A DNA stretch of 64,000 nucleotides from Deltaproteobacteria bacterium (GTDB lineage: Bacteria > Desulfobacterota > Syntrophia > Syntrophales > Smithellaceae). Numbering within the stretch: position 1 is the first letter of the stretch; each line of letters starts with the position of its first letter. Made by a program: the position numbers and the translations under genes. A model generated the notes under the pieces. It saw only the letters and a list, made by a program, of their open reading frames with translations, made no database searches and was not told the origin of the DNA. The stretch covers positions 2,166 to 66,165 of the forward strand of contig JANYAY010000147.1 in NCBI GenBank assembly GCA_025361065.1. The letters are read 5' to 3'. Positions 1 through 64,000 of the stretch are shown in pieces.

Positions 1-266
1 TAATGTAAAATGTAAATGGAGCAAACACCCTTTCCCCCCGGCGCAAACGACCGCCATCGCGCACCCGGGAATGCTTTGACATTTAACAACCCCCGCCGCA
101 AGCAGCGAGGTATTATTCCGCTTCTGCCTCAATCTGTTCGCCCCAAGGGGCTTGAAATATAACCTTCTGGATCCCGGATAGCTCCGCCTGCCGGGCGTCG
201 CTTCCGGGATCAATTCCACTAACGCTGTAAACTGCACTTCGCTTGTTTTCAGCGAGTGTCATTGAT

Positions 267-1559
267 TTAATCCGCTGTTTCTAGCTTTACCTTCTGTACC
301 TTTTTGTAATCCCTCACATAATAGAAGGAACCGATAAAAAACCCGATGGCCCCGACGAGCGAAAAGAGCGGAAGAAATTTGAACGCCGTAAGCAGATCAT
401 ACCTGTCGGATATGGCACCCACGAAAATCGGGCTCAGGCTGTAGCCCAGGAGCATCATGAAAAACTGCGCGAGACTGTAGGAGATGGCCCGGAGCCCGGG
501 ATGCACCACGTCCTGCGTGACGGCCGAACCACCGGCGGCGAACATGGGCGCTGTAAAACCGAAGAGTATCAGGAAAAAATACTGCGCCTTTCCTTCCAGA
601 AAGGAAAAGCCGATAAAAAGAAATAGTCCCGTCAGAAGGGAAGTAACCGCAGGTACGCTCATCCTCGCATTGAACCATTTCTTCCGAAGCCTATCGGTCA
701 GCATGCCGCCGATGGGGGCACCGAAGATCGCCAGCAGAAAAACGACGGCGGTCTTCACACCCGCCTGATCCATGGGGATCCCGTCAACCCTGTTGAAATA
801 CGAGGGCAGCCAGGTCATGAGTGCCGTGGTGACGAAAGTATTCCCTACATATCCCACATACGTAAAGAGAACCGTCGGTGTGCGCAGAAACTCCAAGGAA
901 ATATCTTTCCATCCCATATTGGTTTCTCCGGCACCGGCGTTTTTCGTGATCAGAACGGTCTTGTAATCTTTCACCCAGAAAAAGAGGATGGCCACTATCA
1001 AGCCTGGGATGGCGAGCAGGCCGAAAGCGTATCTCCAGCCCCAGTTTACAGCGATTATGCCGCCCAGGATGACACCGATGGCTGTACCCATCGGTATGGC
1101 GGCAGTGAAAAGCCCGTTCATGGTGGCGCGTTTTTCTTCGGGGAAATAGGCGGCGATCATCGCGTGCCCTCCGGAGGTATAGGCGGCCTCTCCGGCGCCC
1201 ACAATGGCCCGCATACTGAAGAGCTGAGTAAAGTTTCTGGTCAGTGCGCAAGCTGCGGTGGCGATACTCCAGAGGACAGCCATAGTCGCAATGGCTTTTT
1301 TACGGCTCCACCGGTCAACCAGGAAGGATACAGGGAATACGAATACCGTCATCATAAACGTCACGATGGAGGCAAACCAGCCGCAGTCGGTATCCGTGAG
1401 GTTCCATTCCACTTTGAGATACGGGAAAAGCGAAGCAATGACCATGCGATCGACGTAGTTGAAAAGGTAGAGAAGAAAAAGAAGCAGAAATACGTAATAC
1501 GCATATCCCCGGGAAACCTGAAACTCCTGAGTATCCTGTCTGTCCTGCTTTTGCACCAT
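267..1559 (-). CDS. MFS transporter
   Basis: 430-aa ORF with about 12 hydrophobic spans and an MFS-type N-terminal motif region (NYVDRMVIASLFPYL). ATG is preceded by GGAGGAG. Confidence 0.85.
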   Translation of the reverse strand: MVQKQDRQDTQEFQVSRGYAYYVFLLLFLLYLFNYVDRMVIASLFPYLKVEWNLTDTDCGWFASIVTFMMTVFVFPVSFLVDRWSRKKAIATMAVLWSIATAACALTRNFTQLFSMRAIVGAGEAAYTSGGHAMIAAYFPEEKRATMNGLFTAAIPMGTAIGVILGGIIAVNWGWRYAFGLLAIPGLIVAILFFWVKDYKTVLITKNAGAGETNMGWKDISLEFLRTPTVLFTYVGYVGNTFVTTALMTWLPSYFNRVDGIPMDQAGVKTAVVFLLAIFGAPIGGMLTDRLRKKWFNARMSVPAVTSLLTGLFLFIGFSFLEGKAQYFFLILFGFTAPMFAAGGSAVTQDVVHPGLRAISYSLAQFFMMLLGYSLSPIFVGAISDRYDLLTAFKFLPLFSLVGAIGFFIGSFYYVRDYKKVQKVKLETAD

Positions 1560-1703
1560 CGTGGCTCCTCCATTTTCGGGTTAGATCAGCCATTATCCGG
1601 TAAACTTCTGCATCGACACATACTATGAATTTTACAGTTGTTTCTTTTTGTGGTTGAGAAATAAGAACTACGATCTTATATTAAAGAAATCCCGGCAACA
1701 AAA

Positions 1704-2927
1704 TTATGTTTCTTTGCGCTTCTTTAGCGCCAGAGCGGCCATCAACCCTTTCTCACGGATAACCTTAAAGGCCAGACCTTTATCTGTCTGGTGGTAGAAG
1801 CGTTTGGCATATTTCTTGAGCATTTTTTTGTCTATCTCAAAGCCCAGGCCAGGGCGGGTGAAAGGTGCGAGCATGACGTTTTTGTCGGGAACGATGGGTG
1901 CGATGATGCCCTCGCGGAATTCCGGCACCCATGATGGCTCCTCCAGTGGATATTCCAGCGGGTGGGTATTGCCCTTGTCGGCCAGCACCAGGTTCCAGTT
2001 GATGTAGAAGCCGATGCCGTTGGTCCAGGTGTGCGGCGAATACTCACGGTTGTGCCGGTGGCAGGCATCAATGACCTGCTTGACCTGCGCAATACCTCCG
2101 GCAAAGACGGCGTCAGGCTGGTAAATATGGAAGCAGTCCTTCTCGAGCATGATCTTTATCTCGTCCCAGCCATGGTTAAGTTCAGCGCCTGATATCTTGA
2201 CCGGGGATACCTTCTTGAGTGCCGCCAGTCCATCATAATCGTGCCAGTCCAGTGGTTCCTCCAGCCATTCTATCTTGTTGTCGGCACAAGCCCTGGCAAA
2301 ATCGGTGGCGCGCCGGAGATCCCAGGCCGGGATGCGGTCGACGATGGAAACAAGCCACCCCTGGTTGGCGTCGACACCCAGGACGGGACCGTCGCCCACT
2401 CCCTTGCGAACCTCTTCAATGAGCCGGACATCGTCCTTGAATTCTCTGGCCTTAACCCGCAGTTTGAAAGTCTTAAAACCGCGTTCCTTCATTGCCAGAA
2501 GTTCCTCCACACGCTTTGCCGGTTCGTGCAATTCACCGAATGAGCAGTAAGCCTCGATAGGCCTGGCCTCCCCTCCCAGGAGTTCGTAGACCGGCTTGCC
2601 CTTGGCCTTACCGATGATGTCCCAGCAGGCGGGCTCTATCCAGTAGTTCAACCAGCCCAGGAAACCGGCCTGCTTAAGCAGGCTCTGGATGCGGTCGATA
2701 TCCATGGGGTCGGCGCCGATTATATATCCTCCGAGGAGTTCACCCACCCCCTGCCTTTCCTCACCCATGGCAATACCGGCGGACCAGCCTTCAATTCCTT
2801 CGTCCGTATTCAGTCTGATAAGTGTGAAGCGATTATGTGTCTGGGGGTAGCCCGGTATCCAGGTTGGCCAGAAGGTATGTTGGAGCGGGATATGGACGTG
2901 ATAAAGTTCAATCTCGTTTATTTTCAA
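1704..2927 (-). CDS. enolase-superfamily enzyme (mandelate racemase/muconate lactonizing family, sugar-acid dehydratase-like)
   Basis: 407 aa with family-typical stretches (FKLRVKA, GVDANQGW, IEWLEEPL). TTG start with GGAGGAGG 7 nt upstream. Confidence 0.85.
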   Translation of the reverse strand: MKINEIELYHVHIPLQHTFWPTWIPGYPQTHNRFTLIRLNTDEGIEGWSAGIAMGEERQGVGELLGGYIIGADPMDIDRIQSLLKQAGFLGWLNYWIEPACWDIIGKAKGKPVYELLGGEARPIEAYCSFGELHEPAKRVEELLAMKERGFKTFKLRVKAREFKDDVRLIEEVRKGVGDGPVLGVDANQGWLVSIVDRIPAWDLRRATDFARACADNKIEWLEEPLDWHDYDGLAALKKVSPVKISGAELNHGWDEIKIMLEKDCFHIYQPDAVFAGGIAQVKQVIDACHRHNREYSPHTWTNGIGFYINWNLVLADKGNTHPLEYPLEEPSWVPEFREGIIAPIVPDKNVMLAPFTRPGLGFEIDKKMLKKYAKRFYHQTDKGLAFKVIREKGLMAALALKKRKET

Positions 2928-3226
2928 AGCGTATCCTCCTCCAAAATTACCTGTGAATATTTACTTGCTGATAGTAGTATTATCTATGTAATTTTTTTGC
3001 TAAGATATTGCTGGATTTAAAGTGAACTATAAAATTGTCGGCCTTGCATGTCAAGGTAATATTAGGAACCGTTACGAAATAAATACCGCTGCGGGTCTTT
3101 TGACCTTCAGGTTATGGCAAGACCAAGTCGTTTATGCTGAACGGCTTAGTCACAGAATATGAGTTTTTGTTTAAATTTGTCATTAAGCGTGAGGCGCTAA
3201 TTGACGAATACGGAAAAATATGCCAA

Positions 3227-3325
3227 AACCAACCATCTCGCGAGCTCGCTCACGAGGTATGAAATAAACGACATTATATCGCAGCAAGCTGCGGAGAATT
3301 AACGCTCTTCCCGCAGTAGCGGGAT
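3227..3325 (+). repeat. ~100-bp structured intergenic repeat (SR100), copy 1
   Basis: Aligns over its full length with 7 other copies in the window. Contains the hairpins cgcagc-aa-gctgcg and a terminal cccgc..gcggg. Confidence 0.8.
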
Positions 3326-3408
3326 GACAATCACTTGAAAAACAGATATTAAAAAGAAAACAAAAACTTCTGGACAAAGTTTCTAAACAGAAAAGGAGAA
3401 GACAATAA

Positions 3409-4293
3409 ATGGCGGACACTGATGAAATCAAAGAAGCTAAAATGTTTTACACCGATATACCGCAAAAAACGGAGGGGTTTTTCCTCAAAGGTTCGAATTC
3501 CCTGGATTGGGGAATGAAAAACAGGCTGGCGCGGATATTTAATCCCATCTCCGGTCGGACGGTCATGCTGGCCATCGATCACGGTTATTTTCAGGGACCA
3601 ACCACCGGCCTGGAACGCGTCGATATCAACATTCTCCCTCTAGCGCCTTATGCCGACACACTGATGCTCACCCGCGGAATTCTGCGCAGCGTCGTGCCTC
3701 CTTCCACTTCTCAATCCATTGTGCTGCGCGTTTCCGGAGGCGCCAGCATTCTCAAAGAGCTCTCCAACGAAGATATCGCCGTGGATATTGAAGAATCCAT
3801 CCGCTTAAATGTCTGTGCCATGGCTGTCCAGGTTTTCATCGGCGGTGAGCACGAAAAAGAATCGATCATCAATATGACCAGAATGGTTGATATCGGCACC
3901 CGTTACGGCATTCCCACGCTCGCCGTAACCGCAGTAGGCAAGGATATGGCCCGCGATGCGCAATACTTCCGGCTGGCTTGCCGGATATGCGCCGAGCTTG
4001 GCGCCCACTATATCAAAACTTACTATATAGACAAAGATTTCGAGACCGTAACCGCATCCTGCCCTGTGCCAATCGTGATGGCCGGTGGCAAAAAGATACC
4101 GGAACAAGACGCCCTGACCATGGCTTACAATGCGATTCAGCAAGGCGCCGCCGGCGTCGATATGGGGCGCAACATTTTCCAGTCGGAAGCGCCGATTGCC
4201 ATGATTAAAGCCGTGCGGGCCGTCGTCCATAACAACGAGACTCCGGCCAGGGCTTTTGATCTTTATAATACTCTAAAGGCTGAAGGTAAGTAG
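3409..4293 (+). CDS. lsrF: LsrF-type class I aldolase-fold enzyme (DhnA/FbaB family; 3-hydroxy-5-phosphonooxypentane-2,4-dione thiolase-like)
   Basis: 294 aa, colinear with E. coli LsrF as I remember it ([55 protein letters not shown]). AAGGAG RBS. Confidence 0.7.
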
Positions 4294-4322
4294 GCTGAGG
4301 ACTGAAGCGAAGCCCGGCGAAT

Positions 4323-4490
4323 GAGACTGTGTCGTAATGACCATTTCGTCATTCCGTACAAGCGAAGCGCGATGAAGAGCCTGCCCCGTACTCGATACGG
4401 GGGAATCCAGTATTTTCAGTAAGTTCTAGATACCGGCTTTCGCCGGTATGACTGCTTTTATAGCGCTTCTTGCTATTACGACACAGTCTC
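4323..4490 (-). mobile_element. 168-bp MITE-like element (type A) with perfect 16-bp terminal inverted repeats
   Basis: TIRs are gagactgtgtcgtaat (4323-4338) and attacgacacagtctc (4475-4490), flanked by GAAT/GAAT. It has an internal hairpin ataccggc-tttc-gccggtat (4430-4449). A homologous copy lies at 45194-45605. Confidence 0.75.
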
Positions 4491-4531
4491 GAATGCCGCG
4501 GCTGCGGTCTTATTTCCTGAAATGAGAAAAA

Positions 4532-5656
4532 ATGAAAGTCGCCTACTGGTACAACAACAAAGATATTCGGCTGGAAGAAGTGCCGATCCCTAACCCTGGC
4601 CCGCAGGAGATGCTGGTCAAGGTTATTTCCTGCGGCATCTGCGGCAGCGATATCGTTGAATGGTACCGGCTCCCCAGAGCTCCGCTGGTGCAAGGACATG
4701 AAATTGGCGCCCAAATTGTAAAAATTGGTAATTGTGTAAAAAAGTATAAACCGGGCGACCGGGTTTTTATCGCCCCTAAAGTACCCTGCGGGAAATGTTT
4801 TTATTGCCGGGGCGGGCACTATCCCCAATGCTCAGAGGTTAAGGAGCGGCTCCCCGGCGGTTTTGCCGAATATATCCTGGTTCCGGAAATACTCGTAGAA
4901 AACGGCACCTATCTTCTGCCTGAGCAGATCACCTATGATCAAAGCACCTTCATTGAACCCCTGGCCTGTGTTGTCCGGGCACAGCGACTGGCGGGTGTAA
5001 ACCCCGTTAGAGATAACAGGGGCTTGGGTAATACAACCGGCGGCATTGAGCCACCACAATCTGAAATTTCCGGATCAAACCGGCACCGGGAGTCAGGAAC
5101 ACTCTCTAACGGGGTAAAAAAGAGTGACTCTGTGCTGGTGATCGGGTGCGGCATGTCGGGACTACTTCATGTAAAACTCGCCCGGGCGAAAGGGTGGAAG
5201 GTAATCGCCACCGACATCAACAAAAGAAAACTGGAATTTGCCGCGCAGCTGGGCGCAGACATCATCATTGATGCAACTGATAACGTTGCGGGTCAATTGG
5301 TTGCGGGAAACGGCAAAAAAGCCGACGTTGTATTTTTATGCTCCTCGGCAGATTCGGCAGTACAGCAGGCCTGGAACTGCGTAGATAAGGGCGGCGTGAT
5401 CGTCTTGTTTACGGTCCCCGAACCGGACAAGAAGGTTGTCGTGCCCATTAATGATTTCTGGATGAAAGAAATTACCGTTCTTACTTCTTATTACTGTGGG
5501 CCTCCCGATATTACTGAAGCGATGAAATTATTAGAATCCGGCAATATCATCGTGGATGACATGATCACACACCGCCTGCCGCTCGACGACATTGCTCAAG
5601 GTTTTAAATTGGTTACCGATGGCCGGGAATCAATCAAAGTAATTATAAAACCTTAA
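4532..5656 (+). CDS. Zn-dependent alcohol dehydrogenase (MDR family) carrying a 39-aa in-frame insertion
   Basis: Motifs CGICGSD, GHEIG and VIGCGMSGL (GxGxxG). The insertion NPVRDN...SNGV sits just before the Rossmann fold. Confidence 0.85.
   Translation: MKVAYWYNNKDIRLEEVPIPNPGPQEMLVKVISCGICGSDIVEWYRLPRAPLVQGHEIGAQIVKIGNCVKKYKPGDRVFIAPKVPCGKCFYCRGGHYPQCSEVKERLPGGFAEYILVPEILVENGTYLLPEQITYDQSTFIEPLACVVRAQRLAGVNPVRDNRGLGNTTGGIEPPQSEISGSNRHRESGTLSNGVKKSDSVLVIGCGMSGLLHVKLARAKGWKVIATDINKRKLEFAAQLGADIIIDATDNVAGQLVAGNGKKADVVFLCSSADSAVQQAWNCVDKGGVIVLFTVPEPDKKVVVPINDFWMKEITVLTSYYCGPPDITEAMKLLESGNIIVDDMITHRLPLDDIAQGFKLVTDGRESIKVIIKP
5002..5114 (+). mobile_element. 113-bp TIR element inserted in frame inside the ADH gene
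   Basis: Perfect 12-bp inverted termini ccccgttagaga (5002-5013) and tctctaacgggg (5103-5114), flanked by direct TAAA (4998-5001 and 5115-5118). 113+4 = 117 nt = 39 codons with no stop. Confidence 0.6.
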
Positions 5657-5676
5657 CCTTAAATGAGGAGGTCATT

Positions 5677-6330
5677 ATGACAGAAGCAACTAAGCTCGCT
5701 TTATGCGGTTTGAGGGATCTTTCCATGATCAAATGGTATATAATTCCTCTTCTATCTCTTGTTTTTTATGTTTATGCCCGTGAAATAAGAGAAGCGCGCC
5801 GGACTAAGGACTGGAACGCTCTACTGGCCGGTTTGACCATTTTCGGCGTTGATTTTTTCAACGAGACCTGGAACGGCTGGATATTGCATTTTACTGCTCG
5901 TTCCGCCTTCTGGACAACACCCGGTGATACGGCGCTGCGCACAATGGTGGGTTGGAATATCGAGATCATGTTCATGTTTCTGCTTTTGGGTATCATTTAC
6001 TACCATACTCTTTCGGAAAGCAAAAAAGAGAAAATACTGGGGATTCCCGAAAAGTGGTTCTGGGCAATAGGCTACAGTGTCTTTTGCGTTTTTGTTGAAT
6101 GCCTGCTGAATATCGGCGGATTGCTCGTCTGGGAATACCCCCTCTGGTCTTTATCTTTCCGGGGCATCTGGCTTATCTTCCTGATCGGCTACTTTCATTT
6201 CTTCTGCTTTGCCATTCTGGTTATCAGCCTGAAGGCGATGAAAAGCAAAATTATTACTGTAGGAATTATTTACGCGGTGCCGGTTATAATGAACATCCTT
6301 GCTTTCGGTTTCTGGGGCTGGATATACTAG
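5677..6330 (+). CDS. integral membrane protein, unknown function (~6 TM)
   Basis: 217-aa hydrophobic ORF with a GAGGAGG RBS, 20 nt after the ADH stop. No family recognised. Confidence 0.6.
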   Translation: MTEATKLALCGLRDLSMIKWYIIPLLSLVFYVYAREIREARRTKDWNALLAGLTIFGVDFFNETWNGWILHFTARSAFWTTPGDTALRTMVGWNIEIMFMFLLLGIIYYHTLSESKKEKILGIPEKWFWAIGYSVFCVFVECLLNIGGLLVWEYPLWSLSFRGIWLIFLIGYFHFFCFAILVISLKAMKSKIITVGIIYAVPVIMNILAFGFWGWIY

Positions 6331-7445
6331 AGTAAAGCTCCACCGATTTTTGCCTGCCGGATCTGCAAGAGTCTTTTTTTAAGCGTCATCAGCGATTCCA
6401 TATCCTGCTGAAGATAAGAATATTCAGCGGGCGCGGAAATGTTCCAACTGCCGGATATTTGAGCGATGGCGGTTTGAAATTCAGCGGCAAGGTTCGCAAA
6501 GGTAATTATCAGAGGAATGGGCGAGGCGAGGCTCCGATCAAGTCTACCGGCTGCCTCATAAGCGATAACCCTCAGGGTTTGCAGCAGGGCATGTACGGCG
6601 CCCAGCTCGCCTTGCCTTGTTTGGTCCGTTTCCGCCTTGTTTACACGGATGGCGTCAATCAACATGGTGAATTGCGCGGTCATACCGCCCAGGACAGGTC
6701 CCATCATCACCACATCTTCTATCTCCCCCAGGGGGACGACAATATCCTTCCAGGCGCATCCTTTCTTACCCAGAATAGATGCTTTTGCGACAAGGCAATC
6801 TTCCAGTCGAATGCCGCCATGAGGCGAAGGTTTTAAAAATTTCATGGTAAGCGGCGATGTGACGGTGACGCCGGGGGATGTGCGCGACACGATGAATGCT
6901 GTATAATGTTTTTTGGCCGGGGTCTCATCGGTTGCAGCAATGACAATAAAAATACCCGCAATCGGGCCGTTGGTCAGATAAGCCTTTTCACCGTTTAACG
7001 AATAATAAGAGGCGTGTTTTTTTGCCGACGTGGTCAGCATTTTAGGATGCGCACCGCGTCCCGGTTCGGAGACGCCAAAAGACAGTGTGATTTTACCTTC
7101 GGCTGCGCCGCGCAGGTATTGTCGCCGCTGCAGAGGTGTGCCGAACACGGCAATCACGTAATGAGCAAGAATCTGCTGATAAAGCCAGGAGAAGGCCAGA
7201 CCAAGGTTGCTGCCGCTTTGGACAAAAGCCTCTCCCGCCTTCAAAAGTGCGAGATAGCCCCCGCCCGCACCACCGTATATCTCTGCGATGCCGATTTTAA
7301 AAAGTCCGGCCTTTCCCATTTTTTGCCAGATATCAAGGGGAAATTCATGCCCCGTCTGCAAATCCAGGCGTGTGGCAATATGCTCGGCGGCAAAAGCCGC
7401 AGCCTGTTTGTATGTTATTATCTTGTTTTTATCCGGTTGCTGCAT
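6327..7445 (-). CDS. acyl-CoA dehydrogenase family protein
   Basis: 372 aa with ACAD-like N- and middle-domain stretches (FGVSEPGRGAHP, YLTNGPIAG). Confidence 0.8.
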   Translation of the reverse strand: MQQPDKNKIITYKQAAAFAAEHIATRLDLQTGHEFPLDIWQKMGKAGLFKIGIAEIYGGAGGGYLALLKAGEAFVQSGSNLGLAFSWLYQQILAHYVIAVFGTPLQRRQYLRGAAEGKITLSFGVSEPGRGAHPKMLTTSAKKHASYYSLNGEKAYLTNGPIAGIFIVIAATDETPAKKHYTAFIVSRTSPGVTVTSPLTMKFLKPSPHGGIRLEDCLVAKASILGKKGCAWKDIVVPLGEIEDVVMMGPVLGGMTAQFTMLIDAIRVNKAETDQTRQGELGAVHALLQTLRVIAYEAAGRLDRSLASPIPLIITFANLAAEFQTAIAQISGSWNISAPAEYSYLQQDMESLMTLKKRLLQIRQAKIGGALL

Positions 7446-7610
7446 ACTTTTTCCTCGTTACATCTACGCGTCAAGTGTTTTTGGTTTGGAAATCAACGAA
7501 ATATTACCATTTGAACTGTGGTTAACATTGTTTTTGCCAGTGTCCGACATGATGATATCGGTGATGACAAATTCGAAAGATTTCTTTCGGAGGAGATTGG
7601 GTCATTCCGA

Positions 7611-8123
7611 TTAAATATTGAACTCCTTCCTTACTCTGAGCGTAATTTCTTTCAACAGTGCTGATTTTATGAACAATGTGCTTCGTGAAGGAATCATGCT
7701 GAGTATAGATAATACTTCTTCCGGACTTTTCTGCCCCCGTCTTATAGATCGCAGAATAACACCAATCGTTCCATGAACCTTGAACCCCATACGCTCCGCA
7801 ACCATTCGGGCAGATGCGTCATCCGTAAGAAAAATAGCTTCTGGATGGCTTTCCATGATGGTTAATGCTTCAGTTTCTCCAATATCCAGGGCAAAGACTC
7901 TGCACATTGCCAAGAGACGGTCATCTGCGGGATTATGGCCACGCAATACACTGAATGGCAGTTTTGCTGTCAGGGCAAGAGGTTGATGTTTCTCGATTTC
8001 GTCAACAACGGAGGAGGGTAAGATGATCTTTCTGAAATCGCGAAGAAGGTCGAGGCAACTGATTTCATCGAGATGAATTATGGGACCGGCATCACATACG
8101 ATATCTGTGTCTGCGTCAATCAT
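7611..8123 (-). CDS. PIN-domain (DUF3368-like) toxin
   Basis: Acidic PIN residues in DAGPIIHL, VVDEI and FLTDDASAR..GTIGVIL. The ATG at 8123 overlaps the upstream antitoxin stop (ATGATTGA). The ORF track's longer start at 8144 is less likely. Confidence 0.7.
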   Translation of the reverse strand: MIDADTDIVCDAGPIIHLDEISCLDLLRDFRKIILPSSVVDEIEKHQPLALTAKLPFSVLRGHNPADDRLLAMCRVFALDIGETEALTIMESHPEAIFLTDDASARMVAERMGFKVHGTIGVILRSIRRGQKSPEEVLSILSMIPSRSTLFIKSALLKEITLRVRKEFNI

Positions 8124-8310
8124 TGCCGTGGAGACCCCATTCAATGTCGTCGCGAATGAACTTCTGCATCAAATCAGATTGGTGGGTATCGAGGAAACGA
8201 CGGATTGCTTCAGAAAATAAATCCTGTTCATCACGAAACCATCCCTCGCTAACAAGAGCGACGGCCTTGTTATACAGAGCTTCCGGCACCTCCGTTTGCA
8301 CTGTTTTCAT
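8116..8310 (-). CDS. putative antitoxin (ribbon-helix-helix-like)
   Basis: 64 aa, translationally coupled to the PIN gene. The segment ALVSEGWFRDEQDLFSEAIRRFL is RHH-like. Confidence 0.55.
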   Translation of the reverse strand: MKTVQTEVPEALYNKAVALVSEGWFRDEQDLFSEAIRRFLDTHQSDLMQKFIRDDIEWGLHGND

Positions 8311-8419
8311 AAGACTCCTCCAAGCACATCTAAAATATTTAATATAAAGTCAATTTCCTTGACTTCATTTACATTTACAATAGCAGATAGTAAAGAAATG
8401 AGCAAGGTCGGCTATGTTT

Positions 8420-8824
8420 GCGTTTTAGGAGAAGCGCCGCGACCCGGTTCAGAGACGGCAAAAGAAAAAGTGACCTTTCCTTCGGCTGCCGCGCACAGGT
8501 ATTGCCGCCGCTGCTCGGGTGTGCCAAACGAACCAACAACAGAATGAGCGATAATCTGCTGGAAGAGCCAGGATATGCCAAGCCCAAGATTGTAGCCGCT
8601 TTTAACGAAAGCCTCCCCCGCTTTCAATAGATCGAGATACCCGCCACCCGGACCGCCATATTTTTCTGCGATCCCGATTTTAAAGAGGCCGACCTTTCCC
8701 ATTTTTTGCCAGATATCAAGGGGAAATTCATGCCCCGTCTGCAGATCCGGGCGGCAGGCAATATGCTCGGCAGAAAAGTCGCAGCCTGTTTGTGTGTTTT
8801 AATTGGTTCGTCTAGTTGATGCAT
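8420..8824 (-). pseudogene. 5' fragment of an acyl-CoA dehydrogenase paralogue (truncated and frameshifted)
   Basis: Nucleotide-level alignment with 7040-7445, including a ~50-nt identical block (ctttcccattttttgccagatatcaaggggaaattcatgccccgtctgca). A 1-nt deletion relative to the intact gene lies near 8771-8782. Homology ends at ~8425. Confidence 0.75.
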
Positions 8825-9007
8825 ATTTCTCATGTTACACATACTAACAAATGATTTTGAAAATTCCTGACGTTGTGGATTACTATTCGAAAGGTGCCAC
8901 ATAGAGTTGAGTTGACCCGCCGAATCAGAGACTCTATGAACCACAACACACAGAATCTATACGAATCATACTGCATCCACGGGATCAACTCCAACAATTA
9001 TCTGGCT

Positions 9008-9934
9008 CTATTTTATTTTTTTCATAATCCATTCTACCAACCCTAATTCTATAACCATTTTCGCTATTCGTTTAGGTAGTATTAGTTCAGCGGGACAATC
9101 TTGTGACGGTCTGTAGTTGAGAAGGTCTATAGAAGGTGTATGGACGACAAAATAAAGTTTTCGAAAATATCCTCCTGGAAATGAATCAATATATTGTTCA
9201 AAATCACTTGCTGTAGCTTCAGATTTCACTTGTACCTGATAGCAATCTCCGGTAATAGGTTCTAATAGTTCGAGATCGGCATATTTCATTGTTTCACCAA
9301 GAACGCTTACTCTTTGCCAACCGGCGTTTCTAAATAGCAGGTCAACAAGAGTTTCAAAGTCTTTCCAGTGTAGCCTACTAATCCCTTTTTCCATTTCAAG
9401 TTCCAGCTTCGTTTTAGCATCTAGAATTGATATATAACTTTCACTTGGACTATCATTGATCAGGCGTTTGAGATCTTCTGTTTCCTTCACTCTACAAATC
9501 GTTCCGCGGAACCCTTGAGTCTTTCCAATGTTTCCAGGGATTTGGTTCGCAGTCAGTATATGACCATGGATATCAGAATTGCTCCATGATGCAACCGACA
9601 GCCGATATTTTGAGATATTATCCTGTTGAACCGGTAGATTCGCGATTCTACACCACCATAACTGACTTTTATGAAATGTGATCCAAATGTCATTTGAACT
9701 AGATTCCACAAACATTCTCAGGGCATTAATATCTGTTGATGCTGCGCCTTTATTAATATACTCACCACTATGCTTTAGCTTTAGTATATCCCAATCCGCT
9801 TCGTTTATTTCATCTAGCGTCCATTCAGTCCATCCGATTCTTAGCTTGTTATCATGGATGCTCGATTCTTCCCATTTTCCTCCCTTTCCAAGTTTGATGT
9901 AGTAAGCGTCTTTGAAGTCTATTGGATTCATCAT
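9008..9934 (-). CDS. hypothetical protein with a C-terminal Mrr-like PD-(D/E)xK nuclease signature
   Basis: 308 aa. The C-terminal segment HWKDFETLVDLLFRNAGW...YADLELLE...YQVQVKS fits the Mrr_cat pattern (FExLV..L, D-x-E, QxK). The N-terminal ~165 aa are unassigned. The gene is AT-rich. Confidence 0.55.
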   Translation of the reverse strand: MMNPIDFKDAYYIKLGKGGKWEESSIHDNKLRIGWTEWTLDEINEADWDILKLKHSGEYINKGAASTDINALRMFVESSSNDIWITFHKSQLWWCRIANLPVQQDNISKYRLSVASWSNSDIHGHILTANQIPGNIGKTQGFRGTICRVKETEDLKRLINDSPSESYISILDAKTKLELEMEKGISRLHWKDFETLVDLLFRNAGWQRVSVLGETMKYADLELLEPITGDCYQVQVKSEATASDFEQYIDSFPGGYFRKLYFVVHTPSIDLLNYRPSQDCPAELILPKRIAKMVIELGLVEWIMKKIK

Positions 9935-10048
9935 GTAATTCGCCTAAGCCCGAGTATCGATATAAATAGAGGGGCTGCCCCTTTCTCCTTTAGTTTCGCC
10001 ATAACACTTTTGTTCATGGGCAAACATTGGCGTGCTCCGTGGAACAAC

Positions 10049-10744
10049 TTAGGGAAGAATGTCCCGAGCAACCTCAAAAATCAGCGGCCATATTTTCCTA
10101 TTACCTTCATACAAGTGTCCTAGGTTATAGGAACTACCATCTCTACGATATACACCGCCGCTTATGTCCAAGCACAAGAATGGAATATCATCTTTCAGGA
10201 GAAACCAAAAGTTATATGCGTATTCCCCAAAGAACGGTTCTATCTTTCTTAAATTTTCCTCCTTACCGAGACCAGGAAACTTCTCAAAAAGGTGGTGTCT
10301 TTTACCTCCACCTTCTCCTGAAGTATCTAAGCAGCCATTTCGGCATTCCCATTTATGTATACTAAATGCACTATGAGTGAGAAACGCAGAAATAAATCGA
10401 TAAACAAGAGTAGTTGGAGTGCTTAGCGGAAGTTGTGAAGGTACGGGTAATCCAATCATAAAAGAAATTCTGTCAAGTGTATCTTTTAAATTATTTGCGT
10501 CAAACATTTCAGCCCATATATCTAATGGTCCTTGCAATGTGCTGTTGTCAAACTTCGCAAAAATATGCAGACGTCCTTCTCTATTGAAGTCAGCAATATG
10601 ATTTTTCTCATCATCAAAAAGAGCAAGACAATCGTACAACCCACCTCCAGGATGGGTTTCAATCACTCTGAATTTGTCGGGGTAGCGTCTATGCAATTCA
10701 CTAACTATACGCCAAGATGCAATCTCAACCAATTGAGTATTCAT
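10049..10744 (-). CDS. hypothetical protein (no recognisable family), upstream partner of the nuclease-like gene
   Basis: 231-aa ORF with an ATG and a purine-rich RBS. It has the same strand and AT-rich composition as 9008-9934, with a 114-nt gap. Confidence 0.6.
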   Translation of the reverse strand: MNTQLVEIASWRIVSELHRRYPDKFRVIETHPGGGLYDCLALFDDEKNHIADFNREGRLHIFAKFDNSTLQGPLDIWAEMFDANNLKDTLDRISFMIGLPVPSQLPLSTPTTLVYRFISAFLTHSAFSIHKWECRNGCLDTSGEGGGKRHHLFEKFPGLGKEENLRKIEPFFGEYAYNFWFLLKDDIPFLCLDISGGVYRRDGSSYNLGHLYEGNRKIWPLIFEVARDILP

Positions 10745-11001
10745 ATTCTACCTTTGAGTCCCTTTCTATAGTCTCATAATTGGCTGCGTAATAATTAATA
10801 TCCGAACTTCGCTTTTCCCGATGAACCTAATAGCATATTAGCACTATTTGTTTTATTTTAAAGAGGAAATCACATAGCTTCATTGATAACGGATTTGAAA
10901 TGTTGCATTTTTGTCGAGGTTGATGATTTATTCATTAGCAGGAAGTATGCATCAACCAGATGAATCTTTATTTTTCCGTTTCATTTACGTTTACCTCTCA
11001 G

Positions 11002-12387
11002 CTACAGCACCAGCTCCTCAATAAAAGCGATGAGCTGGTTGACGTTACGGCAGAGACGAACTTCATGGCAGTGGTGCGTGTAAGTCTTAATCTCGCTGTC
11101 CCCAGTGCCCCAGAGGCTTTCCGGTTCGGGATTGAGCCAGATCACCCGCCGGCAGCGTTCGCGCATTTCACCCAGAATCGAATCCTCGGGGTGCATATAG
11201 TTGGAACGTCCGTCGCCGACGATAATGAGTGTTGTCTTTTTCGTCAGAAGCTCCATATACTCTCTCTTAAAATGACGAAACGTTTCACCGTAATCTGTTT
11301 GTGCATTATAATGAACGTCCGCTTCTTTCATGACAATACGCGTCGCCTCTTCAATGTCATGCTCCTCAAAGATATCTGTGACGTCCGTTAAGCGGTCAAT
11401 GAAGACAAAACTGTTCACCTTGTCAAAGCAATCCTGAAGGGAATAAAGGAGATTAAGCATGAAGCGGGCCGCCGCCCAGACGGAGCCGGATACGTCGCAC
11501 AGCGTGACAATCCGGCTTTTACGCAGGGCTTTCCGGCGGTATTTTATTTCGAGAGGAACGCCGTTGTATTTGGCCGATGACCTCAGTGTTTTTTTGACGT
11601 CCAGATTTCCCCGATCCCGCACCGCGAAGCGACGACTGACTACGTTCTTCAATTTACGCACCAGCTTATCGATGGCTTCCCGCATCTCTTCCACTTCCTG
11701 GAGGGTGAAGGACGAGAAATCTTTTTCTCCCAGATCCTTCAGTCGCTGGTCATAGGTTTTGACTTTTCGAGTACCGGCATCCCCCGATTGCGGTTCGTAC
11801 ATCAGGAGGGAACGGGCGGCATCGAATCGTTCGTTAAAATGAACGGCAAGATCGCGAAGGGCCGCAGATTCCATTTTAAAATAATTATCCTCCACCAATG
11901 CGGCGGCAGCGGAAGCTGCGTTGATTATCTGCATGAGGACGTTGATGCGACTGGCCAGCGGCCCGAAATTAAAGCGGGTCGGTGTTGTTTGATTGTCCGA
12001 TTCCGTATGAATCCGGCGCATTTCCGCAAGCAGCGGCAGGGGATTGCCGCCCAGAAAGTCCACTACGGCGTCGTAAACGGGATCATCGTGAGGCTTTTCC
12101 TTAAGAAGCGCTGCCGCTTTCCTTATTTGATCGGTCTGGGAGGCCGCTAATCTCATATCACCCGCATTCACACGCATTTCATGAAAGAAGAGATGATAGA
12201 TGCGGTCAAAGTGCTGTAATTCTCTTTGGCTCTTGGCAAAATTGGCACGAAGCAGTGCCCGAAATTGCGTCTCATCAGTTGGATCGATCAGTTTCAACTG
12301 ATGCAGACTGTCGAGAACCTCCGACGTGGAAACGCGCAGTCCCGCAGCCCGGCAGCAGGAAACGAATTGTTGGATCAGCAATACCAT
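11002..12387 (-). CDS. VWA domain protein (CoxE-like)
   Basis: 461 aa with a C-terminal VWA domain and MIDAS motif (LCDVSGSV; LIIVGDGRSN). Confidence 0.85.
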   Translation of the reverse strand: MVLLIQQFVSCCRAAGLRVSTSEVLDSLHQLKLIDPTDETQFRALLRANFAKSQRELQHFDRIYHLFFHEMRVNAGDMRLAASQTDQIRKAAALLKEKPHDDPVYDAVVDFLGGNPLPLLAEMRRIHTESDNQTTPTRFNFGPLASRINVLMQIINAASAAAALVEDNYFKMESAALRDLAVHFNERFDAARSLLMYEPQSGDAGTRKVKTYDQRLKDLGEKDFSSFTLQEVEEMREAIDKLVRKLKNVVSRRFAVRDRGNLDVKKTLRSSAKYNGVPLEIKYRRKALRKSRIVTLCDVSGSVWAAARFMLNLLYSLQDCFDKVNSFVFIDRLTDVTDIFEEHDIEEATRIVMKEADVHYNAQTDYGETFRHFKREYMELLTKKTTLIIVGDGRSNYMHPEDSILGEMRERCRRVIWLNPEPESLWGTGDSEIKTYTHHCHEVRLCRNVNQLIAFIEELVL

Positions 12388-12443
12388 AGATCACCGGATT
12401 ACATTTTTAATATTTCTGGATCCCCGGAAGTTTCCTTCACCCA

Positions 12444-13376
12444 TCAGGTAACGATCCGATCCATATTCTTCCGCACTTTTTCCATATCCATCTGGTATTT
12501 GCAAATGACATTGAGCGTTTCCGAAAGAACTTCCGGGGTCAGTTCATGAATCTGCAGCGCCAGAAGCGATTGTGCCCAGTCCAGGGTTTCCGAAATGCTG
12601 GGGCTTTTTTTCAGATCCAGCGTACGGATTTTGCGGATAGCGTCAACCAAAACAGCGCAAAGTTTTTCCTCGATGTCCGGAATTTTCAAGCGGACAATAT
12701 CGATCTCCGTTTCCCGCGCAGGATAATCGATATACAAATGAACGCAGCGGCGCTTGAGGGCGTCACTCATATCCCGATAGTTATTGGACGTCAGCAGAAC
12801 AAAGGGTATCTTGATGGCTTTGCGGGTGCCCAGTTCGGGGATGGATACCTGAAAATCACTGAGCAGTTCCAGAAGAAAGGCTTCAAATTCCGGATCGGAC
12901 TTGTCGACTTCGTCCAGCAGCAGCACTACCGGCTTCTCCGAACTGATGGCTTGCAGAAGTGGGCGCGGCTGGATAAAGCGGTCGGAAAAAAAAGCGTCTT
13001 CCTGTGCGGCTATCTGATCTACAGCTTCAGCCAGTGTCGCTGTGGAGCTGATAATATCGTTAATCCTATCCTTCACCATCTGTGTATAGAGCAGTTGCTT
13101 GGCGTATTCCCATTCATAAAGGGCTTTGGCCTCATCCAGGCCTTCGTAGCACTGAAGGCGGATCAGCTCGCGATCGAGGCTCCGGGCGACCGCTTTAGCC
13201 AGTTCCGTTTTTCCCACACCTGCCGGTCCTTCGATTAAAATTGGTTTTTGGGTCGCCTGCGCCAGGAAAACAACAGTTGTTATTTCCCGGGAAGGAATAT
13301 AGCCGGCCTGTGTAAGCCTCAATTGGACATCCGCAATACTATTATATTCCATTAACAATTTAATCCTTTCTGACAT
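12444..13376 (-). CDS. MoxR/CoxD-like AAA+ ATPase
   Basis: Walker A GPAGVGKT and Walker B VLLLDEVDK. The ATG at 13376 is preferred over the TTG at 13436. Confidence 0.85.
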   Translation of the reverse strand: MSERIKLLMEYNSIADVQLRLTQAGYIPSREITTVVFLAQATQKPILIEGPAGVGKTELAKAVARSLDRELIRLQCYEGLDEAKALYEWEYAKQLLYTQMVKDRINDIISSTATLAEAVDQIAAQEDAFFSDRFIQPRPLLQAISSEKPVVLLLDEVDKSDPEFEAFLLELLSDFQVSIPELGTRKAIKIPFVLLTSNNYRDMSDALKRRCVHLYIDYPARETEIDIVRLKIPDIEEKLCAVLVDAIRKIRTLDLKKSPSISETLDWAQSLLALQIHELTPEVLSETLNVICKYQMDMEKVRKNMDRIVT

Positions 13377-13795
13377 TTTATCAATAATAAGGGGAAGATG
13401 TATTGATTGATAAGGACTTCTTTTAATTGGTCGCAAGTATAGTTAGACCTTGCTTGTATGTCAATGAAAATCACTGTCCTGTGGAGGGGCGTGATAACTA
13501 AGTATTGAAAATTGCGATAAGTCACTTACACAATGCTTTACGGATGGTTTACTTCTACACATAATCAAATGAGTTTTGATTATAGAAGGATAATTATTTT
13601 GGGGCGCTTTCTTAAATTGTCCTGACATATATTTGACTTGACAGACAACATCAAATGTAGGTCCTGCCTCGGTTTTCGGTTTCGCCTACATAAGTCTCAG
13701 AAGTGGGCAGTTGTCAGAATTGAGAATTACGGATCAAAATAGAGTAACACAGCCATGGACAGAGAGCAGGATTTATTGGCGATCAGGGACAACAC

Positions 13796-14605
13796 CTAGC
13801 CTTTTCTTTTGAGAACGGCAAAACAGCCGTACCTCTTATTCGACACCATGCATTCATAAATGAGTTCACTTGCATTCTTTTCTTCGAGGAATTCATCAAC
13901 TGCCGTCTTTACACCTGTTGAGAAAAAGTCATAATCATCCACAATTATTATAGCTCCAGTTGAAGTTGTTTGGTGAAGAAAGTTAAGAGTGAGTTTTATT
14001 GGCTCATAAAAATCGAAATCCACGTAAGCAAAACTTACTGCTTTGGGTAAGCTTACATCATCACTAATCAGTTGGTCAATTAATCCCTTGTGAATAACAA
14101 ACCTCTGTGGTGGAAATGATATTGCCTTAAGACGAGTGCGGACCATTTCTTCTGGGCACGACATTGTCCCGGTGTAGGCTTCAATACTGCCTAGTGAAAA
14201 AATATCGTCCTTAAGTTGATCTTCTTTTGTAGGTTTGGAGAGTCCTTCAAAAGAGTCGAACAAGTGAAGGATTTTATTGCCGGATTGTATTTCATTGGCG
14301 ATGAGAGCCGATGTCTCCCCTTGGGCCACTCCAAATTCACAAACGACACCACTAACATCTTTGCACTCAGCCAATGCATGCACAATGAAATATGCTTCGG
14401 CTGGTTGTGTACCAGTCAACCGGACAAGTAGTTTTGAACGAATTTCGTTTGCAACTATAAAAATTCCTAATTCATTGAGACGCTGCTCATATGCTTGCGC
14501 AAGGTTTGAAAAGTTGATGAAGATGTCTCGTTCTCCTGAACTACTGTGTAGTTCATATCCCAAGACTGCGAGGGCTTTCTTGATTGCCTTCTTCAGAATT
14601 TTCAC
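13796..14605 (-). CDS. TylF/MycF-family SAM-dependent O-methyltransferase
   Basis: 269 aa with CEFGVAQGETS, LFDSFEGL and IIVDDYD stretches. GTG start with AAGGAGG. AT-rich. Confidence 0.7.
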   Translation of the reverse strand: MKILKKAIKKALAVLGYELHSSSGERDIFINFSNLAQAYEQRLNELGIFIVANEIRSKLLVRLTGTQPAEAYFIVHALAECKDVSGVVCEFGVAQGETSALIANEIQSGNKILHLFDSFEGLSKPTKEDQLKDDIFSLGSIEAYTGTMSCPEEMVRTRLKAISFPPQRFVIHKGLIDQLISDDVSLPKAVSFAYVDFDFYEPIKLTLNFLHQTTSTGAIIIVDDYDFFSTGVKTAVDEFLEEKNASELIYECMVSNKRYGCFAVLKRKG

Positions 14606-14781
14606 GTAGCCTCCTTGCCTAGTAACGGGGTGTGTTTCTGGAGGAAGCCGGACAATTCATCATTCTCGCTGAGCAAATCCATGTTCAGGTTCCTTTTCAT
14701 ACCCCAGCGAGTTCCGGCCTCGTGGCGGAACTGAGCCGTGTACAACATCAGTGCCGAGTGTCCGTCTGGGAAAGCGCCTTA

Positions 14782-15609
14782 TTAGACCTTCTCAAATATG
14801 ATGCCTTCGTCTTCCTGTTCAAGATTGTACATTTCAGTCAAATGACTAAGAAAGTCTGAGGCGGGCAACTTAAGTCGTTTCGATGGTATAGTCACCATAG
14901 AAAAATAAGGCTCGATTACTGATAGAAATTGCTCTACTGTTACACCACCAACATTCTTCAGGTGATGCGGCAAAAACTCTACTACGAGCAGCTTACATCT
15001 GGAGAGTATCTCCTGCATCCCCTGCAAGGCAAAGTATTCAGATCCCTCTATGTCCATAACAACAATATCAAAGTCTTTTTCTTTTAGGTATTTATCAAGA
15101 CCAACTGCCTTAATAGAGATTGTTTCCGGATTATCATAGTAATACATAAATTTTTTAATCTTCGGAGTTCGTTTACTGCCTCCCGAATTTACCCTACTCA
15201 GTAAAAATTTAATATTTTCCTCTTTATCACTTGCGGCTATATTTATTGCCTGACAATTAGAAGCCGAATTCAATGCAATATTTATTGTTAACAAATCGTA
15301 TGTGGTTGGATTTGCCTCTATAGCGACAACCTTTTTACAAAGTTTAGATATAGGTATCGCCAATGTGCCGATGTGTGCCCCTATGATTAAGACTCTACTA
15401 TCTGGTGTAATATGTGGCTTCAACCTTTCAATTTCATCCAAACCATGCTTCCCCCACATTCGCAATTTTCCGCCAACCCCAAAATCTTCTGGATCAACGG
15501 CAAACAAACCATTATCTGACTTTACGATCAATGCAAATACATGCGATCCAAGAATTTTTTTGGTGAAAGTAGCTATCAATATTTGAATAGCAATTTTTAA
15601 TAGTCTCAT
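14782..15609 (-). CDS. FkbM-family methyltransferase
   Basis: 275 aa with the IGAHIGT and VMDIEGSEYFALQGM hallmarks. AT-rich. Ends in TAATAA. Confidence 0.7.
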   Translation of the reverse strand: MRLLKIAIQILIATFTKKILGSHVFALIVKSDNGLFAVDPEDFGVGGKLRMWGKHGLDEIERLKPHITPDSRVLIIGAHIGTLAIPISKLCKKVVAIEANPTTYDLLTINIALNSASNCQAINIAASDKEENIKFLLSRVNSGGSKRTPKIKKFMYYYDNPETISIKAVGLDKYLKEKDFDIVVMDIEGSEYFALQGMQEILSRCKLLVVEFLPHHLKNVGGVTVEQFLSVIEPYFSMVTIPSKRLKLPASDFLSHLTEMYNLEQEDEGIIFEKV

Positions 15610-16055
15610 GAATTAGCTCTGCCAAGGTCTAAATGTTTATATGGAAATATATATTTTAGAAAAACAAGAATTATAAATTTTATTTCTTTAAGGAACGATA
15701 GATTTATCTAAGTGAATTGTCAATAAATTCTTTGTTGTTGTAAGGAATACAATTTGAAAGAAAGTACGTCTGGATAAATTGTCTGATGCTTTGTTAAAGA
15801 AGTAACATAGCATATTTTGCTCTAGAAAAACTTCATTCATTTTATTGCCCATCAAATGAGTTTGGGAAGTGATTTATCGCAATTATTGGGGTCGCCTTAT
15901 CTCACACGGCCACAACTGTCCTATCCTGGAATTGAGGGGAGCACTCGGTGTGAACTCTTTTTATCTAAATATTTCCCGAATAGAGAAATATCTTGACATA
16001 GCCCGGAGAACCATACATTTTAACGACAAATGAAATTATGTAAGGAGAAATTTAT

Positions 16056-16775
16056 ATGTTAAAAGCATGGTTTCGGATTCCTTTGATTGTCGTGGCCTTG
16101 ACCCTTTGCGTCCTTTTGCCGGAGATCGCATCAGCTTTCCTGGAATTTGGGGTAAAATGGGACGAAAGTTACAGTTTCGACAAATCTAATGTCTTTAAAA
16201 TTGAATTTTACGCCAAGAATAATGAATTGATGCGGACTGTAAATTTAAAAACCTGTTACCAATCAACCGGTGATAATTTTGTAACAAAAATGACTGAGAA
16301 TGGTAAAGGAAACTACACGGAAACCGTGCTGGACAAAAAAAATGAAGTAGCCATTCAAATTTTTGGTTTCGGTGGAGGTGTTGTGCCGCAATACAATGCC
16401 GGACGCTTTAAATATCCAACCGAAACGGAATTGAAAAAACTCGACATCTTGCCAACGACTGAAACCAAACAAATAGCCGGCTTCACCTGCAAAAAATATA
16501 CTTACTCCTACAAGAAAATTTTCGGCGAAGTCTGGATTACAGACCAGATAAGCTTATCTAACGATTTGGGTGTTTTTCGCGCTGCTAAGATGGCCGCTAA
16601 GCACAATACTCTTTCGGTGAGCGGCTTTGTCATGGAAATGACCACGGAAGACTCAGGCGGCGGAAAGACGCTGATGACGACGGTTTCGCTAAACAACAGC
16701 GAGAACTATATGCTTGATTTTAGAGGGGTGAAAATGGGCACGGCTATCAATAAAGTGAATTATTACGTTTTTTAA
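16056..16775 (+). CDS. secreted hypothetical protein
   Basis: 239 aa with an N-terminal signal peptide (LIVVALTLCVLLPEIASA) and an AAGGAG RBS. Confidence 0.65.
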   Translation: MLKAWFRIPLIVVALTLCVLLPEIASAFLEFGVKWDESYSFDKSNVFKIEFYAKNNELMRTVNLKTCYQSTGDNFVTKMTENGKGNYTETVLDKKNEVAIQIFGFGGGVVPQYNAGRFKYPTETELKKLDILPTTETKQIAGFTCKKYTYSYKKIFGEVWITDQISLSNDLGVFRAAKMAAKHNTLSVSGFVMEMTTEDSGGGKTLMTTVSLNNSENYMLDFRGVKMGTAINKVNYYVF

Positions 16776-16873
16776 TCCCGCTCACGCGGGACGAGCGTTA
16801 ATTCTCGTGAGCTCGCTCGCGATATAATGATGTTCATTTCATACCTCGCGAGCTTGTTGCGAGGTGGTTGATT
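16774..16873 (-). repeat. SR100 repeat, copy 2
   Basis: Full-length alignment with the other copies. It lies between convergent genes and overlaps the 3' end of the GDPD gene. Confidence 0.8.
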
Positions 16874-17583
16874 ATGCGGGGAACATCATCTGTTATTATT
16901 ATATCCGCGACACTGGCAATCAGGTCAAATTGTTTATCGGTGTTTACTGTCCAGAAAGCAATTTTCTTCCTGAATAATTTTAGCAGTCCGATCATTAAAT
17001 AAACCCGATTTTTGTTTATATGTTGGAAGATATCAACGGGAATGTTTAAGTATTGAGGCTTTATTTTTGCTATTCTCCTGGCAATATTGATAATTCCGAG
17101 GCCGAAATGCTTTTCTCCGAGAAGCATCCCTATTGTCACCTGACGTTCCCTAAAATAAGGAAGCAGGGCATGTTCAAAAGATGAAACAAGTAGATTTTTT
17201 CTGTCCAGATATTTTAGCAGCATATCACAGATTACAGGACAGTCGTCGGCCGTGAGCGTTTCCTCTTTCAATTCAATATTGATGATCTTATTTGACGGCA
17301 GAAACTTGAGGAATTCTTCCAGTTCCGGAATTCTTTGGCTGTCACCTATATCAACGTCTTTTAGAACATTCAGCTTCATATCAGCGACACTTCCGCTTTG
17401 ACCGGAAACACGGTCAATCGTATCATCATGAATTATTATATAGTGGCCGTCCCCGCACTTCTGCACGTCACATTCTATTCCGTGGGCGCCGGCGGCAAAA
17501 GCTTTACTGAAGGAGAGCAGGGTATTTTCCGGATATCGGGCGCGGTATCCCCTGTGCCCGAGCACTTTTATTTCCTTACTCAT
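16834..17583 (-). CDS. glycerophosphodiester phosphodiesterase
   Basis: GDPD motifs HRGYRARYPENT and ECDVQ. The last 12 codons and the stop lie inside the repeat. Confidence 0.85.
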   Translation of the reverse strand: MSKEIKVLGHRGYRARYPENTLLSFSKAFAAGAHGIECDVQKCGDGHYIIIHDDTIDRVSGQSGSVADMKLNVLKDVDIGDSQRIPELEEFLKFLPSNKIINIELKEETLTADDCPVICDMLLKYLDRKNLLVSSFEHALLPYFRERQVTIGMLLGEKHFGLGIINIARRIAKIKPQYLNIPVDIFQHINKNRVYLMIGLLKLFRKKIAFWTVNTDKQFDLIASVADIIITDDVPRIINHLATSSRGMK

Positions 17584-18838
17584 GCGCTTCGCCTCTTTTC
17601 ACAAAGAGCATAATTATAAACGATACAAGAAAGAAAAACGCTGAGAAAAACAGGAGCGCCAGGTAGCCCTCCGGCCTTTGGCCACCGGCTGTGGAAATAT
17701 CAATCATTAAGCCGGAAAGAGGAGGCGCCACGATATTTGCGGCCTGTGAGAAAAAATAATAAAGCCCTGTGTATCCACCCAGCTTTTCCGCAGTCGTCAT
17801 ATCAACCACCATCGGCAGCGAATTGACATTAATGAAAGCCCAGGCGCATCCGGCAAACGAAAATAAAATCGCCACCGGCAGAAATGTTTTGAAAAAAGTT
17901 GCTACTATCATCAAAAATAAAAGGAAAAATAAGCCGATCCTGATTGTTTTATTTCTGCTGTATTTTGTGCCGATAAGCCCGGCGGGGATCGCTGCTATGA
18001 TAAAAAAAAGCGAATAGAATCCAAGGATCATCGCGCCCGTGCTTTCTTTCATTCCCATATAGAATTTCGCGTAGCTTGTAAAAAAAGTCTCAATGGCGTT
18101 AAAGCCGACAAACCAGAAGAATATCGCACAAAGAACCGCCAGGAGGCTTTTCTCCCCGCGAACTACATCCTTTAAATTGTCCATCAGTTCATAAAATGAT
18201 TTTTTCAAGGAAATGGATTCGGCAGGGCCGGTTGCGCTTTGGGTGTAGCTGTCGTCTTTAATAAAAACGACAACAAGCATGCAGGCGATAAACATAAATA
18301 TACCTGCTGCGATGAAAGGGTAAGATATGTTCTTATCGTACAATGGTTTTCCTCCAAAGTAAACCAGCAGCGCACCCGCCCCCCCCATGAAGTTTATAAT
18401 ACCATTAGCGTGGCTGCGGTATTTAGAAGGCGTTATGTCCGGCATCAGCGCTATCACCGGTGTTCTGTATATAGCCATAGCCAGATTCATGAATATGACC
18501 GTCAGCATCATGAGACCGAGAACTTGCGTCTTGTTGGCAAAAGGAATGAGTATGAAGAATATCATGGCCAGGGGGGCGCCAATCAGTATATAGGGCCGTC
18601 TTTTCCCGATTCTTGTGTTTGTGCTGTCGCTTAACGCACCGAGGAAGGGTAGCAGAAGTATGGCAAAAACGTTATCAATAGTCATGATTGCTCCGACAAC
18701 CGAAAAAGGAAGCTGAAAAGTTTCCCTGAGGAAGACCGGCAGATAGGCATTATACATGGCCCAGATCATTGATACTCCAAGGAACCCGAACCCGAGAAGA
18801 AATGTCTTGCCCTTGCTGAACTCCAGCTTTTTATCCAT
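17576..18838 (-). CDS. MFS transporter (GPH/SLC45-like)
   Basis: About 12 TM spans and the motif RIGKRRPYILIG. The ATG at 18838 has an AAGGGGAG RBS. The longer start at 18886 falls inside a repeat. Confidence 0.8.
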   Translation of the reverse strand: MDKKLEFSKGKTFLLGFGFLGVSMIWAMYNAYLPVFLRETFQLPFSVVGAIMTIDNVFAILLLPFLGALSDSTNTRIGKRRPYILIGAPLAMIFFILIPFANKTQVLGLMMLTVIFMNLAMAIYRTPVIALMPDITPSKYRSHANGIINFMGGAGALLVYFGGKPLYDKNISYPFIAAGIFMFIACMLVVVFIKDDSYTQSATGPAESISLKKSFYELMDNLKDVVRGEKSLLAVLCAIFFWFVGFNAIETFFTSYAKFYMGMKESTGAMILGFYSLFFIIAAIPAGLIGTKYSRNKTIRIGLFFLLFLMIVATFFKTFLPVAILFSFAGCAWAFINVNSLPMVVDMTTAEKLGGYTGLYYFFSQAANIVAPPLSGLMIDISTAGGQRPEGYLALLFFSAFFFLVSFIIMLFVKRGEAHE

Positions 18839-18876
18839 GATTTTATCTCCCCTTTTTTGATTCAAAACCGTCCACG

Positions 18877-18975
18877 AATCAACCAACTCGCGGCAAGCTG
18901 TCGAGGCATGAAATGAACGTCATCATATCGCAAAAAGCTGCGAAGAATTAACGCTCGTCCCGCGTGAGCAGGATT
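18877..18975 (+). repeat. SR100 repeat, copy 3
   Basis: Full-length alignment with the other copies. It lies in the putative 5' UTR of the MFS/GDPD operon. Confidence 0.8.
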
Positions 18976-19021
18976 TTTAGTAATTTATTAAGGCATAAGC
19001 GGCAATAAATCCACTGTTTTT

Positions 19022-19049
19022 ATTATCGCAACAGGGACTTCTCTATCAA
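19022..19049 (-). promoter_or_regulatory. sigma70-like promoter for the MFS-GDPD operon
   Basis: On the minus strand: TTGATA (19049-19044), a 16-nt spacer, then GATAAT (19027-19022) preceded by TGC. Confidence 0.35.
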
Positions 19050-19193
19050 TCAACGACGAATGAAAAAGGTAGATCCGGCATCCTGATGATTTTGCATAAA
19101 CAGTTTTCTATGGCGAGAAATGTTCTTGACATTTGTTATAAATAATCTGTTTTATATGCCGAACTGATTACGGGATAAAAAAGTGAGACTAAA

Positions 19194-19970
19194 ATGAATT
19201 TGACAAAAATCAGCCGGGTTACACAAAGCTGTAAATCAGCTCTGCCACATTTTCTCCAAGGCGGTTCCACGGCGATTCTTGCCGTTCATGGTTATAATGG
19301 ATATCCTCAAGATCTGCTCTACGCTGGTGAAATGTTAAACAGGCAGGGTTTTACTGTTTTAATACCCCGTCTCCCCGGCCATGGCACCAACGCTTCCGAC
19401 TTTCATGAAACTGATTATCAGGATTGGCTCAGGCATACCGCCGACTGCTATTTTAATTTAAAGGCGGAATATGACACCGTGCACCTGCTTGGTTTTTCCA
19501 TGGGCGGATTATTAACATTACTTCTCGCTTCCCGGTTTAATATTGAAAGAATGGCTCTGATTTCTCCGGCAATTATTAATCTGAAATGGACAATAAAGCT
19601 TACGCCTTTTTTGAAATACTTTGTAAAAAAGCAGAAACGGGACTGGACTGATGAATCAAAGGACCCGGACAGAATATTTCTGGCCGAGGAATACTGGCGC
19701 TGGCATTATATTTCAATGGGCGCGGAACTTCTGCAATTACAGAAACTCACAAAGAAGAAGATGCCGCTCGTTTCCTGCGACACAATGATCATCGTATCTA
19801 AAAAAGATGAGGCAGTTCCTGTCCGGGCGGCAGATTATATATTCAGTCTAATTACGTCGCCGGTAAAGAAGACAGTGGTGCTGGAGAACAGTCCGCATTG
19901 TTCGACTGACGGCCCGGAAAAAGAATTAATAGCCGACTATCTGGTGAAATGGTTTAAAAAAGAGATATAA
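19194..19970 (+). CDS. alpha/beta hydrolase (carboxylesterase/lipase-like)
   Basis: 258 aa with the nucleophile elbow GFSMGG and an HG oxyanion region (AVHGYNG). Confidence 0.8.
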   Translation: MNLTKISRVTQSCKSALPHFLQGGSTAILAVHGYNGYPQDLLYAGEMLNRQGFTVLIPRLPGHGTNASDFHETDYQDWLRHTADCYFNLKAEYDTVHLLGFSMGGLLTLLLASRFNIERMALISPAIINLKWTIKLTPFLKYFVKKQKRDWTDESKDPDRIFLAEEYWRWHYISMGAELLQLQKLTKKKMPLVSCDTMIIVSKKDEAVPVRAADYIFSLITSPVKKTVVLENSPHCSTDGPEKELIADYLVKWFKKEI

Positions 19971-20003
19971 TGAATTATTCACCATCATAATCATCTCATT
20001 TAG

Positions 20004-20648
20004 TTAGAGATTGTTTGAAATCCCAAACGGCACGATTTTTCCAAAATCCTTTTCCAGGGATTCCTGATCAACATACAAAATGGCCTTCCAACCTTTTTGT
20101 CTTGCCCGGTCAATGTTTCCCGGATTGTCGTCAATAAATAGAATCCTGTCTGCTCGCGTGTTCAATACCCGGGCAATGTCGTCAAAGATACTGATATCCC
20201 GCTTGCCCTTTCCCAAATGATAGCTGTTGAAAACATAGTCGAACCAGCGGAAAAAATCGAATTGTTGATCCAGTATATCCAGCCAGTCCGTCTGGTCACT
20301 GAGAATGCCGACGCTGATATTTTTCTGTTTTAACTTTTTGGTCAGATCAATAATCCAACTTCTCAATAAGAACCGGGATAAAATTTCCGCCCGGAGATCA
20401 GCATCATCTCCTTTAATACCTGTTTTTTCCTTTAATTCTTTCCAGAATGCTTTTTCCGGAGATTTTCCTGTAAGATAACCGGACGAATAAATGGCATCGG
20501 CTGCCGCTTCCAGAAACTCTTCCGGATCAAGTCCGTTTGCTTTGGCAATAACGTTCAAACCGTTTCGAAATCCTTCTTCAGCAATCACGCCGCCAAAATC
20601 AAATAAAACCACGTCAATACTGCCGGTGCTACCTGCGCTTTTTTTCAT
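20004..20648 (-). CDS. HAD-family hydrolase
   Basis: Motif I VLFDFGGV and motif IV FIDDNPGN. Confidence 0.8.
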   Translation of the reverse strand: MKKSAGSTGSIDVVLFDFGGVIAEEGFRNGLNVIAKANGLDPEEFLEAAADAIYSSGYLTGKSPEKAFWKELKEKTGIKGDDADLRAEILSRFLLRSWIIDLTKKLKQKNISVGILSDQTDWLDILDQQFDFFRWFDYVFNSYHLGKGKRDISIFDDIARVLNTRADRILFIDDNPGNIDRARQKGWKAILYVDQESLEKDFGKIVPFGISNNL

Positions 20649-20752
20649 GAAATCTCCGATAGTCCAACGTTATCACCTACCCGGTCATATTGCAGGCGAA
20701 AAAAATGTATCTCATTATTTGGCTGCCGTCATCTATAAATTGATATGGTTTT

Positions 20753-20852
20753 AATTCCGCTCACGCGGAACGAGCGTTAATTCTCCGAAGCGAGCTCGCA
20801 ATATAATGACGCTCATTTCATACCGCGGCAGCTTGCTGCGAGGTGGTTGATT
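20753..20852 (-). repeat. SR100 repeat, copy 4
   Basis: Full-length alignment with the other copies, in a divergent intergenic region. Confidence 0.8.
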
Positions 20853-20886
20853 TGTCAAGCAGAAAAAGGTATTGGCCAAGATTTCC

Positions 20887-20915
20887 TTGACATAAAAGCC
20901 CGAAATTATTATAGT
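20887..20915 (+). promoter_or_regulatory. near-consensus sigma70 promoter, possibly giving a leaderless mRNA
   Basis: TTGACA (20887-20892), a 17-nt spacer, then TATAGT (20910-20915). The ATG at 20922 is 6 nt after the -10 element and has no SD. Confidence 0.4.
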
Positions 20916-20921
20916 TCAATC

Positions 20922-21590
20922 ATGAACAAGTTATGTCTGATAAAATTTTTGACCCTTATGTTTTTCTTAGCTTGCGGTACGGCTCAGGCGATAGCGCCGG
21001 TAGGTGATGATCTATGGGATATCAGCCAGGGCGCCGTAGTGGATAAATTTTCCCATATCGTTCCCGGAAATAACGCTGGGAATATGTTTGGCGATAGTTC
21101 TGGCTTGGTTGAACCTGGTTATACCTTATTTGCTGATGATTTTGAGGCAGGGTATCCGCATTTTATTGAATGGCATACCCCGGTTCTTATTAATTTAAAA
21201 GGTTTCAACCTTTTTGCAGTTTATGACTTTGACTATGACCAGGAGCACAAGTCCTATGCCCGTTCTTTTAAGGAGTTCCGGCTTAATTACTACAACGGTT
21301 CGGATTGGATAAACTTTTATACTCGTGCTTCAATACCGCCTTATGGCGTCGTCGATTCCGGGGAAAACGAACTGGCCCTCGAGGTAAGAGATCTCGCGAT
21401 CAATGCTCAGTCTTTCCAGGCGGTATTTGTCCAGTATGGAGGGACTTATTGGGCGAGCGGCCCGCGGATACTTGAACTGGATGGCTTCGGCACCTACCTT
21501 TATCCTGTTCCGATTCCGGAACCAGGCACTCTGCTGCTGCTCGGCACGGGATTATTAGGGCTGTTGGGACTACGAAGAAAAAGAAGTTAA
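20922..21590 (+). CDS. PEP-CTERM sorting-domain secreted protein
   Basis: Signal peptide MNKLCLIKFLTLMFFLACGTAQA and C-terminus PIPEPGTLLLLGTGLLGLLGLRRKRS (PEP motif, TM segment, basic tail). Confidence 0.8.
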   Translation: MNKLCLIKFLTLMFFLACGTAQAIAPVGDDLWDISQGAVVDKFSHIVPGNNAGNMFGDSSGLVEPGYTLFADDFEAGYPHFIEWHTPVLINLKGFNLFAVYDFDYDQEHKSYARSFKEFRLNYYNGSDWINFYTRASIPPYGVVDSGENELALEVRDLAINAQSFQAVFVQYGGTYWASGPRILELDGFGTYLYPVPIPEPGTLLLLGTGLLGLLGLRRKRS

Positions 21591-21615
21591 TCGTTTTAGT
21601 CTGTGTTATCGCAAT

Positions 21616-21637
21616 GCGGCAGATGCCGCCTTTTACT
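21616..21637 (+). terminator. rho-independent terminator candidate
   Basis: Hairpin gcggc-agat-gccgc followed by cttttact. Confidence 0.45.
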
Positions 21638-21708
21638 GCGAATTAGCTACTGATCCCCTTCCCTTTCCCTTCTGCCAAAAATATTCATATTTAATTCGAT
21701 CCTGCAAT

Positions 21709-23007
21709 TTACTGAGTTAAATCTGGATTTCTGTTGAAGTTGTAATTGACGCTTCTGGCAAATGGCAACATCCTGTTGATATACTGGTCAACAAACTGAT
21801 TGGCTTGGGCAATTCCGGTCTGCGGCACAAAAATAACATCCAGCGGGGAGAGTTTCAAGTCCTGAAGGGCAAGATTATTTTCCATAACTTCTTGAAGATT
21901 GGTTTTATAAACCGTGATATCGCCCTTGCCGTCATAATGGATGAGGACGACTTCAGTCAGGTCCCCTTCCGGCGTCACGCCTCCGGCCTGCATAATGGCT
22001 TTAAGCATTGTCAGATTGTGATGAAGCGGGATGGCGCCGGGATTTCTCACCTGCCCGTTGACATAAATAGTCCGGCTGGCCGAAGAGATCAGAAACACCG
22101 ACAGGGAAATCGGGTTGGTGTATTCTACCTGCAAGACATCATGAAGTTTCTTCTGCAATTGCGGCAATGTTAATCCGGCCGCTTTAATCAAACCGATTTC
22201 CGGGATGGTAATATCGCCGGCGGGAGTGACCGTTACATTACGGTCCAACAGCCCCAGCCTTTTCGGAATAACGTCACGGGGAATAACCGACGCTTTGATA
22301 TCATTGCCGAACTTTTCTTTTGCCGCCGCGGAAATGTTTTCGGAAAGTTGCGCCGGAGTTATCCCCGCTGCTGAAAATTCGCCCAGCATGGGCAACAGTA
22401 TTTTGCCGTCCGGTAAAATAGAATAATCGCCGGTCAGCGCTTCCACAAGAGAATAATTAACAGTGAGAACGGTAACCGTGGAGCGCGGGTCCCGCATCCG
22501 GTCGCGCAACAACCGGGAAATTTCCTTGGCAATCTTCGCTGGTGTTTTGCCGACCACAGTGAGTTCGCCGATAGTCGGAATAGTAATCATGCCGTCAAAA
22601 CGGACAACCGCGTCGAAATTATTTTTGCTGTCGGCCAGGAAATTAACCCGCAGTTCGTCGCCGGCTATTAAGTGGTATTCCCCTTTACCGAAATAAAAGC
22701 GGATATAAAGAAGATTTTCAGTGTCCAATACGAAAGGCTTACGCAGAGTTTTGATGGGAAAAGTTTCGATGCGCAGCACATCGCCGTGTCCGATAACAAA
22801 TTCCTCCGTGCCGGAAGGCAGCTGCTTTGTGTCGCCGGAAAATTTCTGCGGTTCTTCGTTGGGCCTTTTGACCAGGATACCCTGATGTGTCGAACAGGCG
22901 GAAACAAAGACAATTGCACTAAGCAGGAAAGGCAGCATCCGTGCGGCCATTTTCCAGGAAATTGTTTCTTCGGTAATTATGACTTTGTTCTCCCGGTTAT
23001 TGTTCAT
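21709..23007 (-). CDS. polysaccharide export protein (Wza-like, Poly_export + SLBB repeats)
   Basis: Lipobox VFVSAC, GHGDVLRI and repeated SLBB-like segments. The ATG at 23007 has a GGAAGGGGA RBS. Confidence 0.85.
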   Translation of the reverse strand: MNNNRENKVIITEETISWKMAARMLPFLLSAIVFVSACSTHQGILVKRPNEEPQKFSGDTKQLPSGTEEFVIGHGDVLRIETFPIKTLRKPFVLDTENLLYIRFYFGKGEYHLIAGDELRVNFLADSKNNFDAVVRFDGMITIPTIGELTVVGKTPAKIAKEISRLLRDRMRDPRSTVTVLTVNYSLVEALTGDYSILPDGKILLPMLGEFSAAGITPAQLSENISAAAKEKFGNDIKASVIPRDVIPKRLGLLDRNVTVTPAGDITIPEIGLIKAAGLTLPQLQKKLHDVLQVEYTNPISLSVFLISSASRTIYVNGQVRNPGAIPLHHNLTMLKAIMQAGGVTPEGDLTEVVLIHYDGKGDITVYKTNLQEVMENNLALQDLKLSPLDVIFVPQTGIAQANQFVDQYINRMLPFARSVNYNFNRNPDLTQ

Positions 23008-24667
23008 AGTATTTCCCCTTCCACTTTTTTTGACGGGTAATTTCCACGGTGACAATGGAATGAGGCAGTATCGTTAAAGGTACTGCCAGGTTATGCTGTT
23101 TTTTCATAATGCCGACAGTGGCCTGGCCGGCCGGTTTCGGCGGTGGGTCGGTGGATACAACAGGCCACCAGCTGGGCGAATCGTTCCCATTATGTGCTTT
23201 GACGTCGGGACCGCTGATTTCCCAGACTAAAGCATTGGCATTTACCGCAAAACCCTTTGTCTGAAATGCTACTTTATGAGTTTTATCCCAGGCACGGTTC
23301 ACGATATTCACGAACAGCTTATCCTTGTTTTGATTCAGAGATGCCACAGCAGTCAATTGGGGTATATTTTTTTCAGCATTGGCCATTCCCATTTTTCGGG
23401 AACTGTACAGCGGCGAGTTAATGCTGGTTGCGATAAGCCTGCTGCCGAAATGTTTCGCGAATAACTCGATGACAAAATAAGGAACTTTCGGTTGATGCTC
23501 AGCGGAAACCCAACCCATAAAGGTCTGGTCGGTAAATTTAAAGTAATTGGCCACCTTGACGCGGGGGTGGCTCATCAGAACCTGTATCATCCGCGCTACG
23601 TAAACAGCCGAACCCAGCGTCTTGACATGGTCGAACCAGACAGGATCGAGAATGGCATAAAGAGGCCCCCATTCCGTGACGGCGATGTTAATGGTGCGTC
23701 CTTTTTCATGCTGGGAAATAAGCCTGCTGAGCTCGGTCAGGTCGCGGTTTACCGCCTCGGGCGCCGCCCAGACAGCCTGGTAGACATCCCGGGCCACTGG
23801 ACTTTTTTCGTTCATAATCACCGGGAAGTAGGCGTTGTGAACGGCAATATAATCTATCTCGGAGGCGGCCTTCGCCAAAACGGTTTTGTTCCAGTCCGGA
23901 TAAGGGCCAAAGGGAACATTGTAGGAACCGGCAATACCGATGGCCATCAGTGAAATAGAGGGATCAACTGCACGCATTGCGCTGGCGTAGGATAAAAATC
24001 TTTCCGCGTAAACATCGGGCGGCAAAGTTATCTTCTTTTCGGCATCGCTGCCATTAAGATAAAGCTCGTTTCCGACTTCCCATAATTTAACATTCAGCGG
24101 CTGCGGCAGGCCGTCGCTGATGCGCCTCGCATTAGTGGCGCCATTTAAGTAATCCACCCATCCCGCGGCTTCCGAGGCGGTGCCGGTGCCCGCGTTGACG
24201 GTGATCAGGGGCTGGGCGCCCACGGCCTGGCAGAACTTAATCAGCTCCGGCGTGCCCAAGACATTTGCCGAACTGGACGGATCGGTGTAATGAGGGCGAA
24301 CCGGACGGCTGCCTCGCGGGCCTATGCCGTCCTGCCAGTGGTAAAAATCAGAAAGCGTGCCTCCGGGAAAACGCACCAGTGAAATTCCCTGCTTTTTGGC
24401 GAGATGAATCAAGGTGGTATCCAGGACTCCCTGATTGGAGACAAGACCCCCACCATTATTGAACCATTCGGAATTAGTGCCGAACAATCCTCTTTCCACC
24501 ACACCGAGTTCATGGTCGGCATTAACAACACAGACAATGTCTCCTCCGCTAGGCTTTGCATCCTGCGAAGTGGCTTTGCAACCGTAATTAAAAAAGATAA
24601 TTATGACAATAATTACCGGCAGAAACGCTATGGTCAGTAATAATGATTTCCTGTTTCTCGACAACAT
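22997..24667 (-). CDS. glycoside hydrolase (clan GH-A, arabinofuranosidase/GH51-like)
   Basis: 556 aa with an N-terminal membrane anchor, plus LVRFPGGTLSDFYHWQDGIG and WEVGNELY (GNE acid/base). Confidence 0.7.
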   Translation of the reverse strand: MLSRNRKSLLLTIAFLPVIIVIIIFFNYGCKATSQDAKPSGGDIVCVVNADHELGVVERGLFGTNSEWFNNGGGLVSNQGVLDTTLIHLAKKQGISLVRFPGGTLSDFYHWQDGIGPRGSRPVRPHYTDPSSSANVLGTPELIKFCQAVGAQPLITVNAGTGTASEAAGWVDYLNGATNARRISDGLPQPLNVKLWEVGNELYLNGSDAEKKITLPPDVYAERFLSYASAMRAVDPSISLMAIGIAGSYNVPFGPYPDWNKTVLAKAASEIDYIAVHNAYFPVIMNEKSPVARDVYQAVWAAPEAVNRDLTELSRLISQHEKGRTINIAVTEWGPLYAILDPVWFDHVKTLGSAVYVARMIQVLMSHPRVKVANYFKFTDQTFMGWVSAEHQPKVPYFVIELFAKHFGSRLIATSINSPLYSSRKMGMANAEKNIPQLTAVASLNQNKDKLFVNIVNRAWDKTHKVAFQTKGFAVNANALVWEISGPDVKAHNGNDSPSWWPVVSTDPPPKPAGQATVGIMKKQHNLAVPLTILPHSIVTVEITRQKKWKGKYYEQ

Positions 24668-24717
24668 TAATTATCTCCGTATCGTATTTAATATGTGGGA
24701 AACAATCATTAATATTA

Positions 24718-25830
24718 TCACATTTGTTCTATCTCTCGGTACACATCTGCTGTCTGACAAGCCATATTCTCCCAGGTAAATTTTTTTGCCAGCAATAAAC
24801 CCTTTTGGATCATACTTTCCCTGAGCTGACTTCCTTCCCAAAGTCCGGCCATTAATTGCGCCAATATATCCGTTTCGGCAGGGGGAAAGAATTCAGCCGC
24901 TCCGGCAAATAATTCGCGATGAACTTCAATATCGGAACAGATAACCGGTACGCCGCAGGACATGGCCTCCAACGGCGGAATGTCAAAGCCTTCGCCGCGG
25001 GAAGGCGCCAGAAATAAGCGGGCGTTGCGCAGCAATTCCAAACATTCACTATCGGAGACAAAACCGGTAAAAACAACATTGTCCGACAATTGTTTTTCTC
25101 TTACCAATTTTTTTAATCGTTGTCCATAGCCGGAAGTCCGATCACCACCGGCGATAATCAGCCTGGTTGTACCATTAATCAAGGCAAGAAATCCGGCAAA
25201 GGCCGATAGAACCACCTCCAGATTCTTTCTTGTTTCCAGCGCGCCCAGGTAAAGTATATAAGGATCCGATAAGAAAGAAAAACGCCCGGAGATGGTTTCC
25301 TTTCCCAACTGCGGCCGGAAAAATTTATGATCTATCCCGTTATAGACGAATACGACCTTTGCTGCGGGAACATGCAGGGTTTTTACTATCTCGATTTTTG
25401 TCGTTTCGCTGACGGTTAAAATACGGCTGGCCCGCCGCGCGCTTTGCGGAGTCATAAACCGGACCAGCGCGTTGCGCCAACCGCGGTAATCGCGCGGATT
25501 AGTCAGCGGCAGTATATCATGCAGGGAAACAACAAGGGCACAATTTACCAGCGGCGGCGTGATCCGCTGCACATGCAGCAAATCAAGGCGATGCTTTAGA
25601 GCGAGCCAGGGCAATATAACCGAACGTTCAATCAGCGGATCGGAAAAAGGCAGCGTCACATAAGTTACATTAGCCGGACTGTCAGCCGGAACTGGATAGC
25701 GGCGGTTGACAAAAAAAACATAGTCATACCAGGGTGCCACCTGCGGCAGGTATAGAACAAGCTGCCTTAAATATTTTTCCACGCCGCCCTTGTTTTTTCC
25801 CAGAATGTGCGCATCTATCCCGATTCTCAT
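24718..25830 (-). CDS. glycosyltransferase family 4
   Basis: Motif PSRGEGFDIPPLEAMSCGVPV. The ATG at 25830 lies 1 nt after the upstream stop. Confidence 0.85.
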   Translation of the reverse strand: MRIGIDAHILGKNKGGVEKYLRQLVLYLPQVAPWYDYVFFVNRRYPVPADSPANVTYVTLPFSDPLIERSVILPWLALKHRLDLLHVQRITPPLVNCALVVSLHDILPLTNPRDYRGWRNALVRFMTPQSARRASRILTVSETTKIEIVKTLHVPAAKVVFVYNGIDHKFFRPQLGKETISGRFSFLSDPYILYLGALETRKNLEVVLSAFAGFLALINGTTRLIIAGGDRTSGYGQRLKKLVREKQLSDNVVFTGFVSDSECLELLRNARLFLAPSRGEGFDIPPLEAMSCGVPVICSDIEVHRELFAGAAEFFPPAETDILAQLMAGLWEGSQLRESMIQKGLLLAKKFTWENMACQTADVYREIEQM

Positions 25831-25831
25831 T

Positions 25832-26767
25832 TTAACCGGCCCCCGTGCGAAAGATATCCTGCAACCTGCACCATGATGAAGCAAGCAGCATCCGGTACCT
25901 CTGTCTCCCTGCCGCGGTGCCCAGAGCAGCCAGTATCAGGCGCAAAACAAGCCCCATACCAATAATTACTCTGGCCGTCAGTATTTCCCCGCTTGCCGCA
26001 TTTTTCGCCAATATCTTTAATAAATGCCTTTGTTGCAATACGCTGTTTTCAATCTTTTCCCGGTCGGATCGGGAACTGCCGCCCCGATGATGCCGGAGGG
26101 CGGTGTTGCGCAGATGAAAGACCTGCCAACCCAGATTTCTCAGTCTCAGGCAAATATCAATATCTTCCGCGTACAGAAAAAAATCGGGATCAAAGCCACC
26201 GACCTTCCGATAGGCTTCCCGGCGAAAAAGCATGCAGACGCCGGATATCCAGCCGACTTCTGTTACCGGGTCCGAGAAGCGTTCCCGATGCAATCCCGGA
26301 AACAAAGCCAAACCGGGGAATAACGCGCTGAGGAAAAAACTTTCATTAAACAAAATGCGTAGCGAGGGCAGGTTGCCGCATATGCGGGGTTGGAGTTTTC
26401 CATCCGGCAGATAGACGGCAGGTCCAACCGCGCCCGCCTGCGGGTGTTCTTCCAGAAAATCCGACAGTGCAGCAACAGTGCCGGGCAGCAATGCAGCGTC
26501 CGGATTGAGCAGCATTACATGATCACCGCTACTTAAGTTAAAGCCGCTGTTATTGGCTCTGCCAAAACCGGTATTTGTTGCCTGGGCCAGCAGGTGCACC
26601 TGCTGGTAATTGTTTTGCACCAGCGCCACACTGCCATCAGTGGACGCATTATCAACCACAATAACTTCCAAGGCAATATTCTGAACCGTATCATAAATAC
26701 TTTTCAGGCATTGGCCCAGATATTTTCTGGTGTTGTAGCTGACAATGATAATGGAAAGCTTTATCAT
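25832..26767 (-). CDS. glycosyltransferase family 2
   Basis: Motifs LSIIIVSYN and VVDNASTDGS. Confidence 0.85.
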   Translation of the reverse strand: MIKLSIIIVSYNTRKYLGQCLKSIYDTVQNIALEVIVVDNASTDGSVALVQNNYQQVHLLAQATNTGFGRANNSGFNLSSGDHVMLLNPDAALLPGTVAALSDFLEEHPQAGAVGPAVYLPDGKLQPRICGNLPSLRILFNESFFLSALFPGLALFPGLHRERFSDPVTEVGWISGVCMLFRREAYRKVGGFDPDFFLYAEDIDICLRLRNLGWQVFHLRNTALRHHRGGSSRSDREKIENSVLQQRHLLKILAKNAASGEILTARVIIGMGLVLRLILAALGTAAGRQRYRMLLASSWCRLQDIFRTGAG

Positions 26768-28209
26768 TATGATTTTTCCCCGGCTGCAGCATCGATTGCA
26801 AATAACCGCGACATAGATTTTCTTTGCTCTTTACTGATTGCTCCCAATAAAATTATCAGCAATAAATATGCAGACAGACCGATACAAATGTTAATAAGCC
26901 AGTAAAATGGCGCCGCCGCCATAATCGCCGCCGCCGCGAAGCCCGCCATTACGGGCCGCCAGATCAAGCTTGCTAAATTGAAATCCCTCAAAAAAGAACG
27001 CGCCAGCAATATACGGGCAACAACAAGGGAGAATACTCCCGCGAAATATCCCGCTGCCGCACCCACGGCTCCGAAGGTGTATATCATCGGCCAGAGAATA
27101 AGCAATATAACTGTAGCGCCAAAAGAAAGCGTTAGAAGGTCTGTTTTCTGCCGGCCACCGGCAATCATGGCCGTGGAAAATATTTGATCCACGGCCAGCA
27201 GCAGAGCTATGCCGATGATTATTCTCAGGAGAAGCACGGAGGGCAAATATGATTTTTTAAAAATTAAAAGAACAATTGGTTCAGTCTGCATGAAGACAAC
27301 TACTACCGCGGGGATAATAGCCAGAGCAATCAGCTTTAAGGCATTCTGGCAATAATTATTCAGTTCATCTAAAGATACTCGGGCCTGCCGGGAAAAAATG
27401 GGCAGCAGGTTGATGATAAATGCCGTCGGAACCAGGAGCGCCAGATCGAGAAACTGATAAGCGACGGCAAAAAAACCGGCGGCCTCATCTCCCTTCATCC
27501 AGGGAAGTATCAACTGCGCCGAAAAACGGATAATCAGAAAAAGCACAAGAATTCCGGCAAATGTAGGCGCCTGATTTAAAAAAATGCGGAAAAATACGGG
27601 ATCGAAGCGCCAGGTTTCCCCGCTGCAATGCCGCGAGATAGCGAGCCAGTATACGGGAGCGATTAACCACCGGATGACGATAAAAGAGACGAAAACCATG
27701 ATAATACTCTGGCCCGAATAGATGAGGATGATTCCGCATATGGTGCGAATAATTGTTTCCAGACCCTGAATAAAGCCGAAGGCAGCGCCCCGGCCAAGGC
27801 CGATTAAGGCCGATTGCAGACAGAGCACTGCTGCGGTTGCCGGCAGCGCGCAAGCCACCAGCAAAAGCCCTCCCGATACCACAGAGCTGTAATTGCCGAA
27901 AAAGGCAGTGGCCAGCAGGCAGGCAATGATGATTAGAGCAATGATCAGGGAAAAGATGAAGGCATGAAAAATAAATCTTTTAATTTGTCCTGACAAGACT
28001 GATATTTCCCGGATAATATATTGCTGCATCCCCAGGAGAGGAAGAAATTCCGTAAATATAAAAAAAACAAAAATTGTGCGAAAGGCCCCTGCTTGACCTA
28101 CTGATATTTGGGATATCACCCAGAAAAGGATAAAGGCGCAGGCCGAAGCAATAACGCGGGAGGCGATCAGCATCAAACTGCCGCCCACGACTCCTGATGG
28201 TCTGGTCAT
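26767..28209 (-). CDS. oligosaccharide flippase (Wzx/MOP family)
   Basis: 480 aa with about 12-14 TM spans, in operon context. Confidence 0.75.
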   Translation of the reverse strand: MTRPSGVVGGSLMLIASRVIASACAFILFWVISQISVGQAGAFRTIFVFFIFTEFLPLLGMQQYIIREISVLSGQIKRFIFHAFIFSLIIALIIIACLLATAFFGNYSSVVSGGLLLVACALPATAAVLCLQSALIGLGRGAAFGFIQGLETIIRTICGIILIYSGQSIIMVFVSFIVIRWLIAPVYWLAISRHCSGETWRFDPVFFRIFLNQAPTFAGILVLFLIIRFSAQLILPWMKGDEAAGFFAVAYQFLDLALLVPTAFIINLLPIFSRQARVSLDELNNYCQNALKLIALAIIPAVVVVFMQTEPIVLLIFKKSYLPSVLLLRIIIGIALLLAVDQIFSTAMIAGGRQKTDLLTLSFGATVILLILWPMIYTFGAVGAAAGYFAGVFSLVVARILLARSFLRDFNLASLIWRPVMAGFAAAAIMAAAPFYWLINICIGLSAYLLLIILLGAISKEQRKSMSRLFAIDAAAGEKS

Positions 28210-29786
28210 CGCGCCGCTGCCTCCAGCTCCGCCCGGACAATTCTGCTGAGGCTTAATGCCAGAACGGGAATAATAAGCAAAATGGCCATGGACTTGTCAT
28301 CCGCGAATAAATCCAGATTCATGTATGATTGCGAGGCAAAGAAAGCGCCCAGAATGCCCAGAGCTGACCAGAAAAGAAATTTGTCTTTCGCCTTCAGGGC
28401 GATCCGGATGTGGCGAAATATTCGCCATTGAAACCAGATAAAAAGAAACAGGCCGATAATGCCCAACTCGGCCAGCACAAGAAGGTATTTGTTGTGTACG
28501 GGCAGGGGAACCACATAAACCTGATTATCCGCCATTTCGACGGAAGCTATTTCCAGTCTCCCGTATCGATACATCCAGTCGCGGTGCCGTTCGATCGGCT
28601 TGAGCCAGACCACGTCCAGGCGGCTGGGCGGGTAAATTTGCATACTTGCACTGGCGAAGTTGCCGGGGCCTGCACCCAGCAAAGGGTTGGCTGCTGTAAG
28701 ATCAAAAGCAAGCTTCATCGCCCTTTTGCGTGAATCCGTCGCACCTTCATCGCCATAAATTATTCTGTTGATAATAGGACGCTGATAGACAAGCAGGATG
28801 GACAAAAAAACAACTACAGTGATGGAAAAAGCGACCCACTGTTTTTTACTGAAGGGAAGCGTTACCCCGATATAGACAAAAATAGAAAAAACCGCCAGCG
28901 CATAGGAAGCCCAGGCACTGCGGGAAAATGTCAGAATAACGGCAACCAGCGCAGTGGATATGACGGCGATGCCGAAAGCTTTCCAAATTTTATTTTTCAC
29001 TGATAAAAGGCCTAAAAGAGGCAGGACAAAAAAAGTTAAAAAACTCGCCTGCTGATTGACATGACCTAATGTTCCTGTCGCCCGGATATATTGTTCTCCT
29101 TCACTGCCGGAAAAAGTCATCAAACTTACTTTTAATTTCGCCGAAGCGGCGACAATCGTGCCGGTCGCATGCGCGAGCCCCACCAGAATGTCCTGAATAC
29201 CTACCGCCAGGGCAATGGCAATGACGATCAGCATAAATTCTTCGCGGGTCCTGATTGCCGAACTCAAAATCAGGACGAAAAGCAACATTTTAAAAGTATG
29301 GAATGTTGCCAAAGCCGAGATCAGCGAGGCGCCCTGCACAAAAAAAACAATTATTGCCCATAAGGTAAATATGGCCATGGGGGTCAGTGCCGCAGGCCAG
29401 AACCATGCTTTTTCCCCCGTATAGGCCGCTTCCAGCAGAAGCGCAATCAATAAGGCATACAAAGCAATATCCGATCCCGCAAGAATAACAGCGGGCGGAA
29501 AAAAACCGGGCAGCAGCGCCTGGCCAACAATAAATACTTTTTCCAGGCTGAGCGGATGAATCAATATCCAGGCAACAACCAGCAAAATGCGCTTATTGGG
29601 GCTCATAAAAAATATGGCAGTTCCGATGAAGCCGGCGGCAAGGGCAATTTGGAAAGAAGCGCGCAACTCAAAGGCAAAGACGATGCCCAAGCCGCACAAA
29701 ACCGACAGGCAACCGGGAACAAGGAAGCTTCGCGCCTTATCATGTTGCCAAGCCGTAGTCAGAATGCCGCTGGTCATATTCATCAA
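28206..29786 (-). CDS. O-antigen ligase/Wzy-like polymerase
   Basis: 526-aa polytopic protein with a Wzy_C-like segment LTFSRSAWASYALAV. Confidence 0.75.
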   Translation of the reverse strand: MMNMTSGILTTAWQHDKARSFLVPGCLSVLCGLGIVFAFELRASFQIALAAGFIGTAIFFMSPNKRILLVVAWILIHPLSLEKVFIVGQALLPGFFPPAVILAGSDIALYALLIALLLEAAYTGEKAWFWPAALTPMAIFTLWAIIVFFVQGASLISALATFHTFKMLLFVLILSSAIRTREEFMLIVIAIALAVGIQDILVGLAHATGTIVAASAKLKVSLMTFSGSEGEQYIRATGTLGHVNQQASFLTFFVLPLLGLLSVKNKIWKAFGIAVISTALVAVILTFSRSAWASYALAVFSIFVYIGVTLPFSKKQWVAFSITVVVFLSILLVYQRPIINRIIYGDEGATDSRKRAMKLAFDLTAANPLLGAGPGNFASASMQIYPPSRLDVVWLKPIERHRDWMYRYGRLEIASVEMADNQVYVVPLPVHNKYLLVLAELGIIGLFLFIWFQWRIFRHIRIALKAKDKFLFWSALGILGAFFASQSYMNLDLFADDKSMAILLIIPVLALSLSRIVRAELEAAAR

Positions 29787-31663
29787 CTTTTATAAAAATA
29801 GTAGGGGATGGGAAAGCGACGGAAATTTAAAATCGTTCCCAGTATATTGGCGCCGACCTGATTGAGCGCCATCACTGCATTTAAATAAGGTTCCCGCCTG
29901 CTTTCTCCAGATTTAACGACCATTATAACGCCATCCACCTCGGAGGCGAAGAGCGCCGCATCATTGGAAATCAGAATGCCGGTGGAATCAATGATAATGG
30001 TGTCGTATTGGGAACCGACATCATCGAAAGCCTGCCTTAAACTCTTGTGATAGAATCCCAGTGACATTCTGTCCTGAATCAAACCGGCCGAAATAAAATC
30101 GAGATTGGCGATTTCGGTGGGGCGGATAACATCCTTTGTATTTTTACCGGCGCCCAGAATCTCAATCAATCCTTCACTATCCAGGTGGTGAAGAATTCTT
30201 GATATTTCCCGTTTTTCAAAATCGCTGTCTATTAAAAGGATTCTGGCTCTTTTGTCGCGCGCCAGGGCGCAGGCCATCTGTAAAGAGGTGAAAGTCTTTC
30301 CTTCGTTATCCGATGTACTGGTAACCAGGATGAACCGGCACTTATCCCTGCCTATTAAATCCAGCTTGCCCAGCGTCTGAATCAGCGCCGGCGCCGATTG
30401 CCTCAGCGGCAGAGCTTTTAAGTTATTCAAATTCGCGCTGGAATCATCAATGGCGGCAATGCTGCCGATAACATTAATGCCTTGTAATCTTTCCATATCC
30501 CAGGGTGTATATAGGCGGCTGTCGATGGCGGAAAGAAATATTGTCAGGGCAAAACCGAGCAATGCACCGGCCACAAGACCGATTAAGCCCGCCAGTAAAT
30601 ATCTGCCGGCTATGATCAGATCTGATTTTTTAGGCGGAACGGCTTCTTCCACAATCGAAATGGGCACCAGCCGGTTTTTATAAAGCTGCACCGACATAAA
30701 CGCCTGCCTCTTTTTATCTTTATAAAGACTTAATAATGATTTTGCCGATTCCGTTGATTCATGAGAACTCAGGCGTGCGCGGGCTCTGGCCAATTCAACC
30801 TTTGCTTTAATAATTTCGGGCTCATTTTCTTTATATATTTGGCTTAAGCGCGCCACTTCTCTTTCCAGATCGGTGACCTGGCGGGCGGCGCTTTCCACCA
30901 TAGGATTGGTTCGGACATTTCTATTGTCGCTTTCCGGGACAGAGTCAATCATTTGCCCTGTCGATGTCAACTGCGCTTCCGCTTTCACCAGATATTCGTA
31001 AGCTCTCAGAGCTTCGGCTTCCGAAATAACATAATACTCGTCAATAAAACTCCGGCAGAGCTGATTGGCAATCAGGGCAACTTTCCCCGGATTGGGAGAT
31101 TTAACGGTTACTTCAATCAATTCATCGCTGTAGAGAAAATCGCCTCTCTCTTTTTGAAATATTTTAGTTTCGATAGTTTCCTTTAAATCATCAGCCAGTT
31201 GAATTATTTCCTCTTCAGAGGCGGCTTTACCGGAACTTTCCCGCCACCCGTTAAAGAGCCAGTAAAAAGGCCGCGTGAACTGATCAATCAGCACTTTATA
31301 GGCGGGTTTGGCAATGTCGGCGCCTTGCAATTTCAGGCTCTCCACAACGCGGCGGCTGACGGGTATGCTCTTCATAATCTCCGCATTGCTCTGACCGGAG
31401 ATAAGCTGCCTTTCCGCGGCTATATCACCGAAAAAAGAAGAAGATAATTTTTCATTTTTAATGAGTACTTTGGCCGATTCTTTATACGTCGGCGGCACCA
31501 TATAAGTGACCAGCAGGGCAATTACCGGCACCAGGATGGTGCAGGCCAAAAATATCCGGAAGCGGTAAAATAATTTTGACAGTATTTCCCGTGTCGATAT
31601 GTTCGTTTCGCTGTCAACGCTGGCAGCAACACTGCCCGGTATGTCCAAGCCGTTTTTTTTCAT
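29783..31663 (-). CDS. chain-length determinant / BY-type tyrosine autokinase (GumC/EpsG-like)
   Basis: Wzz-like N-terminus with 2 TM spans and a coiled coil. Walker A TSDNEGKT, LLIDSDF, and a C-terminal Tyr cluster PYYFYKS. Confidence 0.85.
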   Translation of the reverse strand: MKKNGLDIPGSVAASVDSETNISTREILSKLFYRFRIFLACTILVPVIALLVTYMVPPTYKESAKVLIKNEKLSSSFFGDIAAERQLISGQSNAEIMKSIPVSRRVVESLKLQGADIAKPAYKVLIDQFTRPFYWLFNGWRESSGKAASEEEIIQLADDLKETIETKIFQKERGDFLYSDELIEVTVKSPNPGKVALIANQLCRSFIDEYYVISEAEALRAYEYLVKAEAQLTSTGQMIDSVPESDNRNVRTNPMVESAARQVTDLEREVARLSQIYKENEPEIIKAKVELARARARLSSHESTESAKSLLSLYKDKKRQAFMSVQLYKNRLVPISIVEEAVPPKKSDLIIAGRYLLAGLIGLVAGALLGFALTIFLSAIDSRLYTPWDMERLQGINVIGSIAAIDDSSANLNNLKALPLRQSAPALIQTLGKLDLIGRDKCRFILVTSTSDNEGKTFTSLQMACALARDKRARILLIDSDFEKREISRILHHLDSEGLIEILGAGKNTKDVIRPTEIANLDFISAGLIQDRMSLGFYHKSLRQAFDDVGSQYDTIIIDSTGILISNDAALFASEVDGVIMVVKSGESRREPYLNAVMALNQVGANILGTILNFRRFPIPYYFYKS

Positions 31664-31665
31664 AA

Positions 31666-32841
31666 TTATCGCCTTTGCTTTTTATTATTTTTTCCCGAGG
31701 CTTCCACCCACCTTGCAATTGCGTTATCAATGCCATGAACAAATTGTGACCAGTCGTATTTGCGGGAATGCTCCCTGGCCTGTTCGCCCATTTTTTTTAA
31801 CATATCATGATTTTCCGGTAAAGACTTTAATGCGCGAGACCAGCATTCTGCATTGGGCGGCAGCAACCAGCCCGTTTTCCCATCAATGATGCTCTCCTGT
31901 GGCCCGCCGCTGTTATTGGCCATCACCGGTTTGCGCATCGCCATTGCCTCCAGAGGAACAATGCCCCAATCCTCATTGAGAGGCGGAAAAAGAATGGCTG
32001 AAGCACGGCTATAAAGGTCGCGCAACCCGGCGTCGGAAGGTGAAATAATGAAATTTATACGGTCCGTGCCGTAGGCCAGATTTTTTAATTTCCGCAAATA
32101 AGTCTCACTTTTGCGGTCAACAAATCCTGCGATAACCAGTTGCCACGGTTCGGGTAGACCGGCCTTCTGAAAGGCCAAGATGGCCAGCTCGATATTTTTT
32201 GTCCACGAGATTCTACCGGCAACCAAAAGCAGCGGCTCATAACTCACCTCGCCATCAAGAGCGCTCCAGTCAATGCCGGGGTAGCACATTTGCATTCCGG
32301 GGCCATCCTGATATAAACCGCCTTTAATAATACGGTCTTTTACTTCGGCGCTGGTCGTAATGACTCCGTCATAATGGCGCCACGCCATTCTATCGGCCAT
32401 CCGGAATAACGAACGGAAAATATAAAAAGCCACGCGGGACACACCGTGGCGCGCTGCCAGCACCTGCCTCTGATAAACCGGATCAAATGCCGCGCGTAAC
32501 GGCGTGCTGCAAATATTGAATGTCGGCAACCGATGATTGCGGAAAACGGCAAAATCTCCCAGACCTTCGCACCAGACAACAAAAGCGTCACAGCTGCTAA
32601 GCGGTATTTTTTGCGATATTATCTGCACAGCTGCCTTGAAAACTGCGCTGATACTGCGATCAACCGATAATTCATTCAGTGTTTTGATTTTGAATCTTCT
32701 TAATTCGGGAAATGTATGTTCCGGTTCGTAATGACCCGTATAGACATCCCATTCATGGCGACTGCGCGATAATAATTCCAGCATCGAGCGCTCAATGCCA
32801 CCATAAGTATAAAGCCAGGGATAATACAAGGCTATTTTCAT
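31666..32841 (-). CDS. glycosyltransferase family 4
   Basis: Motif PPLNEDWGIVPLEAMAMRKPV. Confidence 0.85.
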   Translation of the reverse strand: MKIALYYPWLYTYGGIERSMLELLSRSRHEWDVYTGHYEPEHTFPELRRFKIKTLNELSVDRSISAVFKAAVQIISQKIPLSSCDAFVVWCEGLGDFAVFRNHRLPTFNICSTPLRAAFDPVYQRQVLAARHGVSRVAFYIFRSLFRMADRMAWRHYDGVITTSAEVKDRIIKGGLYQDGPGMQMCYPGIDWSALDGEVSYEPLLLVAGRISWTKNIELAILAFQKAGLPEPWQLVIAGFVDRKSETYLRKLKNLAYGTDRINFIISPSDAGLRDLYSRASAILFPPLNEDWGIVPLEAMAMRKPVMANNSGGPQESIIDGKTGWLLPPNAECWSRALKSLPENHDMLKKMGEQAREHSRKYDWSQFVHGIDNAIARWVEASGKNNKKQRR

Positions 32842-33944
32842 TTTGTTTCTCTCTTTATTACTTCCTGATAAAATTCTTCTTGCTGCTTAGCTATATTATC
32901 CCAGCGGTATTTTCGTGCAGCCGTTTTTCCCCGCGTTCCCGCGTCACGGCATAAATCGGGATCAGACCAAAGCCCGCAAATTGCTTTGCCTAGAGCATCT
33001 TCATCGTAGGCCGGAATTAATGCGCCCCAATCCGGCCTTACCAGTTCATTGAGGTGATCGATATCAAAAGCCACAACAGGTTTTGCCGCAGCCATTGCTT
33101 CGAGTGCGGCAATGCCAAATGTTTCTTCCCGCGAAGGCATGACCAGAAAACGGCAGGACTGCAGCAGTGCATTTTTCCTCGCACCTTCAACGCGTCCGGC
33201 AAATGTAATCAAGCGGCCCAGGCCAGCTGCCGCAATACCTGTTTCGAGCCAATTCCGGTCAGGGCCAACACCGGCAAGAACAAGCGGTATCCCGGCGGGG
33301 CCGCACATTTTCACCCAGCAGTTCAGCAGGAAATCGAGCCCTTTCTGCTCTCTATCCAGACGTCCGAGATACAAAACAAAATCACCGGCCGACGTTGATT
33401 CCAGAAAGGCGCCGTCATCAACGCCGCAGGGAATTTTCCTGATTAAGGCATCCGGAATCAGACTTTGGAAAGTCTTTCCCATCGCTTCCGTCTGCACGAT
33501 GAAATAACGATAGCGGTGGCAAGAAGCGATCTTTTTCATCCAGCGGAAAAACGGCAGATGGTAACGGCGCTCCCAGAAATCGAAAAAATACCACTGGACA
33601 AGAGAAATCACGGGTTTTATTGTCCACAGCGGCAGCAGGCAGAATCCAACGGGCGGAGTAAATTCTTCAATAATCAGATCATGCGGCGTTTTTTTTATCT
33701 GTGGCCCCAGAGAGGCTAAAAAAGACAAATGCGGCGAGAGCCCCAGGGGCGGCAGATAAAAGCCGAGCCTTTGATAGGCAATGCCGCTGCGGATAACTGA
33801 TCGCTGACAGCCCGGATAAACCGACGTGTAAACAGTAATGTCATATTGGCGCGCTAATCTGGAATTGACCTCGCAAGTGCGGACCGGCTGGCCGCCGCGC
33901 AGTGGATTGTCCAGATCATCCGTATCAGCATGAATTATTTTCAA
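32838..33944 (-). CDS. glycosyltransferase family 4
   Basis: Motif MPSREETFGIAALEAMAAAKPVV. Confidence 0.8.
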   Translation of the reverse strand: MKIIHADTDDLDNPLRGGQPVRTCEVNSRLARQYDITVYTSVYPGCQRSVIRSGIAYQRLGFYLPPLGLSPHLSFLASLGPQIKKTPHDLIIEEFTPPVGFCLLPLWTIKPVISLVQWYFFDFWERRYHLPFFRWMKKIASCHRYRYFIVQTEAMGKTFQSLIPDALIRKIPCGVDDGAFLESTSAGDFVLYLGRLDREQKGLDFLLNCWVKMCGPAGIPLVLAGVGPDRNWLETGIAAAGLGRLITFAGRVEGARKNALLQSCRFLVMPSREETFGIAALEAMAAAKPVVAFDIDHLNELVRPDWGALIPAYDEDALGKAICGLWSDPDLCRDAGTRGKTAARKYRWDNIAKQQEEFYQEVIKRETK

Positions 33945-33949
33945 GACAA

Positions 33950-35368
33950 TTAAACTCCCGATCCTTTTAATACCGCCGGAATGGTTTTTAAGAGTATTTT
34001 GAAGTCGAGGGCTAATGACCAGTTATCAATATATTCACGATCCAGCTCCATCCATTTTTCAAAAGAGATGGAGTTCCGGCCGCTGACCTGCCAGATGCCG
34101 GTGATTCCGGGTTTCATGCGCAACCGGCGCAATGATGGCAGATCATAATGTTTTACTTCCTCTGGCAACGGCGGCCGCGGGCCGACCAGGCTCATGTCGC
34201 CCAGTAATACATTTAGTAACTGCGGCAGTTCATCAATGCTTGTTTTACGCAGGAACTGCCCGATTTTTGTAATGCGCGGATCAGCCTTGATTTTAAAAAC
34301 AGGCCCATCCATCTCATTATATTTCATCAAATCATCTTTCAGCCGTTCGGCATCCGCCACCATCGTGCGGAACTTATAGCAATTGAAAAGTCGGCCGTTA
34401 TAACCGACGCGTTGCTGTTTGAAGAAAGCAGGCCCGCGGGAGGTCGCTTTAATTAATAACATGATGATTATGAAGAGAGGCAGCAGAACAATCAGACCGG
34501 TTAAGGATACCGCAGCGTCAATCATTCTTTTGATAAGCAGAAGCCAGTTCATCTTAGGACTGGTAAAGAGATCGATAACCGATACATTCCCGTAAAAAGA
34601 TATCGTTGATTTGGAGAGTTGCATGCTGAAAATGTCCGTTGGTATCTTAACTTCAATGCCAATGATTTCACAGATGCTGATAATATCTTCAATTTTCTGA
34701 TAAAGTGATTTAATCGGCAAAAAAACAAAAACCTCATCAACCACATTTTTTCTTAAAATCATTTCCAGATTATTAATGTCGCCCAGGAATGGATATCTGG
34801 CAAAATCGCTGTGATAATTCCTATATTCATTATCGACGTCGACAAAGCCGACCACCCGGATGCCCAGATAGGGCGAGTTTTCAATTTCCTGGAGAATCTG
34901 TAATGATCTTTCGTTTCTGCCAAAAATCAAAATCTGCCGGTAATCATAACCGCGACTGCGGATGTATCTTAAAAAAAACTTCAAACAGTAGCGGAATATC
35001 AGGAGTAGGCAGGTTTCAACTATCAGGATATCAAAAATAAAAAAACGTTCCAAAACCTCACGGTCGGAGAGGATCGCGGCAATGGCCGCCAGAAGGACGC
35101 ATACCGTAACAGTTCTGATGATGTCAAAAGTCTCTCTCCAGAGTTTGATCATTCTTCTGGATGTGTATAAACGAAAACGGTTGGAGAAATAAATCCAGGC
35201 AAGGATATTTACAGCAAGAAAGATCTGACACCTTAAAGGCAGAGCAGTAAAGTCGAGGATTGTTGTATTGTAATATATATAGAATACAGCGCTGAGCGCG
35301 ATGACAATAATTACGAAATCGAGAAAACGATTGATGGATGACAATTCTCGGCGATGTTCTTTCAGCAT
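33950..35368 (-). CDS. polyprenyl-phosphate glycosyl-1-phosphate transferase (WbaP/EpsB-type initiating sugar transferase)
   Basis: Motif DELPQLLNVLLGDMSLVGPRP. First gene of the EPS operon. Confidence 0.9.
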   Translation of the reverse strand: MLKEHRRELSSINRFLDFVIIVIALSAVFYIYYNTTILDFTALPLRCQIFLAVNILAWIYFSNRFRLYTSRRMIKLWRETFDIIRTVTVCVLLAAIAAILSDREVLERFFIFDILIVETCLLLIFRYCLKFFLRYIRSRGYDYRQILIFGRNERSLQILQEIENSPYLGIRVVGFVDVDNEYRNYHSDFARYPFLGDINNLEMILRKNVVDEVFVFLPIKSLYQKIEDIISICEIIGIEVKIPTDIFSMQLSKSTISFYGNVSVIDLFTSPKMNWLLLIKRMIDAAVSLTGLIVLLPLFIIIMLLIKATSRGPAFFKQQRVGYNGRLFNCYKFRTMVADAERLKDDLMKYNEMDGPVFKIKADPRITKIGQFLRKTSIDELPQLLNVLLGDMSLVGPRPPLPEEVKHYDLPSLRRLRMKPGITGIWQVSGRNSISFEKWMELDREYIDNWSLALDFKILLKTIPAVLKGSGV

Positions 35369-35663
35369 CGTTTAAGTAATACTCCTTAAATATTCATCCC
35401 ATATTGACTAGTTACAATAATATAATTGCCGCCAATAAATCAAGTTGTGTTTTATATTCCTCAATCCACCACCAACTTTTAGATAAAAGGGTTTTTCTTA
35501 CTTTTGGGACTCATTCTATATATTCTTGGTCAGGCTATCCGCTTAATAATCCCACAATGTTCTCATATTGTCCCATATTTGCCCAAACTTCCCGTTATGC
35601 GCCCAAATCAAAATACACTTCCGCCTAAAAGTTAAAATATTGCCTCAAAAATCCATCAATCAG

Positions 35664-36141
35664 TCACTTTTCGTCCCGGGGCCTTAATCCGGTGCCTGGC
35701 TCCAGGTAAAGCTCAATGGACGGGTGTCTTTTCATCAACTGGATGATCAGGTCCCATGATCTCTCAACAATCCGGTGCGGAATGTTGATCAACAGAAATC
35801 AAATCACCTTCACACGCCGGGATGCCCAAGAACCTCCTAACACCGGCCGTTTCATGATGACATGGAAGTTCATCACCACAATCATGATCCACCGCCGGAC
35901 AGCATTCTTACCAAAATCCCTCGTTCTTCTGAACCTTGCCCAGATCCTCAACACAGTCCTCGCCCACTATGTTCAAAAGAATCAAGGATAATACCATCTG
36001 CGCATCTGTCCAGTCCCGCTGTTGCACCTGAAAATGACGCGCGATCATATCCGGCAAGCACAACGGTAGTCTCGCCAAACCCATCATCCCATTGTCCTGC
36101 TTCACTTCTTCGTCCTTGAAGCCCAGAACCCCTTGTGACAT
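35664..36141 (-). pseudogene. DDE transposase remnant (IS1380/IS4-like, internally deleted)
   Basis: A 77-aa N-terminal ORF (…DAQMVLSLILLNIVGEDCVEDL…) is followed by a stop and a frame change. A C-terminal-like piece follows (…FLLINIPHRIVERSWDLIIQL…). Total coding is far shorter than an intact transposase. Family assignment is from memory only. Confidence 0.4.
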
Positions 36142-36553
36142 AACCCCTTCACTTCGTTGATGATGATTATTTCAGCAAAAAACTCTATTACCCTGATTCT
36201 TCAGGATCAACGAGGTTCTCTATTTTTTGGTTGTGGATTAAGGTCAAGAATGCAGATGGGCAGTTTATATCCTGCAGCCGGGCTATGGACGAACTTTTCA
36301 TAGCCCTGATTTTCTAATTGTCTTCCAGTGCTTAATCTATAGATTCAATAATGGTCCCAAGGTTTTCAGGTCCACGGTCAGCAGTACATGCGGCGGCTTC
36401 AAAGACATGGAAGAAAAGACAGAGAGCCCCTGCTGATATAAAAACCACCCGGCGTAAGCGAACAGGCCAAGTCATTTCAACAAGCCCTCCTTCTTCCTTT
36501 ATTTTTTTGCGGGATAATGTAAATTTTAATAAATCGCTGCCATTTCTCTGCCA

Positions 36554-36757
36554 TCATTTTTTCCCGACAGTCGAAATATGCAAAGGAACGTAAAGCGGAC
36601 AGAAGCCAATCACGCTGGTCAAAATAAATACGACCGCCAGTATGCCCAGTATAATGGCTGCCGTACCGGAAATGTTGCCGGTTAGGTAAAGAATAGCGAC
36701 AACAATGGCCAACAAAATTCTAATAACCCTGTCAATAGTTCCCATGTTTTTTTTCAT
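36554..36757 (-). CDS. DUF2892 (YgaP-like) small membrane protein
   Basis: 67 aa with segments MGTIDRVIRILLAIVV and FCPLY. Confidence 0.7.
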   Translation of the reverse strand: MKKNMGTIDRVIRILLAIVVAILYLTGNISGTAAIILGILAVVFILTSVIGFCPLYVPLHISTVGKK

Positions 36758-36799
36758 AAAGATCTCCTTTCTGGTTGATGAAACAATAAAATTTGTAAG

Positions 36800-37267
36800 T
36801 CAGTTTCCGCCGAAAAATTTTAACCAGTTCAAATCGGCTTTTTTTATGTTACCGGGAATATCCCGACTCCATTTTTCATAAGCTGCCCTGCTGCAATTCA
36901 AGTATAGCTTCCCGTCAACAATCTTCCATTCTTCAGGATCGGTTTGGGCCCTCCGCGCCTCTGTCATAGCCCAGGCACAATAACCGTCGTATTGCGGAGC
37001 GTATTTCTCCGGACTGGCAGCATACAGATCCCTGTTCTCTTTGCTTACAAAATACCAAATCAGGCCATGCCACTGAAAGGTAAATAACTCACTGCCTTTT
37101 AGTGCCTGGCCCGTCCGGAAATATGCAACGGCATCGTACCCCTTTATGGCTACATTATCCATTTTGGACTCTCCGGCGGTTATGCCGCCAAACCCGGTTA
37201 ATAATAACAATACAAACGAGAAACAAATCAGAATTTTACCGGTTGCTTGACGCGATTTCATGTCCAT
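36800..37267 (-). CDS. YHS-domain-like secreted protein
   Basis: Signal peptide plus KGYDAVAYF and QYDGYCAWAM. Confidence 0.65.
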   Translation of the reverse strand: MDMKSRQATGKILICFSFVLLLLTGFGGITAGESKMDNVAIKGYDAVAYFRTGQALKGSELFTFQWHGLIWYFVSKENRDLYAASPEKYAPQYDGYCAWAMTEARRAQTDPEEWKIVDGKLYLNCSRAAYEKWSRDIPGNIKKADLNWLKFFGGN

Positions 37268-37323
37268 CTGCCTTCATATTTCTTCGGGCTTAAAATGTAA
37301 AAACATGATCCCTTCATGTCTCT

Positions 37324-38796
37324 CTATTTTGTTTCCACCTGAATCACGCCCTGATTCCCGGTTCGATGGTCCACGGCCACAATGGCGATTTTTTGATGTG
37401 GCTTCAATGAGCTTGCCAGTTGGATAAAACCATTTACACCGGCAACGGGTTGATCGTTGACGCCCATGATAATGTCGTTTATCTCGAAGCCCGCTTTTTG
37501 CAGGGGGCCTTTAAACTCCAGCCACTTAACAGCTACGGCGGCATCGGCTGGGAGACCGTATTTTTCGGCCTCCGTAGAAGTAAGTGGACGTATCTCCGCA
37601 CCCAGGCGTTCTCTGATACTCACAGCCAGGAATTTGGTTGCCTCCTGCAAGTTCACAATTTTTACAGTCACTTCTCGTTTCTTCCCATCCCGCATGATGT
37701 TCACCTTTGCTTCCGAACCTACAGGAGTCGTGGCAACGTCATTTTGAAATGTACCCGAATCAGGGATATCTTTCCCCTGATATCCCACCACCACATCATT
37801 TTTCTTCAAACCGGCCTTTTCGGCGGGTCCGTCTTTAACTACTTCAGCAATAAGGGCTCCCCGGAGAGATTCGACATGAGCCGTCTTCGCCAGTTCCGGG
37901 GTCAGATCCTGGATGCTGACTCCCAGCCATCCCCGCTCAACCTTTCCATGGGCAATGAGTGCACGGGAAACAAAGATGGCTATGTGGCTGGGAATGGCAA
38001 AACCAATCCCTTCAAAACCTCCTGATTCTGAAGCAATGGCCGCATTCACACCGATCACTTCCCCGCGCAGATTCAGCAATGGTCCTCCACTGTTTCCCGG
38101 ATTAATCGCTGCATCCGTTTGCAGAAAATCCTGATAGCTGCTGGGATCTGTGATTCCCCGCCGGTGCTTGGCGCTTATAATCCCATGAGTGACAGTCTGA
38201 TCCAACCCCTGAGGGTGGCCGATCGCCACTACCCACTCCCCAACCTCCACTTTATCGGAATCAGCGAAGGTTACATAAGGCAGAGGCTTCCTGGCGGATA
38301 TACGGATGACAGCCAGGTCTGTCTTGGGATCTATTCCCACCAGTTTAGCCGGGTAACGATCTCCGTTGGAAAGCAATACTTCAATTTTGGTTGCTCCTCC
38401 GGCAACATGGTAGTTGGTGAGAATATGCCCCTGCGCATCAATGATCATTCCACTTCCTAATCCTTTCCGTTCACGTTTGAACTTCTTGGGCATCTTCGGA
38501 ATATCGAAAAATTGCCGAAAGGAGGGATCGTTGGCGAAAGGCAAAAAAGGATTGGCCACTTCCTGCTTCTCGGTTACTTCGACGTGGGCCACAGCAGGGA
38601 TAGTCTGTTTGGCTACCCGCGTTATTGCTGTAGTTAAATCTACAGGCGCCGACTTTTGGGCTGCCACTACCTGTGGGGATAACAGCAAGGCGAACACTGC
38701 CATCCCAAGGATTGTTAAGCGGAGAATTAAGCGTTGGCAATTGCTAATCCACCTTTCTTCTCCGCCTTTTATTAAAAATTTAATTCTTTTCATCAT
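37324..38796 (-). CDS. htrA: DegP/HtrA periplasmic serine endoprotease (trypsin domain + 2 PDZ)
   Basis: Motifs TNYHV and GNSGGPLLN. The ATG at 38796 has an AAGGGAG RBS. Confidence 0.9.
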   Translation of the reverse strand: MMKRIKFLIKGGEERWISNCQRLILRLTILGMAVFALLLSPQVVAAQKSAPVDLTTAITRVAKQTIPAVAHVEVTEKQEVANPFLPFANDPSFRQFFDIPKMPKKFKRERKGLGSGMIIDAQGHILTNYHVAGGATKIEVLLSNGDRYPAKLVGIDPKTDLAVIRISARKPLPYVTFADSDKVEVGEWVVAIGHPQGLDQTVTHGIISAKHRRGITDPSSYQDFLQTDAAINPGNSGGPLLNLRGEVIGVNAAIASESGGFEGIGFAIPSHIAIFVSRALIAHGKVERGWLGVSIQDLTPELAKTAHVESLRGALIAEVVKDGPAEKAGLKKNDVVVGYQGKDIPDSGTFQNDVATTPVGSEAKVNIMRDGKKREVTVKIVNLQEATKFLAVSIRERLGAEIRPLTSTEAEKYGLPADAAVAVKWLEFKGPLQKAGFEINDIIMGVNDQPVAGVNGFIQLASSLKPHQKIAIVAVDHRTGNQGVIQVETK

Positions 38797-38984
38797 TGTT
38801 TCTCCCTTTTTGAATTTTTTAAAAAAACAGATCATCCACCTCAGGGAATCTGCTAATGAAAACATGAAAGATAATGGTTGACACCGGAGATATTTGCAAT
38901 GATGGCTTTATAGTAGCATAACAACAATATAAACCTACTATTGTAATTGATGTTTAAATTCCCTGATGGAAAAAGTGATGGTGG

Positions 38985-39011
38985 AAGCGGGTGCTATCAG
39001 CCGCTTTTTTT
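38985..39011 (+). terminator. orphan rho-independent terminator-like hairpin
   Basis: Hairpin aagcgg-(10 nt)-ccgctt followed by ttttttat. There is no annotated + strand gene upstream. Confidence 0.35.
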
Positions 39012-39083
39012 ATTTCTGTTTAGCAATAGGCGACAAGGGAAAAGAAAAAGGGGCTAGAATTACTTCTAACCCCTTAATTTATT

Positions 39084-39160
<77 letters not shown>

Positions 39161-39261
39161 ATATTGCACTGTTCGAAAACGTTGGTTTTAGACCATTATC
39201 TCCAATATTTGTCAAGGAGTTATTTGGGGCGACCTCTTTTGTTAGCTGAAAGCTCGCCTTG

Positions 39262-40107
39262 TTATTCAGTTATGTAGCCCATCAGGCGATATATCAGTTT
39301 TGCCGCCATGAAATCCGGGGCAACGATACCGGGAATGGGCGCCAGTTCCACTACATCAAAGCCACGAACTTTGCACGACCGGGAAACTTTTTTCAGCAAG
39401 CACAGAACATCGGTCCAGCAAAGCCCCCCGGGCTCAGGGGTTCCAGTCGCCGGCATAATCGAAGGATCAAAGACATCCAGATCAATACTGATAAAAACAT
39501 CGCCTTTTAAATCCCGGCAAATTATTTCGCACCAGTCCTTATTCTCTAAAAGAAAATCAGCCGAATAGGATTTTATTTTACTTGTGGGCAGAAAATCTGC
39601 TTCTTCTTTGCTCATGCTCCGGATTCCTACCTGTACAAGCGGACAAATCTCGGAAATTCTTCGTGCTACAGAGGCATGGCTGTGGGGGCTCCCCTGATAG
39701 CTTGCCCGCAGATCCGCATGAGCATCCAGTTGCAATACCATCAATTCCGGATATTTTTCTTGGAGAGCGCCAACAGCCCCGAAGCTGATACTGTGCTCGC
39801 CGCCCAGCATAACCGGTATCTTATCCATTGCCGCAATTCGGGAAATTTTCCGGCGCACGGCGCCGACCATATGTTTGGGTCCGCGCGCATCAATGGCTAG
39901 TGGTGATGTTGTATGGATTCCCGCAGTATAAGTTTCCTTTTGGAGCTCTTCATCATAGAGCTCCATATTTGTGGAAGCTTCAATTATTGCCAGCGGTCCC
40001 CGGCGGCTTCCCGACTGATACGTGGAAGTAAGATCATAAGGAACGGGAACAACGACAAATAATGCATCCCGCAGGGAAGATTTCGGATAAACTCCGCCAA
40101 AATTCAT
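39262..40107 (-). CDS. speB: agmatinase (arginase family)
   Basis: Motifs GGEHS, DAHADL and SIDLDVFDP. The ATG at 40107 has GAGGA upstream. There is an alternative GTG at 40122. Confidence 0.85.
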   Translation of the reverse strand: MNFGGVYPKSSLRDALFVVVPVPYDLTSTYQSGSRRGPLAIIEASTNMELYDEELQKETYTAGIHTTSPLAIDARGPKHMVGAVRRKISRIAAMDKIPVMLGGEHSISFGAVGALQEKYPELMVLQLDAHADLRASYQGSPHSHASVARRISEICPLVQVGIRSMSKEEADFLPTSKIKSYSADFLLENKDWCEIICRDLKGDVFISIDLDVFDPSIMPATGTPEPGGLCWTDVLCLLKKVSRSCKVRGFDVVELAPIPGIVAPDFMAAKLIYRLMGYITE

Positions 40108-40297
40108 AGGTCTAATCCTCACATTTTTTACCGATAAAAAACGGTAAAAAGTTAAAGTATGGAAGCCAATACTTTCTGTATATTTAATTGTGCAATGGGG
40201 ATGAATATTAACACTTATCTTTTAAAAAAGATCGGGCTTCCTAGCATATAGAAGGTAATATGTCCAGTATTTCATAAGGAGGAGACAAATATTTATT

Positions 40298-40356
40298 AAT
40301 CAACCACATCGCAGAAAATTGCGGAGAATGAACGCTCGTCGAGCGTGAGCGGGATT
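40298..40356 (+). repeat. SR100 repeat, copy 5 (59-bp half-size variant)
   Basis: It retains both ends (aatcaaccac... and ...gcgtgagcgggatt) but only one internal sub-repeat. Confidence 0.7.
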
Positions 40357-40404
40357 GAACCTATCCGTCATTGATATTGATGGTCTTTATTTTCCTTTGC
40401 CTGG

Positions 40405-41175
40405 TCAACGATAATAACTCAGATAGAAATTCTTATTTTCGTAATAAAGAAATGAATAGTGATCGATCCAATCCCCCAGGGCGGCGAATGTTTTTTTCTT
40501 TCCGGCAACGGTATAGTGGCGCAAAACCGGTATGTGACAGTGGCCGACGATAACAGCATCATAATCTTTTTGAAACTTATCCACAGCAAAAGTCAGCATT
40601 TTTTCGACCAGCGCATCCCCGTTTTCTATAGTCATTTCCTTGCTGGCCACAGAGCTCACGCTGGCTAATATCCAACGGATTCGGGCCGGAATGAAGCGCT
40701 GGAAATGATAAAACAGCCGGCTGCGCAGAATTTTTCGGAACAATCGATATTTAAAATTCGTCTTATCCGTTGTATCACCATGAGCAATTAATGCCCTTAA
40801 ACCCTCCAGTTTAATATCAGCCCATTCTTCAAAGACTTCCATGCCTAAAACATCATGAAAATATTCCTTCAGAAAAAAATCATGGTTCCCTTCGCTCAAA
40901 TGGATCCGGATGCCTGATTTCTGCAATTCTATCAATTTATTGATGATTAAAATGAATTCCGGATAAATTCTATTTTTGTTACAAAACCAGAAATCAAACA
41001 GATCACCGACAATGTAAAGATCAGTAACAGGGGTTACTTTCCCTCCTGACCCGACAGAATCGATAAGCGGCTTCACCTTCCCATCCCTTATATCATTGAA
41101 GAAATTGACTAACTGACCATATCGCTCGTCAGTGGCTCTCTTTAAATGAGCATCAGAAATAAAGATTGCTTTCAT
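40405..41175 (-). CDS. lpxH: UDP-2,3-diacylglucosamine diphosphatase
   Basis: Metallophosphoesterase motifs ISDAHL, GDLFDFW and GNHD. The ATG at 41175 is preferred because the longer start lies in a repeat. Confidence 0.8.
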   Translation of the reverse strand: MKAIFISDAHLKRATDERYGQLVNFFNDIRDGKVKPLIDSVGSGGKVTPVTDLYIVGDLFDFWFCNKNRIYPEFILIINKLIELQKSGIRIHLSEGNHDFFLKEYFHDVLGMEVFEEWADIKLEGLRALIAHGDTTDKTNFKYRLFRKILRSRLFYHFQRFIPARIRWILASVSSVASKEMTIENGDALVEKMLTFAVDKFQKDYDAVIVGHCHIPVLRHYTVAGKKKTFAALGDWIDHYSFLYYENKNFYLSYYR

Positions 41176-41199
41176 TATACATACTCGAAAGATTATTTT

Positions 41200-41298
41200 A
41201 ATCCCGCTCACGCTGGACGAGCGTTAATTCTCCACAACTTGCTGCGATATAATGACTTTCCTTTCATATCTCGACCGCCTGCTGCGAGGTGGTTGATT
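41200..41298 (-). repeat. SR100 repeat, copy 6
   Basis: Full-length alignment with the other copies, 24 nt upstream of the lpxH ATG. Confidence 0.8.
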
Positions 41299-41347
41299 TA
41301 TTCCTTATCAGATAAATGCAATTAAGGTCAACACCTGCATAGACTAA

Positions 41348-41377
41348 TTGACAAGAATAGTATCTTTCCTGTAATAA
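41348..41377 (+). promoter_or_regulatory. sigma70-like promoter candidate
   Basis: TTGACA (41348-41353), an 18-nt spacer, then TAATAA (41372-41377). Confidence 0.3.
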
Positions 41378-41427
41378 ATCGGAGGATTTTAGATTTATCA
41401 AAAATATCTTCCTATAGGAGACCAAAA

Positions 41428-42234
41428 ATGATCAGTGATTACCCTTTTTTTCAACTCGAAAAATTCCCGGAAAATAAAACAGCCATACTCTATTTTAACC
41501 GTCCGGAAAAACTAAATGCCATGAGTTGGTCTTTCTGGCGCGATTTGCCGGCAGTGATTAAAGAAATCGAAGAAGATAAAGATATTGTAGCTGTAGTGAT
41601 TGCCGGGAGAGGAAAGTCTTTTAGTGTGGGTCTTGATGTAATGGAACTCGTCATCCATCATTCCGAGACTATTGCCGCCTCTACCGCGGAGGCACGGGAA
41701 AAGCTCCTGGAGATGATTTTTACAATGCAGAAGGGATTTCGTGCCATCGCCAATGGAGAAAAAGTTTACATTGCCGCTATTCATAAACATTGCATTGGCG
41801 CCGGATTGGATATTGCAGTTGCCTGCGACTTGCGTATGGCCACAACCGACGCGGTTTTCTCCCTGCGAGAAACAAAAATCGCCATTGTTGCCGATATGGG
41901 TTCACTAAACCGGCTACCTTTAATAATCGGACATGGCAACACACGTCTTTTGGCATATACAGGCCGGGATATTGGCGCCTCACAGGCACTGAACATGGGT
42001 TTGCTCAATGAAGTATATGAAAATCAGGATTCGTTAATGACTGCCGCCGTTAATCTGGCCTGCGAAATTGCAGCAAATCAGGCCGCCACAGTTCGCGGAA
42101 CAAAAAAGATTCTTAATTTTATGGAGAGCCACGGTCCGGAGGAAGGTTTGAATTATGTTGCCGCCTGGAATGCCGCTTTCCTGGATATCAAGGGAATTGA
42201 AAAAGCAATGGTTGCGGCCATGAAGAAAAAATAA
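41428..42234 (+). CDS. enoyl-CoA hydratase/isomerase (crotonase) family protein
   Basis: 268 aa with crotonase-fold stretches (LNAMS, GRGKSFSVGLD, CIGAGLD). Confidence 0.85.
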   Translation: MISDYPFFQLEKFPENKTAILYFNRPEKLNAMSWSFWRDLPAVIKEIEEDKDIVAVVIAGRGKSFSVGLDVMELVIHHSETIAASTAEAREKLLEMIFTMQKGFRAIANGEKVYIAAIHKHCIGAGLDIAVACDLRMATTDAVFSLRETKIAIVADMGSLNRLPLIIGHGNTRLLAYTGRDIGASQALNMGLLNEVYENQDSLMTAAVNLACEIAANQAATVRGTKKILNFMESHGPEEGLNYVAAWNAAFLDIKGIEKAMVAAMKKK

Positions 42235-42317
42235 TTGAATTGTTGTCATATCCGGCATTTTTTGCTAGCTTGCAGCCGGATTTTCCAGCATCCAAATAAG
42301 TTTTCAAAGGTAAAACG

Positions 42318-43313
42318 ATGATAAGAAACCAGGAAGCAATTAAACGAGCCAAAGAAGTATTAAAAATTGAAGCTCAAAGTATTCTTCGGTTAATTGATAA
42401 GCTTGATAACAACTTTTCCCGAGCGGTTGAGTTGATTTATAAATCAAAGGGACGAGTAATTATTACCGGAATCGGCAAGTCCGGTTTAATCGGCCATAAA
42501 ATTGTTGCTACACTGACAAGTACGGGAACACAGGCAATCTTTCTTCATCCGGTGGAAGGTATACACGGCGACCTGGGTATCGTCACGAAAGAAGATATTC
42601 TCCTGGCCATTTCCAATAGCGGTGAAACCCGTGAACTTATGCCTATTATCAGTTCAGTCCGCCACATCGGCGCTCCCGTTATCGCCTTTACCGGAAAGAT
42701 GTCGTCGAGTCTTGCCAAAATAAGCGATATCACTATTGATGTATCCGTGGAAAAAGAAGCCTGCCCTTTTGGCCTCGCCCCGACATCCAGTTCAACTGCC
42801 GCTCTGGCCATGGGCGATGCACTGGCCATTGCACTTATTGACAAAAGGAAATTTCTGGAAAAAGATTTTTATAAATTTCATCCCGGAGGAAGCCTGGGTA
42901 CAAGATTAAAAGCAACAGTCGGCGATGTCATGATAATAGGCAAGCAGATTCCGCAAGTGCTTGCTGGAACAAGTGCCCGCAAAGCGATTCAGGAGATTGA
43001 TCACAAAAATGTCGGTTTCGTATTAGTCACCGATAAAAACAATAAACTCATCGGAATTTTAACGGATGGAGATGTCCGCCGTCTGATCAGTAACGGAATA
43101 CCCTTTGATGGGAAAACAATTGACGATTTAATGACGCGTAATCCCAAAACGATTGATGAAACCGCCTCATTGGCCGAAACTATAGAACATATGCAAAAAG
43201 ATGAAATAACCGCGTTAGCCGTCATCAACAAGAAAAAGGAACTCAAAGGTTATCTGCATATGCATGATATATTGGGCAGAGGTGGAACGATCAACATATC
43301 ATTAACCTATTAA
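42318..43313 (+). CDS. kdsD: arabinose-5-phosphate isomerase (SIS + 2 CBS; KdsD/KpsF)
   Basis: Motif GIGKSGLIGHKIVATLTSTGT plus a CBS pair at the C-terminus. Confidence 0.85.
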   Translation: MIRNQEAIKRAKEVLKIEAQSILRLIDKLDNNFSRAVELIYKSKGRVIITGIGKSGLIGHKIVATLTSTGTQAIFLHPVEGIHGDLGIVTKEDILLAISNSGETRELMPIISSVRHIGAPVIAFTGKMSSSLAKISDITIDVSVEKEACPFGLAPTSSSTAALAMGDALAIALIDKRKFLEKDFYKFHPGGSLGTRLKATVGDVMIIGKQIPQVLAGTSARKAIQEIDHKNVGFVLVTDKNNKLIGILTDGDVRRLISNGIPFDGKTIDDLMTRNPKTIDETASLAETIEHMQKDEITALAVINKKKELKGYLHMHDILGRGGTINISLTY

Positions 43314-43333
43314 AATTAAAAAGTTGATAATTT

Positions 43334-43858
43334 ATGGCGCTCTATGAATTTGAAGGTAAAAGACCTCAGGTACCGGCGGATTCTTTTGTTCACCCTGCTG
43401 CCGTATTAATCGGCGATATTCGGCTGGGCCATGAATGCTGGATTGCCCCCGGCGTCGTTATCCGGGCGGAATTCGGCCCGATTGAAATTGGCAACCGTTG
43501 CAATATACAGGATAATTCCATTATTCACGTCAATCCGGACGCACGGGTGATCATCGAAGAAAATGTTATTGTCGCTCATGGCGTAATTCTTCACGATGTG
43601 CACCTCAAGGCCAGATGTATAATCGGCATGGGTGCGATCCTGATGTTTAATGTTGTCTGTTCAGAAGATGTCATTGTGGCGGCAGGTTCATTTGTATCCA
43701 GAGGCATGCAAATACCTGCCGGCAAAATTGTTTCCGGCAATCCGGCGGAAGTCATTCGCGATGTATCCGAAAAACAAAAGCTGATGGCCAGGGAAGGAAT
43801 AGATACATACTGTGATCTTTGCCGAAAGTATCTTACGACAATGAAATTAGTCGTTTAA
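43334..43858 (+). CDS. gamma-carbonic-anhydrase-like hexapeptide-repeat protein
   Basis: 174 aa with a left-handed beta-helix repeat pattern and an N-terminus typical of the family (MALYEFEGKRPQV). Confidence 0.8.
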   Translation: MALYEFEGKRPQVPADSFVHPAAVLIGDIRLGHECWIAPGVVIRAEFGPIEIGNRCNIQDNSIIHVNPDARVIIEENVIVAHGVILHDVHLKARCIIGMGAILMFNVVCSEDVIVAAGSFVSRGMQIPAGKIVSGNPAEVIRDVSEKQKLMAREGIDTYCDLCRKYLTTMKLVV

Positions 43859-43863
43859 TCCTG

Positions 43864-43893
43864 TTGACATATAACAGTGTTTTCCCCTATACT
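43864..43893 (+). promoter_or_regulatory. sigma70-like promoter for the OMP gene
   Basis: TTGACA (43864-43869), an 18-nt spacer, then TATACT (43888-43893). Confidence 0.4.
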
Positions 43894-43920
43894 TCTTTTC
43901 CAGAAAAGCAGGTTATAGCA

Positions 43921-44019
43921 AATCAACCACCTCGCGAGCTCGCTGTCGAGGTATGAAATGAACGTTATTATATCGCAGCAAGCTGCGGAGAATTAACGCT
44001 CGTCCCGCGTGAGCGGGAT
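43921..44019 (+). repeat. SR100 repeat, copy 7
   Basis: Full-length alignment with the other copies, between the promoter candidate and the RBS of 44065. Confidence 0.8.
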
Positions 44020-44064
44020 CAAATCAATACGCGTATCCCAACGAATAATGGAAAGGAGTGTGTA

Positions 44065-44847
44065 ATGAAGAAACATGGTAGAAAGATGGTATTGCTCTTA
44101 GCGATTTTTTTCTTGTTTGGCATTGTTGCCCAGGCGAGCGCTTTTGAACTGGGAGCAAGGGGTTATTTGTGGTTCCCCGATCTCAAAAAGTCGGATATCC
44201 AGACGACCGTCGGCGGTATCCAGAATTCGGACATCAACACGAAAGATATGCTGGGGATCGGGAACAAGGCCACTTACGCAGCCGAGGTCTACGGTGGAGT
44301 GGGAAAGAATCATGTAAGCCTGATGTTTACGCCCTTCGGCTATTCGGACAATACCGTTCTTGCTTCACCTCTGACATACAACGGCGTAACCTATAACACC
44401 GGCACTGCCATTCAGTCGGATTTGCAGTATTCCATGTTCGACCTCAAATACCAGCGTGATCTTATCAATATGGAAAATATCCTCGCTGGTTTTTCCGTGG
44501 GTGGCATTGCCCAGATCAAGTATTCCACCGGGAGTTTTACAATGAAGGCAACTGGCGCCGGTTTTGATCAAAAGAAGTCGTTTAATTCCGTGATCCCCAT
44601 GATCGGTATCGGCGCCCATATCGGACTGCTGGCCAACCTGCTGGAACTGCGGGCACAGGCTACGGTCGGCGGGTATAGTTCCAATAATTATTCTTATGAA
44701 GCCCTGGCGGATCTGTCTGTCACTCCCTTTCCGTTCGTCGATATCAACCTGGGCTATAAAATTCTCCAGTTGAAGATGGATACAGACAATTTCAAGATGG
44801 ATACGCTTTACACCGGGCCTTATCTGGCTTTGACAGTCGGCTTTTAA
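44065..44847 (+). CDS. outer-membrane beta-barrel protein (hypothetical)
   Basis: Signal peptide (LLAIFFLFGIVAQASA), alternating beta-strand pattern and a C-terminal aromatic residue (…LTVGF). GGAAAGGAG RBS. Confidence 0.65.
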   Translation: MKKHGRKMVLLLAIFFLFGIVAQASAFELGARGYLWFPDLKKSDIQTTVGGIQNSDINTKDMLGIGNKATYAAEVYGGVGKNHVSLMFTPFGYSDNTVLASPLTYNGVTYNTGTAIQSDLQYSMFDLKYQRDLINMENILAGFSVGGIAQIKYSTGSFTMKATGAGFDQKKSFNSVIPMIGIGAHIGLLANLLELRAQATVGGYSSNNYSYEALADLSVTPFPFVDINLGYKILQLKMDTDNFKMDTLYTGPYLALTVGF

Positions 44848-44868
44848 TACCAAGTTGTTAATCTGATC

Positions 44869-44904
44869 AGTCGTCCCTGAAAGGACTCTTTTTCAGGGAC
44901 GACT
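44869..44904 (+). terminator. hairpin terminator candidate
   Basis: A 14-bp perfect stem agtcgtccctgaaa / tttcagggacgact with an 8-nt loop. The T-tract is weak. Confidence 0.4.
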
Positions 44905-44950
44905 ACATTACAGCGGACATCCGTGAAGACCTGCACAACTCCCTTATTCG

Positions 44951-45049
44951 TCATTCCGTATATATGCTTACACTCCAACTCTTCTTATGGACATCCATAC
45001 CCACGTAAATGTGTTGACCGCTGAAATCAAGTTTGTTACCTTTATCCAT
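44951..45049 (-). pseudogene. N-terminal stub of an IS110-family-like transposase
   Basis: 32 codons, MDKGNKLDFSGQHIYVGMDVHKKSWSVSIYTE*, with a GGAG RBS. The GxDVHK motif is typical of DEDD transposases. The stub is cut off where a type-A repeat fragment (ttcgtcattccgta) begins. Confidence 0.4.
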
Positions 45050-45193
45050 GGCAAGTCTCCTTCAGGTTTGTTTTTGTTTTGGCAAACAAAATATACCATT
45101 TAAGATTGAGACTTGCCCTTGTATTTTTTTATCATAAGGTCTGTCTTAGGCCGGAATCTAGGAAGTGCATGATAATACTGGATACCGGCCTGT

Positions 45194-45605
45194 GAGACTG
45201 TGTCGCAATTGCAAAAGCGCTATCAATAGTGTCATGCCGATGAATAACCTAAAGGTCACGCGAATCGGCATCCAGACATCGTCCCGGCGAAAGAGACTGT
45301 GTCGCAATAGGATAAATTGCTATTTCGTGTCCTCCGCTGGCGGAGGTGTCACGTAGTGACGGAGGTGGACTAAGTAGTACCAATGTGTAACTTATTCATA
45401 TTACAGCCACTTAAAAAACATCCACCCCCTTGCCCCCGCCAGCGGGGGACATTACGAATAGACGGCAATCAGCATCTGTCAATTGCGACACAGTCTCGAA
45501 AGCCGGGAACCAGAATATGTACTGAAAATACTGGATTCCCCCGTATCAAGTACGGGGCAGGCTCTTCGTCGCGCTTCGCTTGCACGGAATAACGAAACGG
45601 TCTCC
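45194..45605 (+). mobile_element. type-A MITE copy carrying a nested type-B element
   Basis: With 45293-45501 removed, it aligns end to end with the reverse complement of 4323-4490. The left TIR gagactgtgtcgcaat is intact and the right end is degenerate. Confidence 0.7.
45293..45497 (+). mobile_element. 205-bp type-B MITE with perfect 16-bp TIRs, nested in the type-A copy
   Basis: TIRs gagactgtgtcgcaat and attgcgacacagtctc, flanked by GAAA/GAAA inside the split hairpin cccggc...gccggg. Confidence 0.75.
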
Positions 45606-45682
45606 TACGCCAGCATAACATAATTGCTGGTTTTATGCAGTTGTGCAAAGGTTTCTTGTTTTTCTCTTTACAGCAATTAATT

Positions 45683-46450
45683 CTACAAATTACCGGCCAG
45701 GACGGCGGCGCCAATAGCGCCGGTGAGCTGAGCGTATTCGGAAACCTCCGCTTTTAACCCCAGAGCTTTTTCCAGGGCCTGGATCAAACCGACATTTTTA
45801 GCCACACCTCCTGTGACCATTAATGGTGTTGTCAAACCGGCACGCGCAGCCAGCGCTGCAATTCGCGATCCGATAGATTCATGAATTCCCGCAATAATAT
45901 TTTCTCGGGCGACTCCTTTAGAGATAAGCGAGATGACTTCAGACTCGGCAAAGACGGTGCACAAACTGCTGATCTGGGCAGGATTCTGCGCGAGAAGCGA
46001 CAGCGCACCAAAATCATCCAGATTGATTTCCAGAGCCCGCGCCATTACCTCCAGAAAGCGTCCTGTTCCCGCCGCGCATTTGTCGTTCATAATAAAGTTT
46101 TTCACTTTGCCCCGGTCATCAAGGAGAATGGCCTTGCTGTCCTGGCCGCCAATATCAATAATAAAGCGGATCTTATCGTTGAGAAAATACGCTCCGGCGG
46201 CATGGCAGGTGATTTCGGTAACAGCCTTATCGGCAAAATCAAGGCTGCTGCGGCCATAGCCGGTAGCAACAATTTTAATGTCCGCAGTTTCGTTTATTCC
46301 GATATTCTGCAGAAGCTCGGTAAATACTCTTTTGCCGGCAGCGGCGGAATTATAGCCGGTAAAAACAAGGTTGGTACCGACAAGCTTTCCATGCTGTAAT
46401 GCGGCGGCTTTAGTGGTAATGGAGCCGATATCAATACCTACGGTGTACAT
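45683..46450 (-). CDS. 2-hydroxyacyl-CoA dehydratase activase (BcrAD/BadFG/HgdC-type ATPase)
   Basis: Motifs GIDIGS, DIGGQDSK and NDKCAAGTGRF. It overlaps the upstream gene by 13 nt. Confidence 0.9.
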   Translation of the reverse strand: MYTVGIDIGSITTKAAALQHGKLVGTNLVFTGYNSAAAGKRVFTELLQNIGINETADIKIVATGYGRSSLDFADKAVTEITCHAAGAYFLNDKIRFIIDIGGQDSKAILLDDRGKVKNFIMNDKCAAGTGRFLEVMARALEINLDDFGALSLLAQNPAQISSLCTVFAESEVISLISKGVARENIIAGIHESIGSRIAALAARAGLTTPLMVTGGVAKNVGLIQALEKALGLKAEVSEYAQLTGAIGAAVLAGNL

Positions 46451-47682
46451 GATTTCCTTTCTTTAACTACTTCCATAAATGCGTCGATGCGTGTTGCAAT
46501 CTGGCTTTCCGAGAAGAATCTTTCATCGACCATATCCGCTTCGATCATAAGTGACGGCACACCGCGCTTTTCGCGGACAATACGCTGAATGTCGAGTTGC
46601 CCGAACGAATAGGGCTTGCAGCTTCTGTTGGAATGAATGACCAGTCCATCCGCACTGTATTTATCAATCATCTGAATCACAATCCGCGCCATTTCATCGA
46701 TGCCGATGTTCAAATAAATCCGGGAGTAGGCTTCGGCCATGGATTCGATAAAATTATTTTCGTCGATGTATTTCAAAGTTCCGCACCAGGCCGAGGTGTA
46801 GGTATCGGCAACCAGGCAGGCATCAGCGGCGGCAAATTTATCGGAAAGCCACTTGGTGCGGTACCAGACCGGCAGGTTATCCCAAAGCAGGCGGTATTTT
46901 TCGTTTTCTACTGCTCCGATACCGTCGGCAACGCGCTGCTTCATCTCCGCCAGTAATCCTTCGTAATAATCGACAGCCTGTTTTGTTCCCCGCAGGGTGA
47001 CAATCAGCGCCAGATGGAAAAAGGCGTCAAAGGCGGAAAGCGGCGCCGGTCTGTTCACAGCAGTATCCAGTACAGCCTGCCAGAGTCTCTGGCCTTGAAC
47101 AGAAAGCCTGCCGACTTCTTTCATCCGGTCGTGATCCATTTTCTTTCCACAGGCATTTTCCAGAAAAATAATATATTCTTCAATTTGCCGGTGAACATAT
47201 TGGCGGGCTTCCTTCGTAAATTGCGTATGACAAAATGGTGTGTCGAGAATAAACAACGGCACATTAAAATAGCGGGCCTGGACTTCATACCATTTCAGTA
47301 CCGTGCCGCAGATATTATTGCCGCAGATCAGCATGTCCGGTTTGGGCAGACCGCCAATGGGGCCGCCGTTGACCGTAGCGCAGGAAATATCGCTGCGGGC
47401 GTAGGAACAAAGATCGCTGGAATAACCCATGGCTTCGGCCTTCTGACACAGATCAATACCCATCTTGCTCGCGCCGATCATGGCGCCGTGATTCTCCGGA
47501 TAAACAGGAATGACATCCATGGCAATCAAAGGCTCCACCGGACCGCCGCTCGTGATCCAGGCGACTTTTTTACCGGATTGTTCCGCAGTCTTGGCCTCGA
47601 TATAATAGTTTGTCATAATGTCTTTCATCTTTTTGACGGACTTGATTTTCCTCTTTTCTTTTTCGGGGTCTTGTTCAGCCAT
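46438..47682 (-). CDS. 2-hydroxyacyl-CoA dehydratase-family subunit (HgdA/BcrC-like)
   Basis: 414 aa with family-typical Cys positions and architecture (VAWITSGGPVE, LCSYARS). Confidence 0.8.
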   Translation of the reverse strand: MAEQDPEKEKRKIKSVKKMKDIMTNYYIEAKTAEQSGKKVAWITSGGPVEPLIAMDVIPVYPENHGAMIGASKMGIDLCQKAEAMGYSSDLCSYARSDISCATVNGGPIGGLPKPDMLICGNNICGTVLKWYEVQARYFNVPLFILDTPFCHTQFTKEARQYVHRQIEEYIIFLENACGKKMDHDRMKEVGRLSVQGQRLWQAVLDTAVNRPAPLSAFDAFFHLALIVTLRGTKQAVDYYEGLLAEMKQRVADGIGAVENEKYRLLWDNLPVWYRTKWLSDKFAAADACLVADTYTSAWCGTLKYIDENNFIESMAEAYSRIYLNIGIDEMARIVIQMIDKYSADGLVIHSNRSCKPYSFGQLDIQRIVREKRGVPSLMIEADMVDERFFSESQIATRIDAFMEVVKERKSCTP

Positions 47683-47731
47683 TATTATCTCCTTAATATG
47701 GTGGGGTCGTAAAAAGTCGAAAAACGTTCAT

Positions 47732-47933
47732 GCCGGCAACGATATTGTGTCGCAATTAACTTTCGTGTCATTATGTGCCTTTGCCTGTCCCCCGCCGGCG
47801 GGGGATTAAGGGGGTGGACTTGTTAATGTGGCCGTAATTTTTATCCAAGTTACAGGTTGTAATTCCTTTTTCCACCTCCGTCACTTCGTGACACCTCCGC
47901 CAGCGGAGGACATTGCTGTTGCGCCACAGTCTC
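47732..47933 (-). mobile_element. type-B MITE copy (degenerate termini) between the two dehydratase subunit genes
   Basis: Aligns along its length with the reverse complement of 45293-45497. Shared blocks are cccccgccggcggggga and ccacctccgtcac..gtgacacctccgccagcggaggac. Confidence 0.65.
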
Positions 47934-47981
47934 TTCTCTGGAATGACAAAAAAGGACAAAAGCGACTTTTTTGTCGGAACG

Positions 47982-49106
47982 TCAGGATATGGTTTCCAAA
48001 AACGCTTCAATGCGTGTCTTGAGTTGCCCCTGGGCCTGCGGCTGATCCTCTACTTCCAGAAGCAGGCTGGGGATAGAAGCCCGAGCCAGCGCCTCTTTCA
48101 AGTCCGGATAATCGAAAGCATGCGGATCGCAGAATTTCAGCAGCAGGAAAATAACTCCGGCGGCTTTGCCGTCCTTAGCTATTTTGATAAGATTTTCCGC
48201 CCGGGCATTTTTATCCATGTGTTTGGCCGGACAGACCGGCCGCTGCACATATCGTTCGGCGATAGCGGCAATAGGATCACCTTCGGCATTTATTATGCCC
48301 GCAAAATATCGGGATCCGGTGCAGAGATCATCGCCGACGACCACTCCGCCCGCATCTTCGATTACGGAATAAATGTCCGGCTGGCTGCAGATGCCTCCCG
48401 CCAGCACCAGGCGCTTTGCCCCGGGGGCTTTCGCTGCGCCACTTTTCTTCTCCAGTTCGGCAATTACATTTTGCAGAATCTTCAAATAGTCGTTTCTTTC
48501 CATGATCATGGCAGCTCGAACCAGCACAGAGAGATCCTTGCCGCTGATTACTTCCGGATTTATATTTTTTAATTCGTAAACTTTTTCCAATCCGCTGCGG
48601 ATTTCATTGAAAAGGGAAATAGATTTTTTGATGCTGTCATCGGTAATCCTTACCTGCAGTGCCTTTTCCAGATCGTTACGGAAGAGGTTTTGCACATCGA
48701 TCATGTAATCGCGGGCGCTTTTTGTATTGAGCTTCACCGGCAAGACGACATCCAGATGGAAACCGAATGAAATGTTGAGCCGCCAGATATCGGATAGTCT
48801 TTGGATGGTATCGCAGGTATGGGGGAAGATCATGCCATCGAGAAAATTTAAATCCCCGGCGAGCGCATCCTCCAGAACGCCGCGCACCAGCGAACAGCAA
48901 TATGCCTGCAAATGGCCGTCAGCCAGAAATATGTTTTTGTTGGAGCCAAACAGCCGCAGCGGATGAGCGCCGGCGGCCTGGATAATTTCTTCCGGCGCGT
49001 AAGTGCACATATAGCCGATAATTTTTTTGCCGGTTTGTTCTTTGAGCCTCCGGGCATAAGTAAGCGGATCGCCAACAACGTCATAGAGTTCATTTATTGC
49101 TTGCAT
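47982..49106 (-). CDS. 2-hydroxyacyl-CoA dehydratase-family subunit (HgdB/BcrB-like)
   Basis: 374 aa with segments IGYMCTYAPEEII and CCSLVR. Confidence 0.8.
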   Translation of the reverse strand: MQAINELYDVVGDPLTYARRLKEQTGKKIIGYMCTYAPEEIIQAAGAHPLRLFGSNKNIFLADGHLQAYCCSLVRGVLEDALAGDLNFLDGMIFPHTCDTIQRLSDIWRLNISFGFHLDVVLPVKLNTKSARDYMIDVQNLFRNDLEKALQVRITDDSIKKSISLFNEIRSGLEKVYELKNINPEVISGKDLSVLVRAAMIMERNDYLKILQNVIAELEKKSGAAKAPGAKRLVLAGGICSQPDIYSVIEDAGGVVVGDDLCTGSRYFAGIINAEGDPIAAIAERYVQRPVCPAKHMDKNARAENLIKIAKDGKAAGVIFLLLKFCDPHAFDYPDLKEALARASIPSLLLEVEDQPQAQGQLKTRIEAFLETIS

Positions 49107-49144
49107 TAATCATATCTCCTTAACCAGAATCATTTTTCTTAGGC

Positions 49145-50851
49145 TTATTTGCCGGTGGCCTCACACTTCGCGATCTCTTCTTTCTCCAGCACATTGAACG
49201 CAACTTTGCCGACCAGCGTTTTGGGCAGATCATTGCGAAACTCTATAGATCGGGGACAGCTCCACTTAATCAATTGATCCCGGCAATAGTTAATCAATTC
49301 CTTCTCCGTTTCCGGACTCGCGTCCGCCGGATTCTTGAGGACAACAAACGCTTTTACCGCCTGCACCTGGGCTTCATCGGGAACGCCGATCACGCAGGCA
49401 TCCCGCACTTTCGGGTGCTTGTAGAGTAATTCTTCCACCTGGGCGGGATAGACATTCATACCGGACGATTTGATCATCCGCTTCTGCCGCAATTTGAAAT
49501 AAAAGTAGCCGTCTTGATCCATCGTGCCGACATCTCCGGTGTGCAGCCATATTTTTCCGTCGGCATGTCGTTTGAGCGTATCGGCGGTTTCCTGCGGCGA
49601 ATCGAGATAACCCAGCATGACGGCCGGACCGGCAACACAGATTTCACCTTCTTCCCCAATTGCCGCTTCCTCAATCGTACCGAGCTTCACAATTTTAGCC
49701 AGCATATCCGGGAACGGAATGCCGACGCTCCCTTCCCGATAGCCGCCCAGCGGTGTCGCCATAATTGCCGTAACCGCTTCGGTGAGTCCGTATCCTTCCA
49801 GGAGCTGAATATTGCCGCCCTGCTTTTTAACCATGTTTTCAAACCGTTCTTTGACCGGCCGGGGCAAAGAATCGGCTCCGGAAAATGTTGCCCTCAGACA
49901 CGAAAGATCTGCCTTTTGCATCTTGGGATTGCGGCTCAAAGCATCAAACAGAGTGGGGACACCAATGACAAAGGACGGCTTTTGGGAACTGATAATATCG
50001 GCAACTGTTTCCGGTGTAAAGGTCGGCACCAGAATGCTTTTTCCTCCGCCCATGAAACAGGCATTGATGCAAACGCCCAGGCCGAAACCATGAAAGATCG
50101 GCAGAATCGCCAGGATGGAATCCGCGTCCGAGAGCTTCCCCCATTCCGATACCTGTTTGCCTTCGCTGATAAAATTCATGTTGGAGAGCATGATACCCTT
50201 GGGCACACCCGTTGTTCCGCCGCTGTAGAGAATAACCGCCAGGTCGTCCGTATCCATTTTGACCTCAGGCGCCTCTGCGTATGTTCCCCGCATCAGATCA
50301 GCCCACCAGCGCACCAGCGGATCATGCGGCACCTTGGGAATAAGCCGGCCTTTGGTCAGGTTGAAACCAATTCGCTTGAAGAGATTCAAATAATCAGGAA
50401 TACGCGCCAGAATCAATGTTTTAAGCGGTGTTGAAGATTGAACTTCCTTGAATTTGCTGTAGAAGGCATCGAGCGTCAGGGCAAAGCGGCTTTTCGCCAC
50501 GTTGAGATAAAATTCGATTTCTTTGGCTGTGGACAAGGGATGAATCATGCTGCTCACGGCCCCGAGTTTATTGGCGGCGTAAAAACAGATTATCCCCTGC
50601 GGCGATGTGGGCATCGAGATCGTGATGCGATCACCTTTTCCCAGGCCCAGAGCCGCGAGGGCATTGGCGCAGCGGTCAATCTCCGTCATAAACTGGCAGT
50701 AGCTCGATGTATACCCGAGAAAATCATAGGCAAGAGAATCGGGTTTCTCCTGCGCCGTTTGCGCCAGCGCTTCGTACATGGTAACGCGGGGATAATTAAT
50801 TGTATGGGGCACGTTGCCATAATGTTTTAACCACGGCTTTTGCTCGTACAT
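49145..50851 (-). CDS. AMP-dependent acyl-CoA synthetase/ligase
   Basis: AMP-binding motif YSGGTTGVPKG and N-terminus KPWLKHY. Confidence 0.9.
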   Translation of the reverse strand: MYEQKPWLKHYGNVPHTINYPRVTMYEALAQTAQEKPDSLAYDFLGYTSSYCQFMTEIDRCANALAALGLGKGDRITISMPTSPQGIICFYAANKLGAVSSMIHPLSTAKEIEFYLNVAKSRFALTLDAFYSKFKEVQSSTPLKTLILARIPDYLNLFKRIGFNLTKGRLIPKVPHDPLVRWWADLMRGTYAEAPEVKMDTDDLAVILYSGGTTGVPKGIMLSNMNFISEGKQVSEWGKLSDADSILAILPIFHGFGLGVCINACFMGGGKSILVPTFTPETVADIISSQKPSFVIGVPTLFDALSRNPKMQKADLSCLRATFSGADSLPRPVKERFENMVKKQGGNIQLLEGYGLTEAVTAIMATPLGGYREGSVGIPFPDMLAKIVKLGTIEEAAIGEEGEICVAGPAVMLGYLDSPQETADTLKRHADGKIWLHTGDVGTMDQDGYFYFKLRQKRMIKSSGMNVYPAQVEELLYKHPKVRDACVIGVPDEAQVQAVKAFVVLKNPADASPETEKELINYCRDQLIKWSCPRSIEFRNDLPKTLVGKVAFNVLEKEEIAKCEATGK

Positions 50852-51185
50852 ACCATAACCTCCTTATTCCGATTTTAAATCAAAGCGTTATCTTTGCCGG
50901 CGGAGCATGTCTGCCATATGGAGCATAATCGTTAAAGGTACTATTAATGTAAGCCTGCTGTCAGGAACGACTGATTTTCACTAAACCTATAATACAACAT
51001 GCTCTTCTTTTAAAGGATTATTTATCAGAGAGTCTCCTTCTTAAAAACAGCGCCCTTTCCGACAATATCTCCGTAAATATGCCGCCTATCCCCATTATAA
51101 CTATCAATTATCTTGCCAACTCGACAAATTTCCGACATCTGCACCACACATCTTTATGTAAGAAATTGATTATAATTTATTCCAG

Positions 51186-52010
51186 TTAACGATAGTCGAT
51201 CAAAGCTTCAATTCGGCCTTTGAGTTCTGTAACAGCCGCCTGTAAATCGTCCACCGCAGCAGACACTGCCTTGTTGGGACAGGCCGTGATGCATAATCCG
51301 CATCCTTTGCACAAACCGTTATCCCGAATGATCTTTCCCGCAGACATGGTCAAGGCACCCATGAAACAGGATTCGGTGCAGACGCCGCACATCTTGCACT
51401 GCGCAACATCAATAATGATGGTAAGCCCCTTGAGCTTCACAATCCCTTCCTGAGATGCCTGCGGCATATAGCGTATGGCATTCATGATGATACAGCAACA
51501 GGAGCAACAGAAACATACCGTTAGAAGCTTGCCGCGATCTTTTACACCCCAAAGCAAATTATCGGCCCTGAAGCGGCCAACGAAGGGGATGAGACCGTTG
51601 TCTATACTTTGTCGAACATGTGACAAAGCTTCTTCAACATTTACGTGCCGTCCGACTGCGGGATCAACTTCCCGGGCTCCCTCACCCAGCAAGAGACAGG
51701 CGAGCCCTATCGGATGATGGCAACACTGGTTCCCATCCCTGCAGGTACAACGGCGTATGATCACCCGGTGAGCGGATGATCGCACGATCTCTTCGAGGAC
51801 AAGTTGCGGTACCATTGTGCTGCCGGCACCTTCAACCAGTTCATTGACAGGAAGATATGTAATATGGAAATTTTCTCCGCTCAACAATGGGACAGATATC
51901 CGGGATGCCAATTTTCCCGCATATGTTGTCCGCGTACCCTGCAGTATTCTCCGTATTAATGGAAAAAATAAGGCCTGTATCAACATCCATACACGCGGTC
52001 GTCTTGACAT
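51186..52010 (-). CDS. cysteine-rich Fe-S protein with a C-terminal 2x[4Fe-4S] ferredoxin domain
   Basis: Ferredoxin motifs CKMCGVCTESC and CKGCGLCITACP, plus the unusual clusters RRCTCRDGNQCCHH and CFCCSCCC. Confidence 0.65.
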   Translation of the reverse strand: MSRRPRVWMLIQALFFPLIRRILQGTRTTYAGKLASRISVPLLSGENFHITYLPVNELVEGAGSTMVPQLVLEEIVRSSAHRVIIRRCTCRDGNQCCHHPIGLACLLLGEGAREVDPAVGRHVNVEEALSHVRQSIDNGLIPFVGRFRADNLLWGVKDRGKLLTVCFCCSCCCIIMNAIRYMPQASQEGIVKLKGLTIIIDVAQCKMCGVCTESCFMGALTMSAGKIIRDNGLCKGCGLCITACPNKAVSAAVDDLQAAVTELKGRIEALIDYR

Positions 52011-52303
52011 GATCGCTCTCCCACTTGCAGTTGAAGTGAATCTGCATACAAATAGTGTAGTTTTTCTATAAATTACTATTGGATTTATTTTTATCTGATC
52101 ACAATTTTCAACATAAATCTACAATGGAAATGGAATATGTCTTCTAGATTTATAGCAGGAAGGAGTGACGCGGTCATGATTTTCCGGGGAAATAATTATA
52201 ATCAGGGAAGCAAATAATAGAAATAAAAGCCATGTCATTTGTTTTACCACAAATGATTTTTACTAAAAAATATTCCACACATTACGATTCGTAACGCAGC
52301 TTT

Positions 52304-55300
52304 TTACCGTTTGAGTTCATCCCGGATGGCCACGCCGATCTTTTCCATAACATAGGGTTTTTTGACGTAGGCGCCCGCTCCCAGCTTCTGGGCCTCACGA
52401 ACTCGATCGGTCTCCGAAAACCCGCTGACCAGGATAGCCTTCTGCTGCGGGTTGACCTCCAGAACCCTCCGGTAGGTCTCCAAACCATCGATACCCGGCG
52501 CCATGATCATGTCCAAAATAAGAATATCTGCATCATTACCCCTGAGATATTCCACGGCCTCCTCCCCGCCGGATACTGCCTGAACTTTATATCCCAGTTG
52601 TTTTAGCAATCCGGAGGCGACCTCTCTTTGTTCGGCAATGTCATCAACGACCAGAACCGATTCACCTTTGCCCATGTATCGTTCGACCGGCTCCTTTTGC
52701 TGCGGGGCGGTTAATTCCTCCCGTGTTACGGGAAAATAAAGCGTAAAAGTGTTTCCCTCTCCGACTTTCGTCTGCATATCAATATATCCATTGTGATCTT
52801 TCACCGTTCCCCAGACTATTGCCAATCCCAATCCGGTCCCGCTCCTGCCCATGGTCTTCTTCGTATAAAACGGCTCAAATATCTTCGCTCTATGCTCAGC
52901 AGGGATGCCCATCCCATTATCAGATACGGTCAGAACAGCGTAATCCCCCTCCCTGACTTCATCATAGCCCCGAATGGTTTTGTCCAGATAGCGGCTCTCC
53001 GTTCGTATCGTCACCTCTCCCTTTCCGGAAATAGATTCCGCCGCATTGGACACCAGGTTCATCAACGTTTTTTCCAGATGAACAGGGGAGCCTTTGATGT
53101 TCAGCAGATTATTGTCGAATTCTGTGCTGAAGGTCACACGGGGATGATAGTCCTTCATATTCTCAAATACCGGTGTCTTAAGAAAATCGAAGACAACGCT
53201 GTTGAGATTGATCACCTCTGATACCGTCACCCCTCGCCTGGCCAATGTGAGGAGGTCCTGAATGATTGCGGCTCCCTTCTCTGTGGACTGCAAAATCTTT
53301 TCCACGTGACCTCGGGACCGACTCCCTTCAGGAATTTCCATCAGCAATAGTTCCGAGTACCCGCTAAGTATCCCCAGAACATTGTTCAGATCATGCGCCA
53401 CGCCGCCGGCCAGTTGCCCGAGAGCCTCCATCTTCTGGGCTCGGATCAATTGCGCCTGAAGAGATTCCTTTTCCGTCTCGGCGGCTTTCCGGTTCGTAAC
53501 GTCATATTGGGTGAAAATAGTGGCCGGTTTGCCGTTGTAATCGATAACAGCCGCCCCGACATCCGCCCATTTGATGCTGCCGTCTTTGGTCAGAACTTGT
53601 ATTTCATAATGATCGGGAACCGTTTTTCCTGCCAGGCGATCCATGGCCCGCCGGCGGATAAGTTCCCGCGACTCCGGAGTTACAAAATCCAACATGGGTT
53701 TGGAGAGGTACTCCGCTTCGCTATATCCTGACATTTTCAGGACCGTAGGATTGCCATAGAGGAATCGTTGTCCGTCGGTAATCGAAATTCCGACGGTGGA
53801 TGCCTCGGTCAGTTTTCTGAATTTATTCTCGCTTTCCCGCAGCGCTTCTTCCGCCTGCTTGCGTTCGGTGATGTCGCGGGCAGTCATGACAAAACCTGCA
53901 ATAGCAGGATCATCAAGGAGGTTCGTACCTAGACCCTCCATAAAAAGCTCGGCACCATTCTTATGTCGGACACGGAAGCTGTTGGGAATATTGATATTCT
54001 TTGTCTGTAATGCCCGGCCGAATTCCTCGATGAGTTTGGGAAGATCCTCCGGCATAACAAAATCGAGAATGCTCTTCCCGATCACTTCATTCGGACGATA
54101 ACCGGTGATCATTTCAATAGATGGACTCGTATAGGTTAAGGTTCCCCCGGCATCCGCAATCAAGAGAAGATCGGAAGAATTCTCGGTGATCGCCCGGAAA
54201 TACGCTTCACTCTTTCTGAGTGCTTCCTCCGTCCGCTTGCGTTCAGTGATATCCCTGACTACACTAATGAATGCCCTTGGTTCACCAGTTGCCGTCCTCA
54301 CTATCGAAGAGTGCATCTCAGCAGCAATTATCCTCCCTCCCCGGACTCTTACCAGGTATTCGTTTTTTTGCGGGATACCTGCAGCGAGAGTAAGGCGGAA
54401 GCTGGCTTCAGCGTAAGCCTTGCCATCATCGGTGAGAAGATCAAAGACGGTCTTTACTTCTCTCAGAAAAACAGCGGCACTTGATACACCGTAAGTCCTG
54501 GCAGCTTGTTTGTTGGCAGTAAGCAGCTCCCCTCTCAAACTATACATAATGATTGGATCAGGAGATGTTTCGATTAGGGTGCGGTATAGCTCCTCGCTTT
54601 CCCGCAGTGCTTCCTCTGTCTGCTTGCGGCCGGTTATATCGCGGGCCACTGCCTGAAATCCTTTTACATGTCCATCTTCCACAATTAACTGAGTATTTTG
54701 TCCAATCCAGAACTCTTGGCCCTCTTTCGAGATAAGGGGATATTCTGAATATGTATTTTGAATCCCCTTTGCGAACTGGCGACCGAAGAACCTGATGGCT
54801 TCTTCACGCATGTCCGGGCGGACAAAAAATGTATAATGCTTTCCAATAACCTCCTCTTCTTTATATCCGACATGCTGGAGCACCGCCTGATTTACGAAGG
54901 TGAAGTGTCCAGTGCTGTCCGTCCTGTAAACAATATCACTCGCATTTTCCACCAATGTCCGATAACGGTCTTCACTCTCCCGAAGCATCGCCTCCATCTG
55001 CCGGCGCTCAGTAATGTCGGTAAGGATCAATGTAAGTCCTATGATATTGCCATTTCCGTCAATTATCGGATTGTAGATGTCCTCATAGTATCTGCGCTGT
55101 AGCGCTGTGTCCCCGTAGTCCTCAGCCAACTTAAAAGATTCACCCGACAGGGCACGATCAAAGTTGTTTTTTGCCTTTATAATATCTGCGGGGTTTTTAA
55201 TATATTCAAGCATGCTGTTGCCCAGAGCAATATCCACGCCCCAGATTATTTTCATAGTCCGATGGTGGTTTTCATTGAAAGCAATATATCGATACTGTCG

Positions 55301-55579
55301 GTCAAGGGCAAAAATTATAACTTCTTGGGAGCTTTCAACCACGCTTTTCAAAAGGGCATATGATTTCTGTAACGCCTCCTCAGCCCGTTTCCCTTCTGAT
55401 TCCGATTGTTCCAGATCTGCGATCCTCTGTCTTAGAGAAAGCAGTTCCTGTATCAAAGCCTGTTTTGTCTTGGATTGATCTTTCACTAGTTTATTCCCTG
55501 AGTGTTGATTTACTTTGTAATTTTGAAAATATTGCGAACGAACGGCTATGGACACTTGAGAGTTGTCATTCAATGCCAT
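52304..55579 (-). CDS. hybrid sensor histidine kinase/response regulator with five PAS domains
   Basis: Five PAS units, each ending in a D[IV]T.R[KR] linker. H-box GGVAHDLNN, a HATPase domain, and a C-terminal REC domain (VLVVDD...LILDMIMPG-like). Confidence 0.9.
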   Translation of the reverse strand: MALNDNSQVSIAVRSQYFQNYKVNQHSGNKLVKDQSKTKQALIQELLSLRQRIADLEQSESEGKRAEEALQKSYALLKSVVESSQEVIIFALDRQYRYIAFNENHHRTMKIIWGVDIALGNSMLEYIKNPADIIKAKNNFDRALSGESFKLAEDYGDTALQRRYYEDIYNPIIDGNGNIIGLTLILTDITERRQMEAMLRESEDRYRTLVENASDIVYRTDSTGHFTFVNQAVLQHVGYKEEEVIGKHYTFFVRPDMREEAIRFFGRQFAKGIQNTYSEYPLISKEGQEFWIGQNTQLIVEDGHVKGFQAVARDITGRKQTEEALRESEELYRTLIETSPDPIIMYSLRGELLTANKQAARTYGVSSAAVFLREVKTVFDLLTDDGKAYAEASFRLTLAAGIPQKNEYLVRVRGGRIIAAEMHSSIVRTATGEPRAFISVVRDITERKRTEEALRKSEAYFRAITENSSDLLLIADAGGTLTYTSPSIEMITGYRPNEVIGKSILDFVMPEDLPKLIEEFGRALQTKNINIPNSFRVRHKNGAELFMEGLGTNLLDDPAIAGFVMTARDITERKQAEEALRESENKFRKLTEASTVGISITDGQRFLYGNPTVLKMSGYSEAEYLSKPMLDFVTPESRELIRRRAMDRLAGKTVPDHYEIQVLTKDGSIKWADVGAAVIDYNGKPATIFTQYDVTNRKAAETEKESLQAQLIRAQKMEALGQLAGGVAHDLNNVLGILSGYSELLLMEIPEGSRSRGHVEKILQSTEKGAAIIQDLLTLARRGVTVSEVINLNSVVFDFLKTPVFENMKDYHPRVTFSTEFDNNLLNIKGSPVHLEKTLMNLVSNAAESISGKGEVTIRTESRYLDKTIRGYDEVREGDYAVLTVSDNGMGIPAEHRAKIFEPFYTKKTMGRSGTGLGLAIVWGTVKDHNGYIDMQTKVGEGNTFTLYFPVTREELTAPQQKEPVERYMGKGESVLVVDDIAEQREVASGLLKQLGYKVQAVSGGEEAVEYLRGNDADILILDMIMAPGIDGLETYRRVLEVNPQQKAILVSGFSETDRVREAQKLGAGAYVKKPYVMEKIGVAIRDELKR

Positions 55580-55790
55580 ACATATTTCTATAGCGGAATA
55601 AATATTAAATTGGATTTTGTGTCAAATGGAATTATTTCTTATCAAAGCAGATTAATATTTAAAGTATTTAACTGTTAAACACGACTTGTGATTGTGGATA
55701 ATAGGAAGCTATACGTAAAATAAAGTCTACTGCTTATTTTCCCCAGAATTACCTTATTCTCCAATAATAAGTTATAAACTAATAATGCCA

Positions 55791-56915
55791 TTACACCGCT
55801 TTTTTATTTTCAATATTCTTCACATGAGGATATTTTTCTACAAATATATTATATTCTAAAGATATACGGGGGTCATGGGGCTCATTTTTAATGAGCATTG
55901 TGAGAGTCTCAAATGCCTTGTCTATGTGGTTTCTCTTGAGATGTATTTTAAACATTCCCAGGTAGGCGTATTTGTCGTAACCCATCGCAACAGTTTTCTG
56001 ATAGCTTATTTCCGCGTTTTCCAGATCATTCATACTCATATAGGAATCGCCTATTCTGGTCATGGCGCTTATCCGGTTCATACCGTATTTTAATGCATTC
56101 TTCCATGCATTGATGGCAGCTTCATGGTTTCTCATCCCCCTGAGGCAATCTGCTTTTCCATTCCATGCGTGAGAATTTTTCGGGTCTTTAGAAAGCGCTG
56201 TATCGTAAAGTTTAATGGCTTTCTCGTAAGAACTTGTTTTCCTGTAAATATTGGCGGCTGAGGTGATGGCGAAAATTGAACAATCAGTGGAGGAAATTAG
56301 TTTTTCAAAATAAAAAAGTGCTTCTGCGTCATTCCCCAGTTTTTCGCAAACATCTCCCAGACCCATAAGTGCAAAAGGATCTTTAGGATGAAGTTCTATG
56401 GCAATCTGATAGTATTTTTTTGAGCCTGGAAGGTCATCTTTTTTTCTAAGTACATCCCCAACTCTGGTAATTATTTTGTAATCACCAGAGTTGTAAGACA
56501 GATATTTAAGCCAGACTTCAAGGGCACTGTCCATGTCATTCAGACCGCGGTATGAGTCTCCAACACCTGCCAGGGCATAGAGATTAGTGTCTTCAAGTTC
56601 AAGGCAGCGTTGATAGTAAAGCAGAGATTCTTTAAAACGTTTTATCTTGCATTTGAGATTGCCGAGTCCTACAAGGGCATACACATTGTCCGGATCCAGT
56701 TCAAGAACCTCAAGATATTTAGCCTCAGCTTCGGTGAACTTCCTTTCTTTCCTCAGCTTGTGGGCAACCTTTACCAGATTGATTACTTCTTTATTGTATT
56801 TAGAATTAGTCATAATAATTTTGATAAGAACTTTCTTTTTGTGATGGGAAGTATAGGAAAGACGCCATCGTATGTCAATGATAAACTGGCCATGATATTT
56901 GGGTTGTAATGTCAT
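55791..56915 (-). CDS. TPR-repeat protein
   Basis: Repeated 34-aa A/Y/L patterns. The start is uncertain (alternative ATG at 56813) and there is no clear RBS. Confidence 0.7.
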   Translation of the reverse strand: MTLQPKYHGQFIIDIRWRLSYTSHHKKKVLIKIIMTNSKYNKEVINLVKVAHKLRKERKFTEAEAKYLEVLELDPDNVYALVGLGNLKCKIKRFKESLLYYQRCLELEDTNLYALAGVGDSYRGLNDMDSALEVWLKYLSYNSGDYKIITRVGDVLRKKDDLPGSKKYYQIAIELHPKDPFALMGLGDVCEKLGNDAEALFYFEKLISSTDCSIFAITSAANIYRKTSSYEKAIKLYDTALSKDPKNSHAWNGKADCLRGMRNHEAAINAWKNALKYGMNRISAMTRIGDSYMSMNDLENAEISYQKTVAMGYDKYAYLGMFKIHLKRNHIDKAFETLTMLIKNEPHDPRISLEYNIFVEKYPHVKNIENKKAV

Positions 56916-57063
56916 TTTTGGGGGAAGAGGTACGAAGAATCATCTCCGGATTGCGGACAATCGTGGACATTATCTTCCGCCCTTCATTTGCGGCTGAGTC
57001 AACAACGAAAACGACCTTGTTGACTCAGCCCACCGGATATTTCTTCTGAGCACCATTTAACAC

Positions 57064-57384
57064 TTAAGTTGTAAAGGCTTCTTCCGGGATGTCGAGCATG
57101 GAGAGGTCCTCGCTCTTAATGGCCTTCATCGCGGCGCCGACCTCCGGAAGGATGTGTTTGATAAAATACCTAGATGATGCAATTTTCCCTGTGTAGAAAG
57201 CGGCATCGGAGTTCTCTGAGGAAAGTGTTTTCAGAGCGGCTTTGTCTTCCGTATCGACTCCCTTTTGCAGGCAAATCTTCTGCAGGGCCTCCTTGGCAAC
57301 GCGGGCCTCCCAGAGAAGCAGCCATCCGAAGACAACTTTTCCCATCATCGTGAGAAACGTATAAGCGTTAGATACGGGAATCAT
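57064..57384 (-). CDS. C-terminal domain of a long acyl-CoA dehydrogenase (downstream of an in-frame TGA)
   Basis: Same frame as 57403-58929, separated only by a TGA and 6 sense codons. The sequence resembles the extra C-terminal helical domain of ~600-aa ACADs. Confidence 0.65.
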   Translation of the reverse strand: MIPVSNAYTFLTMMGKVVFGWLLLWEARVAKEALQKICLQKGVDTEDKAALKTLSSENSDAAFYTGKIASSRYFIKHILPEVGAAMKAIKSEDLSMLDIPEEAFTT

Positions 57385-57402
57385 GAATTTCCCGCCCGCG
57401 GC

Positions 57403-58929
57403 TCACGACGCAAAGAAGAGGCCTACTTCAGCGAGGTTATTGGCGGCATCCTGCACGTCTTCGGCCATATCCTTGATTCCTGTCACACCGCGACATCCCT
57501 GAACGGTTTTCTGAATTTCCTCCAGCAGTATCATGAAGTAGAGGCCCTTTTTCAGCGAAAGTTTCCGCCCCACCAAATCAAGGGCCTGAACGCCGTTCGT
57601 GCCCTCGTAGATGGAGGTCATTTTCACATCGCGGAGAAATTGTTCGACGGGGTATTCGGAACAGCAGCCGTACCCTCCGTGTACCTGAATGGCCGTCTCG
57701 GTGACCCGGAAGGCGACATCCGAACTGAAAGCCTTGCATATCGGCGTGAGAACCTCCATGATCGCCCGGCAAGTATCTTTCCTGGCGTTGTCATCGGTGC
57801 TGTGTATGACGTCGATGCACCACGCCGTGTAATACGCAAGAGCCCTGATGCCTTCCACATGGGCCTTCATCCAGATGAGCATCCTCCGGACGTCAGGATG
57901 ACGGATGATCGGCACTCTCGGGGCCCGGGGGTTTTTCATATCCTCAAGGGCGGAGCCCTGAAGACGCTCTTTTGCATAGGCGACGGCATGGAGATAGGCA
58001 ATGGACGCGCTGGCCAGAGACTCGACCGCCACGTCAACTCTGGCCTCGTTCATCAACTGGAACATAACTTTAATACCCTGCCGTTCCTCTCCCAGAATTT
58101 CGGCGTAGCATTCCCCGTTGTCGCCGAAGTTCATCTGGCAAGTGGCACTACCATGCAGACCCAATTTATGCTCGATGCCGCCGATGGTATAATCATTGCG
58201 CCTCCCCAGCGATCCGTCGTCGTTGACGATGTATTTGGGAACCAGAAATATGGAGATGCCTGCCGTTCCCGGAGGATCGCCCTCGATTCGCGCCAGAACG
58301 GGACTGACAATATTTTCCGTCAGGTCCTGATCCCCTCCTGAGATGAACTGCTTCGCCCCTTGAAGAAGGTAAGTGCCGTCGGGCTGCCGGACGGCTTTTG
58401 TTCTTATACTGCCGAGGTCGGTGCCGGCACCAGGTTCCGTGAGACACATGTTGCCGCCCCAAAGGCCTTTGTACATCTTCTCCATGTATTTCTTTTTCTG
58501 GGATTCCGCACCGTATGCTTCGATCAGGTGGGCAGCCCCCGTTGTCAGGTAAGCATAACCCACGAGGCCGAAGTTGTGCATAAACCATTCCTCGGACATC
58601 ATGCCGATGACGAGGGGAAAACCCTGACCGCCGGCTTCGGGAGACGTGCTGATGGTCGTCCATCCGCCTTCGCGGAAAAGGGCGTAGTTGCGATGGAAGC
58701 ATTTCGGGACATGAACACTGCCGTTTTCCAGCCGGCATCCTTCCCGGTCGCCTTCGGCCAGGGACGGAAAGATGACCTCTTCGGCGATCTTCTTCGCCCC
58801 GTCCTGAACCATGTCGCACATGTCGCGGGAATAGGCGCCAAAACGCTGCGTCTTAAACAGATCCTCTATCTTCAGTATTTCGTACAGCACAAACTTCTGA
58901 TCTCTTACATCACAAATCAAGCTGCCCAT
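57403..58929 (-). CDS. acyl-CoA dehydrogenase (long, ~600-aa type), N-terminal 508 aa up to the in-frame TGA
   Basis: ACAD stretches (LTEPGAGTDLGS, QFISGGDQDL, IYEGTNGVQALDLV). Confidence 0.85.
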   Translation of the reverse strand: MGSLICDVRDQKFVLYEILKIEDLFKTQRFGAYSRDMCDMVQDGAKKIAEEVIFPSLAEGDREGCRLENGSVHVPKCFHRNYALFREGGWTTISTSPEAGGQGFPLVIGMMSEEWFMHNFGLVGYAYLTTGAAHLIEAYGAESQKKKYMEKMYKGLWGGNMCLTEPGAGTDLGSIRTKAVRQPDGTYLLQGAKQFISGGDQDLTENIVSPVLARIEGDPPGTAGISIFLVPKYIVNDDGSLGRRNDYTIGGIEHKLGLHGSATCQMNFGDNGECYAEILGEERQGIKVMFQLMNEARVDVAVESLASASIAYLHAVAYAKERLQGSALEDMKNPRAPRVPIIRHPDVRRMLIWMKAHVEGIRALAYYTAWCIDVIHSTDDNARKDTCRAIMEVLTPICKAFSSDVAFRVTETAIQVHGGYGCCSEYPVEQFLRDVKMTSIYEGTNGVQALDLVGRKLSLKKGLYFMILLEEIQKTVQGCRGVTGIKDMAEDVQDAANNLAEVGLFFAS

Positions 58930-59034
58930 ATTCTCGTTTTCTCCTCTCTGCTTGTCATTGTTTATCTCCGGTAGAAAGTGTCTGTCCGGTACAGGATGAT
59001 TATTCTGCCGATAATGATCATGTCCTTGACCTTC

Positions 59035-60711
59035 CTACATCATTTTCCTCAACTCGCGCTTAAGGATCTTGCCGACGCCGCTCAGGGGAAGCTGGTCCAT
59101 GAACCGGATCACCTTCGGCATCTTGTATGGCGCAATGTTTTCCTTCAAGAAATTCATAATCTTTTCCTTCTCGGCGACGCTTTTCTCGATACCGGGTTTG
59201 AGCACGATGGCAATGGCGACACGCTCGGATCCCGGACGGTCCGGGTCGGGAATGCCGATTGCGGCCGCCAGTTCAATGTCGGGATGTGCCACCAGGAGAT
59301 CATCGATTTCCCGGGTGAAGACTTTGAACCCGGAAACGATGACCATGTCCTTCACGCGGTCCACGATATAGAAATATCCGTCCTCGTCCATCCTGGCCAC
59401 ATCTCCCGTATATATCCAGCCGTCTCGCAAGGTATTGGCCGTTTCTTCCGGATTCATGTAATACCCTTTCATGAGCTGGGGGCCGCGTACAACAATTTCC
59501 CCCGGTTCCCCCGGCTTTGCGGTCTGACCGGTTTCGGGATCGATTAGATTGAACTCCGTGTCAGGCAGCGGAATTCCGATGGAGGACGGTTTCTTTGTAC
59601 CATACCGGGGATTGAAGCAGGTAACCATTGATTCCGTCATTCCGTAGAGTTCGATTAATTTATTCTCTCCGACGACACCCTCCAATTCCTTGATTTTTTC
59701 TTTCGGGAAAGGGGCGGCGACGCTTAAACAGAACTTCAGGCCACTCATATCAAGGGCCTTGAATTCAGGTTTCTTCACGAGTTCGAAATAGACCGTGGGG
59801 ACATTGGTCATGAAACTGGGCTTGTGTTCCTTCATCTCCTTAATCATGAAATGGGTATCGCGCGGGTTGGGCACGCAGATCTGGGTAACGCCTTTGGTCA
59901 TCGCAAAGCCGCCCAATGTCAGGCCGGCAATGTGGAAGAGGGGGAAGGCCGACAGGGCGATATCGTCAGTCCGGAGATCAAGCCATGTCAGAAGCTGCTG
60001 TCGGTTGTACATGTAACTGCGCTGGGACAGGACCGCACCCCTGGACTGACCCGTAGTCCCTCCGGTGTACATCATGAAGATGGTATCGTCCATGGTCCGC
60101 TTGACGGCCACCCGGTCATCCGGCATCCCCTCAATCGCGTCCATAAACGTAAGAACAGTCTTGCCCGGCAGGGGCCGGATCGGTGCAGTGGGAATCTTCT
60201 TCAGGAGTTTCCCTAAAACCCGCTTCACACCAGGGAGAAAATCGGCGACCTCCGCAACAATGACGGTGGAAAAAGGGGTCTTCCCGGATGCTTCGGCAAC
60301 CTTCTCGAACAGTATGTCTACCGTTATCACAACCGTGGCCCGCGAATCGGTCAAATGGTGTTCCATCTCATGGGGGGTCAGGAGCGGACTCAGGCCCGTC
60401 GAGACGCACCCCGCCTTCTGTACGGCGATCAGACTGATGTAATGGGCCGGGATGTTCGGCATGTGCAGACCCACGACGTCGTCCGGTTTCAGGCCGATTT
60501 TCAGGAAATACCGGGCAAGCTGGTTGGACAGGAGGTCAATATCGCGAAATGTGAGCTTTTTCCCCATGTAATGAAGGGCCGTTTTGTCCGGGAACTGGTC
60601 GACCACAATGCGGAACTGCTCCGCGAAGGTCTTGTCCTCATACGTGAGGTTTGGGGGAACATTCTTGTCGTAGTTCTTCAACCATGGTTTTTCCGCATAC
60701 ACGTCATTCAT
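59035..60711 (-). CDS. AMP-dependent acyl-CoA synthetase/ligase
   Basis: Motifs YTGGTTGQSRG and KPWLKNY. The ATG at 60711 has an AAGGAGGG RBS. Confidence 0.9.
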   Translation of the reverse strand: MNDVYAEKPWLKNYDKNVPPNLTYEDKTFAEQFRIVVDQFPDKTALHYMGKKLTFRDIDLLSNQLARYFLKIGLKPDDVVGLHMPNIPAHYISLIAVQKAGCVSTGLSPLLTPHEMEHHLTDSRATVVITVDILFEKVAEASGKTPFSTVIVAEVADFLPGVKRVLGKLLKKIPTAPIRPLPGKTVLTFMDAIEGMPDDRVAVKRTMDDTIFMMYTGGTTGQSRGAVLSQRSYMYNRQQLLTWLDLRTDDIALSAFPLFHIAGLTLGGFAMTKGVTQICVPNPRDTHFMIKEMKEHKPSFMTNVPTVYFELVKKPEFKALDMSGLKFCLSVAAPFPKEKIKELEGVVGENKLIELYGMTESMVTCFNPRYGTKKPSSIGIPLPDTEFNLIDPETGQTAKPGEPGEIVVRGPQLMKGYYMNPEETANTLRDGWIYTGDVARMDEDGYFYIVDRVKDMVIVSGFKVFTREIDDLLVAHPDIELAAAIGIPDPDRPGSERVAIAIVLKPGIEKSVAEKEKIMNFLKENIAPYKMPKVIRFMDQLPLSGVGKILKRELRKMM

Positions 60712-60813
60712 TGTTACCCTCCTTTTTAGGTTGACGGCAATGACCGGCAGACGAAAACAAAACAAGTCTTCGTTCGACGCCCTCTGTAAAGAAACAATCC
60801 GGATCGAGACAAA

Positions 60814-61584
60814 TCAGGCATTGTTTTTCCTTGTTTGCAAAAACCATTTTAAATACTGCTGGTGTTCAGCACTCTGTATTAACTCTGTCTGTTTTGCGGC
60901 TTCCCAGGCAAGAATTTCGTCAAGAGACATGTCGAAACTTTTATCCAAACCCTTTTTGATTAAAGTCATGGCGGCAGGGGACTTCTGTGATATCTTTTGG
61001 GCTAGAGTGGAAACCACTTCGTCAATGTTTTCATCCGGACAGGATTTATAAATCAAACCGCTGGAGGCGGCGTCTTCCCCCCTTATTTCCTCTCCCAGCA
61101 TGGCCAGTTCTCTGGCCTTCGCTAACCCGACCAATCTCGGCAAAAAATATGTACCCCCCAGATCAAGAATCAACCCGATGTTAATGAATGGCTGGATGAA
61201 TCTGGCCTGGTGAGTGGCTACAACGAAATCACCTGACAGCGCGAGATTGGCCCCTCCTCCGGCGGCAACTCCCCTTACCTTGGTGATGACGGGTTGCCTC
61301 AGATCTCTGATCGCCTGAATCCACATGCCAAAGTGTTTCATTATTTCATGGAGGTCAGTAGCGCTAAGAGACTGATTCCGCGCCGAGAGTTCCGCTCCCG
61401 ATGAAAAGTTACCGCCGGCGCCTTCCAGGATGACCACTTTCATTTCTTTATCCGCATGGATTTGGTCGAGAGCATCCTGCAATTCTCTCAGCATTTGCTC
61501 ATTAAAGGCATTCATAATTTTGGGGCGATTCAAAGTCAGGGTACAAATACGATTTTTAACATCAAACAGCACGGTTCTTTCCAC
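60814..61584 (-). CDS. enoyl-CoA hydratase/isomerase family protein
   Basis: 256 aa with a crotonase fold (LNRPKIMNAF, GAGGNFSSGAEL). GTG start. Confidence 0.85.
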   Translation of the reverse strand: MERTVLFDVKNRICTLTLNRPKIMNAFNEQMLRELQDALDQIHADKEMKVVILEGAGGNFSSGAELSARNQSLSATDLHEIMKHFGMWIQAIRDLRQPVITKVRGVAAGGGANLALSGDFVVATHQARFIQPFINIGLILDLGGTYFLPRLVGLAKARELAMLGEEIRGEDAASSGLIYKSCPDENIDEVVSTLAQKISQKSPAAMTLIKKGLDKSFDMSLDEILAWEAAKQTELIQSAEHQQYLKWFLQTRKNNA

Positions 61585-61632
61585 TTAGACATCTACCCCT
61601 TTCCCAATAAACCTGACTTCCCAGAAAATGTA

Positions 61633-61677
61633 TTGACAGAACTGTAACCGGTGGTTACCATACAAAACACTGGTTAC
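61633..61677 (+). promoter_or_regulatory. promoter plus palindromic operator candidate for the TetR regulator
   Basis: TTGACA (61633-61638), a 17-nt spacer, then TACCAT (61656-61661). The palindrome gtaacc-ggt-ggttac (61644-61658) overlaps the spacer and -10 element. An extra half-site ggttac lies at 61672-61677. Confidence 0.35.
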
Positions 61678-61738
61678 GAAATCAAGTTTTTTTTCAGTCT
61701 CCGCACTATCTATGATATAGATTGAATAAAGGTGACCT

Positions 61739-62353
61739 ATGAAACAAAACAATACATTTGCCGATCTCAAGAGTGAGGAAAAACTGGCTCGTCAGAAAAT
61801 TATTATCCAGGCCGCCGAGCGCGTGTTTGCCGTCAAGCCGTTTAATAAAGTCAGTATTCGGGACATTGCCAGAGAGGCGGGCATTTCGCATGCCTCCATT
61901 TACCGGTATTTCCCTGATCAACAGTCGCTATTTGTCGAGGCCTTTTTCCGGGGTGCCGAGGAAATCGAACAAATCCTGGACCAACTCATTAATGACAGCG
62001 ATACACCGGACATCGGCAAGATCAGCGACGCCTTTATTTCATATCTCGCAGATAATGATCAGTACCTGAGAATGCTGACCCATTTTATGCTCGACGGTTC
62101 GCTTTCCACGGAGAAACTGGAAAAGCTCAACGCGGCGGAGCGGCATTTTTTCGATAAATTCGACAAACTGTTCAGGAAGATGAAGAAACCGGAACCCGTG
62201 CGGCCGTTATCCCATGCTTTCTTTGCGGCTTTAAACGGCGTGCTGATCACGTTTCGGAATTACCCTGGCCGCACACCGGAAGAGGTGCGACAACATATGC
62301 TGAATATCGCCCGGATTATTGACCGTAGTTTCAGCAATATCCAGCAAACATAA
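61739..62353 (+). CDS. TetR/AcrR-family transcriptional regulator
   Basis: N-terminal HTH segment SIRDIAREAGISHASIYRYF. Confidence 0.85.
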   Translation: MKQNNTFADLKSEEKLARQKIIIQAAERVFAVKPFNKVSIRDIAREAGISHASIYRYFPDQQSLFVEAFFRGAEEIEQILDQLINDSDTPDIGKISDAFISYLADNDQYLRMLTHFMLDGSLSTEKLEKLNAAERHFFDKFDKLFRKMKKPEPVRPLSHAFFAALNGVLITFRNYPGRTPEEVRQHMLNIARIIDRSFSNIQQT

Positions 62354-62386
62354 GCATCGAAGCGTTCCAATAAAATAAAGCCTTCC

Positions 62387-62486
62387 AATCAAACACCTCG
62401 CAGCAAGCTGCCGAAGTGTGAAATAAATATCATTATATCGCAAGCTCGCTCACGAGGATTAGCGCTCGTCCCGCGTGAGCGGTATT
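62387..62486 (+). repeat. SR100 repeat, copy 8
   Basis: Full-length alignment with the other copies, with the two internal hairpin variants in swapped order. It lies in a convergent intergenic region. Confidence 0.8.
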
Positions 62487-62598
62487 AACCAGCCATATTC
62501 AAGTGGGCCCGATCATTAACTAACTTTATACGGCTGATCCATTTTGCAAGCTGACAATTATCCCGGAAGCTGTATCACATGGACTGCTCTGAATTCGG

Positions 62599-63339
62599 TC
62601 AGAAAAATGTTTTCCCCAACTGATAAGCCCTTTCCAGATATCCTCGCCTGGTTTCGTCATCGACAATGGGCACTCCATAGAAATAAACGTGCTCAACCTG
62701 TTTGATACCGGGATAGCGCAGACCCCAGTCATCAATGATGCGGGTTACCGGCTTTTCCCATTGCGCTTTATATTCCTCTCCCCGGAAAAGCGTTGTGCTG
62801 ATTACCAGGGCTTTTTCATGCTGCAGCAAAGGCACACGTCCGCCGGCATAACCGTTCCAGCCTTCAGAGGTTAACGCATAAGCATCGCCGTAAGAAAAAA
62901 CCCGCTCGAACCAGCCTTTCAGGATGGCCGGAAATCCTAACCAGAATACCGGCGCAATAAAGGCGAGGCCTTGTGCCTGCTTTATCTTCTCCCACTGGGC
63001 CTGAACATCTTTCGGTCTGTGCTTGTGCATGAATTTGGCGATGTCACCATTGTCTTTTCCCCGAAGCCAGCAAGAGGTGAGAAACCTCAGAAGTGGATTT
63101 TTCATGGTGTTCATAATGTGTTTTTTCAGATTCATTCTTTCGAGTATGTCTTCCGGAATGCTTTCATGAACATAACTGGCAAAATCGGCCTTACGGAAAA
63201 CCGGATCAAACCGGATGGCATAAAGGTCCACCACTTCATTGCCGTGGCCCGCGGCTTCTAATCCTTCACTGAACTTTGCAAGAATGGCCCGGCAAAAAGA
63301 ATTGGGATTGGGATGAGCATAGACAGTCAATACTTTCAT
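62599..63339 (-). CDS. NAD(P)H dehydrogenase (quinone)/flavodoxin-like-fold oxidoreductase
   Basis: N-terminus MKVLTVYAHPNPNSF. The ATG at 63339 has an AGGAGG RBS. Confidence 0.8.
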   Translation of the reverse strand: MKVLTVYAHPNPNSFCRAILAKFSEGLEAAGHGNEVVDLYAIRFDPVFRKADFASYVHESIPEDILERMNLKKHIMNTMKNPLLRFLTSCWLRGKDNGDIAKFMHKHRPKDVQAQWEKIKQAQGLAFIAPVFWLGFPAILKGWFERVFSYGDAYALTSEGWNGYAGGRVPLLQHEKALVISTTLFRGEEYKAQWEKPVTRIIDDWGLRYPGIKQVEHVYFYGVPIVDDETRRGYLERAYQLGKTFF

Positions 63340-63370
63340 GAGAAATTCCTCCTTTTTGTTTTCCCCTGAA

Positions 63371-63985
63371 CTAATAAACAAAGGGAATCAGTTTTTTTGT
63401 TTTTTGCTGATAAAAAATATATCGCCCGGCATAGACCTGTCGCAGCCCGTCTTCCTCCAGAGGAATCAATAAAAGAATGAAGATAAAATACAGGCTGAAT
63501 ATTCCTAATAAAACCCATGATTGAGTCATACTGGTAAGCCCCAAGGCTATAATCAAAGCCGCCGTGTACATTGGATGCCTGACCAGGCTGAAAGGTCCGT
63601 TCATCACCATTGCATCTTTGGTTCGGGGAGCACTTCCCCCGATCTGATAACTATTACCCAGACAGATCAATGCCCAGGCCATGAGAAGATACCCCAGCAC
63701 ATACAACACCAATCCGGCAATTTCCCCGACCATTAACAGCCAAGGTTCAGAAATGGTGATGCGGGCGGCATCAATCATTTCCGGACGGTAGGCGATCAAT
63801 AATATTGCCGTCGCCGGATTCACAATTAACAAAAAGAAGAGATTGAAACTGTTGACAAGCTGGATCAGAAAGCTGCCTTGGGGTCTGTCCAAAACGGAAC
63901 CGGTAGCTATCCGCTTGACGACAACCAGCGCACTCAACAGCAACAGGATCATGATGCCGAGTATTTTTTGATCGAATAGATGCAT
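63371..63985 (-). CDS. isoprenylcysteine carboxyl methyltransferase (ICMT/PEMT-like) family membrane protein
   Basis: About 5 TM spans and the motif GPFSLVRHPMYTA. AAGGAGG RBS. Confidence 0.75.
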   Translation of the reverse strand: MHLFDQKILGIMILLLLSALVVVKRIATGSVLDRPQGSFLIQLVNSFNLFFLLIVNPATAILLIAYRPEMIDAARITISEPWLLMVGEIAGLVLYVLGYLLMAWALICLGNSYQIGGSAPRTKDAMVMNGPFSLVRHPMYTAALIIALGLTSMTQSWVLLGIFSLYFIFILLLIPLEEDGLRQVYAGRYIFYQQKTKKLIPFVY

Positions 63986-64000
63986 CTTTGCCTCCTTATG

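Follow-up and report, generated by a model that had tools for sequence, protein, structure and literature searches.

An in-frame miniature inverted-repeat element in a dehydrogenase gene of a Smithellaceae-like bacterium, and the repeat family to which it belongs

Introduction

How does an intact dehydrogenase gene come to carry 39 additional codons bounded by a perfect inverted repeat, and what has become of the gene and of its insert since? This question is raised by a locus in the window, by which we mean the whole 64-kb stretch of DNA (64,000 nucleotides) that was analysed here. Selfish DNA lying in frame within protein genes is best known from Rickettsia. An earlier note on this DNA had offered two explanations for the extra segment: a selfish palindromic-ended repeat, tolerated in frame in the manner of the Rickettsia palindromic elements (RPEs), or a recent event that has silently crippled the enzyme. 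In the present work, the insert is described together with its orthologues and with the wider repeat family from which it derives, and these explanations are weighed against several others.

Results

The insert and its host gene

The host gene and the parts of the insert, in window coordinates, are the following.

4532..5656, plus strand: zinc-dependent medium-chain dehydrogenase ORF, 374 aa, intact, sorbitol/threonine-dehydrogenase-like (ORF list and Pfam)
4998..5001, unstranded: left target-site duplication TAAA, read directly and fitting the family-wide T-N-N-A
5002..5114, minus strand (the family reference strand is antisense to the dehydrogenase): miniature inverted-repeat element of 113 bp, matched by the covariance model over its full length, 1-113
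5002..5013, unstranded: left terminal inverted repeat CCCCGTTAGAGA, encoding P-V-R-D in the dehydrogenase frame
5103..5114, unstranded: right terminal inverted repeat TCTCTAACGGGG, encoding S-N-G in the dehydrogenase frame
5115..5118, unstranded: right target-site duplication TAAA, read directly
5000..5116, plus strand: 39 extra codons N157-V195 (NPVRDNRGLGNTTGGIEPPQSEISGSNRHRESGTLSNGV), from the alignment of orthologues with and without the insert

The host protein combines a GroES-like catalytic domain with a Rossmann domain bearing the GxGxxG motif and the zinc ligands, as is characteristic of MDR proteins. Pfam recognises ADH_N (4.7e-23) and ADH_zinc_N (4.2e-26), the nearest solved structures are the sorbitol dehydrogenases 3qe3 and 1pl6, and the NCBIfam matches, all of them under the equivalog cut-offs, are each interrupted by the insert, which leaves two stretches. 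Against sorbitol dehydrogenase, the HMMER alignment has a break between query residues 157 and 194, where the chain turns from the catalytic-domain helix (EPL...RRAGV) into the first Rossmann strand. Insert-free orthologues (335-346 residues) run ungapped through this point as ...RAQRLAGVKKGQSVLVIGCG..., and two DNA sequences of the empty site read GCC GGC GTA AAA and GCC GGA GTT CAG. The orthologue alignment thus agrees with the earlier note, which had placed 39 extra residues after the catalytic domain and before the Rossmann fold, with the frame intact. The dehydrogenase alignment shows no variation in the GCGMSG and GHE motifs or in the Cys clusters, and all the invariant residues of the family are kept in the insert-bearing protein. 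Judging from its position, the insert probably forms a loop on the surface, where the two domains join; the AlphaFold2 model of the insert-bearing dehydrogenase, built with 70 close homologues, has a mean pLDDT of 52.6, with values below 30 in the insert, and is too poor for the placement of this loop.

At the DNA level, the 113-bp unit, the perfect 12-bp inverted ends and the direct duplication of TAAA that had been described beforehand are all present in the sequence. The 13-nt arms ACCCCGTTAGAGA (5001-5013) and TCTCTAACGGGGT (5103-5115) are 100% complementary and separated by 89 nt, and the 12-mer end, with at most one mismatch allowed, occurs only at these two sites in the 64-kb window, where 0.20 occurrences would be expected by chance. 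The element has the small size of a miniature transposon, its 113 bp containing no transposase gene, and together with the 4 nt of the duplication it amounts to 117 nt, or 39 codons. The predicted fold energy of the segment is -44.9 kcal/mol, as against -28.5 +/- 3.6 for its shuffles (z = -4.6).

A repeat family present in many phyla

The same ends were sought in one genome per species with the pattern CCCCGTTAGAGA, 70-100 nt, TCTRACRGRGT. At least 120 stretches of these species-representative genomes carry this two-end pattern, whereas by our own arithmetic about 4 would be expected by chance in 596 Gb. The matches listed come from Omnitrophota, many lineages of Patescibacteria, Planctomycetota, Elusimicrobiota, Nitrospirota, Deltaproteobacteria/Desulfobacterota, Ratteibacteria, WOR-3, Bacteroidota and others, the identical 12-nt end being present in at least 10 phyla. 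A single metagenome-assembled genome (MAG) often contributes several matches (3-4 copies each in JAFDFZ01, JAGVOQ01 and JAZDOX01, for example, among the matches listed), and copies of the same genome that lie on separate contigs are near-identical, as in L033, L041, L076 and L119. The earlier note had made its reading depend on the existence of further copies of the ends; they are found in many genomes, including a Smithellaceae MAG in which an intergenic copy (L087) is flanked by a TGAA/TGAA duplication and scores 73.6 bits with the covariance model presented below.

The flanks were analysed in 130 extracted copies, 124 of which lie outside the dehydrogenase. A perfect 4-bp direct duplication borders 78 of these 124 copies, and none in the shifted control. 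Its first position is T in 118 of the 130 copies and its fourth is A in 104 of the 130, the most frequent duplications being TTTA/TAAA, TTCA/TGAA and TTGA/TCAA; furthermore, G is preferred before the target and C after it (G-TNNA-C). Elements frequently stand in tandem with a common duplication, and insertion beside their own ends is frequent. Family lengths form a continuum from about 27 to more than 180 nt, the overall range extending to about 250 bp, and even the hairpins of about 27-32 nt carry duplications. Most copies are intergenic. Rfam scans of the window region and of 11 loci with canonical copies matched no family, and a full-text literature search for the end sequence returned chance primer matches only. 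The consensus had no BLAST match in plasmid and phage collections, and a scan of viral contigs for the element gave 0 matches. The element in the dehydrogenase gene is a transposon relic and not a chance palindrome.

The subfamily of the window copy

Clustering by interior sequence assembles 31 copies, the window copy and 30 others, into one family (family 1), and membership of the window copy in this family is read from sequence comparison. The copies outside family 1 have mostly unique interiors, many with a GC-rich hairpin beside one end. The family 1 consensus is CCCCGTTAGAGA-AA-GCCACCGAC-TTTA-GTCGGTGG ... GCTGACGGTGG-TTTAATG-CCACCGTCAGC ... CCGTTAGAGAAC-GAAG-TTCTCTAACGGGG, and its two internal hairpins show compensatory changes in 13 of 33 predicted pairs.

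A covariance model was derived from 21 family 1 copies, all of them outside the dehydrogenase. It matches the minus strand of the window at 5002-5114 with 32.6 bits (E=2.9e-6) and finds no second copy in the 64-kb window, the next best hit scoring 13.3 bits (E=0.27). Canonical copies score 100-128 bits and the dehydrogenase copies from 60 down to 25 bits, so that the window copy is by score one of the three most decayed of the latter, together with L004 (27.5 bits) and L003 (25.3 bits). The reverse-strand translation of the consensus is PVRELRSLTVCADGGIKPPSAS...AFSNGV (PVRE..ADGGIKPPSAS..AFSNGV); on comparison of the two peptides, it appears plainly to be the ancestor of the insert peptide PVRDN...GGIKPTQSETS...AFSNGV.

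In-frame copies in other protein genes

Each end of the element is closed in a single reading frame. The left end is closed as CCC-CGT-TAG and otherwise reads PVR(D/E) or (T)PLE; the right end is closed as C-TAA and otherwise reads SNGV or SLTG. An element length of 2 modulo 3 preserves the frame once the duplication is added, and this length class comprises 23 of 27 family 1 copies as against 41 of 97 others (p=0.04). The family 1 consensus is open in one frame per strand, and in ten indel-free copies 18 of the 20 such frames are still open, where random substitution of the consensus leaves 9.3 +/- 2.3. This excess is only suggestive of stop avoidance in the frames of the element, because the copies share ancestry and hairpin constraints. 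Insertion keeps the reading frame because the total is 117 nt, the ends are stop-free in two frames and the subfamily is open.

Copies in frame within other ORFs are the following.

L123, in an Elusimicrobiota single-cell genome: leucyl-tRNA synthetase (LeuRS)
L114: glycyl-tRNA synthetase beta (GlyS)
L101: UvrD-type helicase
L100: PMT_2 membrane protein
L015: NHL-repeat protein
Omnitrophota: two giant ORFs

An exhaustive profile search with the PVRE...FSNGV peptide in 1.84 billion representative proteins gave 59 matches, including a radical-SAM enzyme and Ogt-like, LysM-TPR, PilZ and multi-domain HAD/PfkB proteins. Many of these matches are "hypothetical proteins" of 45-75 residues, that is, translated intergenic copies. 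A word-indexed protein search with the insert peptide returned short ORFs only and missed the embedded inserts. Taken together, the open frames suggest that in-frame copies would be translated as a peptide segment in unrelated genes. The RPE-like behaviour proposed in the earlier note for a selfish in-frame repeat with palindromic ends is thereby borne out, in the form of a multi-copy family with target duplications whose members lie in frame in unrelated genes.

History of the insertion in the dehydrogenase lineage

Homologues of the insert, identically placed and oriented, are present in 13 proteins, 77-81% identical overall, and in 2 metagenome loci, which makes at least 15 diverged orthologues, all Smithellaceae-like. 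The orthologues that possess the segment also possess the inverted ends in their DNA, which answers the earlier note's concern that the same residues might occur without them. Nine orthologous DNA sequences were gathered through protein similarity alone. Their inserts differ in length by 9, 12 or 57 nt, all multiples of three, and the flanks of insert-bearing genes have an average identity of 0.85, 0.91 and 0.56 at codon positions 1, 2 and 3; purifying selection has thus acted on these genes during a divergence in which the insert was already present. At the protein level, the insert changes more quickly than its flanks (68% as against 83% identity), and the two identities are correlated (rho 0.45). 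A perfect TAAA/TAAA duplication is found only in the window and in L133 among the orthologous copies, most of the dehydrogenase copies having a left TTCA and a right TAAA. The dehydrogenase copies are closer to each other than to any copy elsewhere, and a scan for their core motif returns dehydrogenase loci only, in a collection that samples these organisms thinly.

On the other hand, a neighbour-joining tree of the flanks scatters the insert-bearing genes, which are not monophyletic and often stand beside insert-free sisters. The same left end is found in 8 of 8 orthologous copies, the most decayed included, over a stretch that covers three synonymous third positions, and the right end is identical in 7 of 9. 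Invariant four-fold sites make up 4 of 7 in the insert as against 5 of 89 in the flanks (p=3e-4), all four lying in codons of the ends or of the duplication. Furthermore, the inserts of L001 and L133 are about 95% identical, whereas their flanks are about 78% identical; the L133-like insert occurs in the lineage of L001/P0010 and, by its protein, of P0004.

We favour a single old insertion that would have been translated and tolerated, because of the shared decayed duplication, the frame-keeping indels, the purifying selection and the correlated identities. The conservation of synonymous sites and the contrast between L001 and L133 are nevertheless not what simple vertical neutral decay would predict. 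Three sources of this misfit are possible: a repeated precise loss of the insert, by seamless excision or by slippage at an 8-bp direct repeat, GGNGTAAA; an exchange of inserts between alleles or their correction from other genomic copies; and selection acting on the DNA or RNA of the ends. The 8-bp repeat GGNGTAAA consists of the GGGG end of the element and the target.

The mobilising enzyme

An autonomous element with these ends was sought in about 0.8 Mb of loci, among paired ends 0.3-5 kb apart, among pairs 0.9-3 kb apart with ORFs of 250 aa or more between them, by clustering of ORFs across loci and by Pfam scans of the enclosed or adjacent ORFs. None was found in these loci, which yielded housekeeping genes only, plus one IS1380 transposase. 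The latter came from the scan of four ORFs beside unpaired ends: L117:6543-8000, from a Nitrospirota MAG, encodes a transposase of the IS1380 family (PF13701, E=1.6e-38), and its homologues bear the name IS1380 family transposase. This gene is separated by about 300 bp from a short palindrome, TCCCGTTAGAGAAAGAATCCTCTAGCGGGA, that resembles the ends of the element, its far end falling outside the locus. A search of viral contigs for IS1380 relatives found none.

In the ISfinder table, the IS1380 family is characterised by a duplication of 4-5 bp and by ends starting with CC. The 4-bp T-N-N-A duplication and the CCCC ends of the element fit this description. IS1380 is the prokaryotic counterpart of piggyBac (PMC5718144), which inserts at TTAA, recognising the first T and the last A of this target, and is excised without a scar (PMC7351741). 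By analogy with these systems, an IS1380/piggyBac-like transposase may be the mover of the element, and we treat it as a lead only.

Discussion

The explanation we propose, to which we assign a probability of about 0.8, is that a non-autonomous cut-and-paste element inserted into the dehydrogenase gene, kept its frame and was inherited. A miniature inverted-repeat transposon with the 12-bp ends CCCCGTTAGAGA would have entered TAAA within the codons GTA-AAA (Val-Lys), in the loop that links the catalytic-domain helix to the first Rossmann strand, and its insertion would have doubled the TAAA. The resulting 117 nt would be read through as a mostly polar loop of 39 residues, xPVRD...SNGV. Most likely, this would have been a single event in an ancestor of the Smithellaceae-like group, after which the insert would have been inherited, its interior decaying and its frame being kept, with its loss, or its exchange between alleles, in many lineages. 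The best lead for the mobilising enzyme would be an IS1380-family (piggyBac-related) transposase.

The scattered distribution of the insert on the flank tree could also be explained if an active element had inserted independently, in different species, at one hot spot of the dehydrogenase gene, in a homing-like manner. Such recurrent insertion, which we consider unlikely, would account for synonymous sites that are far more conserved in the insert, and in its ends above all, than in the flanks, for the near-identity of the L001 and L133 inserts, and for the perfect duplication in the window and in L133; the target preference of the family and its frequent insertion beside its own ends go in the same direction. 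The common orientation is no evidence against independent insertions, because only one orientation is open in the dehydrogenase frame. However, the decayed TTCA/TAAA pair of most copies is a shared derived state, the dehydrogenase copies resemble each other most and their core motif is returned from dehydrogenase loci only, and insert and flank identities are correlated. Moreover, the window copy has a perfect duplication and yet an interior among the three most decayed. The constancy of the ends admits another reading, namely that the segment is kept for a role of the nucleic acid, as a translation-modulating mRNA stem, an antisense RNA or an excision-competent site, the peptide being incidental. 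The invariant left end and four-fold sites speak for it, as do right-end changes in L003 and L004 that are partly G-U compatible on the sense strand and the compensated internal hairpins of the family at large. In the dehydrogenase copies, however, there is no covariation beyond the terminal stem (term +3.18, 1 of 34 pairs) and the internal hairpins have decayed; the Rfam scans gave no match and many close orthologues do well without the segment. For these copies, we hold a nucleic-acid role to be improbable.

That the insertion is recent and silently inactivating, so that the gene is a pseudogene in the making, was the second proposal of the earlier note, and the perfect inverted ends and perfect duplication of the window copy could be taken in its favour. 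It does not withstand the comparison with the orthologues, and we give it a very small probability: the insert is common to at least 14 other diverged orthologues, its interior is far from the family consensus (32.6 bits as against 100-128), every indel preserves the frame, the flanks are far more conserved at codon positions 1 and 2 than at position 3, as expected of purifying selection, and every invariant residue of the family is present. As for an ordinary lineage-specific protein loop whose palindromic ends arose by chance, with no mobile element involved, the conservation of the peptide among orthologues speaks in its favour. It is nonetheless scarcely credible, given that at least 120 elements of unrelated genomes and loci are bounded by the same ends, with duplications of the target, that the covariance model matches the window copy and that the translated family consensus matches the insert peptide.

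Other classes of genetic element were considered and rejected. In integron attC sites the GTT/AAC triplets point inward, whereas they point outward here, and a target duplication is present. An intein would be longer than 39 residues and would carry splice motifs, which are absent. An intron would also carry splice motifs, of which the segment has none, and the frame-preserving indels argue for translation. The arms are inverted and not direct, as those of CRISPR repeats would be.

The old, inherited insertion that we prefer can be set in a broader and more speculative picture, in which the CCCCGTTAGAGA elements would be a broad-host-range superfamily of the piggyBac/IS1380 type, shaped for coding compatibility, whose members would serve in many phyla as reversible, seamlessly excisable modules that insert peptides into essential proteins, with ends under nucleotide-level selection inside host genes, for excision competence or for an RNA role. 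We regard this extension as doubtful. The traits that it would interpret as coding compatibility are ends that are stop-free in two frames, frame-preserving lengths and an avoidance of stops on both strands.

Our observations have consequences for several fields. They reveal RPE-like behaviour in a separate repeat family distributed over many phyla, with aminoacyl-tRNA synthetases and a repair helicase among its hosts. In genome annotation, dozens of "hypothetical proteins" of 45-75 residues are translated intergenic copies, and the domain models of host proteins are split in two. For the study of protein evolution, the family provides a natural experiment on the tolerance of loops for about 39 extra residues. 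Could the same 12-nt end in distant phyla be the mark of a very widely shared transposase, or of frequent transfer between phyla? One or the other would be implied by this distribution, and the T-N-N-A duplication opens piggyBac-like chemistry to study in bacteria.

Comparison with known systems

A point in common with the IS1380/piggyBac systems is that T is kept as base 1 of the duplication and A as base 4; a difference is that the two positions in between are free here. With the REP/BIME sequences, which are moved by RAYT transposases, the family shares short GC-rich intergenic palindromes, down to minimal forms of about 30 nt, but its elements have a duplication and CCCC ends and lack a GTAG or CGTC head. 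REPs have one of these heads and no target duplication, and are extragenic (PMC3733652); the element is not a REP, because the duplication is present and the head is absent.

In its anatomy, the element is an ordinary miniature inverted-repeat element. Its duplication is unlike that of the Correia elements, which duplicate TA and not T-N-N-A. The bacterial MITEs (Correia/NEMIS, ERIC, the Coxiella QMITE and those of cyanobacteria) are small and non-coding, with terminal inverted repeats and a target-site duplication, and they occur in many copies, form stable hairpins and are occasionally fused in frame to host ORFs (PMC10969869, PMC5896051). Each of these families is, however, contained within one genus or family, whereas here the identical 12-nt end extends over at least 10 phyla, the length range is continuous and the interiors are largely unrelated.

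The closest parallel in behaviour is provided by RPE-1 to RPE-10 of Rickettsia, short palindromes repeated at a size of about 100-150 bp. They lie in frame in many genes that are unrelated to each other and often essential, and their translation adds stretches of peptide that the fold tolerates (PMC10969869). Like them, the present element is in frame in unrelated genes, those of the dehydrogenase, LeuRS, GlyS, UvrD and a radical-SAM enzyme. The likeness would be one of behaviour only, and a relatedness of sequence is not expected. The hosts here are free-living or uncultured members of many phyla, with no Rickettsia among the matches listed, and the closest named relatives of the host of the window copy are Smithellaceae and Syntrophaceae; furthermore, the elements are marked by distinct inverted ends of 12 bp and by a T-N-N-A duplication of 4 bp, and their copies are mostly intergenic. 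It is by its identical 12-nt end in at least 10 phyla, its T-N-N-A duplication and its range of essential in-frame hosts that this family stands out.

In-frame copies and the reading frames they create

The 113-bp element of the dehydrogenase gene is one of several family members lying in frame within coding sequences, and three further genes, in Elusimicrobiota and Omnitrophota genomes, carry inserts bounded by the same ends:

L123:5332-5436, leucyl-tRNA synthetase, in frame between the CxxC motifs
L114:5896-6006, glycyl-tRNA synthetase beta, in frame
L101:3618-3728, UvrD-type helicase, in frame

In each of these proteins the insert splits the Pfam match of its host. Among the orthologous dehydrogenases, the inserts at three loci have undergone internal or junction deletions, of about 57 nt in L005:2138-3241 and 12 nt in L003:796-1914, with a further loss of 9 nt at the left junction in L130, and all of these deletions keep the reading frame. 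The loop encoded by the insert thus tolerates differing lengths.

Intergenic copies have also been translated in public annotations: the 'hypothetical proteins' P0121-P0132, of 45-71 residues, correspond to such copies (PVRE...FSNGV) and are annotation artefacts. An antisense reading frame crosses the element of the dehydrogenase gene in the window:

window 4939-5154, minus strand, antisense ORF of 71 codons (…TPLESVPDSRCRFDPEISDCGGSMPPVVLPKPLLSLTGF…)

This ORF, which probably does not represent a gene, owes its existence solely to the element having one open frame on each strand.

A second miniature element in the window

The spacer directly upstream of the dehydrogenase gene is filled by another, unrelated miniature element, and a cluster of its repeat family lies elsewhere in the window:

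window 4319-4494, second miniature element
window 45175-45602, compound or nested cluster of the second repeat family with ends GAGACTGTGTCGCAAT, within an 835-nt intergenic region

The second element is built on the perfect 16-bp inverted repeat GAGACTGTGTCGTAAT (arms 4323-4338 and 4475-4490), with GAAT on either side, and the cluster includes an 83-nt stretch that is 94% identical to window 4339-4421. In the window 238 nt separate the upstream LsrF-like aldolase gene from the dehydrogenase gene; at several orthologous loci the two genes overlap or are about 90-110 nt apart.

Mobility of the main family

Head-to-tail elements with one common 4-bp duplication between them, as in TTGA-element-TTGA-element-TTGA, occur at L058:6099-6402, L053:6072-6289, L093:3369-3617 and L082:1156-1392. 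This layout suggests insertion beside an end already present, which is consistent with the G-TNNA-C target preference of the family. Minimal forms of 29-32 nt (L084:2080-2111, L013:3405-3435, L091:5284-5312) comprise scarcely more than both ends, CCCCGTTAGAGAAC-GAAG-TTCTCTAACGGGG, and since some are surrounded by perfect duplications, the two ends by themselves may be sufficient for mobility.

A candidate for the mobilising enzyme is found in a Nitrospirota MAG:

L117:6543-8000, IS1380-family transposase gene (PF13701)

The far end of this putative insertion sequence lies outside the stored locus; about 300 bp upstream of the transposase gene, a short palindrome (L117:6245-6275) is similar to the ends of the main element.

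Follow-up and report, generated by a model that had tools for sequence, protein, structure and literature searches.

TY-Chap2 proteins have been described computationally as "chaperones" of conflict systems centred on an ADP-ribosylglycohydrolase (ARG) (Iyer et al. 2022, PMC9503650) and are predicted to be T3SS/YbjN-type peptide-binding chaperones of anti-ADP-ribosylation systems (Iyer, Burroughs, Anantharaman, Aravind 2022, Viruses 14:1977; PMC9503650). The core of an ARG-centred system is the ADP-ribosylglycohydrolase itself, usually accompanied by a Nudix/WYL-HTH regulator and a phosphatase (Iyer et al. 2022, PMC9503650), while TY-Chap2 genes usually adjoin swappable DNA-targeting enzymes, with variable REase effectors (PMC9503650, section 3.8). 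A different point of comparison is PDC-S02, a single-gene candidate of PADLOC-DB v2 that was picked by defence-island enrichment and one representative of which gave no protection against T4, T5 and T7 in E. coli B (10.1101/2024.09.26.614923).

The locus described here lies in a 64-kb window, by which we mean the whole stretch of DNA that was analysed. A first-pass annotation had singled out two co-oriented open reading frames, separated by 114 nt within an AT-rich islet, as a candidate two-gene nuclease module, distinct and undescribed, that matched no named system. Both ORFs are real, the peptide motifs quoted for them are all found in the two sequences, and the AT-richness is borne out, with a GC content of 0.36-0.41 over positions 9001-11000 vs ~0.50 in the flanks. 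The claim of such a module is not supported, in view of the lack of synteny detailed below and of the assignment of the upstream gene (geneA) to TY-Chap2, a named family with a published REase link. We propose instead, as the probable explanation, that the islet is a small cassette spread by horizontal gene transfer (HGT) that carries separable conflict-type genes, with the downstream gene (geneB) a predicted autonomous nuclease, and that its genes do not form a conserved two-component system.

Layout of the locus and families of the two genes

The features of the locus, in window coordinates, are as follows.

8807..8829, no strand assigned: right arm of a 23-nt inverted repeat, coinciding with the start-codon region of the ACAD fragment
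8838..10949, minus strand: AT-rich cassette of 2.1 kb, made up of geneA, the spacer, geneB, ~205 nt upstream and ~170 nt downstream
9008..9934, minus strand: geneB, 308 aa, a solitary, two-domain predicted nuclease (homologues, AF2 model)
9011..9376, minus strand: C-terminal Mrr-type PD-(D/E)xK domain of geneB, residues 187-308 (Mrr_cat, Foldseek, conserved residues)
9353-9355, 9275-9277, 9230-9232 and 9224-9226, minus strand: near-invariant catalytic candidates E194, D220, Q235 and K237 of geneB, respectively
9440..9934, minus strand: N-terminal domain of geneB, residues 1 to ~165, family-specific, with no fold assigned; putative target-recognition domain
9935..10048, minus strand: spacer of 114 nt between geneA and geneB, with a short GC hairpin and then a T-rich tail (9970-9982)
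10049..10744, minus strand: geneA, TY-Chap2 protein of 231 aa (Pfam PF22553, full length)
10942..10964, no strand assigned: left arm of the 23-nt inverted repeat, bordering the cassette on its upstream side, 38 nt past the VWA_CoxE stop

The pair is adjoined by genes for VWA_CoxE, a MoxR-type AAA ATPase, an acyl-CoA dehydrogenase (ACAD) fragment and a PIN-like protein. This setting had been likened to a defence island on account of a toxin-antitoxin (TA) pair, a gene fragment and a methyltransferase islet, a description that holds in part: the fragment is the N-terminal portion of an ACAD and the methyltransferases at 13796-15609 do exist, but they are of the TylF and FkbM types, 3-5 kb from geneB within the window, and not obvious DNA methyltransferases, while the supposed toxin is only a sub-threshold PIN_4 match. 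As the same annotation stated, no methyltransferase, ATPase or helicase is attached to geneB. A search of the whole 64-kb window, for which the ARG profile was made in-house from four sequences, revealed no ORF resembling ARG or REase-ARP. Rfam and tRNA scans returned nothing near the locus. The hairpin in the spacer is a weak terminator-like site, of which the region has three vs 1.9 +/- 1.7 expected; the predicted RNA fold of the spacer is not unusual (z = -0.97), and a scan for sigma-70 promoters did not rise above chance. The 114-nt spacer probably holds geneB's own promoter.

The product of geneA is a TY-Chap2 protein, and as such a predicted peptide-binding "chaperone" or accessory of conflict systems. 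Its match to Pfam PF22553 has an E-value of 6.2e-51 and 173.8 bits, where the gathering cut-off is 27, and its residues 9-231 cover profile positions 2-223 of 223. PF22553 is also carried by all 107 of its homologues. The vague impression of a chaperone-like accessory of conflict systems, which was all that had been offered for this protein, was therefore correct. The AF2 model (pLDDT 91.8, pTM 0.91), judged from the order of secondary structures only, is made of two alpha + beta-meander repeats: a helix at 3-20 followed by four strands and helices, and then a helix at 110-124 followed by strands and a helix at 208-229. A Foldseek search of the PDB with this model found nothing (best E = 0.44), including no similarity to T3SS (CesT/YopN-chaperone) or YbjN proteins, so that the chaperone assignment rests on the published description. 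Pfam detects no DNA-binding autoregulatory domain in TY-Chap2, and NCBIfam and PHROGs scans of both geneA and geneB gave nothing meaningful.

GeneB has a fixed architecture, in which an N-terminal domain of ~165 aa is connected by a long helix to a C-terminal Mrr-type nuclease domain. The Pfam Mrr_cat match (PF04471; residues 186-239) is below threshold (E = 0.0076, 16.8 bits, gathering score 21), and precomputed PF04471 matches are present in 10 of the 120 homologues listed. With the AF2 model (pLDDT 91.5), Foldseek matches fall on REase-fold or Mrr-like domains, including the nuclease domain of Cap4 (6vm5, E = 2.8e-3, probability 1.0), FokI, the N-domain of RPB5 and viral proteins annotated as "Restriction endonuclease", "Mrr-like domain" or "type IV Mrr domain", down to E = 5.9e-6. 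PDB sequence searches with either the single sequence or the family profile yielded noise only. E194, D220, Q235 and K237 do not vary among 30 close homologues and are kept in 72-73 of 74 aligned sequences, an alignment that comprises the window protein and 73 distant homologues (29-51% identity). The Mrr-type PD-(D/E)xK core recognized in the first-pass annotation is thus real by both fold matches and conserved residues. Of the D220/E222/K237 triad proposed there, D220 and K237 are conserved but E222 is not, position 222 being variable (E in 30, D in 17, V in 7, L in 4 and others among the 74), and the predicted core motif is E194...D220...Q235-x-K237.

The N-terminal domain, left unplaced by that annotation, stays so, with no Pfam, PDB sequence or PDB fold match (Foldseek). 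Its conserved residues are K14, G16, G19, R32, W84, W93, W94, R111, W117, C147 and N160. Neither Pfam nor Foldseek recognizes a SRA, EVE, YTH, PUA-like or winged-helix reader fold in it. A likeness of its YIKLG..GG.W and RIGW motifs to EVE/PUA-like readers is not supported, because Pfam scans of the isolated domain from 10 members (E <= 10) gave only scattered and inconsistent sub-threshold matches. A profile of the domain retrieves 836 clusters, almost all of which share the ~300-320-aa architecture. GeneB has >700 homologues of ~306 aa, spread over many phyla at 50-60% identity, with a mean column identity of 59% in the alignment of close homologues.

As for the statement that the pair matches no named system, geneA belongs to TY-Chap2 and geneB is remotely related to PDC-S02, which PADLOC lists as a candidate. 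A PDC-S02 HMM matches geneB weakly (E = 5.6e-7, 27.4 bits; residues 31-251, profile positions 28-243 of 299). Similarly weak matches that span both domains occur in 28 of 30 close relatives (~25-40 bits, best ~7e-11), and among 37 distant superfamily members nine match the most-hit PDC-S02 model and four, two and two match the others. Because the scores are low and only some distant relatives match, we regard geneB as a remote sister of PDC-S02 and not as a clear member.

Distribution of the two genes and history of the cassette

Outside the window, geneB was found in genomes of Acidobacteriota, Chloroflexota, Planctomycetota, Desulfobacterota, Methanoculleus, Methanomassiliicoccaceae and others, at 39 loci that are a sample and not a census, because the genome scan used strict peptide patterns. 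TY-Chap2 is near geneB at one of the 39, locus L033, where geneB is a 97%-identical copy; reciprocally, none of 80 metagenome loci with TY-Chap2 holds a relative of geneB. By the synteny check that the first-pass annotation had itself set, the pair is not syntenic elsewhere, and geneB is solitary in all the other genomes that were examined. No gene family recurs beside geneB at three or more of the 39 loci. Its neighbours are mostly housekeeping genes, and the 25 neighbour families listed, each accounting for at most 3 of 113 neighbours, include no DNA methyltransferase. AIPR, TA and TY-Chap2 genes adjoin some copies, and the homologues are AT-richer than their flanks at 28 of 35 loci. In viral contigs, geneB occurs at one locus and TY-Chap2 at none. 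The neighbourhoods of geneB homologues are, overall, not strongly defence-island-like.

TY-Chap2 genes keep different company. Nuclease domains are encoded by 11 of 26 co-oriented upstream neighbours, and 7 of the 26 are REase-ARP/PDDEXK_13; GmrSD, ERCC4, NucS_C, PDDEXK_7, NERD, EEP, OLD-TOPRIM and UDG are further neighbours, the last four being among those found downstream at other loci. ARG is present at only 4 of the 80 sampled loci. TY-Chap2 is thus repeatedly beside nucleases, which suggests that it needs a nuclease partner, and its juxtaposition with geneB may not be accidental.

In a few closely related contigs, the two genes do move jointly as a 2.1-kb cassette, as blastn comparisons show. 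L120 and L121 match window positions 10949-8838 at 91.6%, L122 matches 10234-8838 and L033 matches 10633-8836, so that the block is common to these contigs at ~90-92% identity. Beyond it, blastn finds no match to any of the four, whose flanks are unrelated. In the window, the cassette is bracketed by the arms of the 23-nt inverted repeat, which are 87% complementary by repeat search; a pattern search finds three copies of the repeat in the window vs 0.02 expected. No equivalent was found at the cassette borders of L120 and L033, and the repeat is therefore specific to the window. An empty integration site was sought by way of the exact VWA protein, but none is on record. The remaining contigs with an identical geneA are short and added nothing. 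The reading of geneB as a predicted nuclease-type, defence-like and horizontally acquired gene is thus supported.

The cassette is a mosaic in which geneA and geneB have different histories. Identity to L120 is 82% in the body of geneA, 90% in the spacer and 97-98% in geneB, with a step at the gene boundary. Synonymous divergence follows the same pattern (dS 0.68 for geneA residues 38-231 vs 0.07 for geneB), and both genes are under purifying selection (omega ~0.2 in both; ~0.19 for geneA against L120). The boundary is also where L123 departs from the window: the 3' half of its TY-Chap2 gene is 86% identical to the window copy as far as the stop codon, where the homology ends, and past it an unrelated gene, whose 203-aa product has a D...ELK motif, takes the place of geneB. 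In L033, geneA is degraded by internal deletions, among which are the loss of the HPGGG region and a frameshift of 22 nt, although geneB is intact. A geneA-geneB fusion ORF of 657 aa at L033 was rejected as a natural fusion, because comparison with L120 and L125 (P0123) shows that it is the product of two deletions. A domain of ~125 aa, here called X, precedes TY-Chap2 in the same reading frame in L125-127 and is also fused to P0324, a protein of the geneB superfamily.

Since the pair is found together only in a shallow lineage, we read it as two separate genes of defence type that were brought together recently.

Alternative readings and a working model

A genuine two-gene defence module, in which TY-Chap2 is coupled with a swappable DNA-targeting effector and geneB is the effector captured by this lineage, seems rather unlikely to us. 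TY-Chap2 would sense or bind a phage-derived or phage-modified protein and would then license the nuclease, or restrain it at rest. The cassette enters unrelated flanks as one unit, and a functional pair would also fit its presence in at least three genomic contexts with purifying selection on both genes. The enrichment of nucleases and DNA enzymes around TY-Chap2 (11/26 upstream; NERD, EEP, OLD-TOPRIM and UDG downstream), the effector swap in L123 exactly at the TY-Chap2 stop codon, the published association with variable REase effectors (PMC9503650) and the X domain that links TY-Chap2 with the geneB superfamily point the same way. Against this stand reciprocal synteny of 0/38 and 0/80, the solitary occurrence of geneB everywhere else with no alternative partner, its retention in L033 where geneA decayed, the tenfold difference in dS, and a spacer that contains a terminator-like hairpin and is conserved together with geneB.

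The unusually high conservation of geneB across bacterial and archaeal phyla is unlike the rapid diversification typical of defence genes and would suit a niche enzyme of DNA repair or recombination, or a selfish nuclease of the homing type that has spread by HGT, with geneA an unrelated neighbour. Such a non-defence role is improbable, even with mostly housekeeping neighbours and the failure of the PDC-S02 representative to protect in one test (10.1101/2024.09.26.614923), given a patchy distribution across very distant phyla in genes AT-richer than their flanks, AIPR, TA and TY-Chap2 genes beside some copies, remote homology to a family picked by defence-island enrichment, and a reader-like N-domain joined to a Mrr-type nuclease, which is the architecture of type IV/IIM enzymes. 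A toxin-antitoxin-like addiction pair, in which geneB would be a DNA-cleaving toxin and geneA a proteinaceous antidote or chaperone that stabilizes the cassette, is very improbable: the two genes do form a small mobile unit with one orientation, in which the putative antidote precedes the nuclease, and another TA-like pair adjoins the islet, but geneB homologues have no recurrent neighbour in 38 genomes and the nuclease is therefore not intrinsically lethal, geneB is intact in L033 where geneA decayed, the genes are separated by a 114-nt gap with a hairpin instead of being translationally coupled, and TY-Chap2 has no autoregulatory DNA-binding domain detectable by Pfam.

Based on its solitary distribution, geneB is best read as a self-sufficient, type IV-like restriction nuclease (predicted). 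It would be the working unit of the islet: its Mrr-type domain, with E194, D220 and Q235-x-K237, would cleave DNA, and its N-domain, to which the long helix connects it, would select the target. Since the gene is not accompanied by a protective methyltransferase, the target is probably a feature of DNA that is modified or in some other way non-self, and such a choice of target would make geneB similar to a type IV (modification-dependent) enzyme or a single-gene defence nuclease. TY-Chap2 would have recombined in front of geneB in the lineage of the window, where geneA may modulate geneB by holding, activating or recruiting it while geneB would not depend on geneA. On this reading, TY-Chap2 would be no more than an optional accessory of geneB that is specific to this lineage.

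A broader reading, speculative and rather doubtful when its parts are taken jointly, is that TY-Chap2 forms an ARG-independent class of modular cassettes and has an active or sensing site, and that the N-domain of geneB is a new reader fold. TY-Chap2 may be a sensor or adaptor that is recombined at the gene boundary with interchangeable DNA-attacking effectors in an unrecognized two-gene class, and these effectors may include the Mrr-like nuclease of the window, the 203-aa D...ELK protein of L123, REase-ARP, NERD, EEP, OLD-TOPRIM and UDG. The invariant His, Asp, Cys and Arg residues of TY-Chap2 (HPGGGxYDC, WECRNG) may make up a site for catalysis or ligand sensing instead of a passive chaperone surface, and the ~165-aa N-domain of geneB may represent a DNA (modified-base) reader with a new fold.

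If the reading of separable genes with an autonomous nuclease holds, the value of the analysis is mainly one of annotation: a false "new two-gene system" is removed and geneA is placed in TY-Chap2. It also flags an uncharacterized family of solitary Mrr-type nucleases, with at least 836 clusters at 50% identity, that is remote to PDC-S02, has been spread by HGT over bacteria and archaea and is a reasonable target for new modification-dependent restriction specificity. An addition to the literature is the observation that the sampled TY-Chap2 genes are mostly away from ARG and beside swappable nucleases, with breakpoints at the gene boundary, which makes "chaperone for ADP-ribosylated proteins" testable vs "adaptor/regulator of nuclease effectors".

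Comparison with known systems

GeneA shares with the TY-Chap2 family a full-profile match, two alpha + beta-meander repeats and, as published, a position beside a REase-fold gene; it differs in that its partner nuclease family is not seen with TY-Chap2 at the 80 other loci. Unlike the members of ARG-centred systems, geneA has no adjacent gene for an ADP-ribosylglycohydrolase, Nudix/WYL regulator, phosphatase or ARPP. REase-ARP - TY-Chap2 loci (PF22558 + PF22553) likewise have TY-Chap2 directly beside a co-oriented REase-fold nuclease. In those loci, however, the nuclease is upstream, belongs to REase-ARP/PDDEXK_13 and is usually joined by a conserved third gene of 425 aa, whereas in the window it is downstream and Mrr-like and the cassette has no third gene. 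The window pair also lacks the obligate co-occurrence (1/39, 0/80) and the tight spacing (114-nt gap with hairpin) of type II TA systems.

With Mrr/MspJI-type modification-dependent enzymes, geneB shares the C-terminal PD-(D/E)xK domain, its D...Q-x-K signature and the glutamate of the upstream helix, the fusion of an N-terminal non-catalytic domain to the nuclease, and a solitary occurrence with no cognate methyltransferase. Its N-domain is unrelated in sequence to Mrr_N of Mrr, and its Mrr_cat score is 16.8 bits vs the threshold of 21. Like PDC-S02, geneB is a single gene of ~300 aa, and at the 39 genome loci as in the window it is solitary, with no cognate DNA methyltransferase, as type IV restriction enzymes are.

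The two genes and their protein families

The two co-oriented open reading frames reported in the first-pass annotation, 114 nt apart, were found as described:

9008-9934 (-), geneB, a predicted two-domain Mrr-type nuclease gene, 308 aa
10049-10744 (-), geneA, a TY-Chap2 family gene, 231 aa

The stretch that holds them has a GC content of 0.36-0.41, compared with ~0.50 on either side. Neither is a chance open reading frame, because each sits in a well-populated protein family (107 homologues for geneA; >700 homologues of ~306 aa at 50-60% identity for geneB).

GeneA matches Pfam family PF22553 (TY-Chap2) over its full length (E=6.2e-51; 173.8 bits, cut-off 27). This family is already known, though purely by prediction. 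It is described by Iyer, Burroughs, Anantharaman and Aravind (2022; PMC9503650), who predicted that TY-Chap2 is a duplicated T3SS/YbjN-type peptide-binding chaperone in conflict systems centred on ADP-ribosylglycohydrolase (ARG), such systems being "often accompanied" by variable REase effectors. The AF2 model of geneA (pLDDT 91.8, pTM 0.91) consists of two alpha + beta-meander repeats. As Foldseek found no relative of this model in the PDB (best E=0.44), the chaperone assignment comes from PMC9503650, not from the tests here. In the TY-Chap2 alignment, H31, P32, G35, Y37, D38, C39, R55, G137 and C191 are invariant, R135 and N136 also belong to the invariant or near-invariant set, and the conserved residues fall in the motifs ETHPGGGxYDC and WECRNG (WECRNGxxDTS). 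Judged from the alignment, these residues look like an active, metal- or ligand-binding site rather than a passive surface, and such a catalytic-looking pattern would not be expected from the annotation as a passive chaperone.

The only Pfam match of geneB is a sub-threshold one to Mrr_cat at residues 186-239. Foldseek matches of its AF2 model (pLDDT 91.5) are confined to the C-terminal part and fall on REase folds: in the PDB, those of the Cap4 nuclease domain, FokI and the N-domain of RPB5; in BFVD, those of proteins labelled "Restriction endonuclease", "Mrr-like domain" and "type IV Mrr domain", with E-values down to 5.9e-6. Residues E194, D220, Q235 and K237 are invariant across 30 close homologues and kept in 72-73 of 74 aligned sequences, homologues at 29-51% identity included, while E222, once placed in the catalytic triad, is not conserved among these 74.

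The N-terminal ~165 aa of geneB matched nothing in Pfam when ten members were searched at E<=10, and found neither a sequence nor a fold match in the PDB. A profile of this N-domain, run against 1.84 billion representative proteins, recovered 836 clusters. Among the best 150 of them, nearly all are ~300-320 aa long and begin with the domain, which makes the two-domain architecture a fixed one; the exceptions are one DUF262/GmrSD_N fusion (P0262, 734 aa) and a handful of proteins extended at the N-terminus, one of them by ~125 aa (P0324). P0262 has the only clearly different architecture among the best 150 matches: it is a DUF262/GmrSD_N-type protein, of a type IV restriction family, that carries the N-domain at its C-terminal end. 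This protein may be cut at the contig end.

In PADLOC-DB, geneB weakly matches PDC-S02, a single-gene phage-defence candidate, across both domains (E=5.6e-7), as do 28 of its 30 close relatives (best ~7e-11). Because only part of a set of 37 more distant superfamily members match PDC-S02 (9 match the most-hit model and 4, 2 and 2 the others), geneB is a remote sister rather than a clear member. In a cold-seep study that tested one PDC-S02 representative, four candidates gave E. coli B protection against T4, T5 or T7, and this representative was not one of them (10.1101/2024.09.26.614923).

The cassette, its history and its surroundings

The AT-rich block at 8838-10949, the cassette carrying both genes, is common to four other genomic or metagenomic loci, L120 and L121 (91.6% identity), L122 and L033, and all sequence outside it is unrelated; geneA and geneB have thus been transferred jointly, into three contexts or more. 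The block is a mosaic. Measured against L120, its upstream part is 94% identical, the first 111 nt of geneA 91%, the remainder of that gene 82%, the spacer 90%, geneB 97-98% and the downstream part 96.5%. GeneA residues 38-231 show a synonymous divergence of 0.68 and geneB one of 0.07, with omega ~0.2 for both. Purifying selection acts on both genes, but recombination has replaced the body of geneA relative to geneB. The L033 copy of geneA lacks the segment with its start and HPGGG motif, and a 22-nt deletion fuses it in frame to geneB, which stays 97% identical. In another locus, L123 (310-1715), the 3' 370 nt of the TY-Chap2 gene are 86% identical to window positions 10051-10420, and homology ends exactly at the stop codon; the gene that follows after 80 nt encodes an unrelated protein of 203 aa that lacks a Pfam match and shows a PD-(D/E)xK-like D...ELK motif. 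This arrangement looks like effector swapping at a gene boundary. The 114-nt spacer holds a weak terminator-like hairpin. Taken together, the shared block, its mosaic identity, the L123 and L033 loci and this hairpin indicate that geneB and its own upstream region form an autonomous unit and that TY-Chap2 is a separate module recombining at its gene boundaries.

The immediate neighbours of the cassette are VWA_CoxE, a MoxR-type AAA ATPase, an acyl-CoA dehydrogenase (ACAD) fragment and a sub-threshold PIN gene. Features around the cassette, and the AIPR gene (abortive infection phage resistance, PF10592; 585 aa) found directly upstream of it in a second genomic context, are as follows:

6327-7445 (-), full-length ACAD gene, its start duplicated by the fragment 1 kb away
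7611-8310, PIN-like/antitoxin-like pair between the two ACAD copies
8412-8825 (-), diverged ACAD 5' fragment, ~first 130 codons, partly frameshifted
8807-8829 and 10942-10964, right and left arms of a 23-nt inverted repeat bracketing the cassette, 87% complementary
11002-13436 (-), MoxR-type ATPase and VWA_CoxE pair, directly upstream of the cassette, normal GC
13796-14605 and 14782-15609 (-), TylF-like (macrocin O-methyltransferase) and FkbM-family methyltransferase genes, in an AT-rich stretch separate from the cassette
L033 4298-6055, L125 364-2121 and L126 372-2129, AIPR gene

The start-codon region of the ACAD fragment forms the right arm of the repeat, an inverted copy of that sequence at the cassette's upstream edge forms the left arm, and the full-length ACAD gene begins with a third, diverged copy at 7428-7446; 0.02 such matches are expected by chance in the window. 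No equivalent was found in L120 or L033. The ACAD fragment near the full-length gene, with the PIN-like/antitoxin-like pair between them, suggests that insertions followed one another, or that recombination took place, at the 5' end of ACAD. vWA proteins are among the alternative "chaperones" of ARG systems (PMC9503650); the ATPase/VWA_CoxE pair is probably resident, since it lies outside the transferred block. The methyltransferases of the proposed "methyltransferase islet" are more likely to serve glycan or secondary-metabolite modification than DNA modification.

Genomic neighbourhoods of the two families

When one genome per species was scanned, 39 loci with a geneB relative came up, from highly diverse MAGs including Acidobacteriota, Chloroflexota, Planctomycetota, Desulfobacterota, Spirochaetes, Gemmatimonadales and Verrucomicrobiota as well as Methanoculleus and Methanomassiliicoccaceae. 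The central proposal of the first-pass annotation, that the two genes form a module, fails reciprocally: a TY-Chap2 HMM built from 92 homologues found TY-Chap2 within +/-10 kb of a geneB relative in L033 alone, where geneB is 97% identical to that of the window, and none of 80 metagenomic TY-Chap2 loci holds a geneB relative. No neighbour family recurs in three or more of the 39 loci, and the 113 flanking genes are, by Pfam, mostly unrelated housekeeping genes, interspersed with a few of the HTH_3, antitoxin, AAA_21, ResIII and terminase types. In 28 of 35 loci the geneB homologue has a higher AT content than its flanks (by >5 points in 19), and both families are essentially absent from viral contigs (one geneB locus, no TY-Chap2 locus). 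Lone, AT-rich and nearly absent from viral contigs, geneB is therefore a solitary, horizontally transferred cellular gene.

Among 26 co-oriented upstream neighbours of TY-Chap2 within 150 nt, seven are REase-ARP/PDDEXK_13, and GmrSD, ERCC4, PDDEXK_7, NucS_C, ARG, SNF2 helicase and HEPN-DUF499 occur once each. Downstream neighbours include NERD, EEP nucleases, OLD-TOPRIM, GmrSD_N, UDG and SMC/AAA_23-type ATPases, and many have no Pfam match. These swappable neighbours show that the theme of TY-Chap2 beside an interchangeable DNA-targeting enzyme is real, and it is already published in outline; its pairing with geneB specifically is not conserved. Seven loci (L091, L097, L101, L102, L103, L105 and L106) share the order REase-ARP/PDDEXK_13 (~342 aa), TY-Chap2 and a conserved 425-aa protein, uncharacterised and without a Pfam match, that contains an ELKD motif.

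In L125-L127 (P0123) and L033, a ~125-aa domain "X" immediately precedes TY-Chap2 in the same reading frame. Its homology to the N-terminal extension of the geneB-superfamily protein P0324 (BLASTP E=5e-16) is an indirect tie between the two families. Neither the window nor any other locus contains domain "X".

L033 6401-6780, L125 2467-2850 and P0324 residues 1-120, domain "X"

Proposed function and relation to known systems

We favour, with some reserve, a model in which geneB is a self-contained nuclease. Its N-domain would recognise target DNA and its Mrr-type domain, with the conserved residues needed to cleave, would cut it. Because no methyltransferase accompanies geneB anywhere examined, self-DNA is probably spared, as type IV enzymes spare it, by a requirement for a modification or structure of foreign DNA. 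At most, TY-Chap2 would be an optional, lineage-specific accessory. The main alternative, possible but rather doubtful, is that TY-Chap2 and a swappable effector are the functional unit, with geneB recruited as effector in this lineage. The co-transfer of the two genes, the purifying selection on both and the apparent swap in L123 favour it; against it stand the lack of synteny in either direction, the occurrence of geneB on its own and the decayed geneA of L033. That geneB is a non-defence gene is improbable, and that the two genes form a TA-like pair is more improbable still. A more novel reading, in which TY-Chap2 and its effectors make up a modular class independent of ARG and geneB has a new reader fold, is in our judgement unlikely.

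The ARG-centred system, the original home of TY-Chap2, is absent around geneA, and no ARG-like or REase-ARP-like protein was found among the window's open reading frames; ARG-like genes occur in only four of the 80 TY-Chap2 loci and REase-ARP in ten. GeneB, which falls below the Pfam threshold for Mrr_cat and carries an unassigned N-domain, is predicted to work as Mrr and type IV enzymes do.
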